NCBI GenBank assembly: GCA_029061605.1
Contig: JAIDRT010000045.1
Location: 808-64,807, forward strand
Origin: Clostridia bacterium
GTDB taxonomy: Bacteria; Bacillota; Clostridia; Christensenellales; UBA3700
DNA length: 64,000 bases
Reading direction: 5' to 3'
The notes beneath the pieces are model-generated. The model did no database searches. It was not told the DNA's origin and worked only from the letters and a program-made list of their open reading frames with translations. Each line of letters begins with the position of its first letter. Within the stretch, counting starts at the first letter, position 1. Positions 1-64,000 of this stretch are shown in pieces. A program made the position numbers and the translations under genes.

Positions 1-7
1 CAAGTTA

Positions 8-706
8 TTGCGCGAGATTCTAACGCTAGATACAGACGATTTAACAATTCTATCGGGGCGAAATGACGATAAATTTTCTCAAATAGTCAGGAATGTAGTT
101 GCTCACGCCCCAGAAGGAAAATCTAGCCGAAATGGATATATTATTGATAAAGCTACAAGACCTGCAACGTTTTATGCAAAAGAGAAAAATCTAGAAGAAC
201 TTTCTGACGCAATCATTAGTTCGCAAGCAATCCAAGAAAGAAAAGAAAAACGCCGTAGATTTTCAGCAAGGAAAGTCGATTTTAAGACCTTAAATAATGA
301 ATATACCGCATTGGGAGATGCTGGCGAAACTTTTGCTTTGGAGTGGGAACGGAATAGATTAAGAGAACTTAATGTTTCTTATAATATATTAGACGAAGTA
401 ATACATTTTTCTCATAAATATGGAGACGGAGCTGGTTATGATATTCTTTCTCGCAAAGGTATAGAATATGACTTGCTTTATATTGAAGTTAAAACAACAA
501 AGGGGGGATTAGATACTCCTTTCTATATGTCCGAAAATGAAAAAGCCTTTATTGAGATATATCAAAAAAATACGCAAATATATCGTGTATATAATTATAA
601 TCAAGAAACTAATGTTGGTGAAATCGAAATTATTACATATGAAGAATTAATGCAAAATTACGATTTTAATCCAACAACTTACAAAGTAACAAAAAAGAGC
701 AATTAA
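8..706 (+). CDS. DUF3883 (NO VEIN C-terminal) PD-(D/E)XK nuclease-domain protein, probably 5'-truncated by the window edge
   Basis: Motifs GDAGETFALEWERNRL, GAGYDILS, YIEVKTT, FYMSENE are typical of DUF3883; frame is open from the window start; AT-rich. Confidence 0.8.
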   Translation: MREILTLDTDDLTILSGRNDDKFSQIVRNVVAHAPEGKSSRNGYIIDKATRPATFYAKEKNLEELSDAIISSQAIQERKEKRRRFSARKVDFKTLNNEYTALGDAGETFALEWERNRLRELNVSYNILDEVIHFSHKYGDGAGYDILSRKGIEYDLLYIEVKTTKGGLDTPFYMSENEKAFIEIYQKNTQIYRVYNYNQETNVGEIEIITYEELMQNYDFNPTTYKVTKKSN

Positions 707-718
707 GTATTCGTTTTA

Positions 719-839
719 GGTTACGACTGCTCCCCACCGCCAAGAAGTCGCTTTTGGCGAGTAATAGAAAGTGAGGTATTTTGCACCTCACTTTTTCTAT
801 CACTCCGCTTTTTTGCGACTTCTTTTTGTAGTTGCAGCC
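719..839 (+). other. Long imperfect hairpin downstream of the DUF3883 gene
   Basis: Nested arms GGTTACGACTGC/GTAGTTGCAGCC, AAGAAGTCGC/GCGACTTCTT and AAAGTGAGGT/ACCTCACTTT; G-T wobbles favour the + strand. Confidence 0.6.
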
Positions 840-899
840 TCAGGATACCGAAATAGTGACGCTCGCTTACGGCTCACTAATCCGTCGCTTTGCTCCTTA

Positions 900-918
900 C
901 GAATCCCTCCGCTTCCGC
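900..918 (+). mobile_element. Putative att site: duplicated 3' end of a tRNA (Ser-like) marking the right border of an integrated island
   Basis: CGAATCCCTC-CGCTTCC-GC reads as T-loop half, T-stem 3' strand, acceptor 3' strand and G discriminator, with no 5' half upstream; sits at the AT-rich/core boundary. Confidence 0.55.
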
Positions 919-956
919 AAGCGCCCAAATGTTAGTCGCTGGTTTTTTGCATTTAC

Positions 957-985
957 TTGACAATATATTTTTAAAATATTAATAT
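957..985 (+). promoter_or_regulatory. Sigma-A promoter of tRNA-Gly
   Basis: TTGACA-17 nt-TAATAT. Confidence 0.7.
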
Positions 986-1005
986 AGTTATGCAATATAA
1001 ACATT

Positions 1006-1079
1006 GCAGGTGTAGTTCAATGGTAGAACTACGGCTTCCCAAGCCGTCAGCGCGGGTCCGATTCCCGTCACCTGCTCCA
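1006..1079 (+). tRNA. tRNA-Gly(CCC)
   Basis: Acceptor GCAGGTG/CACCTGC, anticodon arm ACGGC-TTCCCAA-GCCGT, U discriminator, encoded CCA. Confidence 0.95.
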
Positions 1080-1080
1080 A

Positions 1081-1114
1081 AAATAAGCAAGACGATTTTT
1101 AGTCTTGCTTATTT
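1081..1114 (+). terminator. Intrinsic terminator after tRNA-Gly
   Basis: AAATAAGCAAGAC/GTCTTGCTTATTT inverted repeat. Confidence 0.75.
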
Positions 1115-1286
1115 ACTTATTACTTTTTAACTATTCAGTATTTTTGTATTTGATTTGCTTTCCTAAAATATTTATACAAATTTTGGAAAAAGTATAGATT
1201 TTTTAGTGACAATATATTAAAATAGATTTAGAGTAAATCGCGCAGGCGCAAAATAAATTATTGCCTGTGAGGAAAAGGAGAAATAT

Positions 1287-3044
1287 ATGCAACCTACAAT
1301 TGGCATAAGACCGATTATTGACGGCAGATGGGGCGGTATTAGGGAGAGTCTTGAAGATCAGACTCGCCGTATGGCTCAATCGGCTAAAAAACTTATTGAA
1401 AGCAATCTTTTTTATACTGACGGTACTCCGGTACGCGTCGTAGTATATGACGGAACGATAGGCGGAGGCGCAGAGGCAGCAAAGTGCAAAGAATTTTTTG
1501 ATACGCAAAACGTAGTGGGCACGTTGAGTGTAACGCCGTGTTGGTGTTATGGCTCTGAGACTATTGACCTTGACCCATCAACTGTCAAGGCGGTATGGGG
1601 GCTCAATGCAACGGAGCGCCCCGGCGCGGTATATCTTGCCGCGGCAATGGCGATACACGCGCAAAGAGGACTGCCTGCGTTTGCTATTTACGGCAGAGAC
1701 GTGCAGGATAAGGACGACGAGAATATCACTCCTGACGTAGCGGAAAAGATTTTGCGTTTTGCAAAAGCCGCAATCGCAGTGGGCAGTATGCGCAATAAAG
1801 CGTACGTCGGACTGGGTAGCGTATCTATGGGCATAGGCGGATCTTTTTTGGACGGCAATCTTATGCAAAAGTATTTTGGTATAAGAGCGGAATGGGTGGA
1901 TATGTCAGAGATAAACCGCCGTATCACTCTTGGCATATACGACAAAAAAGAATATGAAAAAGAACTTGCCTGGATAAAGGCAAATTGCAAAGAGGGCATA
2001 GACACCAACGCAAATCCCAAGACGAGAGAAGAAAAGGATAAGCAATGGGAGTTTATTGCAAAAATGACTTTGGCTATCAAGGATATAATGATAGGCAATC
2101 CAAAACTCAATGACATAGGCTGGCACGAAGAGGCGCTTGGACGCAATGCGATACTCGGCGGATTCCAAGGACAGCGTATGTGGACGGATTGGCTTCCCAA
2201 CGCAGATTTCAGCGAATCCATTCTCAACACCTCTTTTGATTGGAACGGAAAGAAAGAGCCTCTCATATTGGCTACTGAAAACGATACGCTCAACGGTATG
2301 AGTATGCTCTTTGAAAAACTTTTGAGTTATCAGGCAAGTATATTTGCAGACGTGCGTACTTTCTGGTCGCCTGAAGCAATAAAGCGTGTGACTGGATGGA
2401 CGCCTACAGGCAGAGCAAAGGACGGATTTATGCACCTTATCAACAGCGGTGCGGCGGCGCTTGACGGCACGGCTATGTCAAAGAACGAAAAGGGCGAAAG
2501 CGTAATCAAGCCTTGGTGGGAAATGAACAAGAAGGATATTGACGCTTGTATGTCAAAGACAGATTGGTGCCAAGCCAACCTTGGGTATTTTAGAGGCGGC
2601 GGCTTTAGTTCGCACTTCAAGACTGAGGCAGAGATACCTGTTACTATGATGAGAATGAATATGGTAGACGGTCTCGGACCTGTGATACAAATTGCTGAAG
2701 GCTATACTGCTGTTGTACCTGATGACGTGCAAAAGACACTTTGGGACAGAACAGACCCAACTTGGCCTAGCACTTGGTTTGCTCCGCGTCTCACAGGCAA
2801 AGGCGCATTTAAGGACGTATACAGCGTTATGGCAAATTGGGGCGCAAATCACGGCGCATTCACTTACGGACATATTGGCGCGGATATAATCACGCTTGCT
2901 TCTATGTTGAGAATACCTGTCAGTATGCACAACGTTGACGAAGACAAGATTTTCCGTCCGCACGCTTGGACCGCGTTTGGCACGGAAGATAAAGAAGGAG
3001 CCGATTACAGGGCTTGCGCAAATTACGGAGCACTATACAAGTAA
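1287..3044 (+). CDS. fucI: L-fucose isomerase
   Basis: IGIRPIIDGR N-terminus, TPCWCYGSET, TERPGAVYLAA, GFQGQRMWTD, ATEND, WGANH; SD AGGAG. Confidence 0.97.
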   Translation: MQPTIGIRPIIDGRWGGIRESLEDQTRRMAQSAKKLIESNLFYTDGTPVRVVVYDGTIGGGAEAAKCKEFFDTQNVVGTLSVTPCWCYGSETIDLDPSTVKAVWGLNATERPGAVYLAAAMAIHAQRGLPAFAIYGRDVQDKDDENITPDVAEKILRFAKAAIAVGSMRNKAYVGLGSVSMGIGGSFLDGNLMQKYFGIRAEWVDMSEINRRITLGIYDKKEYEKELAWIKANCKEGIDTNANPKTREEKDKQWEFIAKMTLAIKDIMIGNPKLNDIGWHEEALGRNAILGGFQGQRMWTDWLPNADFSESILNTSFDWNGKKEPLILATENDTLNGMSMLFEKLLSYQASIFADVRTFWSPEAIKRVTGWTPTGRAKDGFMHLINSGAAALDGTAMSKNEKGESVIKPWWEMNKKDIDACMSKTDWCQANLGYFRGGGFSSHFKTEAEIPVTMMRMNMVDGLGPVIQIAEGYTAVVPDDVQKTLWDRTDPTWPSTWFAPRLTGKGAFKDVYSVMANWGANHGAFTYGHIGADIITLASMLRIPVSMHNVDEDKIFRPHAWTAFGTEDKEGADYRACANYGALYK

Positions 3045-3045
3045 A

Positions 3046-3233
3046 ACCCAATGACTTCGCTCGAAAAAGCGTACCCAAGCGTGTCATTTGGCTGACTTCT
3101 ACACGCAAATTTTATTGACGTACATAGAGTACGACTGCAAAATCTGCGCGCAAAATTCAAACCAAAGCACATCGCTTGGGTGTTGACGATTTTATTTTCA
3201 ATAAAATTACGCTTTTTGAGTTTGTCATCGGGT
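3046..3233 (-). repeat. Structured ~188-nt intergenic element, copy A (candidate ncRNA or REP/MITE-like)
   Basis: Nested inverted repeats along the whole length plus an AT side hairpin; A-C mismatches on + become G-U pairs on -; shares motifs with 12018-12206. Confidence 0.75.
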
Positions 3234-3359
3234 ATTATGAGTTTTCGTAAAATTTAATAGGTTTATTCAATATTAGATTTTAAACTATCTAAAAATCAAA
3301 GGCAAGTGATATATACGGCGGTCGTATGATTGCCGTATAAAACAATATAGGAGAACAAT

Positions 3360-4616
3360 ATGGACATAAAGACGCTGTCGACTAAAGAACAAGTTTTGTT
3401 GGCAATGGACAGGGTATATTCAAATGCTTTGACGACCACGTCGGGCGGAAACATATCTGCAATGGACGAGAGAGGACATATCTTCATTACTCCAAGCAGT
3501 ATAGACAAGGGAACTTTGACTATAGACGACATTGTCGAAGTGCTTCCCGACGGAACTTGCATAGGCAAGCACGCTCCGTCAATGGAATTGCCTTTTCACT
3601 CCAATATCTACAGAGAGTGCAAGGACATAAAGGCAATAGTACACGCCCACGCTCCTGCGGCGGTTGCGTACGCTTGTATGCGAGTTGCTCCCAACCCTTC
3701 TTGCGCAAGAGTATATGAAGACAAACTCGGCAAGATTGCAGGCTCAAGATACGCGCTTCCCGGGTCACTTAAACTCGGCGACATTGTAATGCAGGGATTC
3801 AAGGACGGATACCGTACTGTGATGATGGACAATCACGGCGCAACGGTTGGCGGAGGAGATATGCAAAAAGCGCTTGCAATGTATGAGACGCTTGACTATC
3901 TTTGCCGTTCGCTTTTTCACGCGCAGACGCTTGGCGGAGCAAAGTATATAAAAGATAAGATATCATTAAAAAATACCAAATATTCAGTTGGTAATATAGG
4001 CAAAGGCGATATTGCAAAACGAGAAGAACTTACAGCCTTCATCAAGAGAGCCTACAAAGGTCAACTCGTTGGCAGCGGCTGGGGAACTCTTGCGATAAGA
4101 GACGGCAGCGGAGTGATTTTCAATGCCGATTGCGACAGCCCGCTTGACTTGTCGGCTGACGATATTGTCAGATATGAAGACGGCAAGGTGTCAGTTGATA
4201 AGCCTTGTAAATATCTTGATTTGATTTTGAAAATCTTTGACAAAATTCCTGAGGCGCAAAGCATATTCGTATCAATGCCGTCGGCGGTAATGGGATTTGC
4301 TATGGCAAACGTAGAGTTTGACGCAAGACTGATACCTGAGAGTTACATTATGCTCAAAGATGTCAAGAGATTGCCTTATTCGGCTATCGGAGATTACGAT
4401 TTGATTGCAAATACTTTGACGACGGCTTGTCCAGTGACTGTCATTGACAATGAGTGTATTATTACGATAGGCAAGAATACTACCAAGGCTTTTGATAGGT
4501 TGGAAGTGTGCGATTATTCCGCTCGCTCCGTATTACTTGCAAAGTCTGTGGCAAAGATAAATCCAATCGACGAAACGCAAGTCAAGGAGATCGACGACAA
4601 CTTCAATGGGTGGTAA
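3360..4616 (+). CDS. Class II aldolase/adducin-family protein with two tandem domains (fuculose/rhamnulose-1-phosphate aldolase-like)
   Basis: GGNIS, ITPS, PSMELPFH, HAH, NHG in domain 1; degenerate second copy (GWGTLA, DNEC); lies between fucI and the sugar kinase. Confidence 0.85.
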   Translation: MDIKTLSTKEQVLLAMDRVYSNALTTTSGGNISAMDERGHIFITPSSIDKGTLTIDDIVEVLPDGTCIGKHAPSMELPFHSNIYRECKDIKAIVHAHAPAAVAYACMRVAPNPSCARVYEDKLGKIAGSRYALPGSLKLGDIVMQGFKDGYRTVMMDNHGATVGGGDMQKALAMYETLDYLCRSLFHAQTLGGAKYIKDKISLKNTKYSVGNIGKGDIAKREELTAFIKRAYKGQLVGSGWGTLAIRDGSGVIFNADCDSPLDLSADDIVRYEDGKVSVDKPCKYLDLILKIFDKIPEAQSIFVSMPSAVMGFAMANVEFDARLIPESYIMLKDVKRLPYSAIGDYDLIANTLTTACPVTVIDNECIITIGKNTTKAFDRLEVCDYSARSVLLAKSVAKINPIDETQVKEIDDNFNGW

Positions 4617-4619
4617 TTT

Positions 4620-6038
4620 ATGGCAAAGAGCGTAAGGGTGCTTGCAATAGATTTGGGGGCAAGTTCCGGCAGGGGAATAATATTTCACCTTGCGGACGGC
4701 AAACTGCAACAAAACGTAATACACCGCTTTCCCAACGGCGCAGTGGAACGAGACGGCAGACTCTATTGGAATTTGGATATGCTTTTTACTGAGGTCGTAA
4801 AGGCTATTGGGATTGCTTGCAAAGACGGTAAATTAGACGGCGTGGGTATAGATACCTGGGGCGTGGACTTTGGGTTCGTAGGCAAAGACGGCAAGGCGAT
4901 TTGCGACGACTTTCGCAATTATCGCAATCCTGCCAACGCCGCAGTCAGCAATTCTCTTGACGAAAGCGTCAGGAAAAAACTCTTTGAGATCGCAGGTATA
5001 TCTGACAACGATTTCAACACGACATATCAACTTATTGCGAGAGCAAGGGAGGATTACGATTTTGACGGCGTTGAGCATATGCTTTTTACGCCTCAACTCT
5101 TGGGATATATGTTGACGGACGTTGCCGTAAGCGAGCCTACTATATCGTCGACCAGCGGCTTTTACAGACAAAGTATAGGTTTTGACGAGAACTTTTTGAA
5201 ACAATGTAAAATACCAAAAGATATATTGCCCAAGAGCGTTGACACTTGTTCAGTCATAGGTAATTTAAAGGAAGATATAAAGGAGAAGGTTGATATTGAC
5301 TATGATTTGCCTGTCATTGCCACGCCGGGACACGATACTGCTTGCGCAGTGCTGGGAGTGCCTTCGCAAGAGGAATATCCGCTATTCTTGAGCAGCGGCA
5401 CGTGGTCTCTCTTTGGCGCGCTTGAGGATAAGCCTATCGTAAACGACGACGCGTGGAAATATGGCTACACCAACGAACTTGCCTTTGGCGAAAAAGTAAG
5501 GCTATTGCGCAATATTATGGGTATGTGGATAATACAGGAGTGCCGTCGACAGTGGATAAGCGAAGGCAAAAATTTAGACTATCCGCAAATCGTTGCGCTT
5601 GCAAAAGACAGCCAAGATAAAGGCGCATTTATTGACGTCAACGACTCTTCGTTTGCTTTGCCTTGCAATATGGCTGACAGCGTCAAAGCCTACGTCTTGA
5701 CAAAACAAGGTATAAAGTTGAACACCATTGGCGAAGTAGCAAGATGCGTATATACATCGCTTGCAAAGGCGTATAAAGATGCGTATGACGGACTTGTCAA
5801 ATTGACGGGCAGAAAGTACGACAAGTTGTATATCATAGGCGGCGGAGCCAACAATGATTATCTCAATCAAATTATCGCAGATACGTTGGGTATAGAAGTA
5901 TCTGCCGGTCCGTCGGAGGCAAGCGCACTTGGCAACGCAATAGGACAATTCGTCGGCTTGGGCGCAATAAAGCCAAGTCAAATCAAAAATATCATTATGG
6001 CAAACTGTGACGTGAAAGTTTTTTTGCCAAAAAAATGA
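4620..6038 (+). CDS. Rhamnulokinase/L-fuculokinase (FGGY family)
   Basis: LAIDLGASSGR, GIDTWGVDF, GHDTACAV, SSGTWSL, NIMGMW, IIGGG. Confidence 0.9.
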   Translation: MAKSVRVLAIDLGASSGRGIIFHLADGKLQQNVIHRFPNGAVERDGRLYWNLDMLFTEVVKAIGIACKDGKLDGVGIDTWGVDFGFVGKDGKAICDDFRNYRNPANAAVSNSLDESVRKKLFEIAGISDNDFNTTYQLIARAREDYDFDGVEHMLFTPQLLGYMLTDVAVSEPTISSTSGFYRQSIGFDENFLKQCKIPKDILPKSVDTCSVIGNLKEDIKEKVDIDYDLPVIATPGHDTACAVLGVPSQEEYPLFLSSGTWSLFGALEDKPIVNDDAWKYGYTNELAFGEKVRLLRNIMGMWIIQECRRQWISEGKNLDYPQIVALAKDSQDKGAFIDVNDSSFALPCNMADSVKAYVLTKQGIKLNTIGEVARCVYTSLAKAYKDAYDGLVKLTGRKYDKLYIIGGGANNDYLNQIIADTLGIEVSAGPSEASALGNAIGQFVGLGAIKPSQIKNIIMANCDVKVFLPKK

Positions 6039-6057
6039 AAAACAGATATCAGGATTT

Positions 6058-6085
6058 AAAGACGGCCAAGCAGGTCGTCTTTTTT
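6058..6085 (+). terminator. Intrinsic terminator of the fuc operon
   Basis: AAAGACGGCC/GGTCGTCTTT followed by a T-run. Confidence 0.75.
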
Positions 6086-6195
6086 AGATTGGGTATTGCA
6101 ATTGGTATTTTTATATGTTATAATTAAGATAACCAAAGGAAATAGTTGTAAAATTAATTTGGCGTTTTGAATCAAAGTATAAGGGGGAGTTAGCA

Positions 6196-7089
6196 ATGAA
6201 AAAGAAATCAATATTTTTAATTTCGATATTACTTGTAATTTGCGTATTTGCATTTTCCTTTGCAGGGTGTTATGATAATAAGAATACGATAAAATTGATT
6301 CGAGTATATCAATTGCCGGATTCTAATATTGTCTTTGAAATAGAGAGTGTCCTGGCAATCGATTGGTTGGAGTATACGGTGGATGACGGCAATACTTGGC
6401 AGAAAGCAGAGCATAGAAGTATTTTTGGAAATTATTATTATTGCGAAATTTCAGAGGCGGATTACGGAAAAGAATTTAAAATTGCTGTGAGAAACGGTTT
6501 TAGAGAAAAAACTAAATCTAATACGATAAGTTACGTAGTAAAGGCTCCAGTTGATTTTTGGGAAGGTAATCTTTGTGGCGTTTGGAACGAAACTGTAAGG
6601 ATATATAAAGACGAGTACCGCTTTGTTTTTGAAGACGGCACAATTCAATTAAAAAAATATTATTCACAGCAAAACGATGTTGCAGTACTCAACGACGTTG
6701 AGCAAAAAGACAAACTCAATTTTGAATATAAGTTGCTTGAAAATTTTAGCGCAGTAGAGCAAAAAGCGGATAAATTGAAAGACTTGGATTTTTTAAGGGA
6801 TTTATTTCCCAACGAAGATGAATATTTGCAGGCACTGGAATTGGTTGCGGTCTGGGATTCATATATTGAGCAGTTGGACGAACTATATGATATGGAGGGG
6901 TGGAACGATTACGATTACTCTAAAGGTATATTGGAAGAAGAATATTCAGATCATACAGTAGCGCGTTTTAGTGCAGGGGATGATGGCATAGTTTTGTCAG
7001 GAAAACAAGTCTTTTTGTTGGTGAGAATTAAAGAAAGCAGTTCTACGTTAAGGTCAGAGACATTTCTGATAATCGTACCATTGCAGTAG
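6196..7089 (+). CDS. Hypothetical lipoprotein
   Basis: MKKK, hydrophobic stretch and FAGC lipobox; SD GGGGGAG; upstream TTGCAA-17-TATAAT. Confidence 0.75.
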   Translation: MKKKSIFLISILLVICVFAFSFAGCYDNKNTIKLIRVYQLPDSNIVFEIESVLAIDWLEYTVDDGNTWQKAEHRSIFGNYYYCEISEADYGKEFKIAVRNGFREKTKSNTISYVVKAPVDFWEGNLCGVWNETVRIYKDEYRFVFEDGTIQLKKYYSQQNDVAVLNDVEQKDKLNFEYKLLENFSAVEQKADKLKDLDFLRDLFPNEDEYLQALELVAVWDSYIEQLDELYDMEGWNDYDYSKGILEEEYSDHTVARFSAGDDGIVLSGKQVFLLVRIKESSSTLRSETFLIIVPLQ

Positions 7090-7104
7090 ACGACTTTCAT
7101 AAAT

Positions 7105-7140
7105 ATTAAGAGCCCTTCGATAAGCGAAAGGCTCTTTAAT
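7105..7140. terminator. Bidirectional terminator between convergent genes
   Basis: AAGAGCCCTTCG/CGAAAGGCTCTT hairpin. Confidence 0.7.
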
Positions 7141-7152
7141 TTTATAGACGTA

Positions 7153-7791
7153 TTATTTTGTGCCAAATAGTCTGTCTCCGGCATCGCCGAGACCGGGTAC
7201 GATATATCCGTTTTCGTTGAGACCTCTGTCAAGAGTGGAGACGAAAACAGGCACGTCGGGATGGGCGAGAGCAACCTTTTCCACTCCCTGTGGAGCGGCG
7301 ATAATAGACATAAGTCTAATCTTCTTGCAACCTCTTCTCTTAAGTGCGTCAAGAGCGTCGACGGCAGAGCCGCCTGTCGCAAGCATTGGGTCGACGAGGA
7401 AGACAGTCTTGTCTTCTATGCCCTCTGGGAGTTTGCAATAATACTCTTGCGGCATAAGGGTTTCTTCGTCGCGATACATACCGATATGTCCCACCTTTGC
7501 TGTAGGGAAGACTTTATGCACGCCATTGACCATACCAAGTCCCGCTCTCAATATGGGCACTATAGCCACGCTTTCGTCAGGGACTTTGTATTGAGTGGTG
7601 ACTTCTAGAGGAGTTTCTACCTGCACCGGAATCAAATCCACGTCTTTCATACTTTCGTACGTCATAATCATAGTTATTTCTTCAATAAGTTCTCTGAATT
7701 CTTTCATTGAAGTATTTTTGTCGCGCAGTATTGCGATTTTGTGCTTGATAAGCGCGTGATCAAAAATAAATACGTTGTCAAATTTTTTCAT
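7153..7791 (-). CDS. upp: Uracil phosphoribosyltransferase
   Basis: [35 protein letters not shown]. Confidence 0.97.
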
Positions 7792-7801
7792 TATTTCCTC
7801 C

Positions 7802-9370
7802 TTAGGATACCAGATTGTCGTCTTGAATATCGTTTTGTATTTTTTCTCCGTCAGTTTCAGTCGAAGTCTCTTGAATAATTTGTTCTTGAGAACTTACCGT
7901 GGCGTCTGCAGTGATTTCTGCGACGTCTTCTTTTGCAAGTTCTTGCTTTTCTTCGTTATTTGCTGTTTTGTCTTTTATCTTGATATTGACGAGCAAGTTG
8001 ACGAGAATACCGAGTATAAGCGCGCAAGCCACTTCCGTAACTGTTATTGAGCCGAAGTTGAGCGTCATACCGCCTACGCCTGCAATGAGTATGACTGACA
8101 CGACGAAGAGGTTTTTGTTGTCGCCGAGGTCAACGCCTTGGATCATCTTAAGACCTGATACCGCAATAAAGCCGTAAAGCGCTACGCACACGCCGCCCAT
8201 TACGCAAGATGGGATAGTGGATAAGAAGGTGACGAATGGAGCAATAAAAGAGAAGAGTATCGCCAATATTGCCGTAGTCAAGATTGTCACTACTGAAGCG
8301 TTGCCCGATATTGCCACGCAGCCCACCGATTCACCGTAAGTCGTGTTTGGACAACCGCCGAATATCGCGCCTGCCATAGATCCGACGCCGTCGCCAAGCA
8401 GCGTTCTTGTGAGACCAGGATCTTTTAATAAGTCATATTCTATAATACTTGATATATTCTTGTGATCGGCGATATGCTCGGCAAATACTACGAAAGCCAC
8501 AGGAATATACGCCACTGCAATCGTGCCTATATAAGAGCCTATAGAGCCTACGCTACCCGCGTCCAAACCGCCTTTAAAAATTGGCAAAAAGGCAAACTCG
8601 GGATACCACTGCATATCTTGGAAAAGAGAAAAGTTGATGATTTGCAAAGCCTCGGTATGCGTTGCGTGGCCTATGCCTGTAAATATTGCGGCTACTAAAT
8701 AGCCTGATAAAATACCTATGACAAACGGTATCATTTTCATAAGTTTTTTTCCGTATACGGAGCATATTATTGTCACGGCAAGAGTAATAAGTCCGCACAG
8801 AAAAGCGACATACGGAGAGCATACCATTTGTTGCGTAGTCACCTCTTCAAGTACGGCGCTACCGTCCACTACTTTTGCAATGAGTTCAGTGACGTTCTTA
8901 GTGACGTTGCCTTTAAAAAGATCGCCGATAGCGTTGCCTGCAAGTGAAAGTCCTATGATTGCGACCGTAGGTCCTATTACGACGGCAGGCATAATTTTAT
9001 CCACCCATTTTACGCCTGCAAACTTGACGACTATTGCAATAATCACGTATACCAGACCTGCAAATATTGCGCCTATGATTAGTCCGAGATACCCAAGCGA
9101 CGCTGACACGCCTCCTGCGAATGCGGCGCCCATAGAGCCTAAAAAGGCAAAAGAACTGCCCAAGAAGACTGGGCTTTTGAATTTGGTAAATAGCAGATAG
9201 ACTATCGTGCCTACGCCTGCGCCAAACAATGCCGCAGAGGGCGACATCCCGTTGCCGATTATCATTGGCACTGCGATCGTTGCCGCCAATATGGCAAGCA
9301 GTTGTTGAAGCGAGAAAAGTATTAGTTGACCCGCTTTGGGTCTGTCTTTGACGCCGTAAATCATTTTCAT
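7802..9370 (-). CDS. uraA: Uracil/xanthine permease (NCS2 family)
   Basis: [23 protein letters not shown] signature; start moved to MKMIYG (SD GAGAGG); operon with upp. Confidence 0.9.
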
Positions 9371-9621
9371 TGAAATTATCCTCTCTTGTATTTTGACAAC
9401 TTGCGTTGTATTTTTCTTTTGGAATTTTATGCGTTTGATAACAAAGAGAGTACTCTGAGTAAACACGGTAAATTCTTTAATAATAATTTTACCATATCTT
9501 ATCGCGCATTGCAACAAAGTTAAAAAGTTTTGTAAATAAAAAGGTGAAGTCATTGAGATTGATTTTGTTGATTTTTAAGGCATTGCATTTTATAATAATA
9601 AAAAACGCAAAGGAAGATAAA

Positions 9622-10209
9622 ATGGACGGTAAACTTGAAAATATGAAGATTTATCTTTTGGATAGAAATCTTGCAATGACTGAGAGTTGGACAGAGTATT
9701 TTAAAGATATGCCCAACTTTGAAATCGTTTGTGATGATTTTGCGCATTTTATGGAGCATAATCAAGTGGATTGCGTAGTTTCGCCAGCAAATTCTTTTGG
9801 ACTTATGGACGGCGGTTACGATTTGGCAATAACAAAGTGGTTTGGAGTAAATTTGCCAAGAAAAGTTCAGCAGTACATTTTAAGTAACTTTTACGGCGAA
9901 CAGCCTGTCGGCACGAGTATCATAATCGACACGGATAAAGACGGCGTAAAACTCATACATACTCCCACTATGAGAAGTCCCAGTAGAATACGCGACCCAT
10001 TGGTGATTTATCAATGTATGCGCACTTGTCTTATGACGGCGCTCTCCAACGGTATCAACAGCATTGTAATTCCCGCTTTCGGCGGAGCCGCCGGAGAAGT
10101 GGAGTACGGCGTAATTGCAAATATGATGTATCGCGCGTATAAGCAACTTTTAGATCCGCCGTATTACCTCAACTGGGCATACGTCAATTCGTCGTCGTTT
10201 AGATATTAA
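9622..10209 (+). CDS. Macro-domain (ADP-ribose binding/hydrolase) protein
   Basis: VSPANSFGLMDGGYD, IHTPTM, IPAFGG; start placed at the ATG after AAGGAAG. Confidence 0.85.
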   Translation: MDGKLENMKIYLLDRNLAMTESWTEYFKDMPNFEIVCDDFAHFMEHNQVDCVVSPANSFGLMDGGYDLAITKWFGVNLPRKVQQYILSNFYGEQPVGTSIIIDTDKDGVKLIHTPTMRSPSRIRDPLVIYQCMRTCLMTALSNGINSIVIPAFGGAAGEVEYGVIANMMYRAYKQLLDPPYYLNWAYVNSSSFRY

Positions 10210-10228
10210 ATTCATATATATTGATACG

Positions 10229-10963
10229 TTAGATTATGTACGGCATAATTACACTTGAGACGTGGATATATCCTTCTTTAGTCAAGTGAAGTCCGTCGAC
10301 GGAATATTCTTTCTTGAGATTGCCGTTTTGGTCTTTAAGAAATGGATTTACGTCAATATATACGCAATTGCAGTCGTTGCACAAATTTTTCAGAAGTACG
10401 TTAAGTTCGTCTATGACGATATTTGTACGGTTTCCAGTCTTGCTAAAGAAAGTAGGTTTTCTTACGGCATTTACAGGGTAGACGGATTGAATAAATATTT
10501 TGCAATCTGGCAACGCAACTTGTATCTTTTGAATTATCATATGTATAGTATTTGCAATCTCTTTAGGCGGTATATTTTTTCCTATATCGTTGGTGCCGCC
10601 CAGAAAAATTATCTTGGTTGGCGCAATATCAAGCACGTTGGATTGAAGACGGTTGAGCATATCTTTAGTAGTGTCTCCAGATATACCTCTGTTGCAAAGA
10701 TTTAAATGGGGAAAGTATTCTTCAAGATCGTACATTTCCGTGATAGAATCTCCAAAGAAGACAGTTTTACCGCGAGTGGCGTTGACGCCTGCGCTTGCAT
10801 ACGTCGTTGCTTTTTTGTCTTTATTGCCGAGAAAGGTTACGCCTTGCACTCCGTAGATTGCAAAATAAGACGCCGTCAGCGTGATACATATTATTGCTAT
10901 TGCGCTTACGGTAGCAATTACGGAATTTCGTATTTTTTTGTCATAAGGTATCATATTCTGCAA
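10229..10963 (-). CDS. SGNH/GDSL esterase-lipase with N-terminal membrane anchor
   Basis: GDSITE, NRGISG, GTND, DGLH blocks. Confidence 0.9.
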   Translation of the reverse strand: MQNMIPYDKKIRNSVIATVSAIAIICITLTASYFAIYGVQGVTFLGNKDKKATTYASAGVNATRGKTVFFGDSITEMYDLEEYFPHLNLCNRGISGDTTKDMLNRLQSNVLDIAPTKIIFLGGTNDIGKNIPPKEIANTIHMIIQKIQVALPDCKIFIQSVYPVNAVRKPTFFSKTGNRTNIVIDELNVLLKNLCNDCNCVYIDVNPFLKDQNGNLKKEYSVDGLHLTKEGYIHVSSVIMPYII

Positions 10964-11173
10964 CTCCTTATTTTATCATACGTAAATTTTCCGTTGTTGA
11001 ACAACGCATCATACTTTATTTTATATGTTTTTGCAATTTAAGTAAATAGGGTAAGTTAAAAAAAATATATATTTACAAAAATTATACAAAATTTATTAAT
11101 TTGCTTTTGCAATGTAGACGGTATATGATATTATATTGATAGATAATTATATTTTGGCTTTAGAGAGGTAAAT

Positions 11174-11980
11174 ATGGCAAAATTATATCTTGTCGGCACG
11201 CCTATAGGCAATCTTTCCGACATAACTTTGAGAGCGCTTGAGACGCTTAAATCAGTTGATGCCATAGCGTGCGAAGATACTCGCCACTCTCTCAAATTGC
11301 TCAATTATTATGATATAAAGAAGCCGCTTTTTGCCTGTCACAAGTTCAATGAAAAGCAGAGTGTAGACAAGATATATTCAATGCTTGAAGAGGGCAAAGA
11401 CGTTGCGCTCATCACTGACGCCGGTATGCCTTGCATATCTGACCCGGGCGCGGTCGTAGTCAACGGACTTTTGGAAAGAGGCGTAGATATAAGCGTGATC
11501 CCCGGCGCTACGGCGCTCACCAGCGCAATGGCGCTTTCAGGCATATGTCAGTCTACGTTTACTTTTATCGGCTTTTTGCCTGCAAAGAACAAAGACAGAG
11601 ATGCGCTGTTATTACCATTTAAAAACGTAAGGACGTCTTTGGTATTTTATTCTTCACCATACGATATCAACAAGGATATCGAATATTTGCACGGCGTTTT
11701 GGGCGACAGAAAGTTGCATATCGTCAGAGAGATTACTAAGATTCACGAGGAGCATATCGTCACTAATTTGGTGGAAGGAATTCAGGAGTCTCCAAAGGGA
11801 GAATACGTTCTTATCGTAGAATGCGGGCAACAGGAAGAGAGCGCTCCGCAAGGCAGTATTGAGGAACAACTCGACGAATTACTTAAAAGCGGCGTTGATA
11901 AAAAGAGCGCAATCAAGCAAGTTGCAAAAGCAAATGGCTTGAACAAAGACGAAGTATACAAAATCGCAATAAGTAAGTGA
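11174..11980 (+). CDS. rsmI: 16S rRNA C1402 2'-O-methyltransferase
   Basis: LYLVGTPIGNLSDIT, ACEDTRH, DAGMPCISDPG, REITKIHEE, KGEY. Confidence 0.95.
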   Translation: MAKLYLVGTPIGNLSDITLRALETLKSVDAIACEDTRHSLKLLNYYDIKKPLFACHKFNEKQSVDKIYSMLEEGKDVALITDAGMPCISDPGAVVVNGLLERGVDISVIPGATALTSAMALSGICQSTFTFIGFLPAKNKDRDALLLPFKNVRTSLVFYSSPYDINKDIEYLHGVLGDRKLHIVREITKIHEEHIVTNLVEGIQESPKGEYVLIVECGQQEESAPQGSIEEQLDELLKSGVDKKSAIKQVAKANGLNKDEVYKIAISK

Positions 11981-12017
11981 TTTATTTTAAATACGTTTTA
12001 ATGATAAGTAAGAATTT

Positions 12018-12206
12018 GCAGTTGAGAATAGCCAAAAATAACACAATTTTATTTATAAAATCGCGGAGCGTCTAAATAGCGTAATTTGGTTTGAATTTTG
12101 CGTGGCGTCGAGGTCAAGGCGTACTGTATGTACGTCGACGGAGCGTCACGTGAAAGACAAGCGAATGGCGCATTTAGATGTGTTATTTTTGGTTATGCTC
12201 GACTGC
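12018..12206 (+). repeat. Structured ~189-nt intergenic element, copy B (candidate ncRNA or REP/MITE-like)
   Basis: 27-nt terminal arms 12018-12044 and 12180-12206 pair 26/27 including G-U; AT side hairpin; inner long stem with CGTAC-TGTAT-GTACG tip. Confidence 0.75.
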
Positions 12207-12219
12207 GCACAAACAAGTG

Positions 12220-12248
12220 TTGACTTTTGAACGGCTGTCGTGTATAAT
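12220..12248 (+). promoter_or_regulatory. Sigma-A promoter of the TetR gene
   Basis: TTGACT-17 nt-TATAAT. Confidence 0.75.
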
Positions 12249-12266
12249 ATAATATTAGAGGAAAAT

Positions 12267-12848
12267 ATGATAGAAAAAAGTCAATATAGAAGCGCGATAA
12301 GGTCTAAGAAGTTTATTAAAAACGCTTTTTCTGAGTTGTTGCAAAAAAAAGATTTAGAGAAAATTACTGTCACAGAGATAGTCAAGTTGTCGGGGCTCAA
12401 CAGAGGTACGTTCTATGCGCACTACAACAATATCACTGACGTACTTGAGGAAATAGAGAAGGAAGTGACAGATAAGATACTCTCGCTCTTTTCAGCATAC
12501 AAAGACAGTATCATAGAAAATCCCACTCCGTTTTTAAAGGAGATTGCAGACTTTTTGCAAAGGGATTATGAGTTTTACAAACGATTGATTTGCGCAAAGA
12601 TGGGAGAGAACTTTATAGACAAACTCAAAGAGTTTTTCGTCGCGACGGTGATGGAAGAGATCAAGACGGACGAAGTTGAAGACAAAGCAAAATTTTTGCT
12701 CATCGTCAGGTTTTATACCAACGGATTTGCCAATATGTACGTAGACGTTTTTAAGGGAAAACTCGACGTCACGTTGGATAAACTCACTGGTATGATGGGT
12801 GAAATTATTGCAGTTGGCATAGGTGAATTTAAGATAATACCGCAATAA
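12267..12848 (+). CDS. TetR/AcrR family regulator
   Basis: HTH ITVTEIVKLSGLNRGTFYAHY; ATG after GAGG. Confidence 0.92.
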   Translation: MIEKSQYRSAIRSKKFIKNAFSELLQKKDLEKITVTEIVKLSGLNRGTFYAHYNNITDVLEEIEKEVTDKILSLFSAYKDSIIENPTPFLKEIADFLQRDYEFYKRLICAKMGENFIDKLKEFFVATVMEEIKTDEVEDKAKFLLIVRFYTNGFANMYVDVFKGKLDVTLDKLTGMMGEIIAVGIGEFKIIPQ

Positions 12849-12954
12849 GAACAAATATCTAGTAGATAATAGATATTTAACAATATCAAAAAATATAATT
12901 AACTGACAGGATAAGTCAAATATCTAAAAGCCGTATGGCTATAAAGGAGCAACT

Positions 12955-14574
12955 ATGAATTACAATGCAAAAGAATACGGAATTGTCGCAGGCGAGGACA
13001 TAAGCCATACGCTTCAAAAGGCGCTTTGCGAACTGGAGAACGTAGAAGGGGAAAAGACTCTTACGCTTGAAAAGGGAGAGTATCACCTTTATTCCAACAA
13101 AGTGTGCGTCAAAGATCTTTTTATCACCAACACGGTGGGAGACAAGCAGTGGCGCAGAGGTACAGTGCCTCACCGCAACAACATTGGCATCTGGATAGAA
13201 AATCAAAATGACTTGACGATAGACGGCAACGGTTGCGTATTCGTTATGCACGGCAAGATGACGAATATCGCAATCGTCAACAGCAAAAACGTGACGCTTA
13301 AAAACTTCTCAATCAGGGTCGACAATCCAGATATGCACGAGTTTAAAGTCGTTGAAGTTGGCAAAACTCACGTCGATTTTGAGATAGACAAAGAATCAAG
13401 ATATCACAAATTCCATAGCAGATATTACTTCGTTGGCGAGGATTACCGCTCAAGATTTAATAAGTCCTGTTTGGGTTGGTGGTTTGGATATATTCCTCAC
13501 GATAACGAAAATACCATTATTAGAAAGGCTCATCCGCTCAGAGGCGCGTATATGATAAAAGAACTTGAGCCGCACAAGTTTAGAGCAAAGTATTTGCAAA
13601 CGTTGAGGTTTAAAGTAGGCGATAGATATTACGTTTATGACGAGTTGAGAAAATACAACGGAATCTTTGTGGAAATGAGTGACAACGTTGCGCTTGAGGG
13701 AGTAAATCAGCATTTCAATTACGGACTGGCTTACGTTGCGCAAAATTCAAGTAATTTGCAGATAAACGGCTGCAAGTTTGTTCCGCACGCAGAAAGCGCA
13801 AAACTTATGATTTCGGCGGCAGACTTTGTTCATATTTGTATGTGTCGCGGACAGGTCGTCATAAAAGACAGTGAATTCGTAGGCGCAGGCGACGATACGC
13901 TCAACGTACACGGCATTCACTTCAAGATCAAAAAAATCATAGGGGACAAGATAGAAGTTAGATTTTGTCATCATCAGGCGCACGGCTTCAATCCTTTGCG
14001 CGTTGGCGACGAGATTGCATTTGTTGACATTCCGTCTATGCTTGAGCACGGCAGAGCAAATATCTTGGCATCCGAACTTGTCAACGAAACTACTATAAGG
14101 CTTCAACTTGACGACGTATCTCAAGCAATAGTAGGAGATGCGATTGAAGACAAGTCCGCTACTCCTGACGTAGACTTTTCTCACAACTTTATGACGAGAA
14201 TTATCACGAGAGGCGTGCTTATGACGAGCGGCGGCAAGGTCAAGATCACCAACAATAATTTTGACAATACTTCTATGCATTCGATACTTATTTCTGACGA
14301 CGCAAAATCTTGGTATGAGAGCGGTCCTGTCAACGACGTGGAGATTGCTCGCAATAGATTTGGCAGAGTGATAGGCTATACTGTGCAGGTTATGCCGGAA
14401 AATACCGTTCACAAAGGAGCGGTGCACAAGAATATCTATATTCACGACAACGTTATTGACAACGTGGACAAGGGATGGTATTTCAAGTCGGCAGACAACG
14501 TCGTACTTGAGAACAATACTTCAGATAAGCCTATGGATATGAAAGTCATCAACGCTGACGTAACGCAAAAGTAA
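12955..14574 (+). CDS. GH110-like alpha-1,3-galactosidase (parallel beta-helix), no signal peptide
   Basis: TIDGNG..MHG, ADFVH..CRG, GAGDDTLNVHG, RFCHHQAHGF, TRGVL, DAKSWYESG resemble GH110. Confidence 0.8.
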   Translation: MNYNAKEYGIVAGEDISHTLQKALCELENVEGEKTLTLEKGEYHLYSNKVCVKDLFITNTVGDKQWRRGTVPHRNNIGIWIENQNDLTIDGNGCVFVMHGKMTNIAIVNSKNVTLKNFSIRVDNPDMHEFKVVEVGKTHVDFEIDKESRYHKFHSRYYFVGEDYRSRFNKSCLGWWFGYIPHDNENTIIRKAHPLRGAYMIKELEPHKFRAKYLQTLRFKVGDRYYVYDELRKYNGIFVEMSDNVALEGVNQHFNYGLAYVAQNSSNLQINGCKFVPHAESAKLMISAADFVHICMCRGQVVIKDSEFVGAGDDTLNVHGIHFKIKKIIGDKIEVRFCHHQAHGFNPLRVGDEIAFVDIPSMLEHGRANILASELVNETTIRLQLDDVSQAIVGDAIEDKSATPDVDFSHNFMTRIITRGVLMTSGGKVKITNNNFDNTSMHSILISDDAKSWYESGPVNDVEIARNRFGRVIGYTVQVMPENTVHKGAVHKNIYIHDNVIDNVDKGWYFKSADNVVLENNTSDKPMDMKVINADVTQK

Positions 14575-14589
14575 TCGCAGACCTTTGAT

Positions 14590-15801
14590 ATGGTACTTTT
14601 TGAGAGTTGCAGTGTCGGCAAAATAAAACTAAAAAATAGGCTCATCCGCTCCGCAACACACGACGGTTTGGCGGACGAAGACGGCGGTCCTAGCGAAGAA
14701 CTTATACGCAAGTATGCCTTTTTAGCAAAAAATGAGGTCGGCTGTATTATTGCCGGATATGCAATCGTAAGCCCAGAGGGCGCCTCGTCTTATCCTAGGT
14801 GTCTTGCGTTTTACGGAGACAGCGTCGCGGAGAAGTACAAACGCCTTACTGACGCCGTACACCAATACGGTACGCCTATAATTGCTCAACTTGCTCATTG
14901 CGGACGGCAAACGTCAAGCAAGGTGATTGGTACTAAAAAGATTGCACCCAGCGCAAAAAGACATCTCTTTTATCCAGACAAAGCCAAGGCAATGACGGTT
15001 GAAGATATTTTGTGCGTAGAAGACGCTTTTGTTGAAGCAATAGTTAGGGCAAAAGAATACGGCTTTGACGGCGCTCAAATACACTTGGCGCACGGCTATT
15101 TGCTTCACGATTTTATATCCGCCAACGGAAACAAGCGCAAGGACGAATACGGTAAAGATATTTTTGGAAGGTGCCGTATCGTCAAAGAGATATTGCAAAA
15201 GGCGAGAAGCAAAGTTGGAGATTTTCCTATCTGGGTAAAACTGTCTGCAACGGACAAGCGTAAGAGAGGTATGCGTTTACCCTATGCGATAGAGATATGC
15301 AAGTTGCTCAAAGAATACAGAGTAGACGCAATTGAAGTTTCTTGCGGCAGCGTGCAGGACGGAATGAACACTATGCGTTCCAAGCGTATGCCTATGGACG
15401 CCGTATTCAAATACAGAGAGCCTGTCGCAAGTATGCCTAAGCCGCTCAATAAATTTTGTCTTGCCTGCGCAAAACTTATCAATCCGCTTATTCCGCAGCC
15501 AAAGCCGTTGACTATGTTCAATTATGACTTGGCAATGGCTATAAAAAATCAGGTAGATATTGATTTGATTTTGGTTGGCGGAGTAGCAAAACTTGACGAT
15601 ATGCAAATGGCAGTCGACAGTGGAATTAGCGCGGTGTCAATGTGCCGTCCTTTTATCTGCGAGCCAAATTTTGCAAAAAAACTTAGTGAAGGCAAATCTA
15701 CGCAAAGTCAGTGTGTGATGTGTAACTATTGCGGACTTGTGATAGAGAAAGAGCCGACCAAGTGTCTGCTTGGCAAAATCAGAAAAAATAAAACAAGTTA
15801 G
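14590..15801 (+). CDS. NADH:flavin oxidoreductase (Old Yellow Enzyme family)
   Basis: LKNRLIRSAT, AQLAHCGRQ, GFDGAQIHLAHGYLL, RPFICEP, C-terminal CxxCxxC. Confidence 0.9.
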   Translation: MVLFESCSVGKIKLKNRLIRSATHDGLADEDGGPSEELIRKYAFLAKNEVGCIIAGYAIVSPEGASSYPRCLAFYGDSVAEKYKRLTDAVHQYGTPIIAQLAHCGRQTSSKVIGTKKIAPSAKRHLFYPDKAKAMTVEDILCVEDAFVEAIVRAKEYGFDGAQIHLAHGYLLHDFISANGNKRKDEYGKDIFGRCRIVKEILQKARSKVGDFPIWVKLSATDKRKRGMRLPYAIEICKLLKEYRVDAIEVSCGSVQDGMNTMRSKRMPMDAVFKYREPVASMPKPLNKFCLACAKLINPLIPQPKPLTMFNYDLAMAIKNQVDIDLILVGGVAKLDDMQMAVDSGISAVSMCRPFICEPNFAKKLSEGKSTQSQCVMCNYCGLVIEKEPTKCLLGKIRKNKTS

Positions 15802-15821
15802 CATAAAAAAGGGGGTATATA

Positions 15822-16349
15822 ATGGCGGTTGAGCACGTTGTAAACAAATTAAGCAAAAAATACGATAATACGTGGGGGAATAGGATAAAGACGGTTATAA
15901 TCGGTACGATCCCTGGACAAGAGTCATTATGTGGCGACTTTTATTATTTAAGCAAGAGTAACTCGTTCTGGAAAATAATGGATGAGATTATTAAGCCCAA
16001 TCCATCATTTAAAGACCTTTTGAATAAAAAGCAGTATAATGAAATATTAGATATTTTAAAGGATAACGGTATTGCTCTTTTTGATGTTTTATCAGAATGT
16101 TATATGGACGGCTCTTTAAACAAGACAATTACCAACGAAGTAAAGAACGATAATCTAGAAAAGTTCTTAAATGATAATCCTGATGTAAAAGTAGTATTCA
16201 ATGGCAAAGATGCAAAAGAATTTTATGATAAACTGTTTAGGAATGAGTATGTTGTATACAACTCATCTAATAGTTGTAGCAAAATTATAGAAGATAAAAT
16301 TAAAGGCAATGTAAAAACAGGCATCAGCAATTGGAACATAATTTTATAA
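15822..16349 (+). CDS. Uracil-DNA glycosylase superfamily protein (Mug/hypoxanthine-DNA glycosylase-like)
   Basis: IGTIPG..S...FYY....N.FW, IALFDV, VFNGK motifs; more AT-rich than its neighbours. Confidence 0.7.
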   Translation: MAVEHVVNKLSKKYDNTWGNRIKTVIIGTIPGQESLCGDFYYLSKSNSFWKIMDEIIKPNPSFKDLLNKKQYNEILDILKDNGIALFDVLSECYMDGSLNKTITNEVKNDNLEKFLNDNPDVKVVFNGKDAKEFYDKLFRNEYVVYNSSNSCSKIIEDKIKGNVKTGISNWNIIL

Positions 16350-16378
16350 GTTTTGCAAATGCAATATCAAGGTAAAAC

Positions 16379-16416
16379 AAAATACGGATAGATAAAAGCA
16401 CTATCTGTATTTTTTT
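16379..16416 (+). terminator. Intrinsic terminator
   Basis: AATACGGATAG/CTATCTGTATT followed by a T-run. Confidence 0.7.
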
Positions 16417-16509
16417 ATATCCTAGGCGTCGTTATTTTCTATATTGGCTTGACTTTATTTAATAAAATATATAAAATTAAAATATAATACTATAATTTTA
16501 TGAGGTTTT

Positions 16510-18168
16510 ATGAAAAGCGATATTGAGATAGCAAACAGCGTCAAACTTTTACCCATAACAGAAGTGGCAAAAAAACTCGATATTCAAGACGACGATTTAG
16601 AACTTTATGGCAAATATAAAGCCAAGATTTCTCAAAAGCCGTCGCCTAAGACAAAAAATCTCGTGCTTGTGACGGCTATCAATCCCACGGCGTTTGGCGA
16701 AGGTAAGACTACGACGTCAATAGGGCTTGCCGACGGAATGAGCAAGTTGGGCAAAAAGGTTTGCTTAGCATTGAGAGAGCCGTCGCTTGGACCTGTCTTT
16801 GGCATCAAGGGCGGAGCCACCGGCGGGGGTATGGCGCAGATTGCTCCTATGGAAGATATCAACTTGCATTTTACAGGAGATATGCACGCAATCACTACCG
16901 CCAACAATCTCATATCTGCCATTCTTGACAATCATCTTATGCAGGGCAACGAACTTGATATTGACTTAGACAATATAATATGGAAGCGCTGTATGGATAT
17001 GAACGACAGGGCTTTGAGATATATCGAAGTCGGACAGGGAGGCGCTAAGAACGGCATACCAAGAAAAGACGGATTCAATATCACTGCGGCTTCGGAGATA
17101 ATGGCGATACTTTGTCTTGCCAAGGATATGGCAGATCTCAAAGTAAGACTTGGCAGTATCATAGTTGCATACGATAAAAAGGGCAACGCCGTCACCGCAA
17201 AGGATTTGGGCGTCGTAGATGCGGCGGCTATTGTGCTTAAAGATGCGTTGAAGCCCAATCTCGTGCAGACGCTTGAGGGAACTCCGGCAATAGTACACGG
17301 CGGTCCGTTTGCAAATATTGCTCACGGTTGCAATACGATAATTGCAACAAAACTTGCTATGAGCGTGGCTGATTACGTAATTACCGAAGCAGGATTCGGC
17401 GCAGATCTCGGCGCGGAAAAGTTTTTGGATATCAAGTGCAGAGTTGCCGGAATTGAGCCAAAGGCGGTTGTGCTGGTGGCTACGGTGAGAGCGCTGAAGT
17501 ACAATGGCGGTATCAAGAAAGAAGACGTGGCTAAAGAAGACTTGCTAGCGCTCAAGAAAGGTATGCCCAATCTTGTGGGACATATACAAAATCTTCGCGA
17601 CGTATACGGCGCAAACGTCGTCGTCGCAGTCAACAGGTTTATTACCGATACCGACGAAGAAATCAAAATGATAGAAGACGCCTGCAAGGAGCAAGGCGCG
17701 GTATGCGCTCTGTGCGAATGTTGGGCAAAGGGCGGCGAAGGCTCTATTGAACTTGCCAAAGCAGTGCTTGAAGCAATGGATAAGCCGTCAAAACTCAAGT
17801 ATTCCTATGATCTTGATATGAGCGTTGAGGACAAAATATTCGCCGTGGCAAGCAAGGTGTATGGCGCAAGCGCAGTTGAGTACAGCGATAAAGCAAAGGA
17901 GAGCATTGCTAAGATAAACAAACTTGGCAAAGATAACTTGCCTATATGCATAGCCAAGACGCAGTATTCCTTCTCTGACGATATGACCAAACTTGGCAGA
18001 CCAACAGGCTTTACTATGACGGTGCGCGACGTGGAGATAAGAGGCGGAGCAGGATTTTTGGTAGTGGTATGCGGCAGTATTATGCTTATGCCGGGACTTG
18101 GCAAAAAGCCCAGCGCTTTGGGTATGACGATTGACGCCGATACCAACGAGATAAAAGGACTGTTCTAG
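16510..18168 (+). CDS. fhs: Formate--tetrahydrofolate ligase
   Basis: [44 protein letters not shown]. Confidence 0.97.
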
Positions 18169-18216
18169 TCTAAACTCAATAAAATAATATCGACAATAAA
18201 TAAAACAAGGATAGAT

Positions 18217-19851
18217 ATGGAAGAAATCAAGTCAACGAATTTTATCGAAGAATTTATCAATGAGGATCTAGCGGAAGGCAAGGCAAAGGAAATTATCACG
18301 CGTTTTCCGCCTGAGCCTAACGGATATTTGCATATTGGACACGCAAAGTCGCTTTGCATCAACTTTGGTATGAAAGAAAAGTATCACGGCAAGTGCAACT
18401 TGCGTTATGACGACACCAATCCCAGCAAAGAGGATATTGAGTACGTCAATTCTATCAAAGAAGACATCAAATGGTTGGGCTTTGAGTGGGATGAGGAGTT
18501 GTACGCGTCGGACTATTTTGACAGAATGTACGAGTGCGCCGTCGGGCTTATCAAAAAGGGATTGGCGTACGTCTGCGACTATACTGCAGAGCAGATCAAG
18601 GCTACAAGAGGCACCTTGACCCAACCTGGCGAGGAAAGTCCTTGGAGAGGCAGAAGCGTTGAAGAGAATCTCCGTCTTTTTGAGGAGATGAAAGACGGTA
18701 AATACGCTGACGGAACAAAGGTGTTGCGCGCAAAAATAGATATGGCAAGTCCCAACATCAATATGCGCGACCCTGTAATTTACAGAGTATTGAGAGCAAC
18801 TCACCACCGCACCGGAGATAAATGGTGTATATATCCTATGTACGATTTTGCGCATCCGCTTGAAGACGCTTTTGAGGGTATCACGCACAGTATTTGCACT
18901 CTTGAATTTGAAGATCATAGACCGCTTTACGATTGGGTAAAGATAAATTGCGGTTTTGGCGAATTGCCCAGACAAATTGAATTTGCAAGACTTGGTATGA
19001 CAAGGACTATTATGTCCAAGAGATATCTCAAAAAACTCGTTGACGAAGGTAAGGTAAGCGGTTGGTCTGATCCAAGAATGCCCACGCTTTCGGGAATGAG
19101 AGAGAGAGGATATCCGCCAGAGGCTATAAGAAGATTTTGTCAGGAGATAGGCGTATCTAAGAGCCAAAGCGAAGTTGACGTGTTGATGCTTGAGCACTTC
19201 GTAAGAGATTATCTTAATATCAATGCTGACAGAATGATGGTAGTCAAAGACCCTATCAAACTTATCGTGGCCAATGCGACGGCAGACGAAGAATATCAGA
19301 TAGAAAACAATCCCAATGCGGAAGACAAGTCTACGCACAAAGTGACTTTCAGTAGAGAACTCTATATTGACAGAGACGATTTTGCTCCTGTTCCGCCTCC
19401 AAAATACAAGAGACTTGTGCCCGGCGGTAAGGTAAGGCTTAAGGGAAGTTATATTCTCGAATACGTATCTCACGAGTGCGATAAGGACGGCAACGTCGTC
19501 AGCGTAACTTGCAATTATATTCACGATTCCATCAGCGGCGGAGTCAACGCCGGTATAAAGGTCAAGGGCGTAATTCAGTGGGTAAACGCAAAAGATTGCA
19601 TAGATCTCACACTTCACGAATATGATTATTTGTTGCTTGACGGCGACGGCGATTTCAACGACAGACTTACGCCCAACAGTCATACCGCATACCCCAACGC
19701 CAAGGGAGAGAGTTTCCTCGCCACTGTGAAAGAGTATGACAGATTTCAGTTTATGCGTATGGGATACTTCAGCGCGGTAAAGGGATACGGCAAGGACGGC
19801 AAGTATGAGTTTAATCAAATCACCGGATTGAAGGACAGTTATGGCAAATAA
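18217..19851 (+). CDS. glnS: Glutamine--tRNA ligase
   Basis: TRFPPEPNGYLHIGHAKS, MSKR, DPRMPT, KGVIQWV, FQFMRMGYF. Confidence 0.96.
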   Translation: MEEIKSTNFIEEFINEDLAEGKAKEIITRFPPEPNGYLHIGHAKSLCINFGMKEKYHGKCNLRYDDTNPSKEDIEYVNSIKEDIKWLGFEWDEELYASDYFDRMYECAVGLIKKGLAYVCDYTAEQIKATRGTLTQPGEESPWRGRSVEENLRLFEEMKDGKYADGTKVLRAKIDMASPNINMRDPVIYRVLRATHHRTGDKWCIYPMYDFAHPLEDAFEGITHSICTLEFEDHRPLYDWVKINCGFGELPRQIEFARLGMTRTIMSKRYLKKLVDEGKVSGWSDPRMPTLSGMRERGYPPEAIRRFCQEIGVSKSQSEVDVLMLEHFVRDYLNINADRMMVVKDPIKLIVANATADEEYQIENNPNAEDKSTHKVTFSRELYIDRDDFAPVPPPKYKRLVPGGKVRLKGSYILEYVSHECDKDGNVVSVTCNYIHDSISGGVNAGIKVKGVIQWVNAKDCIDLTLHEYDYLLLDGDGDFNDRLTPNSHTAYPNAKGESFLATVKEYDRFQFMRMGYFSAVKGYGKDGKYEFNQITGLKDSYGK

Positions 19852-20329
19852 ACTATTTAACAGACCTAAGAATATCAAAGAAGTACGCTATGTTGATTGC
19901 TCGATATCCAAGCACAACGACGCTAGCGGTACGCAATATCTTCTCTTTGACCCAAAGAATATCACGTCGTTTGAATGCTTCAAAGGTATGGCGGGAGAGA
20001 AACTCGCGTATATCAAAGAGCGTCTCGTATGTATGTGGGGCAACGAAGAGATTGAAGAGTACGTCCTCGTCGACGAAGCGCAAAAGGATATGTTTGCAAG
20101 TCTTTGCAACGAGCAGGTTGCGCTTGACAATAAACAGGATTTTGTCAAAGCAAAGGTCGACGACGTGATAATAGAATACTCTCACAAAGCGGGAATGTTT
20201 TCGCGGTTTCATTACAACGTCTGGTTTGAATATGCAGGCACGTATTATTATCTTTATATCAAGACTTGCGACGGAACAAAGTTCAAGGCTTTGATGGAAG
20301 AATTTTTGACTTATAAAAAGATTATTTAA
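19841..20329 (+). CDS. Hypothetical protein
   Basis: Overlaps the glnS stop and ends just before asnA in the same operon; no family recognised. Confidence 0.7.
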   Translation: MANKLFNRPKNIKEVRYVDCSISKHNDASGTQYLLFDPKNITSFECFKGMAGEKLAYIKERLVCMWGNEEIEEYVLVDEAQKDMFASLCNEQVALDNKQDFVKAKVDDVIIEYSHKAGMFSRFHYNVWFEYAGTYYYLYIKTCDGTKFKALMEEFLTYKKII

Positions 20330-20338
20330 GGTGGCATT

Positions 20339-21316
20339 ATGAATGAATTAGGTTTACTAGATACACAAATGGCAATCAAAGATTGCAAAGATACCTTTAT
20401 AGCGGATCTCTCCAAGGAATTGGACTTGAGCAGAGTTTCCGCTCCGCTTTTTGTGTTGCAGGAGAGCGGTTTTAATGACAATCTCAACGGAGTTGAGCGT
20501 CCCGTCTCGTTTGATATCAAAGAGAGCGGCAAGATTGCAGAGGTAGTACATTCGCTTGCAAAGTGGAAGAGATTTGCTCTCAAAAAATACGGCTTTGAAA
20601 TGCACAAGGGACTTTATACGGATATGAATGCCATTCGCCGCGACGAAATTGTCGACAATATTCATTCTATCTACGTTGACCAATGGGATTGGGAGAAGGT
20701 TATATCGGCAGAAGATCGCAACCTTGATTATCTTAAAGACACCGTAAGAAGTATATATAAAGTTATCAAATCCACTTGCGAAAGCGTAAGGGAAAAATAC
20801 CAACTTGAGAAATATAATATGCCAAGTGAAATATCTTTCGTTACGACGCAAGAACTTGAAGATATGTATCCCAATCTCACTCCGCAGGAGAGAGAAAACG
20901 CCGTTGCAAAAAAATACGGCGCTGTATTCATTATGCAGATAGGCGGATTGCTCAAGAGCGGTAAAAAGCACGACGGCAGAGCGCCAGATTATGACGATTG
21001 GTCGCTCAACGGAGATATCTTCGTAGACTATCCTGTCATAGGCAGGGGATTGGAACTCTCTTCTATGGGCATAAGAGTGGACAGGGCTTCGCTTCTTGAT
21101 CAACTTGCAAAGGAAAACGCTATGGACAGATTGGAACTTCCATTCCACACGGCGCTTGCCAACGGCAAATTGCCGTTGTCTATCGGAGGCGGAATTGGAC
21201 AGTCGCGTCTTTGTATGTTTATGCTTGGTAAGAGACATATTGGCGAAGTTCAACCGTCTGTCTGGAGCGACAGAGAGATAGAAAATTGCAAGAAGCAAGG
21301 CATTACGTTGCTATAA
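20339..21316 (+). CDS. asnA: Aspartate--ammonia ligase
   Basis: NDNLNGVERPV, VHSLAKWKR, VDQWDWE, RAPDYDDW, GGGIGQSR. Confidence 0.97.
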   Translation: MNELGLLDTQMAIKDCKDTFIADLSKELDLSRVSAPLFVLQESGFNDNLNGVERPVSFDIKESGKIAEVVHSLAKWKRFALKKYGFEMHKGLYTDMNAIRRDEIVDNIHSIYVDQWDWEKVISAEDRNLDYLKDTVRSIYKVIKSTCESVREKYQLEKYNMPSEISFVTTQELEDMYPNLTPQERENAVAKKYGAVFIMQIGGLLKSGKKHDGRAPDYDDWSLNGDIFVDYPVIGRGLELSSMGIRVDRASLLDQLAKENAMDRLELPFHTALANGKLPLSIGGGIGQSRLCMFMLGKRHIGEVQPSVWSDREIENCKKQGITLL

Positions 21317-21354
21317 TAAATGAGCGGTGATACTCACAAAAGTAAAAGGGATTT

Positions 21355-22401
21355 ATGAATTATCTGTTCTTTGATATCGAATGCGCGAATTGTTTCGGCG
21401 GGCACGGAAAAATATGCTCGCTTGGATACGTGCTTGCCGACGAAAGGCTTAATATACTGGAACAAAAAGATATTCTTGTCAATCCTAAGAGCAAATTCCA
21501 TACTTCGCGAGGAGATGGCGAGGGAATAGAACTTGGATACGACAAAAGCGAATTTCTCAAATCGCCCGATTTTAAGGCGACGTATCCCACGTTTAAAAAG
21601 TTGCTGGAAGATCCCGACGTCATTATCTTTGGTCATTCTGTCAACAACGATATCAATTTTTTAATTTCCGAATGCAATAGATACGAGATGCCGTACTTCA
21701 CTTTCAACGCTTTTGACACTCAAATTCTGCACCGTCATTTTATGCCAGATAGTAGCGAAAACGGACTGGGAAAGATATGCGAAGCCTTTGGAATATCAAC
21801 GGAGAATCTGCATCGCAGCGATTACGACGCTTATCTCACTTTGCAGGTCGCAAAGAAGATGTGTGAGATAAAAGGAGTGGATATCCAAGAACTTTTGCAC
21901 GAATGTCCCAACGCATATTATTCTGTGGAAAACGGCAACGTAAAAAATAATTATGCGACGGTATCTTATACCAAGAAGTTGTCGGGATATGCCAGATTTG
22001 TCAAGCCTGATCCAAAACTTCTAAAACACAGTAAATTGATGGACAAGCATTTTTGTTTTTCCACTGAGTTTGAAAAAGATAGATTTAAGCAAGCGCTTTT
22101 TCTTGTCAACACAATAAGACGAAAGGGAGGAGTATACTCTCAAAAAATATCAAAACTCGATTACTTCCTGCCTTTTGGAGAAAACTGTTTGCGTACCAAA
22201 AACGTAATGGGCATAGCCGACGGACATATCGCAATAGTGACGGAAGAGCAGTTGTTGGACATATTGGAAATTGATAAAAATCTTTATGAAGAAGTCAAGG
22301 CTTGGAGTATGGGTAAGATAAGAAATTATGGACTTCCCAAACCTAAGAAGCCCTCTAAGTCTTCCCGCGAAACGACAGATAATAAAACAAAAAAAGACTA
22401 G
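21355..22401 (+). CDS. DEDDh 3'-5' exonuclease (DnaQ-like) with a possible C-terminal BRCT-like domain
   Basis: FFDIEC, GHSVNND, HRSDYDA. Confidence 0.8.
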   Translation: MNYLFFDIECANCFGGHGKICSLGYVLADERLNILEQKDILVNPKSKFHTSRGDGEGIELGYDKSEFLKSPDFKATYPTFKKLLEDPDVIIFGHSVNNDINFLISECNRYEMPYFTFNAFDTQILHRHFMPDSSENGLGKICEAFGISTENLHRSDYDAYLTLQVAKKMCEIKGVDIQELLHECPNAYYSVENGNVKNNYATVSYTKKLSGYARFVKPDPKLLKHSKLMDKHFCFSTEFEKDRFKQALFLVNTIRRKGGVYSQKISKLDYFLPFGENCLRTKNVMGIADGHIAIVTEEQLLDILEIDKNLYEEVKAWSMGKIRNYGLPKPKKPSKSSRETTDNKTKKD

Positions 22402-22408
22402 GTAAACA

Positions 22409-23755
22409 ATGCAACAACTACCGCAAGAATTTTTGTCAAGAATGAAGAATATGTTGGGCGACGAGTACGACGTATTTTTGAAAAGTTATGACAAGAATAA
22501 AATTCAGGGCTTGAGAATTAATACTCTCAAATGCGACGGCAAAGCCGTATTTGACGAATTCCAATTGCGCGCCGTTCCTTGGTGCGACAGCGGATATTAT
22601 TTTGACGCTGACGACAGACCAGGCAAGAGCGTATTACACGAGGGCGGAGCATTTTATATTCAAGAGCCGAGCGCTATGGCTGTGGTGGAGAGTATGGGAG
22701 TTCAAAGAGGAGACGCCGTGCTTGATCTATGCGCTGCGCCAGGCGGTAAGAGCAGTCAGATAGCCTGCAAATTGCAAGGAGACGGATTGCTCATATCAAA
22801 TGAAATCATACCGTCAAGGGCAAAAATTCTGTCGCAGAATATAGAGAGAATGGGCGTAAGAAATTGCGTTGTTTTGAGCCAAAGTCCAGACGCGCTTTCA
22901 GTGAGATTGAGGGGAGTATTTGATAAAATTTTGGTAGATGCGCCTTGCTCCGGCGAGGGTATGTTTAGAAAGAATCCATTGGCTGTCGACGAGTGGTCGC
23001 CTGAGAACGTAGAAAATTGCAAAGTAAGACAACTTGATATACTTGATAAGGCTGTCAAAATGCTCAAATCCGACGGAGTTATAGTATATTCCACTTGTAC
23101 TTTTTCCAAGCAAGAAAACGAAGAAGTCATTGACGAGTTTTTGCAAAACAACGAGGACTTTGAAGTAGCAAAAAGCAACTTTGAGTTTTGTCAGGGATAT
23201 ACTTTGGATAATGGAAAATTCAATGCTCAACTTGTCAAAACCAATAGGATATTTCCTCACAAGTTTGGCGGAGAAGGACATTTCTTTGCCGTGCTGAAGC
23301 GCAATGGCGAAAAAAGTAAAACTAAATATCCTTTGCAGGCAGTCAAAGTCGACGCAAAAGCCGTCAAAGAATTCAAGGCTTGGCAAAATGAAAATTTAAA
23401 TGCGCAGTTTGATGCAAATTTATCTTTTGGGCAAACTTTATACAGTATGCCCGACGGTACACCTAGATTGGACGGACTTAAAGTAGAGAGAGCAGGTTTG
23501 CAACTGGGAGAATATAGAAAGAATAGATTTGAGCCGTCACACGCATTGGCAATGGCGTTGAAAGAGGGGGAAGTCAAGAGGACGTTGTCTTTGACAAAGC
23601 AAGACGCCGAGAAATATTTGAGCGGACAGACGCTTGACGCAGACGGTATAAAAGGCTGGGCGTTGGTTATGTATAACGGTGTATCGCTCGGTTGGTGCAA
23701 ATGCGACGGAACTTACGCAAAAAATCATTATCCAAAGGGGCTGAGAAAACTATGA
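22409..23755 (+). CDS. rsmF: RsmF/NOL1/NOP2/Sun rRNA m5C methyltransferase
   Basis: YIQEPSAM, DLCAAPGGK, DAPCSGEGMFRK, YSTCTF, KNHYPKGLR. Confidence 0.9.
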   Translation: MQQLPQEFLSRMKNMLGDEYDVFLKSYDKNKIQGLRINTLKCDGKAVFDEFQLRAVPWCDSGYYFDADDRPGKSVLHEGGAFYIQEPSAMAVVESMGVQRGDAVLDLCAAPGGKSSQIACKLQGDGLLISNEIIPSRAKILSQNIERMGVRNCVVLSQSPDALSVRLRGVFDKILVDAPCSGEGMFRKNPLAVDEWSPENVENCKVRQLDILDKAVKMLKSDGVIVYSTCTFSKQENEEVIDEFLQNNEDFEVAKSNFEFCQGYTLDNGKFNAQLVKTNRIFPHKFGGEGHFFAVLKRNGEKSKTKYPLQAVKVDAKAVKEFKAWQNENLNAQFDANLSFGQTLYSMPDGTPRLDGLKVERAGLQLGEYRKNRFEPSHALAMALKEGEVKRTLSLTKQDAEKYLSGQTLDADGIKGWALVMYNGVSLGWCKCDGTYAKNHYPKGLRKL

Positions 23756-24699
23756 AGATAGTCATACTTGACGGATATACAACTGACGAAGGTGAATTGA
23801 GTTGGGGCGAACTTGAGAAGTTGGGAGAAGTGAGTTACTACGAGCGCACTCCCGCCGACAAAGTCGTTGAGAGAGCAAAGGACGCAGATATTCTCATATC
23901 TAACAAAGTTATTCTCTCAAAAGAAGTGCTAACGCAACTTGACAAACTCAAATATATAGGCTTGCTTTCCACAGGCTTTAACGTAGTTGATTTGGACTAT
24001 GCCAAGCAAAGAGGCATACCTGTGTGCAATATTCCAGATTATTCGACTAAATCCGTTGCGCAATTGACGGTAGCGTTGCTTTTGGAGATAGCAATGGGAG
24101 TGGGCAAGCATTCGCAATCAGTGAACAACGGTGATTGGTCGGCTTGCAAAGACTTTTGCTATCGAATTCAGGACATAACGGAACTTGACGGCAAGACTAT
24201 CGGACTTGTTGGCTATGGCGCAATAGCGCAAGAAGTCGCAAAGATATCAAGCGCGTTGGGTATGAACGTGCTTGCGTATAGGCGCACTCATTGTGAAGAC
24301 GGTATTGCAAAAATGGTTTTGCTTGATGAGTTATACAGCAAAAGCGACGTGATAAGTATGCACTGTCCTATGAACGTCGACAGCGATAAGATGATTGACG
24401 AATGTGCAATATCCAAGATGAAAGACGGCGTGATAATACTCAATACGGCACGAGGCGGAGTTGTCGACGAAGCCGCCGTAAGAAGAGCGCTTGACAGCGG
24501 AAAGATTGCGGGGTATGGAGCGGACGTGCTGTCCGTCGAGCCGCCGACGGTAGACAATCCTTTGATTGGCGCGCCCAATTGCTATATCACTCCGCATATT
24601 GCCTGGGCGTCAAGGGAGGCAAGGTCAAGACTGATGCGTATCGCCATAGACAACGTAAAGGGATTTCTCAACGGCAATATAAAAAATTGCGTGTATTAG
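23752..24699 (+). CDS. D-2-hydroxyacid dehydrogenase (glycerate dehydrogenase-like)
   Basis: MKIVILDG start with ATGA overlap, GLVGYGAI, NTARG, TPHIAWA. Confidence 0.9.
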   Translation: MKIVILDGYTTDEGELSWGELEKLGEVSYYERTPADKVVERAKDADILISNKVILSKEVLTQLDKLKYIGLLSTGFNVVDLDYAKQRGIPVCNIPDYSTKSVAQLTVALLLEIAMGVGKHSQSVNNGDWSACKDFCYRIQDITELDGKTIGLVGYGAIAQEVAKISSALGMNVLAYRRTHCEDGIAKMVLLDELYSKSDVISMHCPMNVDSDKMIDECAISKMKDGVIILNTARGGVVDEAAVRRALDSGKIAGYGADVLSVEPPTVDNPLIGAPNCYITPHIAWASREARSRLMRIAIDNVKGFLNGNIKNCVY

Positions 24700-24726
24700 G
24701 CAAAATACAGCAAGGTAGGTGTTGAT

Positions 24727-25911
24727 ATGATTTCAAAAAAAATTAAAGACGTAATGCAATCAGGGTCTGCAATCAGGGCTATGTTTGAAGAGGGCAAGAG
24801 ACTTGCCGATATTTACGGCAAAGAAAACGTATACGACTTTTCTCTCGGCAATCCCAGCGTGCCTGCGCCCAAGTCAGTCAACGAGGCAATCAAGCAAATT
24901 GCTCAAGATACTGACGCGCTTTCTTTGCACGGATATATGCTCAACAGCGGATTTGAGAACGTGAGAGGCATAATTGCCAACAATCTCAACTCTAGATTTG
25001 GGACGGCATTTACTTCTAAAAATATCATTATGACGGTTGGCGCCGCAGGAGGGCTCAACGTTGCGCTCAAGTCTATAATCAACGACGGAGACGAGGTAAT
25101 AGTATTTGCGCCTTATTTTGGCGAATACAACAACTACGTTGCCAACGTCGGCGGTAAAGTAGTTGTCGTACCTCCCAATCCGCCTACTTTTCAACCTGAC
25201 TTGTTGGCTTTAAAATCATTGATAGGCGAGCGTACCAAAGCCGTTATAATCAATTCGCCCAACAATCCCACAGGCGTGATCTACGGCGAAGAAACCTTAA
25301 GAGAACTTGGAAAAATACTCAAAGAGCAAAGCGAGAAAAAGGGCGAGGCAATATACCTTATATCAGACGAGCCGTATAGGGAACTCGTCTATGGACAAAA
25401 CGCCGTTCCGTTTTTGACGAAGTATTATGACAATACTATTATTGGATATTCGTATTCTAAGTCGCTCTCACTGCCAGGAGAGAGAATAGGTTATCTTGCT
25501 ATACCCGACGAAGCAGAAGACAGCGAAAATCTAATTGCCGCTTGTTCAGTCGCGACGAGAATTCTGGGTTTTGTCAACGCGCCGTCTCTTCAACAACTCG
25601 TCATAGGGCGTTGTGTAGACGAAAAAACGGACGTATCGGCATACGACAAAAATAGAAAATTGCTGTATACTACGCTGACACAATACGGATTTGAGTGCAT
25701 AGAGCCGCAGGGCGCGTTTTATCTCTTTGTCAAATGCCCAATAGAAGAGAGTAAATTCGTGGAGAAAGCAAAGGAATATAATATACTCGTAGTAGGTGGA
25801 AAGAGTTTTGCCTGCGAGGGGTATTTCAGAATATCATATTGCGTAAGTTACGATATGATTGAGCGGTCCTTGCCGTTTTTCAAAAAACTTGCAGAGGAAA
25901 CGATAAAATAA
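24727..25911 (+). CDS. PLP-dependent class I/II aminotransferase
   Basis: FSLGNP, NSPNNPTG, DEPY, SYSKSLSLPGERIG. Confidence 0.92.
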   Translation: MISKKIKDVMQSGSAIRAMFEEGKRLADIYGKENVYDFSLGNPSVPAPKSVNEAIKQIAQDTDALSLHGYMLNSGFENVRGIIANNLNSRFGTAFTSKNIIMTVGAAGGLNVALKSIINDGDEVIVFAPYFGEYNNYVANVGGKVVVVPPNPPTFQPDLLALKSLIGERTKAVIINSPNNPTGVIYGEETLRELGKILKEQSEKKGEAIYLISDEPYRELVYGQNAVPFLTKYYDNTIIGYSYSKSLSLPGERIGYLAIPDEAEDSENLIAACSVATRILGFVNAPSLQQLVIGRCVDEKTDVSAYDKNRKLLYTTLTQYGFECIEPQGAFYLFVKCPIEESKFVEKAKEYNILVVGGKSFACEGYFRISYCVSYDMIERSLPFFKKLAEETIK

Positions 25912-25927
25912 CACTATAGGAGCAATT

Positions 25928-26800
25928 ATGAGCATTATTTATTCGGATGAACTAAAGGTAAAGATCGACGAGGTCGGCAGCAGTCTTTTGAGCATTGAGA
26001 ACGAAGACGGACTTGAATGTATTTGGCAGGGCGACGAGGCAAGTTGGATGGGTCACGACGTGACGATATTCCCATTCGTCGGCAGGCTCAAAGACGGTTA
26101 TTATACCGTTGATGGCGAAGAGTATTATATCCCTGCTCACGGTATATGCAGACGGCATAATTTTGAGATTGCAAGCAAGACAGCCGACAGCGTAACGCAT
26201 ATTTTTAAGTGGGACGAAGAGACTCTTGAGGTCTATCCATTTAAGTTTGAGTTGACGATCGAGCACAAAGTCGAGGGTGCAAAATATATCAAGACTATGA
26301 CTGTCAAAAATCTCGACGATAAGGAGATATATTACGGAATAGGCGGACACCCTGCAATGAACGTGGTAATGCAAAAGGGAGATACAGCAAACAACTTTGT
26401 CGTATTCAAAAAACCAATTGCTCCCAACAACTATTATCTTGACGACGCAGGACATTTTATAGAAAAAAAGGATAAGTATCAGCAATTGGATAGACTGAGT
26501 TGCTCAAAGTCTGTTATGCGTTCTCTCAAGACTTTGATTTTGACAGACGAGAATTTTGACGGACTTGAATTGCAAAGGCCTGACGGAGTGAATTTTAAGT
26601 TTGAATTTTCCAATCCGTCCGCGCTTGCCTTTTGGTCGCATCCAACGAGCGGAGCGTATTACTGCGTAGAGCCTTGGTGGGGAGTGCCTGATTTTGCATC
26701 TCCGGCAAGGGAATTAAAAGATAAAGAACTTATAGAAAAACTTGCCATTGGCGAGAGCCGTCAATATACGTTTTCAATAGAAATTTCACATAGCGAATAA
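25928..26800 (+). CDS. Aldose 1-epimerase family protein (LacX-like)
   Basis: IWQGD, FPFVGRL, HG..R, GGHPA, YCVEPW. Confidence 0.88.
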   Translation: MSIIYSDELKVKIDEVGSSLLSIENEDGLECIWQGDEASWMGHDVTIFPFVGRLKDGYYTVDGEEYYIPAHGICRRHNFEIASKTADSVTHIFKWDEETLEVYPFKFELTIEHKVEGAKYIKTMTVKNLDDKEIYYGIGGHPAMNVVMQKGDTANNFVVFKKPIAPNNYYLDDAGHFIEKKDKYQQLDRLSCSKSVMRSLKTLILTDENFDGLELQRPDGVNFKFEFSNPSALAFWSHPTSGAYYCVEPWWGVPDFASPARELKDKELIEKLAIGESRQYTFSIEISHSE

Positions 26801-26811
26801 GGAAATATATT

Positions 26812-28137
26812 ATGCCGTCACAAGTTCAAACAATATTCAGCAAAGCAAGCGGAAGAGCAGGACATTACCGCATACCGTCGATAGTCAAGACCAAAAGCGG
26901 AGTTTTGGTGGCTTGCGCAGACGAGAGATTTTATACCTGTAGAGACAATCCCAACAGAATTGACAAGGTAGTCAGACGTTCTTTGGACAACGGCTTGACT
27001 TGGGAAGAGCAAATCGTCGTCGTAGAAGAAGTGGGAGCGTCAATGCAAGACGCTTCGGCGGCAATAGATCCCTGTATGCTTTACGACGAGAACAGCGATA
27101 CTGTTTTTATGATTTATTCCCATACCCCAGCAGGAGTTGGCATACTCAAATGCAAGAAGGGATTAGGACAGGACAAAGAGGGAAATCTATATCTTTACGA
27201 GGGCAAGAAGAGATATACTCTCAAAGACGGTAAAGTCTATGATAAGTCAGGAAGTGTCAATGAAGACTACCGGATTATGCCCAACGGCGACGTGATTTTC
27301 AAAGGTCAACTTGCAGGCAATTACAAACTCAATTCGGGAAAACTCAAAGAACTTAAAACTTCTCATTTATATATCACTTCGTCAAACGACGACGGACTTA
27401 CTTGGTCGGAGCCTGTCAATATTTCTTATCAAGTAAAAGAAAAATATATGTCATTCATAGGCGCAGGACCGGGCGTGGGAATTACGGTAAAAGAAGGCAA
27501 GTATAAAGGAAGACTGATTTTTCCGCTATATTACAACGTCATTGAAAAATTTCAGATACTTATGCTGTCTGCTTGCGTTATGTACAGTGACGACAACGGC
27601 AAGACCTGGCATAGAGGCAAGTCTCCCAATCAGACGAGAAAACACGGAGTATTCCCTGTCGGACACAGAATTGTTTTGCCCGGCGATATGATCACGGAGA
27701 CTCAACTCATTGAGTGCGAGGGCGGGAGACTTAAGTTGTTTATGCGCAACCATTCTTCAAAAAAACTCATTGCTACCGCAGTCAGCGACGACGGCGGAGA
27801 GACGTGGCAAGACTATAAGCATCATCCCAAGTTGCCGCACTGCATTTGTCAGTGTTGCGTTGTCAACGGAGTTGATGACGGCAAGGAAGTTACGTTATTT
27901 CTCAACGCCGCAGACACCAAGGCAAGACGCAATGGCGTGATACGGCTATCTTACGACTACGGCGAAACTTTTGAATACAGCAAGTTGATAAAGCCGGGCG
28001 AGTTCGTATACAGTTGTATGGTATGGCTGGGCGATGGAAAGATAGGCGTATTGTATGAAGAAAATACTCAGCACGAAGAAATCAATTTTATTACCGTGAC
28101 TTTAGACGAAATCAAGAGCGGCGAACAGTTTGAATAA
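26812..28137 (+). CDS. GH33 sialidase, cytoplasmic (no signal peptide)
   Basis: YRIP motif, Asp-boxes (SLDNGLTW, SNDDGLTW, SDDNGKTW, SDDGGETW, SYDYGETF), YS and LYE. Confidence 0.92.
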   Translation: MPSQVQTIFSKASGRAGHYRIPSIVKTKSGVLVACADERFYTCRDNPNRIDKVVRRSLDNGLTWEEQIVVVEEVGASMQDASAAIDPCMLYDENSDTVFMIYSHTPAGVGILKCKKGLGQDKEGNLYLYEGKKRYTLKDGKVYDKSGSVNEDYRIMPNGDVIFKGQLAGNYKLNSGKLKELKTSHLYITSSNDDGLTWSEPVNISYQVKEKYMSFIGAGPGVGITVKEGKYKGRLIFPLYYNVIEKFQILMLSACVMYSDDNGKTWHRGKSPNQTRKHGVFPVGHRIVLPGDMITETQLIECEGGRLKLFMRNHSSKKLIATAVSDDGGETWQDYKHHPKLPHCICQCCVVNGVDDGKEVTLFLNAADTKARRNGVIRLSYDYGETFEYSKLIKPGEFVYSCMVWLGDGKIGVLYEENTQHEEINFITVTLDEIKSGEQFE

Positions 28138-28140
28138 TTT

Positions 28141-28178
28141 TATTGGCAAGCATATTATTATGCTTGCCAATATTTTTT
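28141..28178 (+). terminator. Intrinsic terminator
   Basis: TATTGGCAAGCAT/ATGCTTGCCAATA followed by a T-run. Confidence 0.75.
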
Positions 28179-28287
28179 AAAAGTAATATAGTATAAGAAG
28201 TTGATCAAACATAAAAAATATAGACGAATAACACTCGGTTTATATCTTTGCAACAGCGTCAAAAAAGCATAATAAAGGAGCAAAATT

Positions 28288-28965
28288 TTGGCAAACTTAA
28301 AGAGAGGACTTATAGTATCGTGTCAGGCAGTCAAGGGCGAACCTCTTTACGGACTTGGCATAATGGGATATATGGCAAGAGCCGCGGTTGAAGGCGGCGC
28401 GGTAGGTATCAGAGCCAATTACGTCAATGATATAGCCGATATAAAAAAAGAGGTCGACGTACCTATCATAGGAATAATAAAAGAAGTATATCCTGACAGT
28501 GAAGTTTACATCACGCCTACGCTCAAAGAAGTTAGGGCGTTGTTAGACGTTGGATGCGAAGTAATTGCTCTTGACTGTACAAAGAGGGAAAGACCAAATG
28601 GAGAAAAACTCCAAGACCTTGTCAAGTACATCAGAGATAATGCTCCTGCTGTGGAGATTATGGCAGATTGCTCAGACTTTGAAGACGCCGAAATTGCGTA
28701 TAAGTTGGGATTTGACTATATAGGTTCTACTATGAGAGGCTATACTCCGTATACCCAAGGTATAGAAATTCCTGATTACGACTTTTTGACAAAACTCGTC
28801 AAGTCGTTTCCCGACGTCAAGATCATTGCAGAGGGCGGTATATGGGAGAGAGATCAACTCGCCAAGGTGTGCGATTGCGGAGTATACGCGGTTGTAATAG
28901 GCTCTTCTATCACGCGTCCTAAGGATATCACTCAGAGATTTGTAGGAGCGTTGAAATTATGTTGA
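28288..28965 (+). CDS. nanE: N-acetylmannosamine-6-phosphate 2-epimerase
   Basis: GLIVSCQA, GIRAN, YITPT, MADCS, IAEG; TTG start with SD AGGAG. Confidence 0.95.
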   Translation: MANLKRGLIVSCQAVKGEPLYGLGIMGYMARAAVEGGAVGIRANYVNDIADIKKEVDVPIIGIIKEVYPDSEVYITPTLKEVRALLDVGCEVIALDCTKRERPNGEKLQDLVKYIRDNAPAVEIMADCSDFEDAEIAYKLGFDYIGSTMRGYTPYTQGIEIPDYDFLTKLVKSFPDVKIIAEGGIWERDQLAKVCDCGVYAVVIGSSITRPKDITQRFVGALKLC

Positions 28966-29843
28966 CGATAGGCGTAGACGTTGGCGGTACCAACATAAAG
29001 AGCGCTTTAATAGAAGTAGGCGACGCAACAAAAGCCAATACATATAGAATCTTAAAATTTGCTTCTGTTCCAACAGAGGCAAAAAAAGGCAGAGACTTTG
29101 TAGTAGCCAATATAATCAAGTCTATAGAGAAGTTTGACTGGAGAGACTGCGAGGCAATTGCCGTTGCTACGGCAGGCACTGTGGATTGGGATAGCGGCGA
29201 AATAACTTACGCTACTTCAACGATCCCCAATTATACAGGGACTGCGCTTTCTAAGATATTGAGCGAGCATTTTGGCAAAAGAGTCGTAGTCATCAACGAC
29301 GCTGTCAGCGCGCTTATAGGCGAAAGTTTCTTGGGAGCGGGAAAAAAGAGTTTGGGCAGCGTTATGATGTTCACTATAGGCACTGGGCTTGGAGCGTCAA
29401 TTCTTACTGGAAAAACTCTAGACAGTCAGACTGTTATGGATACCAGACTTGGACACTTTATACTTCACGAGGACGGCAGGCAATGCACTTGCGGACGAAA
29501 AGGATGCGCGGAGCAGTACGTATCCGCAACGGCTCTCAAGAGATACGGAAATGAAAATCTATATCAACTCTTTCACACGACGGACGTAGCGCAAAAGAAG
29601 ATATTGAGCGATTTTTACAAGGACTTGAGCAGAGTAATCGCAAGGTCGGCAGAGTTGTATTGTCCTTCGTTGGTCGTAATAGGCGGCGGCGTGATAGAGA
29701 TGTCAGAGTATTGGTGGCAGAGTTTTCTCAAAGAATACAGGAGCAAATGTTCCACGCCTATATCTCCTGCAAGTCTTGGCAACAAAGCGGGAGCGCTTGG
29801 CAGCGTATACGCAAGTTTAAACGGCGTATTTAAAAATCAATAA
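28959..29843 (+). CDS. nanK: ROK family kinase (probable N-acetylmannosamine kinase)
   Basis: GVDVGGT, GTGLG, GH..CTCGRKGCAE; lies between nanE and nanA. Confidence 0.75.
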   Translation: MLTIGVDVGGTNIKSALIEVGDATKANTYRILKFASVPTEAKKGRDFVVANIIKSIEKFDWRDCEAIAVATAGTVDWDSGEITYATSTIPNYTGTALSKILSEHFGKRVVVINDAVSALIGESFLGAGKKSLGSVMMFTIGTGLGASILTGKTLDSQTVMDTRLGHFILHEDGRQCTCGRKGCAEQYVSATALKRYGNENLYQLFHTTDVAQKKILSDFYKDLSRVIARSAELYCPSLVVIGGGVIEMSEYWWQSFLKEYRSKCSTPISPASLGNKAGALGSVYASLNGVFKNQ

Positions 29844-29869
29844 CAAATTTTACCAAGAGAGGTATTTTT

Positions 29870-30745
29870 ATGGATAAAGCAAAATTCAAGGGCGTGTTCT
29901 CGGCATTGCTGACGCCTTACACCACTGATGATAAGATCAACGGCAAATCTGTAAAGCAAATCATTGACTTCAACCTTGCAAAAGGTATCAACGGTTTTTA
30001 CGTAGGCGGCTCCACCGGAGAGGGAATGCTTTTGACCGTGGAGGAGAGGAAACAACTCTTTAAGTACGCGGCAGAAAGCAATGCGGGAAGAGGTACTATG
30101 ATAGCGCACGTGGGCACTATCAATACAAATCACGCTATAGATATGGCAAAGTACGCTCAGGATATGGGGTACGACGCTATTTCGGCGGTTGCGCCTTTTT
30201 ATTACGGTTTTTCCTACGAGGCTATCAAGGGATATTACAACGATATCGCCAACAGCGTTGACATACCTATGATTATGTATAATTTTCCTAATGCCAACGG
30301 CTTCCAATTCAACAAAGAGAGAGCCGAAGATATGTTTAAGAACAAGAAGTTTATAGGTATCAAGCACACCACGTCGGATCTATTTGCTCTTCAGCAGTTT
30401 AAGACTATGGAGTGCGATCCGCTGGTATACAACGGCTTTGACGAAATTTTGGTGGCAGGCTTGAGTATGGGCGCCGACGGCGGTATTGGATCAACTTACA
30501 ACTTTATGCCTCAAAAGTACGTCGATATGTATCGTCTTTTTAATGAGGGAGATATCAAGCAGGCCCAGAAAATTCAGTATGAGGCAAATGAGATCATTAC
30601 TATGCTTATTAAGTATGGAGTTTTTGCTACAGAAAAGGGAATACTTGAAGAGATGGGCATAGAAATGGGCGGTTGCAGAAAGCCGTTTACAGAGTTGTCG
30701 GCAGAAGGCAAAGCGTATTGCAAACAATTGGTTAAAAAACTTTAA
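29870..30745 (+). CDS. nanA: N-acetylneuraminate lyase
   Basis: YVGGSTGE, SAVAPFYY, GIKHT, GFDE, GGIGSTYN. Confidence 0.93.
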   Translation: MDKAKFKGVFSALLTPYTTDDKINGKSVKQIIDFNLAKGINGFYVGGSTGEGMLLTVEERKQLFKYAAESNAGRGTMIAHVGTINTNHAIDMAKYAQDMGYDAISAVAPFYYGFSYEAIKGYYNDIANSVDIPMIMYNFPNANGFQFNKERAEDMFKNKKFIGIKHTTSDLFALQQFKTMECDPLVYNGFDEILVAGLSMGADGGIGSTYNFMPQKYVDMYRLFNEGDIKQAQKIQYEANEIITMLIKYGVFATEKGILEEMGIEMGGCRKPFTELSAEGKAYCKQLVKKL

Positions 30746-30810
30746 AATTTTTTGATGATATGCGACAAGCGCGTTGTTAAACGGCGCGCTGTCGTCGCAA
30801 AGGAGAGTAT

Positions 30811-31620
30811 ATGAGCGATTGCACGCACGACTGTTCGAGTTGCGGACAGGATTGCAATGAGCGTAACGCGCAACAAAAACCTGCGCTAAACAAGTTTTCT
30901 AAGGTAGGCAAGGTCTATGCCGTGATGAGCGGTAAGGGCGGAGTAGGTAAGTCAATGGTGACGAGTATGCTGGCGGTCTTGAGCAGACGGCTTGGCAAAA
31001 GTGTGGCGGTACTTGACGGAGATATAATAGGCGCGTCTATGGCAAAGTCATTTGGCATAAAAGAAAAGGCTATGGGTTGCGACAAGGGCATCATACCCGC
31101 TCAGAGCGTGACAGGAATAAAGGTCGTGTCTATGAATATGTTTCTTAAAGAAGACACGAATCCCATTGTGTGGCGTTCAAGTTTGGTTACCGGCGCGGTC
31201 ACGCAATTTTGGACGGACGTTTATTGGGGCGACGTTGATACTATGTTTATTGATATGCCTCCAGGCACAGGCGACGTGGCGTTGACAGTATTCCAAAGTC
31301 TTCCTGTTGATGGAATTATTATGGTGACGACGCCTCAAGAACTTGTCAGTATGATAGTCTCCAAAGGCGTTGAGATGGCAAAGATGATGAATATTCCAGT
31401 GCTTGCGATAGTGGAAAATATGTCATATTATCAATGCGACAAGTGCGGCGAAAAGTTGAATATCTTTGGTGAGAGCAACGTGGATGGAATAGCCAAGCAG
31501 TATGGCATAGACAAAGTCGTCAAGATGCCTATTGACAGGTTGTTTGCGACTGCGTGCGACAACGGCGCTATAGAGTATTGCGAGAGCAACTGGCTAGAAG
31601 AATTGGCTAAGTCGCTATGA
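30811..31620 (+). CDS. Mrp/NBP35 (ApbC) Fe-S carrier ATPase
   Basis: N-terminal CTHDCSSC, SGKGGVGKS, DMPPGTGD, ENMS..CxxC. Confidence 0.92.
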   Translation: MSDCTHDCSSCGQDCNERNAQQKPALNKFSKVGKVYAVMSGKGGVGKSMVTSMLAVLSRRLGKSVAVLDGDIIGASMAKSFGIKEKAMGCDKGIIPAQSVTGIKVVSMNMFLKEDTNPIVWRSSLVTGAVTQFWTDVYWGDVDTMFIDMPPGTGDVALTVFQSLPVDGIIMVTTPQELVSMIVSKGVEMAKMMNIPVLAIVENMSYYQCDKCGEKLNIFGESNVDGIAKQYGIDKVVKMPIDRLFATACDNGAIEYCESNWLEELAKSL

Positions 31621-31681
31621 TGTCCGTTTAATATTAAAATAGTATTAAAAATTCTTGTAATTTAGAAATCAAATTCTTATT

Positions 31682-31708
31682 AAAGTGGCAAAATTTTGCC
31701 ACTTTTTT
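31682..31708 (+). terminator. Intrinsic terminator
   Basis: AAAGTGGCAA/TTGCCACTTT followed by a T-run. Confidence 0.7.
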
Positions 31709-31788
31709 ATATATTTTAAAAAATATAGACAAATGCTTTAAAAAATGCTAAAATATTAATACCCATAATGCAAGCGGAGGAACTCAAT

Positions 31789-32472
31789 ATGCGAATGAGA
31801 AGAAAGCATAATCTTGACGAGCGACTTGAAGAAGTGAGCGGATTGATAATCGAGCGCACTATTGCAGATCTCAATATGAAGACTTCCGTGTCAAAGAAGG
31901 ATTATATCAACTTCAAAGAAGTGTTTGGCAACGACAACGCCGTAGAATTGGAGATAGGATGCGGAAAGGGCAGGTTCATAACGGATCTTGCAAAGCGCAA
32001 TCCCGATGTAAATTATATAGCAATAGAGATGCTCTCCAACGTAATCGTCGAGGCGTGCGAAAGAGTAAAGAAAGAGGGACTGAAAAACGTGCGTTTTATG
32101 ATACTTAGAGCAGAGTGTCTACAGAGTTATTTCCCACCGCATAGCGTATCGCGCATACATATCAATTTCCCCACGCCGTTGCCGCAAAAGGGGTATGAGA
32201 AACAAAGACTGACCAACAGGAAGTTTTTGGAAATATATAAAGATATTTTGACGCAGGGCGGAGAGATATATCACAAGACTGATAATAAAACTATGTTTGA
32301 ATATTCAATATGCGAATTGTCGCAAAACGGATTTGCGCTCAAAAATCTTACTTTTGATTTGCATAGATCCGATTACAAGAATAATATAATGACAGAACAC
32401 GAAGTGAAATATACAGATATGGATATGCCGATTTACAGATTGGAAGCATATTTGCCGGAGAGCAATAAATGA
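31789..32472 (+). CDS. trmB: tRNA (guanine-N7)-methyltransferase
   Basis: MRMRRK start after GGAGGA, LEIGCGKG, NFPTP, RLT, KTDN. Confidence 0.92.
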   Translation: MRMRRKHNLDERLEEVSGLIIERTIADLNMKTSVSKKDYINFKEVFGNDNAVELEIGCGKGRFITDLAKRNPDVNYIAIEMLSNVIVEACERVKKEGLKNVRFMILRAECLQSYFPPHSVSRIHINFPTPLPQKGYEKQRLTNRKFLEIYKDILTQGGEIYHKTDNKTMFEYSICELSQNGFALKNLTFDLHRSDYKNNIMTEHEVKYTDMDMPIYRLEAYLPESNK

Positions 32473-34952
32473 AAAAGACATACAGACGTATAGCCCTGAT
32501 ATTGATTTTGTTACTTGCGACGCTCATTTCGCTTACGGCTTGTAATTTAAGTGGAATAGGCGACGCGCTCAAAACTGATATTGCTAAGTGCGATATATCG
32601 TTGTCTGCTACGGTTTATCAGTACACTGGACAAGAGATAAGACCCGACGTAACAGTCAAATATTTTAACAAAGTCTTAGAACTTGATACGGATTACGGCG
32701 TAGAGTATTCCAATAATATTGATGTAGGCAAAGGTCAGATAAAGATATCCGGCAGAGACAAATTCAACGGAGAAGTAACCAAAGAGTTTGATATCGTCAA
32801 AGAATTAGAGAATAAAGATCCCGATTTGTCAAGCGGCGACGTTTCGCCGAAGCCTGATCCGGCGCCTGAAGAGAAGTTCATTGAATATAAGTTTATCGCA
32901 GACGGAGCAGAACTTGTCGACGGACAACTTAATCAAAGAGTGAAGAGCGCGGATCAAATTGTTGCGCCTGTCGTAACCAAACGCGGTTATCAATTTGTGT
33001 ATTGGACGTATGAAGGCGAAGAAGTCGACTTTGACGACGTAGATACTTTGCCGCAACAGGATGCAATCTTTGTCGCAGAATTTTCTATTATCACATATAC
33101 CGTTGAATACAACCTCAATGGAGGAGAAAACAGTTCCCTCAACAAGTCAGAATATACTGTAGAAGATATTTTCCAATTGCAAGACGCAACGAGATATGAC
33201 AAGAAGTTTGTCGGTTGGTATCTTGACCAAGACTTTGACGAGAAGTTGACTTCTTTATCAGGCGTTGCTTACAATCTCGTACTTTACGCCAAATTTGTAG
33301 ATTTCGATTATAAGAAAACGCTTTCTTACGTCTTGCCGGCTGACGTCGACGGAGAATATCAAGAAGTAATGCTTTATCCCGGTACTGCTTTGACGAGACC
33401 TGCCGAGGTATTGTCTACCGACGGTAGCAAAAAACTCGTATGGTATGTGGACGAAGATATGACTGTAAGACATAATTTGCGTTATATGCCTGACGCTGAT
33501 TTGACTTTGTACGCGCGTTGGGAAGATAAGTTGTACGCAGGTTTTTTGGATAAGGGCTGGTATGATATCAATGATATAAAGTCGATTGACAGTTATGAAG
33601 ATATGCTGGCATACGTAGAGTTTATATACTTTTATAATATCACCGAAGAATATACAAAGAGCATTACCTACGTCAATGGAGCAAAAAACATTAAGGCGGA
33701 ATTTAGTAAAGCGATTGACGAGTGTACTTTTCCCAAAATGACAGGCATTACTTACAATGGCTATCCCAATAATACAGGCTCTGTTTGGATGCATATAAAC
33801 TTAAGCGAGCAAGCAACGCTTTCTGCGACTGCTCAAGAAGATTACTATCCTCAGATAGGTCACGTGTTCAATAATTACGTCAGCAACCGAAGAGTCAACT
33901 TTGACGATTTTGCAATAAATTACGTCGACAAGACATATGAGTGTACTACGTCCGACCAACTCTTTTACGTGCTTTCGCACGGCTACTGTCCATTGCCTGT
34001 AAGAGGCTCTATTGCTTATAGGATATACAACAAATTCAAGGAAATTATGCGCGGTATATGCGACGACAGAATGACAGATTTGCAAAAGGCAAGAGCAATT
34101 TTCGATTGGCTTATTATCAACGTATATTACGACAACAACGTCGCTGACACGACATTGCCTCAAGCAAGTTATAAATACAATGCGTTTTATCTCGAAGGCG
34201 TTCTCAACGGCTCAGCAGTTTGCGACGGTTTGTCTAAGGCGTATTCTGTGATGTGCGCGATTGAGGGAATAGACTGCGTTCGCGTTACAGGTACGTTAAA
34301 AGACGCCAAAGAAGGCGACGCCGGACACGCTTGGAACAAAATTCAGATTATGGGCGAGTGGTTTTTATCCGACTCGACTTGGGGCAACAGAGTTATTCCC
34401 CTCCAAAATGATAACTATGAATACCTCAACGGACAATACTTCTTGTTTACCGACTTGGAGAGGTCGGAGATAGACAATTATAATTCCGATCAGTATTCTC
34501 AATACGTTGCAGACAGCGAGTTCAATTATTACGACAACTTTAATATGCAACTTGAAATTGTGGAGAAAAACCTCTGGGGAATAGTAATAGATAGATATGA
34601 CCGTTCGTTTGACTTGTATATTGACGGAGATACGGCGCAAGGATACGGCGTTGTAGACGAGATGAGTTACGTCTTTGAGTATATTGACAAGAATATAGAC
34701 TCTCTTGAGGGAATGTCGTTCTGCATTATGCTTGGCGAAGATATGGCGATTTCCAAGATAGAAGAGGCTCTTAACGTTTACAGAAAAAGGGTTGGTAGCA
34801 GTAAGGCAAAAATTTCAAGATACAGTTTGATAGGAGACGTTAGCGATATTATCGACCCAGAAAACAAAATATATAGGGCAGGCTCGATATTGACGATTAT
34901 TCTTTCGTTGCCGCAGACTGGCTCAGAGGCGTCAATTCAAGAAGCGGCTTAA
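32469..34952 (+). CDS. Lipoprotein with InlB B-repeat-like domains and a transglutaminase-like (Cys-His-Asp) domain
   Basis: LTAC lipobox; YNLNGG/FVGWY/LYAKF and LYARW repeats; AVCDG, GHAWN, DSTW. Confidence 0.85.
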   Translation: MKKTYRRIALILILLLATLISLTACNLSGIGDALKTDIAKCDISLSATVYQYTGQEIRPDVTVKYFNKVLELDTDYGVEYSNNIDVGKGQIKISGRDKFNGEVTKEFDIVKELENKDPDLSSGDVSPKPDPAPEEKFIEYKFIADGAELVDGQLNQRVKSADQIVAPVVTKRGYQFVYWTYEGEEVDFDDVDTLPQQDAIFVAEFSIITYTVEYNLNGGENSSLNKSEYTVEDIFQLQDATRYDKKFVGWYLDQDFDEKLTSLSGVAYNLVLYAKFVDFDYKKTLSYVLPADVDGEYQEVMLYPGTALTRPAEVLSTDGSKKLVWYVDEDMTVRHNLRYMPDADLTLYARWEDKLYAGFLDKGWYDINDIKSIDSYEDMLAYVEFIYFYNITEEYTKSITYVNGAKNIKAEFSKAIDECTFPKMTGITYNGYPNNTGSVWMHINLSEQATLSATAQEDYYPQIGHVFNNYVSNRRVNFDDFAINYVDKTYECTTSDQLFYVLSHGYCPLPVRGSIAYRIYNKFKEIMRGICDDRMTDLQKARAIFDWLIINVYYDNNVADTTLPQASYKYNAFYLEGVLNGSAVCDGLSKAYSVMCAIEGIDCVRVTGTLKDAKEGDAGHAWNKIQIMGEWFLSDSTWGNRVIPLQNDNYEYLNGQYFLFTDLERSEIDNYNSDQYSQYVADSEFNYYDNFNMQLEIVEKNLWGIVIDRYDRSFDLYIDGDTAQGYGVVDEMSYVFEYIDKNIDSLEGMSFCIMLGEDMAISKIEEALNVYRKRVGSSKAKISRYSLIGDVSDIIDPENKIYRAGSILTIILSLPQTGSEASIQEAA

Positions 34953-35049
34953 TGCGCACTTATAAATTATTTTAATTTTATCTCTCGTTTTATTTTGAGA
35001 AATTTGAGTTTTGCATTATAATGTCTATACTCAACAAAAGGATCAAACT

Positions 35050-36036
35050 ATGTGGGACGTCTTGCTTGACGCGTTTTTGGACACTATCAAGTTATCTTGG
35101 ATACTTCTTGTATTTTATATACTGATAGAACTTGTCGAACAAAAAATCGCCGTCAAAATGAATTCAAAACTCAAATCAAACTACGCCGTAGCAGTCGGCG
35201 CAGGTTTTGGCATAGTTCCGCAATGCGGTTTTTCCGTGCTTGCGTCAGATCTCTATTCCCGCCGACAAATTACTTTGGGAGCGTTGCTGGCGGTATTTAT
35301 TGCCACTTCCGACGAGGCGTTGCCAATACTTTTTTCGCATATCAACGAGCAGGGCGTCTGGTTAAAACTTCTTGCGCTGATATTATCTAAGTTTGTGTTG
35401 GCGCTTATAGTAGGTTATGCAGTTGATTTGACAGTCAGATTAGCAAGGAAGAAACAATCTTCAATTCAAGCCGATACAGTTGAGTCGACTGAAGAACATA
35501 TTCACGAAGACCACGACCATATTGACGAAGAAGAACACAGCCACGACCATTCTCACGAAGATAATCACGAAGATGAAGAAGTAGATATACACAAAGGGTG
35601 TTGCGGACATCATATTGACGATAAAAAGGAGAGCAACGTCAAAAAATATCTTGTGCATCCGCTGTTGCATACTCTCAAGATATTGGCGTATATCTTTATT
35701 ATAAATATCGTGATGGGAATTATAGTATATTACGTCGGCGAAGAGAGACTTGCCGAATTTATGTCCAAGAGCGGAGTATTGCAACCTATATTGGTCACGC
35801 TTGTCGGACTTATTCCCAATTGCGCATCAAGCGTAATTATCACAGAACTATTTCTAGGCGGAGCAATCTCTTTTGGCTCTTGTCTAGGCGGACTTATCGT
35901 CAATGCCGGACTTGGCATAGCATTTCTTTTCAAAGCCAATAAGCATATCAAAGAGAATTTTGCAATAGTGTGCGGACTGTTTGTATTCGCCGTAGTCGTT
36001 GCGATTGCGTTCCATTATATTATTCCTCAATTTTAA
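35050..36036 (+). CDS. Putative metal (manganese-type) transporter/permease with a His-rich loop
   Basis: PQCGFS, ATSDEA, IPNCASS motifs; His/Asp/Glu-rich segment followed by GCCGHH. Confidence 0.75.
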   Translation: MWDVLLDAFLDTIKLSWILLVFYILIELVEQKIAVKMNSKLKSNYAVAVGAGFGIVPQCGFSVLASDLYSRRQITLGALLAVFIATSDEALPILFSHINEQGVWLKLLALILSKFVLALIVGYAVDLTVRLARKKQSSIQADTVESTEEHIHEDHDHIDEEEHSHDHSHEDNHEDEEVDIHKGCCGHHIDDKKESNVKKYLVHPLLHTLKILAYIFIINIVMGIIVYYVGEERLAEFMSKSGVLQPILVTLVGLIPNCASSVIITELFLGGAISFGSCLGGLIVNAGLGIAFLFKANKHIKENFAIVCGLFVFAVVVAIAFHYIIPQF

Positions 36037-36061
36037 TATGATTACGTTATTCGTACTGCTA

Positions 36062-36088
36062 TCATTTTGAGCGAAGTCGAGAAATCTC
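36062..36088 (+). repeat. Partial copy of the GTCATT..GAAG..GAGAAATCTC palindromic repeat
   Basis: TCATTTTGAGCGAAGTCGAGAAATCTC matches the 5' arm at 59463. Confidence 0.65.
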
Positions 36089-36176
36089 AACCGATTAAAA
36101 GGTCTAATCTAATTTATATCAATTTAATTTTCTTAAAACTCTTTTCAAAATTATTATTGTATGTTAAAATAATCCT

Positions 36177-36509
36177 ATGGCAGACAAGAACAAAGAAAAA
36201 GCAAAAAAGGATATGAAGATGTATCAGTGGCTTTATTTCACGCCGTTTAGCATTATTGGCGCTATTGGCGTAATAGCAGTCGCTATAGTAGCCATTCTCA
36301 TATTCGTATGTTCGGCGAAGTATCTTGTCGTAAGTTTTACGTTGGAGAGCGCAAAGATTTTTCCTGCGCTGGTCTTGACTTTCATTGGTCTGTGCGTAGT
36401 TGCGGTACTAGTATTTTCTGAAGTAATTTTAATCAAGAAATATATTAAAGCGCTCAAAGAGTTTATTGAAGAGAAAGAAGAAGTATCAAGCGACAATTCT
36501 ACGCATTAG
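36177..36509 (+). CDS. Small hypothetical membrane protein (2 TM)
   Basis: Two hydrophobic segments; extended -10 sits 6 nt before the ATG. Confidence 0.65.
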   Translation: MADKNKEKAKKDMKMYQWLYFTPFSIIGAIGVIAVAIVAILIFVCSAKYLVVSFTLESAKIFPALVLTFIGLCVVAVLVFSEVILIKKYIKALKEFIEEKEEVSSDNSTH

Positions 36510-36516
36510 GAACGAT

Positions 36517-37368
36517 ATGGTGAAAGTTACTAATAAAAATTCACAAGAAGTCTCAATTGTCGAAGATTCACAAGAAACCATTGATGAAAGAAATAGAAAG
36601 GAAAAATTACGCAAAGCAATACGCAATGCTATTGCGGCGTGGATAATTTTTGGTCTATTATTTTGCGGCGGTATTGTATTTTTAATTTACAGCGGAGTAA
36701 GAAAAGAGTTTCGCTATAATAATTGGGTGAAAACTGAGGCGGTTGTAGTCAGTCAAGAAGTTCAAGAAGAATACGATGAAGAAAATAACAAAACAGAGCA
36801 TTTTTATCACGCGGTTTTCAAATACGAATTTGACGGAATAGAGTATAGCGTTGCCGACAAGACTGGAGGAAGTTCGCCCATATATAAAGTAGGCGATATT
36901 GTTACAATTTATGTCAATCCAAAAAATCCAAAAGATTTTGAATCTCAAGCAACTACGCAGTTTTTCTTTATTTTTGGCAGTTTGATGTTGATAATATCTT
37001 TTTGCGCTTTGTGTTTTGCTACTGCGCCGGTATTGGACGTAGCGTTTCCCAAAGCCGATTGGACAGACTATGTTGGACGTTATTTACCGTTTGCCATTTT
37101 CGCTTGGTCGATTACTATATTATCGGCAATTATGATGAAAGCACATTCGGCGTGGAATATAAGTGCGTTGATTGTCTTTATAGTAGCGTTAATTTTATCG
37201 GTATTTATTTCGATAGTAATGATAAAGAGTATCGTAGAAAATACTATGAGACGAAAAAGAATTGACAAAAAAGTTGCTGAAATTGACGAAAGATTAAAGG
37301 AGTTGGAAGAGTTCAAAGAGCAGCATCTCGAACTCTTCAAAGGACAGTCAAAAGATAAAATGCACTAA
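36517..37368 (+). CDS. DUF3592-domain membrane protein
   Basis: W..TEAVVV, Y.FDG.EY, YKVGDIVTIYVNPKNP; several TM helices. Confidence 0.75.
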   Translation: MVKVTNKNSQEVSIVEDSQETIDERNRKEKLRKAIRNAIAAWIIFGLLFCGGIVFLIYSGVRKEFRYNNWVKTEAVVVSQEVQEEYDEENNKTEHFYHAVFKYEFDGIEYSVADKTGGSSPIYKVGDIVTIYVNPKNPKDFESQATTQFFFIFGSLMLIISFCALCFATAPVLDVAFPKADWTDYVGRYLPFAIFAWSITILSAIMMKAHSAWNISALIVFIVALILSVFISIVMIKSIVENTMRRKRIDKKVAEIDERLKELEEFKEQHLELFKGQSKDKMH

Positions 37369-37428
37369 TCTCATTAAAATAATTGCAAGCACTTTTTTGA
37401 TTCTAAATTTATATGTTATAATAAGCGT

Positions 37429-38244
37429 ATGAGAGGCAAGTATAAAAACAAAAAACTTATAAAAGACAATGGAAATGACGAGATAAATACAGAAAAGTCA
37501 TTTATAGAAGTACCTGTCGAAGTATATGAAAAAGATATCAGAACGCGCGCTGCAATTCGTAGAGCAATTACGCCTATTGTAATTTTTGGTTTAATATTAT
37601 TTGTTGGTGTTTTTCTCATAATTTACGGTGCAAAGCCAAGTTTATTTCGAGACAAGAGTTTTGTCCCCACACAAGCGACAATAGTAAAGTATGAATGGAG
37701 ATATAATCCGCCGTCATATTTTGGAAGCAGTTATCATCCTTCGCATTGGTCACCGCATCCTGTTTTCAACTACGTCTACGATGGCAAAGAATATACAGTA
37801 GAAAGCCGCGTTGCCGTCTATCCAATACCTTATGAAGTTGGCGAAAAGATTACGATATACGTCAACCCCAGCAATCCAACTGACGTCGTATCTCCTATAG
37901 CCGACCAAATGTATATCTACATAGGAATAGGAATAATCGTAGCGTCAGTTTTAGCGTTGTGTATATTGGCGCTCTATCCTATATTAAAAGCCAAGTATCC
38001 TACGTCGCATTGGCACAAATTCCTTACATTATATATTCCGTCAATGATATTTCTCTGGGGCATTGTAATTTTATATTGTGTTTCATCAAGCGGATTTTCT
38101 AAAGACAATATTGAAGCGATAATATTGTTAGTATTCTTAATTGCCGTTGCGGGTTTCATTTCTACGATAATGATAAAAGATATGATAATGACTATTCGAG
38201 ATTACGTAAAACAAAAGGCAAGCGGTCACAACAAAAAATCATAA
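37429..38244 (+). CDS. DUF3592-domain membrane protein (paralog of the preceding gene)
   Basis: TQATIV, YVYDGKEY, YEVGEKITIYVNPSNP. Confidence 0.75.
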   Translation: MRGKYKNKKLIKDNGNDEINTEKSFIEVPVEVYEKDIRTRAAIRRAITPIVIFGLILFVGVFLIIYGAKPSLFRDKSFVPTQATIVKYEWRYNPPSYFGSSYHPSHWSPHPVFNYVYDGKEYTVESRVAVYPIPYEVGEKITIYVNPSNPTDVVSPIADQMYIYIGIGIIVASVLALCILALYPILKAKYPTSHWHKFLTLYIPSMIFLWGIVILYCVSSSGFSKDNIEAIILLVFLIAVAGFISTIMIKDMIMTIRDYVKQKASGHNKKS

Positions 38245-39360
38245 TTGACGAAGCACCGCCACGCTACTTACGCTTATACCTTCTTCACGGCCTGCCATAC
38301 CAAGTTTTTCGGTGGTGGTGGCGGATATACTTACGCAGTTTTCTTCAATGCCAATAATATCAGCAAGACTTTTTTGAATAGTGGGTATATGAGGAGAGAG
38401 TTTTGGCTTTTGCGCCATAATAACCGCGCTGACAGATTTGACGGCAAGTCTTTTTGACTTTGCCAGATTAAGCACTTCTTGCAGCAATTTTACGCTGCTT
38501 ATATCCTTATACCTGTCGTCGCTGTCGGGAAAGAGCACGCCTATATCTCGCTCGTGCATAGCGGAGAGTATCGCGTCCATAATTGCGTGTATCAGCACGT
38601 CGCCGTCGCTGTGCGCAACAAGTCCCTTATCGTGCGGTATTTGCACGCCGCCTAGTATCAACTTCCTGCCAAAGTCAAGTCTATGCGTGTCCCAACCGTT
38701 GCCGATCAAAAGTCCGCCGTTGAGATTTTTGCAATCTGACGGAGTGGTGACTTTGATATTTTCTTCGCTGCCGTAAGTTAGACGTATCGGCTTTTGGATA
38801 TATTCTTCATACAGCGTAGCGTCATCAGAGAAGTCTTTGCCGTTTGCCAAAGCGTAAGCCTTGACTATTTCGTCTTTTTTAAAAATCTGTGGAGTCTGCA
38901 CGCGTATTATTTTGGAGCGGTCTATAGCTTGAGATTTGCCCTCGTCTACGATACGAAGAGAATCTACGCTGTTGACGTAGAGTACGCTGTTGCCGTATTC
39001 TATAGCGTCTTGTATACCTTTCTCAAGACACTTTTTGGGCAAAAAGCATCTTGCGCCGTCGTGTATAATTACAAAGTCGCAATCTTCTTCTACGCATTTA
39101 AGCGCGTTTGAAATAGATTGACTGCGGCTTGCTCCGCCTTCGCAGAGAATAATATTATCCCTGCCTTGGACGATATTTTCAACCGTAGCCTTATCGTTTA
39201 CGTTATAGGCGATTATAATCTTTGATATATCATTGTGGCAAAAGCAGTTAATAGTTTTTTCAAGCAGAGTAGTGCCGCCCACGTTAAGCAGTAGTTTATT
39301 GTACCCAAGACCGCATCTTTCGCCCATACCTCCGCACGCGAGTATTACGTCAAACTTCAT
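38239..39360 (-). CDS. ispDF: Bifunctional IspD/IspF
   Basis: IHDGAR, VQTPQ, NIKVTT (IspD); GWDTHRL, HSDGDVLIHA, TTEKLG (IspF). Confidence 0.93.
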   Translation of the reverse strand: MKFDVILACGGMGERCGLGYNKLLLNVGGTTLLEKTINCFCHNDISKIIIAYNVNDKATVENIVQGRDNIILCEGGASRSQSISNALKCVEEDCDFVIIHDGARCFLPKKCLEKGIQDAIEYGNSVLYVNSVDSLRIVDEGKSQAIDRSKIIRVQTPQIFKKDEIVKAYALANGKDFSDDATLYEEYIQKPIRLTYGSEENIKVTTPSDCKNLNGGLLIGNGWDTHRLDFGRKLILGGVQIPHDKGLVAHSDGDVLIHAIMDAILSAMHERDIGVLFPDSDDRYKDISSVKLLQEVLNLAKSKRLAVKSVSAVIMAQKPKLSPHIPTIQKSLADIIGIEENCVSISATTTEKLGMAGREEGISVSSVAVLRQL

Positions 39361-39601
39361 CGCTTATGACCTCATACATATCACTGCATTCTTGCTTTTT
39401 GGCGTTTTCGTTGACTTGCAAAATCTTGAAAGAAAATTCTTTGTCACCAAAAAAAAGAGTGACTACGTCGCCTACTTTGACTTGCGTTCCCGCCTTGGCT
39501 TGACGGCCGTTGATTTGCGCTCTTCCGCTGTCGCAAGCGTCGTTGGCGACAGTTCTGCGTTTGATTATTCGTGATACTTTCAAAAATTTATCTAATCTCA
39601 T
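39350..39601 (-). CDS. rqcP: S4-domain RNA-binding protein YabO/RqcP
   Basis: MRLDKFLKVSRIIKRRTVA..AC..GR..ING..AK. Confidence 0.88.
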   Translation of the reverse strand: MRLDKFLKVSRIIKRRTVANDACDSGRAQINGRQAKAGTQVKVGDVVTLFFGDKEFSFKILQVNENAKKQECSDMYEVISDEV

Positions 39602-39973
39602 ATTGCCTCGTTCTAGTTAATCTAGTATTGATAAATATTTAATAATATATATTATATATAAAATATTATAGCAAACTTGCCATTAATATTCAATACTATT
39701 ATAAAATAAAAAAGGCGAATTTAACAAAAATATTTTTATTAAAAATGCGAATATATTATAAAAAGTTCCATATAATTTATAAAAAATATGCAAATATATA
39801 CATAAAGTTTCTGTTGGTTGAATTTTTCAATCAAAAAATCGGTTAAACGATACAAAAAAGAATTTTGACCGTAGAAGTATTGCCATCCAGCGAAGCCAAC
39901 AGAAATATAGGCGCAAAATTTTAATTTTATATAATATAAATATAAAAATTTTATAAAAAAGTTAAAAAAATCG

Positions 39974-40002
39974 TTGACAATGCTTGCCTCTTTTGCTACA
40001 AT
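39974..40002 (+). promoter_or_regulatory. Sigma-A promoter of rpoBC
   Basis: TTGACA-17 nt-TACAAT with TG extension and an AT-rich UP region. Confidence 0.8.
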
Positions 40003-40142
40003 CTATAATTGTGTAATTATGTATAATGCCTAATTAGCCTAAAAAACTGTCGTTTTAGCAAAGAATTATGCAATCAAGACAAAGTTTTTCGCTTTAAGGC
40101 GCCAGGCAACAGATTATCGAAAATTTTTAAGGAGGGTGCAAT

Positions 40143-43100
40143 ATGCCTCAAAGAACTCATACAGTCAAATACGGCAATACGGAGCGTGAGTGTTTCTCCA
40201 AAATTCACGAGCCGCTTGAGATACCGTATTTGATCGAACTTCAAAAAGAATCTTACAAGCAGTTTATCACAACGGGTATTCAAGAAGTCCTCGACGACTT
40301 TTCTCCGGTATGCGATAGAGGCGGAAGATTCGAGTTGCACTATTTGGGTTTCAGACTTGACGAAGAAACCAAGTATTCCATCAAAGAGTGCAAAGACCGC
40401 GATACGACTTACGCAAAAGCGTTGCGTGTCAAGGTAAGACTTGTTCGCAAACAGACAGGCGAGATCACGGAAGAGGAGGTATTTATGGGCGATATGCCTA
40501 TCATTACCGACAACGGCTCTTTCATCATCAACGGCGCAGAGCGCGTTATCGTCAGCCAGTTGGTAAGAAGTCCGGGCGTTTACAGCGTCAGCACTATGGA
40601 CAAGTCTGGTATCGAGAGATACGAAACCACTATTATGCCAAACAGAGGAGCGTGGCTTGAATTCAAGCAAGACCTCAACTCGATTTTGTGGGTCAACGTA
40701 GACCGCAACCGCAAAATTCCGGCGACGGTGCTTTTGCGTTCGCTCGGACTTGGCAGCGACGAAGAACTTTTTGAACTGTTCGGCAGAGAAGACATCCTCG
40801 TTAAGACGATAGAGAAGGACGCTACCAAGACGGTAGAAGACGCAAGAATAGAACTTTACAAGCGTTTGCGTCCAGGTGAAATTCCTTCGCAAGAGGGCAT
40901 TTCCCAACTTATAGATTCCACGTTCTACGACGACAAGAAGTACAACTTTATGCGCGTAGGCAGATATAAAGTCAACAAAAAACTTGCCTTGGCTACGAGA
41001 ATCGAAGGTCATACGTTGGCAAGAGACGTCATAAGCCCTGACGGCGAAATTTTGGCAGAGCAAGGTCAAGTAGTAGACTTTGAGACTGCTACCAAAATTC
41101 AGAACGCAGGCGTCAATGTAGTATATCTCAAGAAAAAGGTCGTTAAGGAAGACGAGCCTGAAGAGTTCAAACTCATAGGCAACAACACCGTGGATATGAC
41201 AGAGTATCTCAAGGCGTATTACGGCGCCCAAGTTGATTTTGAGGCAAAAGACCTTGGAATTTTGGAAAAGGTATACTGTCCTTATCTCGTCAAGTTGATG
41301 GGCGAAAATCCAAATCTTGAAGATTTGAAGAACGCTATCAAATTGCCAGAAAACAGAGATAAACTCGTCATCAAGAATCTTACTCTTGACGACGTGATCG
41401 CAGCGGTATCTTACAATCTCGGACTTTCCGTAGGCTTTGGCGAAAAAGATAATATAGACCACCTTGCCAACAGAAGAATACGTTCAGTAGGCGAATTGTT
41501 GCAAAATCAATTCAGAGTTGGTCTTACAAGACTTGACAGAGGCATCAAGGAGAAGATGCTTGTCACTCAAGACGACGGCGAATTCAAGGCGCAGACCTTC
41601 ATAAATATCAAGCCTGTGACGGCAGTTATCAAAGAGTTCTTCTGCTCTTCACAGTTGTCGCAATTTATGGATCACCACAATCCTATCGCAGAACTTACTC
41701 ACAAGCGTAAGTTGTCGGCGTTGGGACCTGGCGGTCTCAACAGAGAAAGAGCGTCTTTTGAAGTCCGCGATATTCACCACACCCATTACGGACGTATGTG
41801 TCCTATTGAGACCCCTGAAGGTCAGAACATAGGTCTTATATCTTCGCTTGCTACATACGCGAGAGTCAACGAATACGGCTTTATTGAAGCGCCTTATCGC
41901 AAAGTTGTCAAAAAACTTGACGCAGAGGGCAAAGAGATAAGTTACGTGACTGACGAAGTCGAGTACTTGCAGGCAGACGAAGAAGATAAGTATATCGTAG
42001 CGCAAGCAAACACCAGACTCAATGAGGACGGTTCGTTTGCAACGGCGCGCGTAACTTGCCGTCACAGAGCAGACATCAGAGAGTTCAACCAAAACGAAGT
42101 CAACTATATGGACGTTTCGCCTAAGCAACTTGTGTCCGTCGCAGCAGCGCTTATTCCGTTCCTCGAGAATGACGATACAGCCCGCGCATTGATGGGCTCG
42201 AATATGCAACGTCAGGCAGTTCCGCTTTTGAGACCCGAAGCGCCGTTTATCGGCACAGGTATCGAGCATAAGATCGCTTATGACTCCGGCGTTATGGTCA
42301 TTGCAAGAAACGACGGCTTTGTTGAGACACTTTCCTCAAGCGAAATCAACGTAAGATGCGACGACGGATCTCTTGATACTTATACTTTGCAAAAGTTTGA
42401 AAGATCCAACGCAGGTACCTGTATCGTTCAAAAGCCTATCGTCAACAAGGGACAGAGAGTAAGCAAGGGTATGGTACTTGCAGACGGTCCGTCCACTTGC
42501 AACGGAGAGTTGTCGCTTGGTAGAAACATTCTTATAGGCTATATGTCTTGGGAAGGTTACAACTACGAGGACGCTATACTTATCAATGAAGATCTTGTAA
42601 AAGATGACGTATTTACTTCTATCCATATAGAAGAATACGAGATAGAAAGCAGAGATACAAAACTCGGCGAAGAGCAGATCACCAGAGATATTCCAAACCT
42701 TGGTGACGACGCTTTGAAATACCTCGACGAAGACGGTATTATTATCCCCGGCGCAGAAGTTCACAGCGGCGATATCCTCGTCGGTAGAGTAACTCCTAAG
42801 GGCGAGACGGAACTCACTCCCGAAGAGAGACTTTTGAGAGCGATTTTCGGCGAGAAGTCAAGAGAAGTCAGAGATACTTCTTTGAGATTGCCGCACGGTC
42901 AGTCGGGTATCGTAGTAGACGTAAAGGTATTTACTAAAGAAAACAGTAAAGAACTTTCACCCGGCGTAAGCAAACTCGTCAGAGTATATATCGCGCAAAA
43001 GCGTAAGATTGGCGTGGGCGATAAGATGTCAGGTCGTCACGGCAACAAGGGCGTTGTCTCCAGAGTGCTTCCAAGAGAAGATATGCCGTTTATGCCTGAC

Positions 43101-43913
43101 GGAACTCCGCTTCAAATCGTGCTCAACCCATTGGGCGTGCCTTCGCGTATGAATATCGGTCAGGTGCTTGAAGTGCACTTGGGCTTGGTAGCAAAGGCTT
43201 GCGGCTGGCATATATCAACTCCAGTATTTGACGGAGCGACTGAGTCTGACATCAAGCAATTGCTTGTTGAAAACGGTTTGCCAGAAAACGGCAAGATAGA
43301 ACTTTACGACGGCAGAACCGGCGAGAAGTTTGAAAATCCTGTTACCGTCGGATATATGTATATGCTCAAACTTTGTCACTTGGTTGACGAGAAGATCCAC
43401 GCAAGATCGACAGGTCCGTACAGTTTGGTTACGCAGCAGCCTCTCGGCGGTAAGGCGCAATTCGGCGGACAGAGATTCGGAGAAATGGAAGTTTGGGCTC
43501 TTGAGGCATACGGCGCAGCAAATATCTTGCAAGAGATATTGACTGTCAAGTCAGACGACGTAGTGGGCAGAGTTAAGACTTATGAATCAATAGTCAAAGG
43601 TGCTCCTATCACAGAGCCGGGCACACCTGAATCTTTCAAGGTATTGATTAAAGAATTCCAGGCGCTTGGTCTTGACGTCAAAGTGCTCAATGAGAATAAG
43701 GAAGAAATTGGACTTCGTGAGACCGTCGAAGAAGAAGGCGAGTATTACGAAGAGCAGGATAACAGCGCAGAGGGCAAAGAGGTTGATATATTTGATCTCG
43801 GCACTCAGGACGACATCTTCAGTTTTGGCGACGGCAATCCGTTTGGTGATGCAGACGACAACGCTAAAGACGACGACATCTTCAGCAATATGTTTGAAGA
43901 CGACGAAAATTAA
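40143..43913 (+). CDS. rpoB: RNA polymerase beta subunit
   Basis: [49 protein letters not shown]. Confidence 0.99.
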
Positions 43914-43924
43914 GGAGGCGTGAA

Positions 43925-46900
43925 ATGTCAGAAGTAAATAATTTTGATTCTATAAAAATAGGCGTAGCCTCTCCCGAGAAGATTAGATCTTGGTCGCACG
44001 GCGAAGTTTTGAAGCCAGAGACCATCAATTACAGAACGCAAAAGCCGGAAAAAGACGGTTTGTTCTGCGAGAAGATCTTCGGACCAACCAAAGACTGGGA
44101 GTGTCACTGCGGAAAATATAAGCGCATTAGATACAAGGGCGTTATATGCGACAAGTGTGGCGTAGAAGTAACTAAAGCAAAAGTAAGAAGAGAGAGAATG
44201 GGACACATAGAACTTGCTGCTCCTGTATCTCACATATGGTATTACAAGGGCGTTCCGTCAAGAATAAGCGTTGCGCTTGATATGTCGCCTAAGGACGTGG
44301 ATCTCGTACTTTATTTCAACAAGTACGTAGTTATAGATCCAGGTACGACGGACGTCAACTATAAGGACGTAATTGAAGACAAAGAACTTGCAGAAATCAA
44401 AGAGAGATACAGAGACCTTGGTCTTGGATCTTTCAAAGTAGGTATGGGCGCAGAAGCAATCAAAGAATTGCTTGCCAATATTGACCTCGAAAAGGAATCT
44501 GCAGAACTCAAAGCAATCATTGCCGACAGCGCAGACAAAGCCAACAATGCAAAGAGAACTAAGGCAGTCAAGCGTCTTGACGTAATAGAGGCGTTTAGAG
44601 TGAGCGGCAACAGACCTGAGTGGATGATCTTGGACGTACTTCCGGTACTTCCACCGGAACTTCGTCCTATGGTACCGCTCGACGGCGGTAGATATGCGGC
44701 GTCTGATCTCAACGATTTGTATCGCAGAGTAATCAACCGTAACAACAGACTTAAGAAACTCATTGAGTTTGGCGCTCCTGAAATTATCGTCAGAAATGAG
44801 AAGAGAATGTTGCAAGAGGCAGTAGACGCTCTTATCGACAACGGTCGCAGAGGCAAGGCTGTCACAGGACCGGGCAACAGAGAACTCAAGTCGTTGACGG
44901 CTCTCCTCAAAGGTAAGCAAGGACGTTTCCGTCAAAACCTTTTGGGTAAGCGTGTTGACTATTCGGGACGTTCGGTTATCGTCGTAGGACCGGAACTCAA
45001 GATGTACCAATGCGGTATACCTAAAGAAATGGCAATAGAACTCTTCAAGCCTTTCGTAATGAAAAAACTCGTTGACAGAGGTATTTGCCTAAATATCAAG
45101 AATGCAAAGAGAGTAATAGAGAGAGCGCAAGACGACGTAGTATGGGATATACTCGAAGAAGTAATCAAGGATCACCCTGTACTTCTCAACCGCGCGCCGT
45201 CATTGCACAGACTTTCAATTCAAGCGTTTGAGCCTGTACTCGTAGAAGGCAGAGCAATCAAGTTGCATCCGCTCGTATGTAGCGCATTTAACGCCGACTT
45301 CGACGGCGACCAGATGGCAGTACACGTACCGCTCTCAATAGAGGCAAGAACGGAAGCAAGATTCTTGATGCTTTCCACCAACAATATTCTCAAATTGAGC
45401 GACGGCAAGCCTGTCGTATCGCCTACGCAGGATATGGTAATAGGTTCTTACTATATGACTATGGTACGCGAGGACGACTTGTCCGACAGTGAGCGTAGAT
45501 GCTTCAGAAATCCAGAAGAAGCAAAGATGGCTTATCAAGCGGGACAAATCTCACTTCAGACAAAGATCAACGTGAGAGTATCCAAGGTGATTGGCGGAGT
45601 TAAGTATTCTAAGATATTGAAGAATACCACCATAGGTAGAATAATCTTCAACGAAGCCATTCCGCAAGATTTGCACTTCGTGCCAAGAAATACGCCGGAG
45701 CAACAACTCGACCTTGAGATCAACGCAACCGTTGACAAGAAAGTACTTTCCAAGATAGTTGACGCTTGCTTTAAGTATAAGGGCGCAACTGAGACTTCTA
45801 TCATATTGGATAAGATTAAGGCTCAAGGATATAAGTACTCCACGATAGGCGCAATTACCGCCAGCGTATTCGATATGCACGTACCTCCAATGAAAAGGGA
45901 GATTGTCGAGAAAGCGGAAAAGAACGTAGTTACTATCGAAAAGCAATTTAAGAAAGGTCTTCTTACTGAAGAGGACAGATATAAGCAGACAATTGCAATA
46001 TGGCAAAAAGCCATTGCAGACATCAACGTCGAACTCAAGAAAGGTCTTGACGACTTCAACCCGATTTGGATGATGGCAAACTCCGGAGCGCGTGGTAGTA
46101 TGACCCAGATCTCGCAGTTGTGCGGTATGAAAGGTCTTGTCGCAGACCCATCCGGTAGAACCATTGAATTGCCTATCAAGGCGTCACTTCGTGAAGGCTT
46201 GTCAGTACTCGAATACTTCATTTCTTCGCACGGCGGACGTAAAGGTATGGCGGATACGGCTCTTAAGACGGCAGACTCAGGTTATTTGACTCGTCGTCTC
46301 GTAGACGTTTGTCAAGACGTTATCGTCAACGAACTCGACTGCGGCGACACCAGAGGTATGGATATCGTACTTGAGGGTGACAACACCAAAGAGTTTATTG
46401 AGAGAATCGACGGCAGATACGTTATGACGGATATACTCGGTGACAGCGGAGACGTGATTGCAGAAAAAGATACAATGATCTCTCCAGAGCAGGCGCAGGC
46501 TATTGCCAACGCAGGTATCAGAAAAGTCAAGATCAGAAGCATTCTCAACTGTAAGTCGGCGCACGGCGTTTGCGCAAAGTGCTACGGCAAGAATATGGCA
46601 TCAGGCAATTCTGTAAAACTCGGCGAAGCAGTTGGTATAATTGCTGCTCAATCAATAGGCGAGCCGGGTACGCAGTTGACTATGAGAACGTTCCACACCG
46701 GCGGTGTTGCATTGTCGGGCGATATTACCAACGGTCTCCCAAGAGTAGAAGAGTTGTTTGAAGCAAGACGTCCAAAGGGTCAGGCTCTTATTGCAGACAT
46801 TGCGGGCGAAGTTTCTATCGACAGTGAAAAGCACGTCTTGACGATCTTGCCTGCTAAGGCAGACAGCGCAAAGGTTGATTACAAGTTGGTATTCGGTCAA

Positions 46901-47515
46901 AAACTTAAGGTGGAGAACGGTCAAAAGGTTGCAGCCGGCGAAGTATTGACGCAAGGTAGCATCTATCCTCAAGACTTGCTCCGCACCAAAGGCGCAAAGG
47001 ACGTTCAGGAATATATCATTAAAGAAGTCAAGATACCTTACGCAAGCGCAGGTGTTGACATCAACGAGAAACATATCGAAATCGTTGTTAGACAAATGCT
47101 CCGCAAGGTAAAGATAGAGAATCAAGGCGACACGTCTATGATGCCGGGCGAATACGTAGATATATTTGCGTACGAGGCAGAGAACGAAAAGACTATCGAA
47201 GAGGGCGGAAGACCTGCTATAGCAAAGAGAACTTTGCTTGGTATTACCAAAGCCGCTTTGGCTACGGAGTCATTCCTCTCCGCAGCGTCATTCCAGGAGA
47301 CTGCAAAGGTATTGACAGAGGCTGCTATCAAGAATAAGGTAGATCACCTCGTCGGACTTAAAGAAAACGTCATCCTTGGTAAACTTATTCCTGCAGGTAC
47401 CGGTATGAAGAGATATCGCAATATCGTAGCGCTTCCTGCCGGCGGCACGGAAAACCATATCGTCGAGGAGAATATCGAACACAAGTTCGCTGGCGAAGAC
47501 GATATCGAAGACTAA
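43925..47515 (+). CDS. rpoC: RNA polymerase beta' subunit
   Basis: Zn finger, [35 protein letters not shown]. Confidence 0.99.
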
Positions 47516-47529
47516 CAACTTAATACTTA

Positions 47530-47623
47530 ATTCTATAGAGAGTGTGGGAGTGACGGACACTGAGAACACACAGCAACCTCTTGTAAGGTGCTAAATTCCG
47601 CAAGTATACTTGATAGATAGAAT
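47530..47623 (+). promoter_or_regulatory. SAM-I (S-box) riboswitch aptamer
   Basis: P1 ATTCTAT/ATAGAAT, GAGAG, kink-turn-like GA..TGA, AGCAACC..GGTGCT P3, CGGA/TCCG pseudoknot, AGAT; upstream of metK. Confidence 0.9.
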
Positions 47624-47626
47624 ACG

Positions 47627-47659
47627 AAGTCGCTCTATACAAGTAGAGCGACTTTTTTT
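47627..47659 (+). terminator. Riboswitch expression-platform terminator
   Basis: AAGTCGCTCTA/TAGAGCGACTT followed by a T-run, immediately before the metK SD. Confidence 0.88.
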
Positions 47660-47670
47660 AGGAGAACAAA

Positions 47671-48867
47671 ATGATAAAAAGATTATTTACCAGCGAAAGC
47701 GTAACAGAAGGACATCCCGACAAGTTGTGCGACAAGATATCAGACAGCATACTCGACGCGTTGCTTATTCAAGACCCTATGAGCCGTGTGGCTTGCGAAA
47801 CTTGCACCAACACAGGCTTTGTGCTTGTAATGGGCGAAATCACTTCAACGGCAGAAGTAGACTATAAAGCAATCGTGCGTAAGACGGTTTTGGATATAGG
47901 CTATGACAGCAAGGAAAAGGGACTTGACGGCAACACTTGCGACGTCTTTATCAAATTGGACAAGCAGTCACCCGATATAGCAATGGGAGTAGACAGTTCG
48001 TTGGAAAACAAAGAGAATACCGGCGAGGCGGATAAATTTGACCTTATAGGAGCAGGCGATCAGGGTATGATGTTTGGCTATGCTTGCAAAGAGACCCCCG
48101 CGCTTATGCCAATGCCAATATATTTGGCTCACAAACTGACGGATAGACTTACCAAGGTCCGCAAGAGTGGAGAACTCTCTTATCTTCGTCCCGACGGCAA
48201 AGCGCAAGTGACAGTAGAATATGTTGACGACAAAGTATCGCGTGTTGACACCATAGTTCTTTCCACCCAACATTCTCCCGACGTAGATATGGAAACGTTG
48301 AGACAAGACGTAAAGAAGTATATCATCGACGGCGTTATTCCGCCGCACTTGGTTGACGGTGATACCAAGATTTATATCAATCCCACAGGCAGATTTGTAG
48401 TGGGAGGACCTCAAGGCGACAGCGGACTTACCGGCAGAAAAATTATAGTAGATACCTACGGCGGCTACTGTCCGCACGGCGGCGGCGCTTTTTCTGGCAA
48501 AGACAGCACCAAGGTGGATAGGTCGGCTTGTTATATGGCGAGATACGTCTGCAAAAATATCGTCGCAAGCGGTATTGCAGAGAGATGTCAGTTGGACGTA
48601 GCGTACGCTATAGGCGTGGCAAAACCTGTGTCTATCAACGTCAATACTTTTGGCACTAGCAAGTATTCCAACGAGCAAATTGCTCAAATCATTGACAAAG
48701 TCTTTGACTTGCGTCCGCTTGCCATTATTGAAGAACTCAACTTGAGAAAGCCTCAATTTGCCAAGACGAGCAATTACGGACATTTTGGCAGAGAGGACCA
48801 AGGATTTAGATGGGAAAAGACAGACAAGGCAAAAATTATTGCTCAAATGGCAGAGGAGTTAAATTAA
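47671..48867 (+). CDS. metK: S-adenosylmethionine synthetase
   Basis: [39 protein letters not shown]. Confidence 0.98.
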
Positions 48868-48925
48868 ATATAAATAGGTGAAACTAGCGCTGTTGTCTAA
48901 CTGACGCGGAGAAATCTCAATCCTA

Positions 48926-48990
48926 TTGACAATCAATAGTTAAATAAATTAAAATATAGAGGGTACACATTGTATACCCTCTATGTTTTT
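48926..48990 (+). promoter_or_regulatory. recD2 promoter overlapping a terminator-like hairpin
   Basis: TTGACA-18-TAAAAT; ATAGAGGGTA/TACCCTCTAT followed by GTTTTT. Confidence 0.55.
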
Positions 48991-48999
48991 GGAGAATTT

Positions 49000-51237
49000 A
49001 TGGAATATTTTGACGAAATTGGATACGAAATACTCAAAGGCTACGTCGAGGAAATAGTATTCCGCAACGTGGACAATGGATATTGCGTCGTATATATCAA
49101 TGCAGACGGAGTTTTGGAGACTGCCGTAGGCGTTTTTCCGCCAATTGAAGAAGGCGAATATTTGGAGATGAAGGGCAATTATTCCGTTAATTCCAAATTT
49201 GGAGAGCAGTTCAACGTTAAAGAATGTAAGATTGCCAGACCTGAGGACAAAGAGGCAATTATGCGTTATCTTGCCAGCGGACTTTTTGCAGGCGTGGGAG
49301 AAGTTACGGCAAAGAATATAGTCGACCTATACGGTACGGCAACTTTGGACGTAATAGAAAATGCGCCCAACAAGTTGGCGAGTGTCAAAGGCGTTTCGCT
49401 CAAAAAGGCAATGGCGATATATGAAGCGTATATCGTGCATAAAGAACAGCAAGCAACGATAGTATTTCTTCAAAATTATGAAATAAGTCTCAATCTTGCT
49501 TTGCGTATTTACAAAAAGTACGGCGAAGGTACTAGACGAATAATAGAAAACAATCCCTATCAAATGGTTGAGGATGTCGACGGCGTAGGCTTCATTACGG
49601 CAGACAGAATAGCCGTCAAAATGGGCTTTGACCAACACAGCAGATTTAGAATAAGCGCGGCAATTTGCCACGTATTGCAAGAGGGAGCCAATCGCAATGG
49701 ACATACGTATCTACCTAGAGGCGAAGTCGTCTACGAGGTGTGTAATATTTTACGAATGGACTTTGAAGAATACAGTTATCTTGTCAACGGCATTATAATG
49801 GACAACGTCGTTATGGGCAAGATAATCATAGTCACGCAGGACGACACTGAGTGTGTGTTTTTGACGAGGCTATACGAGAACGAACACGGAATAGCCAAGT
49901 GTCTTACTGATATGTTGAAATTTGCAACCCCAATGGATCTCAACGTAGACGTGGATATAGATCAATTCCAGCAATCCCACAGCATTGATTTGCACGAAGG
50001 TCAGATAGACGCTATCAAGAATTGCGTCAATTACGGCGTCAACGTGATTACCGGCGGTCCCGGCACAGGCAAGACGACTATCATAAACTGCATTATCACG
50101 ATACTAAAAAAACTTGGCAAAAAAGTTGCGCTCTGCGCTCCAACTGGCAGAGCATCCAAGAGACTTTCCGAGGCTACTGGAGAGGACGCCAAGACGATAC
50201 ACCGGCTTCTTGATCTTGACTTTACAGGAGGTAAGGGCAAATTTAATTACAACGAAGATACCAGACTGCAAGCCGACGTTGTGATCGTGGACGAAGTGAG
50301 TATGTGCGACGAATACGTTTTCCACGCGCTTGTCAGGTCTGTTAAAAAAGGCGGTCGTCTGATACTCGTCGGAGACAAAGACCAACTGCCTTCAGTCGGA
50401 GCAGGCAACGTGCTTGCGGATATAATATCTTGCGGGCTGATACCAATAAACTATCTTACTAGAATATACCGTCAAAGTGATGATTCGCTCATAATAGAGA
50501 ATGCTCACAAGGTCAACAGCGGAGAGATGCCTACGATAGACAACAAGTCAAAAGATTTTTTCTTTGACTCGCAGACAGACACTGTGGTTATGCTTAAAAA
50601 CGTCATTGATTTGACTACTAAAAGACTTCCTGCCTTTGCAGGTATCACGCCAAAGGATATTCAAGTGCTTTGTCCTACAAAAAAAGGCGTACTAGGCGTG
50701 GAGAATATCAACGTAGAAATGCAAAAGGCGCTCAATCCGCCAGACAAGAGCAAGGGGGAGATACGCTCAGGCGCAAATATTTTTCGAGAGGGCGACAAGA
50801 TTATTCATACCGTCAACAACTACCAAATGGAGTGGTACAGCGAGGACGGTCTGAGCGGCAGCGGAGTTTTCAACGGAGATATAGGCTATATAGTGTCAAT
50901 AGACAAGAGCGCGCCAAGTATGAAAGTGGAGTTTGATGACGGCAGAATTGCCACATACAGGCAAGAGAACTTTGACGAACTCACTTTGGCTTATGCAATT
51001 AGTATTCACAAATCTCAAGGCTCAGAGTTTCCTGCGGTGATCATCACCGCTTACGGCGGCAATCCATATCTTATGACAAGGAATTTGCTTTACACCGCTA
51101 TCACGAGAGCCAAGTCACTTGTCGTTATTGAAGGCACAAAGGAGAGTACTGCTAAAATGGTAAAAAATAATTATACCGCAAAGCGCAATACTTTGCTTGC
51201 CGAGTTTATCAATCAGATTGCAAAACAAGCCGAATGA
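49000..51237 (+). CDS. recD2: RecD2-like ATP-dependent helicase
   Basis: HhH region, NPY..GVGF..AD, TGGPGTGKT, APTGRAS, DEVSM, HKSQGSEF; ATG after GGAG. Confidence 0.93.
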   Translation: MEYFDEIGYEILKGYVEEIVFRNVDNGYCVVYINADGVLETAVGVFPPIEEGEYLEMKGNYSVNSKFGEQFNVKECKIARPEDKEAIMRYLASGLFAGVGEVTAKNIVDLYGTATLDVIENAPNKLASVKGVSLKKAMAIYEAYIVHKEQQATIVFLQNYEISLNLALRIYKKYGEGTRRIIENNPYQMVEDVDGVGFITADRIAVKMGFDQHSRFRISAAICHVLQEGANRNGHTYLPRGEVVYEVCNILRMDFEEYSYLVNGIIMDNVVMGKIIIVTQDDTECVFLTRLYENEHGIAKCLTDMLKFATPMDLNVDVDIDQFQQSHSIDLHEGQIDAIKNCVNYGVNVITGGPGTGKTTIINCIITILKKLGKKVALCAPTGRASKRLSEATGEDAKTIHRLLDLDFTGGKGKFNYNEDTRLQADVVIVDEVSMCDEYVFHALVRSVKKGGRLILVGDKDQLPSVGAGNVLADIISCGLIPINYLTRIYRQSDDSLIIENAHKVNSGEMPTIDNKSKDFFFDSQTDTVVMLKNVIDLTTKRLPAFAGITPKDIQVLCPTKKGVLGVENINVEMQKALNPPDKSKGEIRSGANIFREGDKIIHTVNNYQMEWYSEDGLSGSGVFNGDIGYIVSIDKSAPSMKVEFDDGRIATYRQENFDELTLAYAISIHKSQGSEFPAVIITAYGGNPYLMTRNLLYTAITRAKSLVVIEGTKESTAKMVKNNYTAKRNTLLAEFINQIAKQAE

Positions 51238-51308
51238 AATTTCTCAACTCGCTTTAAAAGCGCTCAAACGATTAAATAAAAGTTGACGTATAAACACAGT
51301 TATATTAA

Positions 51309-51339
51309 AAGGCTCTCGAATCAAGTATCCGAGAGCCTT
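51309..51339. terminator. Bidirectional terminator
   Basis: AAGGCTCTCG/CGAGAGCCTT between convergent genes. Confidence 0.7.
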
Positions 51340-51372
51340 GTTTTCGCCCAAACGCTTATAAATTTATTAATA

Positions 51373-52410
51373 TCAAAGCGTGTAATTTACGCTTGTCAAA
51401 TTGTATGTAATCTTGTCTTCTTGAAAACGCACGACTGCGCGGTTGACAAATCTGTTTGCGCCTTGCTCTTTCATTGCTACGGTGGATATCATACAACTTA
51501 TTGAGCCGCTAGCAGGGAAAGTCTTAGTTGTGGTGAATGTGCATTTTACTACCGGAATGCTTGCCGTCAAAGTATTGGGATAAGTGACAGTCACGTTTCC
51601 GCTTTCGTCCGCGTCAGACGTAGTAATGTCTCCGCTGTTGTCTGCGACACCGGTATTTACTGCGCCGCTGACTTCCTCTCCGCTTACTTCGCCGCTTGCT
51701 ATAGTTTGGCTAAAACTTTTGTTAAGCACGAACTTGTTGGTCAGTACGACGTTGCTTGTGCTTGCGTACGAGCAAGTGAAAGAAGAGTTTGTCGTCTTGC
51801 TTGATGCCGCGTTGTAAGTGGGGACGACAATAGATACTGAAGAAGAGAGAGTAGTCGCTCTTGCGAATTGATATAAGAACGAGTTGTCAACTACGAATGC
51901 CGAAGCGCTGTATTTTGCTGAATCGGTAGTGACTTCGCCGTTTTTAATGAAAGTGACGTTGCTTTTTTTCTCTTCATAAGAGGTGACGATTTCTATCGTC
52001 TCGCCGTCTTCGACCGTCTTGGAGTATGAGAGTTTTGGCTCTAAGCGGTGCGTAGCATAACTTTCTGTCTCCTTGACAAAGGTCTTTCCGTCATATTCTG
52101 CTCTCATAGTCGACGTAAATTTATATCCGGTGAAGTTGTTGAGCGTAGGTTTGACAGATTCTGTTGAAGACGCGATTTCTACGTTTTGATTGAAGAGAGA
52201 TTTCATCACTGAAGTATATTCTCCCACCTTTACGCCATCGACGGTCACGTCATATACGCAAGTTTCCGTTCCGCCCTCGTGCCAACCGAGATTATTGTCG
52301 ATTTGCGACATAATAGAGTTCTTGGAAAAACTCTCTCCGCAACCTGCAAATGCAAACAGCAGAGTAGTCGTAAGTATTATTGCCACCAAAATTATAAGTA
52401 TCTTTTTCAT
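51373..52410 (-). CDS. Hypothetical Ser/Thr-rich lipoprotein
   Basis: MKKIL...FAGC lipobox. Confidence 0.75.
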   Translation of the reverse strand: MKKILIILVAIILTTTLLFAFAGCGESFSKNSIMSQIDNNLGWHEGGTETCVYDVTVDGVKVGEYTSVMKSLFNQNVEIASSTESVKPTLNNFTGYKFTSTMRAEYDGKTFVKETESYATHRLEPKLSYSKTVEDGETIEIVTSYEEKKSNVTFIKNGEVTTDSAKYSASAFVVDNSFLYQFARATTLSSSVSIVVPTYNAASSKTTNSSFTCSYASTSNVVLTNKFVLNKSFSQTIASGEVSGEEVSGAVNTGVADNSGDITTSDADESGNVTVTYPNTLTASIPVVKCTFTTTKTFPASGSISCMISTVAMKEQGANRFVNRAVVRFQEDKITYNLTSVNYTL

Positions 52411-52501
52411 AATGTCTACATTATAACACATTTGAGGCGTTTTGCAATAATTTTCCCCATATTATATTGCCAATAATGTCAAAAATTGCTACAATAAATA
52501 T

Positions 52502-55500
52502 ATGATAGAATTGATTTTGACGAATACTCTCAACTCAAATCCAATACTTGACAAACTCAAAAGTAAACTTGGAGCGGGCAAAAAACATATACTTTTCGTA
52601 CCTGATAGATTTTCGCTTTCTTATCAAAAAGCCACGCTTGAGCATTTGAATATCAAGGGAACTTTTGATATCGAAGTATCGTCTTTTCCGCGTCTTGCCA
52701 ACAAATTGTTGCAAAACAAAAAACGGCTTTTGGACAAGCAGTCGGAGATAATGTTGTTACGCAAAGTTATCGAAGAGAGCAAGGACGAATTGCTGTCTTT
52801 TGGCAAGATGGGCAGAAGCGCGGATTTTGCCAACGATATGTACGCCGTGATTTCGCAGATACGCAACAGTAATATATCCGTTGAGCAAATGCAAGACGCC
52901 GTGGACGGACTTCCAAAGCGAATTGCCAACAAGACTAAAGATATCATCAGGATATATCACGATTACGTGCAGTATATTCAAGAGGATTATTCCGACGGCA
53001 CGAGCAAACTTCAGGCGCTTTGCGATTTGATTTATAAGGGCGCGCTCAACGATTACGAGGTATACATATCTGATTTTACGTCGTTTTCCAATATAGAATA
53101 CGACATTATCAAAGCCATTATGGTCAATGCGCTCAATACGCATATATGTCTTGTCGACAGCGACGGCGAAAATTCGCAAGTATTTCCGACTGACGTAAAA
53201 AAACGGCTTTTTTCACTGGCAAGCGAAGTCGGCGTAACTATGGATATATCTTATTCTCGAGAAAAATTGATTGGCGATGCCGAGATAATATTCAAGGGAC
53301 TTTATTCCTACGGCAAAGTCGACGGCGTAAGAGACGGCAGGACTAGGATACTTGCTTGCAAGAGTATATCCGACGAGATCAAGTCTTTGGCAAGGACTAT
53401 CAATTATCTTGTCAGACGACAGGGCGCAAGGTATAGGGATATGGCAATCGTGTGTTGTGATTTTGCAACATACGCGCCGTATATCAACAGTATTTTCAAG
53501 GCTTTTGACATACCGTTTTACGCAGATATCAAGCAACAACTTTCCTCGCAAGCGTTGACTAAGTTGGTCGCCTCGGCAATCAGGACGGTGGGCGAGAAGT
53601 TTTCTCAATCAAGCGTTTTGGAATTTGCAAAACAACCGATACTCGGACTTGATTTTGACGAAGTTTGCATATTTGACAACTATTGTTGCAAATACGGTGT
53701 GGAGTATACGAGATTTCTATCTCCTTTTAACATAGGAGTCGGAGATTGCAAAGATATTGCCGAAAGAATAAGAATAAAAATAATGGAGTTGCTCGCGCCG
53801 TTAGATTTGAGCGGAAAATATATCAAAGATCATATTAGGGCGGTCAGAGAATTTTTGCAGAACTCTCAAGCGTCAACGCTTGTGGAAAATCTTGCCAAGT
53901 GGCAGGAACAAAACGGTTTTGGTGAATTGGCAGGAATTACTTTGCAATCGCAGGACAAACTCAACTCGATATTCGACAAGTGCGAAAGTATGCTGGGAGG
54001 CAATATAGCCGACTGGGAAGAATTTTACGGAATTATTATGACGGCGGTCGAGTCTGTTGAGATGTCCAACATTCCGCTATATAGCGATTGCGTTTTTATA
54101 GGCGAGACAAGTCAAAATAGATATGCCGGCATTGATTATATGTTTGTTATCGGCGCCGTTGCAGGCAAGTTTCCGCCTGAGCACAGCGATACCGGCATTG
54201 TATCAGAAAGAGAGTACTACGCTTGGAGTAAGATGAATATCAACGTTGAGCCAGATTGCAGACGGCGCAACAGCAAAGAAAGATTATCTACGCTTATGCT
54301 TTTGACGAGGGCAAGGAAGATGCTAGTAGTCAGTTATCCTACCGCGTCGGCAAACGGCGAAGAACTTACGCCAAGTTCGACGGTGGAATATCTTCAAGAT
54401 CTTTTGGGTATTTTGCCAAGCGGAGAGCAAGCCCCTGACGGCGGATGGGATAGGGCGGCATTTATTGACTATGTATCTTCGCAGGACAATATATTGCAGG
54501 AGTTTTTGTCATTGCAAACTCTTGCAAAAGATCACGCCGTAAACGTGAGCGATACGCTGGAGGATATTTTGGATATCCTATATACGCTTTGCGGTCAAAG
54601 ATATGGGCAGAGTTACGTGGATTTTCTTATAGGCGAGAGAAGTGACGAAGTTCAACTTGAAGGTATGGGGAACGCTATGTTCAACGGCTCGCGCACTTCT
54701 GTGTCACAGTTTGAAAAGTATTTCAATTGTCCGTTTTTACACTTCAACGCAAACGTGCTCAAACTTCAGCGCAAAGAGATCGCTGGACTTGAGGTCAAAG
54801 ATACCGGTATTTTGCTTCACGCCGTTATGGAGCAATATTTTTCTATTGAGGATTGCGCTGACAAGAGCGAGCAGGAAATCCAAAATATCGTGCCTAAGTT
54901 GTTTTTGAGCGCAGTGGAAAGCAAAAATAATTATGCATTTTTGTTGGACAGTAAGAAAAATGCGCTCACACTTCAACAACTGATAAATCAATCAATTTAC
55001 GTCGTCAAAAACCTTGTGGCTAATATGCAAGTTACCAAGTTTCGCCCTTACAAACTCGAAGCGGCGTTCGGCAGACGTCAAGACGCGATTTTGCCGGGAA
55101 TGGAGATTTCCAGCGGTGTTCGCAATTTGAGTTTTGAAGGCGTGATAGACAGAATCGACACTTGCCAAGACAAGGCTATTATTGTAGACTATAAGTCAAA
55201 GAGCGACATACAGTTTGCTCCGTCAAATATATTTTACGGTGACAGGATCCAACTCTTTGTATATCTCAATGCTTTGCGCGCAAGCGGTAATATTACGCCG
55301 CAAGGCGTGTTCTATCTTTTGATGAACAACAGATTTGTCAAAAAAGAAGACGAGGCAAAGAGATTTATATTTCACGGATTTGTCAACAAAGACGACGTAT
55401 TTGATTTGGATAAAGGCTTTGCTCAAAACGCTGATTTCAAGAGCGGAGTTTATCCCATCAAAAGCAAAACCAATAAAGACGGCGAAGTTATATATTCTTC

Positions 55501-55852
55501 GCAAGCGAAACTAGGGCACGTGATGTCAAGCAAGAGTTTTGACGACGCTTGCGACTACGTGATGAAGTTGACTAGCAAGGCGGCAAAGGAGATTGAGGAC
55601 GGATATATTGCAAAATCTCCTTTGAATATCAAGGGCGAAGAGCAGCCGGGCACGTGCAAATATTGCGATTATAAGGATTTGTGCGCTCGCTCTAAAGTAT
55701 ACGAAAGAAGCGTCAAAGACATCTCTCAGCAAGAGTTTGAAAGTCTTATCGGAGACGAACCGCAAGATATAAATTTGCAGAATATTGCCGGCGCTAGTTC
55801 AGGCGAGGTCTTATGTAAAGAGGATTTGAGTTTGCCAAAGGAGGAGAAGTGA
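52502..55852 (+). CDS. addB: AddB/RexB-like nuclease subunit
   Basis: FVPDRFS, SFPRLA, C-terminal G.IDRID..IVDYKS, QL..Y, Fe-S cysteines (CPF; CKYCDYKDLC); upstream of addA. Confidence 0.85.
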   Translation: MIELILTNTLNSNPILDKLKSKLGAGKKHILFVPDRFSLSYQKATLEHLNIKGTFDIEVSSFPRLANKLLQNKKRLLDKQSEIMLLRKVIEESKDELLSFGKMGRSADFANDMYAVISQIRNSNISVEQMQDAVDGLPKRIANKTKDIIRIYHDYVQYIQEDYSDGTSKLQALCDLIYKGALNDYEVYISDFTSFSNIEYDIIKAIMVNALNTHICLVDSDGENSQVFPTDVKKRLFSLASEVGVTMDISYSREKLIGDAEIIFKGLYSYGKVDGVRDGRTRILACKSISDEIKSLARTINYLVRRQGARYRDMAIVCCDFATYAPYINSIFKAFDIPFYADIKQQLSSQALTKLVASAIRTVGEKFSQSSVLEFAKQPILGLDFDEVCIFDNYCCKYGVEYTRFLSPFNIGVGDCKDIAERIRIKIMELLAPLDLSGKYIKDHIRAVREFLQNSQASTLVENLAKWQEQNGFGELAGITLQSQDKLNSIFDKCESMLGGNIADWEEFYGIIMTAVESVEMSNIPLYSDCVFIGETSQNRYAGIDYMFVIGAVAGKFPPEHSDTGIVSEREYYAWSKMNINVEPDCRRRNSKERLSTLMLLTRARKMLVVSYPTASANGEELTPSSTVEYLQDLLGILPSGEQAPDGGWDRAAFIDYVSSQDNILQEFLSLQTLAKDHAVNVSDTLEDILDILYTLCGQRYGQSYVDFLIGERSDEVQLEGMGNAMFNGSRTSVSQFEKYFNCPFLHFNANVLKLQRKEIAGLEVKDTGILLHAVMEQYFSIEDCADKSEQEIQNIVPKLFLSAVESKNNYAFLLDSKKNALTLQQLINQSIYVVKNLVANMQVTKFRPYKLEAAFGRRQDAILPGMEISSGVRNLSFEGVIDRIDTCQDKAIIVDYKSKSDIQFAPSNIFYGDRIQLFVYLNALRASGNITPQGVFYLLMNNRFVKKEDEAKRFIFHGFVNKDDVFDLDKGFAQNADFKSGVYPIKSKTNKDGEVIYSSQAKLGHVMSSKSFDDACDYVMKLTSKAAKEIEDGYIAKSPLNIKGEEQPGTCKYCDYKDLCARSKVYERSVKDISQQEFESLIGDEPQDINLQNIAGASSGEVLCKEDLSLPKEEK

Positions 55853-58800
55853 GTATGGGCGCTATCAATTGGACAAAAGAACAACTTGACGTAATCAACA
55901 GCGTCAACGTCAATACTCTCGTTTCGGCGTCTGCGGGAAGCGGAAAGACGGCAGTTATGCTTGAGAGGGTCGTCAGACTTATCACAGGTGAAAACGGCAA
56001 TTGCAAAACTCCTTTGCGAAGAATAATTATGGTAACTTTCAACGAGTCTGTGGCAAGCGAACTCAAGAGTAAAATCGGCTCTCGACTTGCAAAAAGACTG
56101 CTAGAAAGCCAGGATAAAGAATATTTGCGCGAGCAGATAGAGGACGCGCCGCTTGCGGATATATCCACAATGCACTCTTTGTGCTCGACGATAATCAAAA
56201 ACAACTTTGAGTATCTTGGTATTCAGCCGTCGTTTTCTATAGTCGACGACAACGAAAAACAAGTGCTTTTCGGCAAAGCGGTTGCCAACGTTATGAAAGA
56301 GTATAGGGAAAATTACGATTATCAAATAGATATACTCATCAACTATCTTGGCGGAGAAGACAGGTTTTGCGATACGCTTGCAAAACTTTACAGTTTCTTA
56401 GAAGCGCAACTTGACAGAGAAGCCTATCTTGAAGAAGTGGCGTTTGCCTGCTATGACGGAGATTTTAAGAAGAGCAAACTTGCAAAACTGTATCTCGCGG
56501 ATATTCACAAAGATTGTTTTGATTTGCTACATCAGGCGCAGGAGTGGCAAATGCTTTTTGAGAGCAAAGGATTATTCAAACACTTTGACCATATTCAATC
56601 CATAATTGATTTTTTGAATAAATTATTGGAGACAAAGGATATTGCAGACCTTGCCGAGGTAGTTAGATTTGCTCCAAAGTTTGCCAACGTGCCGCCTCTT
56701 TCTAAAGCGCAAAAGGACGACAATATTGAACATCAGGAGAATTATAAGGCGTATAAGGCAGAAGTGACTGCTTTGCTGGACAAACAACTCAAAGCGTTGT
56801 TTCCTTTGCCGTACGCTCAAATGCAAGAAGATCTCAATAAAAACAAAGAGTATCTCGTCAGGCTTGTGAATATATTGAAAAAGGTTTGCGCAGAATATTC
56901 CTCTTTAAAGCAAAAAGACAACAAAATGGATTTTGCCGACCTTGAGTATTACGCTGTCAAGGTTATGCAAAACGACGCTTTGGCAAGCGAGTTGGCGTCA
57001 AACTACGACTATATCTGCGTAGACGAATATCAAGATATCAACGCCGTCCAAGAATATATATTGACAAGACTTTCAAGCGGCAAGAACTTGTTTATGGTGG
57101 GCGATATCAAGCAGAGTATCTATCAATTCAGAATGACAGACCCTAGGATATTTTTGGATAAATACCGTCTGTATAAACAAAGACCGCAACAGGGCAATTC
57201 TTTTTCTCTCAACAGCAATTTCCGATCTTGTAAGGAAGTCATAGATTTTGTCAACGCTATTTTCGACGTGATAATGAAAGAAGATATGGGCGGTATAGAC
57301 TACAAAAAAGAGAGCAGACTTTTGCAAGGCAATCTAGATTATGACGTTCAGTCTGAGACTGCTATTCGCATTGCGCATTTTTCCAAGGAGATCAAGCAAT
57401 TGGATATACCTGTTTCGCAAGACGGAGTTTACAGCGTAATGCAGGACGCGCAGGAAGCCAAATCTTTTTCCTGTCAAGAAGGCAAATACATAGCCAAGCA
57501 AATCAAGTCGCTTGTTGGGAAAAAACAAATACAGGTTTCGTCCGCTGACGGCGCAATGACGTATCGTACGATCAGATACTCTGATATAGCGTTGCTGTGC
57601 GCAACCAGAAACTCCAACGTTGAGAGTATCGTCGGAGAGTTAAAGACGGCAGGTATACCTGTCGACGGAGGCAAGATACTCAAAGAAAAAAACAATACTT
57701 GCGTAAGTCTTTTTACTTCGTTCTTAAGAGTGCTAGACAATCACCGCCAAGACATACCGTTGGCAGAGGTTTTGACGAGCAAGGTTTTTGCAAATTTCAC
57801 ATATGGAGATTTGACAAAAATCAAGATGCGCGCAGGCAAAGTCGACTTTTTCCACGAGGCAGTGGACAAGTATGTCAAAGAGCAAGACGACGGTTTGGCA
57901 ACGCAACTGAAGTTGTTTTTTGAGATAATTGCCAAGTATCGCGCGATTGCGTCCTTTATGAAGATTGATTGGCTTCTTCGCAAGATAATAGAAGATTTTA
58001 ATTTTCGCGCGTATATGACAGCCGTTGAGGACGGAGCAAGCGAATTGGCGGGGCTTGAGAGTTTTATTCAATCATTGTCAGGCAAGCCTTATAATAATAG
58101 CCTGTCAAAGTTTGTTGAAGCAGTCGACGCGAGCGCAGACTTTGGCAAAGTGTCAGGCGAAGTTGGATTTGAGGGAGATTGCGTAGTCACCAATACTATT
58201 CACAGCAGTAAGGGATTGGAGTATCCAATCGTATTTATTATTGACGCTGCCAGAGAACTAAGTCTAATTGAACTCAACCGTTCCAATATCATATACGACA
58301 AGACTTACGGTTTTGCAATCAAGAGCGTAGAGGAACAAGACAGATTTTATGAAGACAGTCTTCCGTTTCGCATAATGAAAAAATTCAAAGTCAAAGATTT
58401 GATAGAGGAGAAGATGAGGCTCTTTTACGTCGCAACGACTAGAGCGAGAAATATGTTGTATATTACTGCGACCGGCGGACTTGGCAAAAGCAGAGGAGAA
58501 AATAAGAAGCCTTTTGGACAAGAGAGAATCAAGACGCCTTTGAGTATGATTGATTGGCTCAACAACGTCGCGGTGGAATGTCCTGCGTTTTACCAAAAAT
58601 ATTTTGACGTTGACGCAGAGCAGGAAGATATGCAAGATATCGCGCAAGGCGAGAGTGTTCGCAAAAGGCAGTTAATTGACATTGGCAATGCCAATGCGTT
58701 TGCAAATGACCTTCAAAAGAATTACGCATTTGAGCCGTCGACGACTTTGCTTGTCAAGCATACCGTAACTGCAGTCAATAACGAGTATTATAATAAGTTG

Positions 58801-59391
58801 TCGGGTAGTTTTGCTAAGGATGACGTCGCAGAGATTTTTGACGCTTTTAAAGACGGAGACTTTTCTGACGAAGAAGTGGCGGACAAGCGCAATAGCGCTG
58901 ACGAAGGCGTGGCTTATCACAGAGTGTTGGAGTGCATAGACTATGCTTGCTTCACGCAAGACGACGTAATAGTTCAACTTGACGCAATGGTTGAGCAAGG
59001 ACTTTTAAGTCAAGATCAAAGAGCCCTTATAGATCCTATATCTATTCTAGAGTGCCTTCAAAGCGAGGTTATGCAACAGGCTAGAACGTATCCGCATCAC
59101 AGAGAAAAACAATTTATGCTCAATCTGCCAGCCTGCGAGTTCTTGAATATTGACAGTGACGATAAGGTGTTGTTGCAAGGCACGGTTGACTTGTTTATTC
59201 AAGGCGGCGGAAAGGGCGGCGAAAATATCTTGGTAGATTTCAAGTTTTCGCGCAAGAGTGAAGAGCAAGTTAAAAAGAGATACCAAAGACAACTTGAGTT
59301 ATACGCAATGGCAATAGAAGAGTGCTTGGGGATTAAGGTGGATAAAAAAGTTATATTTATGCTTGGAAAAAACAAGACTATCATACTTTAA
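55849..59391 (+). CDS. addA: AddA/RexA helicase-nuclease
   Basis: VSASAGSGKT, VDEYQD, VGDIKQSIYQFR, TIHSSKGLEY, YVATTRA, QGTVD..VDFK. Confidence 0.93.
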   Translation: MSMGAINWTKEQLDVINSVNVNTLVSASAGSGKTAVMLERVVRLITGENGNCKTPLRRIIMVTFNESVASELKSKIGSRLAKRLLESQDKEYLREQIEDAPLADISTMHSLCSTIIKNNFEYLGIQPSFSIVDDNEKQVLFGKAVANVMKEYRENYDYQIDILINYLGGEDRFCDTLAKLYSFLEAQLDREAYLEEVAFACYDGDFKKSKLAKLYLADIHKDCFDLLHQAQEWQMLFESKGLFKHFDHIQSIIDFLNKLLETKDIADLAEVVRFAPKFANVPPLSKAQKDDNIEHQENYKAYKAEVTALLDKQLKALFPLPYAQMQEDLNKNKEYLVRLVNILKKVCAEYSSLKQKDNKMDFADLEYYAVKVMQNDALASELASNYDYICVDEYQDINAVQEYILTRLSSGKNLFMVGDIKQSIYQFRMTDPRIFLDKYRLYKQRPQQGNSFSLNSNFRSCKEVIDFVNAIFDVIMKEDMGGIDYKKESRLLQGNLDYDVQSETAIRIAHFSKEIKQLDIPVSQDGVYSVMQDAQEAKSFSCQEGKYIAKQIKSLVGKKQIQVSSADGAMTYRTIRYSDIALLCATRNSNVESIVGELKTAGIPVDGGKILKEKNNTCVSLFTSFLRVLDNHRQDIPLAEVLTSKVFANFTYGDLTKIKMRAGKVDFFHEAVDKYVKEQDDGLATQLKLFFEIIAKYRAIASFMKIDWLLRKIIEDFNFRAYMTAVEDGASELAGLESFIQSLSGKPYNNSLSKFVEAVDASADFGKVSGEVGFEGDCVVTNTIHSSKGLEYPIVFIIDAARELSLIELNRSNIIYDKTYGFAIKSVEEQDRFYEDSLPFRIMKKFKVKDLIEEKMRLFYVATTRARNMLYITATGGLGKSRGENKKPFGQERIKTPLSMIDWLNNVAVECPAFYQKYFDVDAEQEDMQDIAQGESVRKRQLIDIGNANAFANDLQKNYAFEPSTTLLVKHTVTAVNNEYYNKLSGSFAKDDVAEIFDAFKDGDFSDEEVADKRNSADEGVAYHRVLECIDYACFTQDDVIVQLDAMVEQGLLSQDQRALIDPISILECLQSEVMQQARTYPHHREKQFMLNLPACEFLNIDSDDKVLLQGTVDLFIQGGGKGGENILVDFKFSRKSEEQVKKRYQRQLELYAMAIEECLGIKVDKKVIFMLGKNKTIIL

Positions 59392-59462
59392 ATAACGAGC
59401 GTAGATATAGAATATTGATAATATATCTGACACTATTATCTATTCTATATTATTTATAATCT

Positions 59463-59590
59463 TGTCATTTCAACCCAAGCAAAGCGAAGTGGAGAAATCT
59501 CCACCTATTTAATAAACGGATAGAGACCTCTCGACTATGCTCGAGGTGACATAAAATAAATTGTCATTACGACTGAAGTGGAGAAAACTC
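59463..59590 (+). repeat. REP-like palindromic element (one full unit plus a second 5' arm)
   Basis: TGTCATTTC..GAAGTGGAGAAATCTC paired with GAGACCTCTCGAC..TCGAGGTGACA, followed by TGTCATTACGACTGAAGTGGAGAAAACTC. Confidence 0.75.
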
Positions 59591-59684
59591 AATCAGGTAA
59601 TTTAGTTTTAGCCGTATAAAATTATTGTTTATGTCAACTATTAAGATAGCAATGGTCGTACATATTATTTTGGAGGCTAAAATT

Positions 59685-60482
59685 TTGCTATCATTTATTT
59701 CAGACACCTATTCTAAGTTTCAAGCATTTATGGCAAGTTGGAAGGTTTGGCAGATAGCGGCGTTTGCTGTTGCGGTGCCAGTTATCGTGTTGCTAGTTCA
59801 AATGCTTATCTATTCGGCAGAGCGCGTATATGCAAAGGCGTACCCAAGGCTCAAGAGATTTTTAAAAACTCATTCCTACTTGGCGCCAAGCACTGTATTT
59901 TCATTCAACAAAAAAGTCGTCAAGGTATTTCCGGGATATATCAAGAGACAAGCCAAGCACATTGCCGACACCTCAATGCCTATGGAAGAGTACATCAACA
60001 CTTTTCATTTCTGCGCCCAACCCAAGAAAAAAAGTATTGTCGGCGGAGCGGCTCTTGCGCATATAGTATTATTGGGCATTATAGTTGCAATGAACGGATA
60101 TTCTGTGGGTATAGTATCGACTGCTATATTGGCTACGTTTGCTTTATGGCTCATAATAATTGCTCTTGACTGTGTGGCGTCAAAACTTTTGTCATTTGTT
60201 GACAGAAGATATAAGAAAAAGTTTCTTATCAAACTTGATTCCAATACCCTTTATCAAGAGAAGAGCGTTGACCTCACCTTGCCAAAAGTAGAAGTCGCTG
60301 AGGATAGCGCTATGCAACTTGCAAAAAGTGTTGAAGATTTTTTGGCAAGCCAGCCAGATAAGAGTATTGCTAAGGTAGTTCTCAAAGGACTTTACAGTGC
60401 AAAATTCTCTTCTGCAATGACGGCGCAGAGCAAATTGCGACTTAAAAATGTCTTTACGGACCTAAAAAATTACGTTGGATAG
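59685..60482 (+). CDS. Hypothetical membrane protein (about 3 TM)
   Basis: Long ORF with hydrophobic segments; TTG start chosen from SD GGAGG at 59672. Confidence 0.65.
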   Translation: MLSFISDTYSKFQAFMASWKVWQIAAFAVAVPVIVLLVQMLIYSAERVYAKAYPRLKRFLKTHSYLAPSTVFSFNKKVVKVFPGYIKRQAKHIADTSMPMEEYINTFHFCAQPKKKSIVGGAALAHIVLLGIIVAMNGYSVGIVSTAILATFALWLIIIALDCVASKLLSFVDRRYKKKFLIKLDSNTLYQEKSVDLTLPKVEVAEDSAMQLAKSVEDFLASQPDKSIAKVVLKGLYSAKFSSAMTAQSKLRLKNVFTDLKNYVG

Positions 60483-60595
60483 GTTGCCAAACGGTTTTCA
60501 ATAATGTAAAATGTAATAGTTGAAACATCTTTTGAGATTTACTAACGTTGCGTCGCGCGATAGACGCTTTAACTTATGACGAGGAGGTATGGCTT

Positions 60596-61573
60596 ATGAT
60601 AGAAATTTACAAGACTGATGCGGAGAATAGGCTCATACAGATTGAAGAAAGCGTTTATATGGAGAGCGGTTTTGATACCAAGGACTGTTGGATAAATCTC
60701 ACCAACCCTTCTGACAAAGAAGTTGAATTCGTTGCGTCAATCAGCGGAGTTGAAGACGACGTGCTTAAGACGCCTCTTGATGACGAAGAAAGATCCAGAC
60801 TTGAAGTAGAAGACGACTACACTTTGGTGCTTGTCGACATACCTGTGATTGAAGAGGGAACAGAGGATTATTATTCATATTTTACCATACCGCTCGGCGC
60901 AATAATTAAAAAAGATTTATTTATTACCGTCAGCCTAAAAGATACGGCAATTACCCGAGACTTTATTCGCAATAGAGTCAAGGGCTTTGCTACATACAAG
61001 AAGACGAGATTTTTGTTCCAGATTCTCAACAATATCGCGACAAAATACTTGGCTTACCTCAAGCAAATAGACAAGGCGTCGCAGAGAATTCAAAATGAGT
61101 TGCACAAGTCAACGAAGAATAAAGAACTTATTCAGATGCTTGACCTTGAGAATTCTCTTGTATATTTTTCCACGTCTCTTACAGGCAACGACGTCGTAAT
61201 ATCCAGACTTATGCAGAGCAAGTTCAATACCAATAATATATTGAAGAGTTATCCCGACGATACCGAACTTCTTGAAGACGTTGCGATTGATACTAAGCAG
61301 GCTATGGAAATGTGTTCTATCTACCGTGATATTTTGTCTGGCACTATGGACGCTTACGCTTCAGTTATATCCAACAACCTTAACATCGTTATGAAAGTCT
61401 TGACATCAATTACTCTTGTCATATCTATTCCTACTTTGATAGCGTCATTGTTTGGTATGAACACTTGGGTGCCTGGACAGGGATCTCCTTGGGGCTTCTG
61501 GGGAGTATTGGGCTCTTCGGGTATACTGTCTCTGGCTTTGGCTTTGTATCTCAAGAAAAAGAAACTGTTGTAA
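60596..61573 (+). CDS. corA: CorA family Mg2+ transporter
   Basis: WINL, LDDEERSR, ISNNLN.VMK.LT, GMN signature, 2 C-terminal TM helices; SD GAGGAGG. Confidence 0.93.
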   Translation: MIEIYKTDAENRLIQIEESVYMESGFDTKDCWINLTNPSDKEVEFVASISGVEDDVLKTPLDDEERSRLEVEDDYTLVLVDIPVIEEGTEDYYSYFTIPLGAIIKKDLFITVSLKDTAITRDFIRNRVKGFATYKKTRFLFQILNNIATKYLAYLKQIDKASQRIQNELHKSTKNKELIQMLDLENSLVYFSTSLTGNDVVISRLMQSKFNTNNILKSYPDDTELLEDVAIDTKQAMEMCSIYRDILSGTMDAYASVISNNLNIVMKVLTSITLVISIPTLIASLFGMNTWVPGQGSPWGFWGVLGSSGILSLALALYLKKKKLL

Positions 61574-61585
61574 TATAAAATATAA

Positions 61586-61632
61586 TGTCATTTCGACTTA
61601 TCAGATTGAGCGAAGCAAAGTCGAATTTATCT
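61586..61632 (+). repeat. Degenerate copy of the GTCATTTCGAC..GAGCGAAG repeat
   Basis: TGTCATTTCGAC and TTGAGCGAAGCAAAGTCGA resemble the 36062 and 59463 copies. Confidence 0.55.
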
Positions 61633-61652
61633 AATGTAAAATAATCAATAAC

Positions 61653-61684
61653 TTAGACGGCGTATCGCAGATACTCCGTTTTAA
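61653..61684 (+). terminator. Probable corA terminator
   Basis: ACGGCGTATC/GATACTCCGT followed by TTT. Confidence 0.55.
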
Positions 61685-61744
61685 TATAACTGCTTGTATC
61701 ACAAGCAATATAACTTATTCACGTTGTGATCGTTAGGAGGACTT

Positions 61745-62251
61745 GTGCGTTTTACTTACTGTCCCGACTGCGGGGAGAAACTTATAGACAAACTTATTGG
61801 CGACGAGGGGTATATACCTTATTGCAAAGGGTGTAAAAGACCTCTGTTTGATATGTTTTCTTCGTGCGTAATAATATTGGTGACAAATGATGACGGACAA
61901 GTCGTCGTACTTCGTCAGAATTATATCTCTACTCAATATTATAATCTTGTGTCAGGCTATATCAAGCCAAAGGAGACTGCCGAAGAGACGGCGTACAGAG
62001 AAGTGCAAGAAGAGATTGGAGTCAAACTTTCTTCACTTGATTTTGTAGGCACTTACTGGTTTGACAAAAAAGATATGCTTATGATCGCATTTATCGGCAA
62101 GACAGACGAGCGAGAATTGACGCTTTCGGGCGAAGTTGACGACGCAAAATGGATGGATGCAAAGCAAGCGCTAAATATGGTCCATCCCAAGGGTAGCGTG
62201 TCTTACACTTTAATTGAACATTATCTTAATAAATCAAAAACTAATTTATAA
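61745..62251 (+). CDS. NUDIX hydrolase with Zn ribbon (NudC-like)
   Basis: YCPDCG..CKGC; Nudix box GYIKPKETAEETAYREVQEEIG; GTG start with SD AGGAGG. Confidence 0.88.
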   Translation: MRFTYCPDCGEKLIDKLIGDEGYIPYCKGCKRPLFDMFSSCVIILVTNDDGQVVVLRQNYISTQYYNLVSGYIKPKETAEETAYREVQEEIGVKLSSLDFVGTYWFDKKDMLMIAFIGKTDERELTLSGEVDDAKWMDAKQALNMVHPKGSVSYTLIEHYLNKSKTNL

Positions 62252-62277
62252 TGAGCGATACAAATATTGCTTTTTTT

Positions 62278-63345
62278 GTGTAGTAATTGTTGATAGGTAT
62301 ATTACTGTGAAATAATATATAGGGGAGATCGACAATGACTAATAAAGCAATAAAGGTTGTCAATTGGCTTAACGTGGCGCTATCCGTCGCAGCCTTAATA
62401 TTGGAATGTATGCCAAAGAGTGTAAAATATTGTTTATGCTCTGTCGATGGTAATATAATTAAATACAGTTCATTTTTTGGTAATCCATTGAGCGGATTTT
62501 TTATATCTGACGTCATTGTAGCAATTACAATTTTGAATTTGATATTTAGTGTTTTTTTTATAATTAAAAACAAATTATCAATAAAAATAATAAATATTGT
62601 GTTAACGCTGTTGGGCTTAGCGGCGTGCGTACGCCTTTTGGTTGGAGGCGGTGTTTATGTCACGGTATATGAGATTATCGTGTCAATATTATTTTATATT
62701 ATGTCGTTTATAAATTTTAATATATTTGAAACAAGAAATAAAAAAATTATTATATTAAATTTAATAACTATGCTAGTTATTATTCTTACATTTATATTGC
62801 AACTTATCCCTTGGAGTTTGAGAATAGTGCAAAAGCTTAACTATAGCGCATTGGTAACATTTGAAGATGTTGAGCATTCTTACTTTATATATCAAAAAAA
62901 TTGGATATCCTTAATGGGATTTATAATAGCGATACTCACGTTTTGCATATTGTTATTTAATTTTATTACATTTTCTAAAGATAAAAAAGGACTTTGCGTA
63001 ACTCAGTTAGTAATGTCTTCAGTTTGCGTATTGTGTAGTATAATTATTTTAATTATGGTGGGTAGCAGTCTCACTGCTTACAATATAATTATAATGTTAT
63101 TGTTTATTGTCCCAATAATCACTCAAAGCATAAAACTAAAGACTGTCTATAATTCTATGGATAAATCATAATCAAGCGATACAAATTTAATTTAAAAGTG
63201 TAGTAATTGTCGATAGGTATATTACTGTGAAATAATATATAGGGGAGATCGACAATGACTAATAAAACAATAAAGGCTGTCAATTGGCTTAACGTGGCGT
63301 TATCCGTCGCGGTCTTAATATTAGAATGTATGCCCAAAAGTGTAA
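62278..63345 (+). repeat. 148-nt direct repeat (62278-62425 and 63198-63345)
   Basis: 9 mismatches in 148 nt by manual alignment; covers the upstream region, SD and first ~30 codons of two paralogs. Confidence 0.9.
62335..63171 (+). CDS. AT-rich polytopic membrane protein with an internal two-fold repeat
   Basis: About 8 hydrophobic segments; LECMPKSV and LQLIPWSL, VYEII and AYNII repeat between the halves. Confidence 0.7.
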   Translation: MTNKAIKVVNWLNVALSVAALILECMPKSVKYCLCSVDGNIIKYSSFFGNPLSGFFISDVIVAITILNLIFSVFFIIKNKLSIKIINIVLTLLGLAACVRLLVGGGVYVTVYEIIVSILFYIMSFINFNIFETRNKKIIILNLITMLVIILTFILQLIPWSLRIVQKLNYSALVTFEDVEHSYFIYQKNWISLMGFIIAILTFCILLFNFITFSKDKKGLCVTQLVMSSVCVLCSIIILIMVGSSLTAYNIIIMLLFIVPIITQSIKLKTVYNSMDKS

Positions 63346-63677
63346 TAACCGCTTGTGCGATCGGTCCCGGAGAATAAGGACCATTGCATTATTGGTCGTA
63401 TTTTGGTAATCCTCTTAATCCGGTGTATTTTGTGACTTTTAGTATTGCCTTGTTTACAATTATCAACTTAGTTCTAAATATTATTATGTTATTCAAAGAC
63501 AAAAAGGCAATACGATTGGTATCTTTTGTTATGCTATTTATTGCAACGGCGCTGAGTTGTTTGATTATTCCGTCAAAGTTTGTTTCTGCTTATAATATTA
63601 TAATATTGATTATATTTATATTGCAAGTAGTAGGGCAAATAATAATATTGGGAATAACAGAACGTATAGAAAAATAA
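63255..63677 (+). pseudogene. Single-module paralog of 62335-63171 interrupted by an in-frame TAA at 63375-63377
   Basis: ATG 63255, 40 codons, TAA, then the same frame continues (YWSYFGNPL...) to 63677. Confidence 0.8.
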
Positions 63678-63751
63678 AAAAGGATATTTTGCGACAAATA
63701 ATATGCTAAATTTGCGCGTTTAAAAAATTTTTAAAAAGTTTGAAAAATTTG

Positions 63752-63780
63752 TTGACAACCTAATTCTTTAATGATATTAT
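63752..63780 (+). promoter_or_regulatory. Sigma-A promoter of the tRNA pair
   Basis: TTGACA-17 nt-TATTAT with TG extension and A/T UP tracts. Confidence 0.8.
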
Positions 63781-63822
63781 ATAAAGGCTGTCGACGACAG
63801 TACGAGAAAATAACTCATTCGT

Positions 63823-63899
63823 GGGGGATTAGCTCAGTTGGCTAGAGCGCCTGCCTTGCAAGCAGGAGGTCAAGAGTTCGACTCTCTTATTCTCCACCA
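63823..63899 (+). tRNA. tRNA-Ala(TGC)
   Basis: G3-U70 acceptor pair, CCTGC-CTTGCAA-GCAGG anticodon arm, TTCGA, CCA. Confidence 0.97.
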
Positions 63900-63904
63900 C
63901 TAAT

Positions 63905-63981
63905 GGGCTCATAGCTCAGCTGGTTAGAGCACACGCCTGATAAGCGTGAGGTCGGTGGTTCGAGTCCACTTGAGCCCACCA
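63905..63981 (+). tRNA. tRNA-Ile(GAT)
   Basis: CACGC-CTGATAA-GCGTG anticodon arm, TTCGA, CCA. Confidence 0.97.
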
Positions 63982-64000
63982 ACTTTCGGTCTAACCGAAA

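Follow-up and report, generated by a model that had tools for sequence, protein, structure and literature searches.

What are two long hairpins in the intergenic DNA of an uncultured Clostridia bacterium: a structured RNA, a mobile element or something else? The window, that is, the whole stretch of 64,000 nucleotides that was analysed, contains copy A (3046..3233, minus strand, 188 nt) and copy B (12018..12206, plus strand, 189 nt), and a sequence-only reading had proposed that both belong to one structured family, of non-coding RNA or of non-autonomous mobile DNA. The coordinates, lengths and motifs that it gave for the two copies were recovered unchanged.

Anatomy and distribution of the hairpin family

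Both copies are matched by the covariance model R1, copy A with 207 bits and a divergent "A-type" core, copy B with 206 bits and the majority "B-type" core. Copy A lies between plus-strand ORFs at 1287-3044 and 3360-4616 and is antisense to both, its 3' end being 2 nt from the stop codon of a convergent 585-aa ORF, which we take from the first reading to be a putative fucose-isomerase-like protein. Copy B is in the sense orientation to its neighbours (11174-11980 and 12240-12848) and is located between a 268-aa ORF and the sigma-70-like promoter (12220-12248) of a 202-aa ORF; the strands of these flanking ORFs agree with the antisense and sense placements first described. An 18-mer at 3149..3166 (minus) forms the 5' side of the inner stem of copy A and was found by exact-match search at 12085..12102 (plus) in copy B; it is present at exactly two places in the window even with 3 mismatches allowed (chance expectation 0.25), and in an alignment of 30 copies it ranks with the best-conserved stretches of the element, with a variable pairing partner. 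The hairpin tip (3117..3133, minus, in A; 12120..12136, plus, in B) consists of CGTAC, a 5-nt loop and GTACG, and its 15-mer is found at 3119-3133(-) and 12120-12134(+), where 0.31 occurrences in the window are expected by chance. An A+T side hairpin, with coordinates approximate to a few bases, is predicted by the MFE structure at 3187..3207 (minus) in copy A, as AATTTTAT..ATAAAAT, and is kept in most of the 30 aligned copies; its counterpart in copy B, placed by the MFE structure and the alignment at 12045..12062 (plus), likewise to within a few bases, is followed by a small CGC-N3-GCG hairpin.

These two copies are members of a larger family, F1, with elements of ~185-193 nt. Model R1 gives 6 good matches in this genome (G000) and finds F1 in 12 of 22 genus-mates, with 1-10 copies each, the other 10 being devoid of it; among 18 genomes outside the genus it found no copy, and an exact-pattern scan of the genomes of 185,579 species returned 16 loci, every one in Clostridia MAGs. 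The two elements first described are therefore real but are not the only two, and a comparison of A with B sets side by side two sub-lineages of one family. In F1, an outer stem that is free in sequence yet always paired leads to a conserved core and then to the invariant tip, which is flanked by G/A-rich mismatches. Most copies carry semi-conserved inverted termini of ~8 nt per end, ACCCGATG ... CATCGGGT, but any F1 end is inverted-repeated, since the entire element is a hairpin. In all, 30 model matches were aligned. The expectation that the family had no described counterpart was borne out: in Rfam 15 no family reaches the gathering threshold for the window, the A and B regions or the loci with F1 inside F2, nor for F2, F4 and the elements of other lineages (see below), and the A and B regions give no Rfam score even at E up to 10.

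The same tip extends beyond F1. A second and commoner family, F2, has 22 copies of 165-170 nt in G000, and the tip is common to F1, F2, F4 and elements in other lineages; G021, G010 and G008 have it in different hairpins located at the same gene end, and it occurs 8 times in G185, a member of another family, and was found at 20 metagenome loci, all 20 of them stabler on the same strand. In G000, the 22 F2 and 6 F1 copies are spread over ~20 contigs beside large conserved genes. These elements make up a superfamily of rod-like hairpins in an uncultured Christensenellales-like genus, with sporadic members in other lineages of the order. This wider superfamily, and the rule of gene end and orientation described below, lie beyond what the first reading had noticed. 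The genome also contains F3, a separate 37-nt REP-like family.

Pairing is maintained by compensatory change on one strand

On the minus strand, copy A folds with -86.1 kcal/mol (z -10.70, with none of 200 shuffles folding as well), and copy B with -86.2 kcal/mol on the plus strand (z -10.62), the same fold on the homologous strand, as had been claimed. Given that the opposite strands reach only -64.5 (A) and -56.3 (B) kcal/mol, the strand asymmetry is real, and A and B show it on homologous strands. From these two sequences RNAalifold derives 45 common pairs, 12 of them with both sides changed, and in the 30-copy F1 alignment compensatory changes on both sides are seen in 29 of the 45. Paired cells amount to 93.6% in the 30 copies, where shuffles give 84.0% and slid partners 35-45%, figures in which pairing is inflated because the alignment was fitted to the model structure, and in which counts are not independent, since many copies in relatives are orthologues. 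The covariation nevertheless exceeds all controls, as 0 of 500 shuffles match any of five measures, and the covarying stems first described thus stand.

The preference for one strand is consistent across the elements. In the 30 aligned copies, G.U-type cells outnumber A.C-type cells by 131 to 17 on the fold strand, in agreement with the G-U bias noticed earlier in the two copies. With RNA energies the sense strand is stabler in 26 of 30 F1 and 20 of 20 F2 copies, the 4 F1 copies in which it is no stabler including one of this same genome (C2:996-1182), and with DNA parameters in 22/24 and 20/20, respectively. The RNA energy gap between strands is 10-35 kcal/mol, and the reverse strand of F2 still folds, with -45 to -72 kcal/mol. 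Moreover, in 25 of 28 copies it is the C-rich strand that folds, and mutational skew should therefore oppose an enrichment of G/T there. Pairing is thus maintained through compensatory change, and the fold is favoured on one strand only.

Gene boundaries, gain and loss

The fold strand keeps one orientation: it coincides with the C-rich strand and is antisense to most genes, and a gene boundary usually adjoins its 3' end. This 3' end lies from -22 to +7 nt of a convergent stop codon in 14 of 22 F2 copies, as well as in copy A, and in relatives it is found within 5 nt in 7/12 F1 and within -2..+7 in 10/18 F2 copies; the 5' end, taken as a control, comes within 10 nt in none of the same 12 and 18. 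Seen from the gene, the fold strand runs antisense to the ORF before it and begins at the stop codon of that ORF. Some copies are in the sense orientation, immediately 5' of an RBS or of a SAM riboswitch.

Elements are also gained, lost and nested in one another. Orthologues of copy A occupy the same spot in G012, G015, G017 and G006, and 9 of 14 genus loci lack an element there, the ~75-nt 5' leader of copy A (3234..3310, minus) being absent as well at the empty site of G013. Copy B is intact only in G000: among 11 readable loci, 1 is intact, 2-3 hold remnants (the copy is decayed in G015 and G012) and 7 lack it. All these empty and filled sites were compared between species, with no fresh insertion seen between near-identical strains, so that deletion of an old element is not always separable from insertion. 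One F1 copy is nested in an F2 copy whose uninterrupted relatives are continuous across the insertion site, and F2 remnants of 17-27 nt persist at one orthologous site. The empty sites, remnants and nested insertion favour a mobile or formerly mobile, non-autonomous element over a terminator or a plain duplication, as the sequence-only reading had argued. It had also proposed a comparison of orthologous loci for empty sites and target duplications, and here only the former were found, at both A and B: no consistent direct repeat was seen in ~20 F1 and ~20 F2 junctions, with a 3-nt repeat possible at two F1 copies (L025 and L027), which leaves classical cut-and-paste behaviour of a MITE without support. 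On the other hand, the orthologous copy A in G017 retains pairing through 7 double and 5 single changes, with 3 pairs broken, and such conservation of the fold is more in keeping with a resident function than with purely selfish DNA.

Possible explanations and known systems

On balance, A and B are probably copies of a non-autonomous, single-strand-structured interspersed repeat, the family F1. Such an element would act as a single strand, and its constant tip and core would form the recognition site of a trans-acting protein, for which a recombinase, a transposase, a reverse transcriptase or an RNA-binding protein is a candidate; this protein would copy or move the element, and the free stems would need only to pair. 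The chances that the active strand is ssDNA, as an intermediate of transposition or recombination, or RNA are about evenly balanced. Since some resident copies, such as A, keep their fold after speciation, they may also serve a local role. More tentatively, these could be mobile elements of a new class, single-strand hairpins of gut Christensenellales. A putative trans-acting enzyme would recognise their tip and insert them, always in one orientation, no more than a few bases from a gene boundary and in most cases in the first nucleotides past a stop codon. To our knowledge, no transposon, recombination site or retroelement is known to target gene boundaries in this manner. A position rule that reflects targeting would imply a new way to recognise the ends of genes; one that reflects function would imply an antisense or DNA-structure device that is widespread where genes end or begin.

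The enzymes first suspected do not track the elements. Intact ORFs of a Y1 (HUH) transposase (PF01797) occur only in genus-mates without F1 (G003, G004, G005 and G009), G000 having just a 26-bit fragment, and the reverse transcriptase domain RVT_1, present in 17 of 23 genomes, is missing from the element-rich G001, G002, G010 and G014. The suspected link to IS200/605 is likewise not borne out: TnpB (PF07282) has no match in any of the 23 genomes, against matches in 8 of 14 controls. An integron integrase (TIGR02249) is over the cut-off in 0 of 5 element-rich genomes, its sub-threshold matches being of a kind also seen in 14/14 control genomes. In G000, screened for a parent IS independently of family libraries, no multi-copy transposase-like ORF was found among those of at least 120 aa; MAGs often lose IS copies.

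A rather doubtful alternative is that the elements are paralogous ncRNA genes or cis-antisense RNAs, in which a transcript of the fold strand would be a protein-binding scaffold acting on the convergent gene that it meets at the 3' end, or in trans on complementary copies in other mRNAs. The strong tolerance of G.U pairs, the size of the energy gap, the fold kept at the A locus after speciation and the sense copies directly 5' of an RBS or SAM riboswitch all speak for RNA, but copy numbers from 0 to 10 per genome inside one genus, decaying copies and a nested insertion do not suit such genes. A putative promoter-like TTGCCT-17-TAAAAT (3305-3277) is found in the leader of copy A, and in A-locus sequences compared by eye its hexamers and spacing recur in G012 and G006, not in G015 and G017; around A and B, however, shuffles yield at least as many promoter-like sites, the 45 nt 5' of the copies have no common motif, and several copies start just ~35-40 nt from the RBS of the neighbouring gene on the opposite strand, a space that would hardly hold a promoter. 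Contigs from RNA libraries of a relative, ~90% alike or less, span A, but they are strandless and may be polycistronic mRNA or DNA. If, instead, the hairpins worked in the 3'-UTR of the upstream gene's mRNA as stabilisers, terminators or ribosome-stalling structures, they would resemble REP sequences, for which an effect close to stop codons has been described; a position 0-7 nt past stop codons, upstream of the gene's own intrinsic terminator at one locus examined, and the residual folding of the reverse strand suit this. It is quite improbable, as G.U-type cells show pairing to be selected on the other strand, the mRNA strand is weaker by 10-35 kcal/mol in all 20 F2 copies, neither strand is followed by a U-tract, and A and B have no terminator-like site.

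Highly improbable is the view that the elements are attC-like sites, folded ssDNA substrates of a tyrosine recombinase that mark gene 3' ends as in integron cassettes. The lack of an integrase over the cut-off in the 5 element-rich genomes goes together with copies dispersed next to core genes and no cassette arrays, with termini that, followed in the direction of the gene, are GTT...AAC, where attC sites have the reverse order, and with a size of 165-190 nt and a conserved centre with free stems, the opposite of attC. The resemblance lies in a conserved structure with free sequence, in a fold strand antisense to the preceding ORF from just past its stop codon, and in its place on the expected leading-strand template, a placement reported for 25/30 sedentary chromosomal integrons in PMC5371416. 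That A and B are two divergent 6S RNA paralogues has next to no chance: length (~189 nt), closing stem and terminal hairpin would suit, but the rod is nearly all paired, without a central bubble, and RF00013 matches neither A nor B, even with E allowed up to 10. Its silence elsewhere in G000, which might leave room for an unmatched 6S RNA, means little, since it gave a match in just 5 of 14 control genomes. Many copies, together with absence from 10 of 22 genus-mates, refute a 6S identity.

The interspersed repeat favoured here also has a practical side. DNA contigs from a related sample stop at A as well as at B; elements of this kind interrupt MAG assemblies, and a covariance model would improve the annotation of such genomes.

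Among known systems, F1 resembles hairpin MITEs such as bcr1 of the Bacillus cereus group, ERIC/IRU and Correia elements, being short, non-coding, multicopy and patchy, with a long compensated hairpin. The review PMC3184786 describes bcr1 as under 200 bp, non-coding, intergenic, multicopy and non-conserved between relatives, with a long hairpin and compensatory changes, and its marks of a MITE (short, under ~400 bp, without a transposase gene, in many copies) are all found in F1. F1 differs from MITEs in having no consistent target-site duplication, just 8-nt semi-conserved inverted termini and no related autonomous IS found in G000, as well as in its nearly sequence-free outer stem, a tip invariant across families and strong rules of strand, orientation and gene end. 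Like the REP/REPIN elements with their RAYT (Y1 HUH) transposases, the latter being the subject of PMC2817692, F1 and F2 are palindromic and extragenic, follow a single-strand logic and often stand just after genes. They are rods of 185-193 and 165-170 nt, respectively, against REP palindromes of 20-40 nt, and intact Y1 genes do not co-occur with F1. Elements derived from IS200/IS605, such as PATEs and the TnpB omega-RNA, share with them the absence of target duplication, strand-specific hairpins and a replication-linked orientation bias, but here TnpB is found in none of 23 genomes and Y1 is anticorrelated, and the fold strand of IS608-type elements is opposite to the C-rich strand seen here. 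Small structured repeats are common, most described families coming from cultured Proteobacteria and Bacilli; the present family, absent from Rfam 15, is confined to uncultured gut Clostridia and combines three features rarely found together, namely free but paired stems with a shared tip, single-strand selection against the local skew, and a fixed orientation with the 3' end at stop codons.

A hairpin family around copies A and B

The two intergenic elements described by the sequence-only reading, copy A (3046-3233, minus strand) and copy B (12018-12206, plus strand), are present in the window with the architecture claimed for them, A lying antisense and B sense to the flanking ORFs. With up to 3 mismatches allowed, the 64 kb contain exactly two occurrences of their shared 18-mer (0.25 expected), and the 15-mer of their shared tip is likewise found twice in the window. 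Another 18-mer match with 2 mismatches, at C3:6876 elsewhere in the same genome (G000), was taken as chance, because it falls in apparent coding sequence and there is no hairpin at that place. The predicted folds reach -86.1 kcal/mol for A (z -10.70) and -86.2 kcal/mol for B (z -10.62), 0 of 200 shuffles being as good in either case, and the opposite strands fold more weakly, at -64.5 and -56.3 kcal/mol, respectively. A and B have 45 predicted pairs in common, of which 12 have both partners changed. What was described as fully covarying stems is the difference between two sub-lineages, since a divergent A-type core is confined to A and its three orthologues (in G012, G015 and G017) and the majority type is found in all other copies, B included.

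R1, a covariance model based on these two copies, was searched against G000 (a 2.08-Mb MAG of 75 contigs) and returned four more matches, so that A and B do belong to a larger family, here called F1. Two of these are full-length copies, at C2:996-1182 (94 bits) and C29:66840-67023 (90 bits), and two, on contigs C71 and C21, were matched over the core only. Among 40 relatives, R1 detects 1-10 copies in 12 of the 22 same-genus genomes and none in the 18 genomes outside the genus. The exact degenerate tip pattern, searched in one genome per species (185,579 species), occurs at 16 loci in 8 assemblies, all of them MAGs of uncultured Clostridia or Clostridiales, one labelled Christensenella.

The anatomy of F1 was read from an alignment of 30 copies. 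The termini are inverted and semi-conserved (5' ACCCGATG, 3' CATCGGGT), and the outer stem of about 18 bp is almost wholly different in sequence between non-orthologous copies, yet paired in every single-sequence fold. The conserved core contains two hairpins, an A+T side hairpin and a small CGC-N3-GCG one, as well as the stretch with the 18-mer; the tip hairpin is formed by CGTAC, a 5-nt loop and GTACG. In this alignment, which was fitted to the model and in which many rows are orthologues, standard pairs occupy 93.6% of cells, against 84.0% after shuffling and 35-45% with slid partners, and both sides have changed in 29 of 45 pairs; none of 500 shuffles reaches any of five measures. The same alignment contains 131 G.U-type cells and 17 A.C-type cells. 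The strand on which the element had been said to fold is the stabler one in 26 of 30 F1 copies with RNA parameters (the exceptions being L033, L006, L023 and L009) and in 22 of 24 full-length copies with DNA parameters.

A superfamily with a shared tip

A second family, F2, is a rod-like hairpin of about 165-170 nt, of which G000 has 22 copies scoring over 100 bits, some examples, all outside the window, being C39:18893-19058, C33:16274-16442 and C54:6311-6475. BLAST detects copies in 15 of the 22 genus-mates and none in the 18 genomes from other genera. Its outer stem covaries (e.g. GTTGGGCGAG with CTCGCCCAAC and GTTTTGCGAC with GTCGCAAAAC), its tip, CGTACTTGCYGTACG with flanks GAG and TGA, is similar to that of F1, and all 20 of its full-length copies analyzed are 10-35 kcal/mol stabler on the strand that F1 also favors. 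At one conserved gene end, read in 19 of 23 loci (those of G004, G014, G016 and G020 not included, and that of G022 stopping at a contig end), G000 carries F2, G006 a diverged relative, and G015, G002 and G018 remnants comprising only the first 17-27 nt. In G021, G010 and G008 the same place is taken by hairpins with the same tip in which searches find neither F1 nor F2, the G008 hairpin having a covarying CATAC..GTATG stem.

Counts of the tip 15-mer in 301 genomes sampled from the order are 31 in G000, 11 in G010, 5 in G014, 8 in G185 and 2 in G145, with five singletons, against 11 singletons and never two per genome for a reversed control pattern. All tip matches in G185, G145, G231, G010 and G014 lie at the tip of a long hairpin. 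G185 belongs to another family of the order; its 8 exact tip motifs (loci L157 and L167), with a repeat unit of at least 282 nt, are matched by 0 in seven sampled congeners, and horizontal transfer of the superfamily is possible. Close to one of these elements, L157 1255-1327 scores 33 bits against the Rfam Gut-1 RNA, below its gathering score of 50. A metagenome scan yielded 20 tip loci, mostly of a further same-tip family and all 20 stabler on the same strand. Neither B nor the two tip patterns had a counterpart in plasmid, phage and viral collections.

Rfam 15 at gathering threshold finds nothing relevant in the window; permissive scans of the A and B regions have a best E-value of 0.82, far below any family's cut-off, and Rfam has no match for F2, for loci with F1 inside F2, for F4 (another hairpin family with the same tip) or for the tip elements of other lineages. 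The 6S RNA, considered for its length and for the missing RF00013 match in G000, in a search that was positive for only 5 of 14 control genomes, is ruled out by copy number and distribution. A full-text literature search on Christensenellales repetitive elements found no earlier description. The elements are a real and well-supported superfamily of structured repeats, one that the searched databases do not contain.

The window also holds three tRNA genes (1006-1076, 63823-63896 and 63905-63978) and, at 59464-59499 on the minus strand, a copy of F3, a REP-like repeat of about 37 nt (GATTYYTC ... GAATGAC or GAAATGAC) found in at least 27 places elsewhere in G000. As judged by eye from printed flanks, about 11 of the 22 F2 copies have an F3-like motif in the same orientation 50-110 nt away on their 5' side, and F3 and F2 may form a composite unit. 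Separately, 14 nt of the 3' arm of A (window 3050-3075) are the reverse complement of the F3 core at 8 G000 loci.

Gain, nesting and position at gene ends

The A locus, directly 3' of a 585-aa ORF, carries an element in G000, G012, G015, G017 and G006; 9 of 14 genus loci are empty sites of the kind the sequence-only reading had proposed to look for. One of them is that of G013, where the protein is 97% identical and relative to which the insert is made up of the hairpin and some 75 nt 5' of it. The G006 copy (L078) has outer arms like those of A and a core of the majority type, which suggests that the core may have been replaced or converted between copies. In the G017 orthologue, 7 double and 5 single changes keep pairing and 3 break it, and the G015 orthologue, with 10 broken pairs, is decaying. 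At the B locus (11 loci read of 21), the element is intact only in G000, with fragments in G015 and G012, perhaps G020, and none in seven. The core-only copies on C71 and C21 proved to be full F1 elements, about 276 nt long and ending in the usual termini, inserted into an F2 copy, a site over which other F2 copies run uninterrupted (GGCTG-TATT-GGCGG versus GGCTG-element-AGGCGG). A check for target duplications found no consistent one at F1 or F2 junctions.

The GC skew of G000 is strong (about 0.1), with coding sequence around the elements mostly on the G-rich strand, and the fold strand is the C-rich one, opposite the local gene majority, in 25 of 28 F1 and F2 copies. The gene past the F2 3' end is convergent in 19 of 22 copies, and its stop codon lies -22 to +7 nt from that end in 14 of 22, mostly at 0-3 nt; from copy and ORF coordinates, the two F1-interrupted F2 copies follow the same rule if the displaced 3' half is taken as the reference. 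For copy A the distance to the stop codon is 2 nt. In relatives, where some copies are orthologous to those of G000, a convergent stop lies no more than 5 nt from the 3' end in 7 of 12 F1 copies and at -2 to +7 in 10 of 18 F2 copies, while as a 5'-end control a co-oriented upstream stop within 10 nt is seen in 0 of 12 F1 and 0 of 18 F2 copies. Metagenome loci do not enter these counts, as element ends drawn from MFE helices are too unreliable. The element does not supply the stop codon, since genomes without it have the same stop. At a single locus that was inspected, the intrinsic terminator of the gene is past the element, which there lies within the 3' UTR. Other copies are sense-oriented, their 3' end 0-6 nt from an RBS or SAM riboswitch. 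Window 47515-47530, between the stop codon of a large ORF and a SAM riboswitch (47530-47623), holds no element, and at the matching site G007 and G001 carry an F1 element 6-8 nt 5' of the riboswitch.

Mobilization, active strand and known kinds of element

Mobilization by a reverse transcriptase or HUH enzyme, as had been suggested, is not borne out, the patterns of PF07282, PF01797, PF00078 and TIGR02249 not following the elements. TnpB (PF07282) is found in 0 of 23 genus genomes, intact Y1 transposase genes only in G003, G004, G005 and G009, all without F1, and integron integrase (TIGR02249) over cut-off in 0 of 5 element-rich genomes. Of the 23 genomes, 17 encode a reverse transcriptase of about 380 aa, which is missing from the element-laden G001, G002, G010 and G014. 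An F4-type hairpin on contig C24 (L175 1630-1770), in sense orientation between two ORFs and with 2 nt separating its 3' end from the RBS that follows, has a 378-aa reverse transcriptase ORF two genes downstream, a proximity taken as coincidence because the enzyme is missing from several element-rich genomes. No transposase-like multi-copy ORF appears among the G000 ORFs of 120 aa or more. In that genome high ORF copy number is confined to fragments of very long reading frames (at most about 6 kb) with common repeated domains, on C18, C19, C25, C26, C53, C75 and others.

Whether the elements act as RNA or as single-stranded DNA is about evenly balanced. The tolerance of G.U pairs argues for RNA, as do a fold at the A locus that has outlasted speciation (in G017, with G015 decaying) and a promoter-like site 5' of A in 3 of 5 species. 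Single-stranded DNA, considered about equally probable, is favored by a strand asymmetry that persists with DNA parameters, by an orientation that tracks the replication-linked skew, by the decay of copies, by several antisense copies sitting in short operon spacers with scant room for a promoter, and by promoter scans at chance level, the consensus scans for promoters and terminators around A and B not rising above shuffled expectation. Three RNA-library runs contain only contigs of a relative, at most about 90% alike, which cross A and end before B; they lack strand information and may stem from DNA carry-over. The variable arms were also considered as guides, an idea rejected when short-word BLAST of four G000 F1 arm pairs against the genome showed no systematic target, the matches being one 18-nt exact match of the A 5' arm and 14-nt matches of the A 3' arm to F3 copies.

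The F1 core contains the hexamer TAGCGT, as do single-strand origins of rolling-circle plasmids, but such an origin was dropped as an explanation because the elements are chromosomal, multi-copy and without a plasmid match. REP/RAYT and IS200/IS605 derivatives do not fit as regards the enzyme. The closest known kind is that of hairpin-forming bacterial MITEs such as bcr1, for which transcription and compensatory changes are described in PMC3184786, although the target duplication that defines MITEs is not seen here. The elements resemble attC sites in combining free sequence with conserved structure, in their antisense working strand and in starting at a stop codon, and they have in common with them the leading-strand-template orientation described in PMC5371416, but differ in having no integrase, arrays or attC end motifs. 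The superfamily is best filed among small structured interspersed repeats, with a gene-end and orientation rule.
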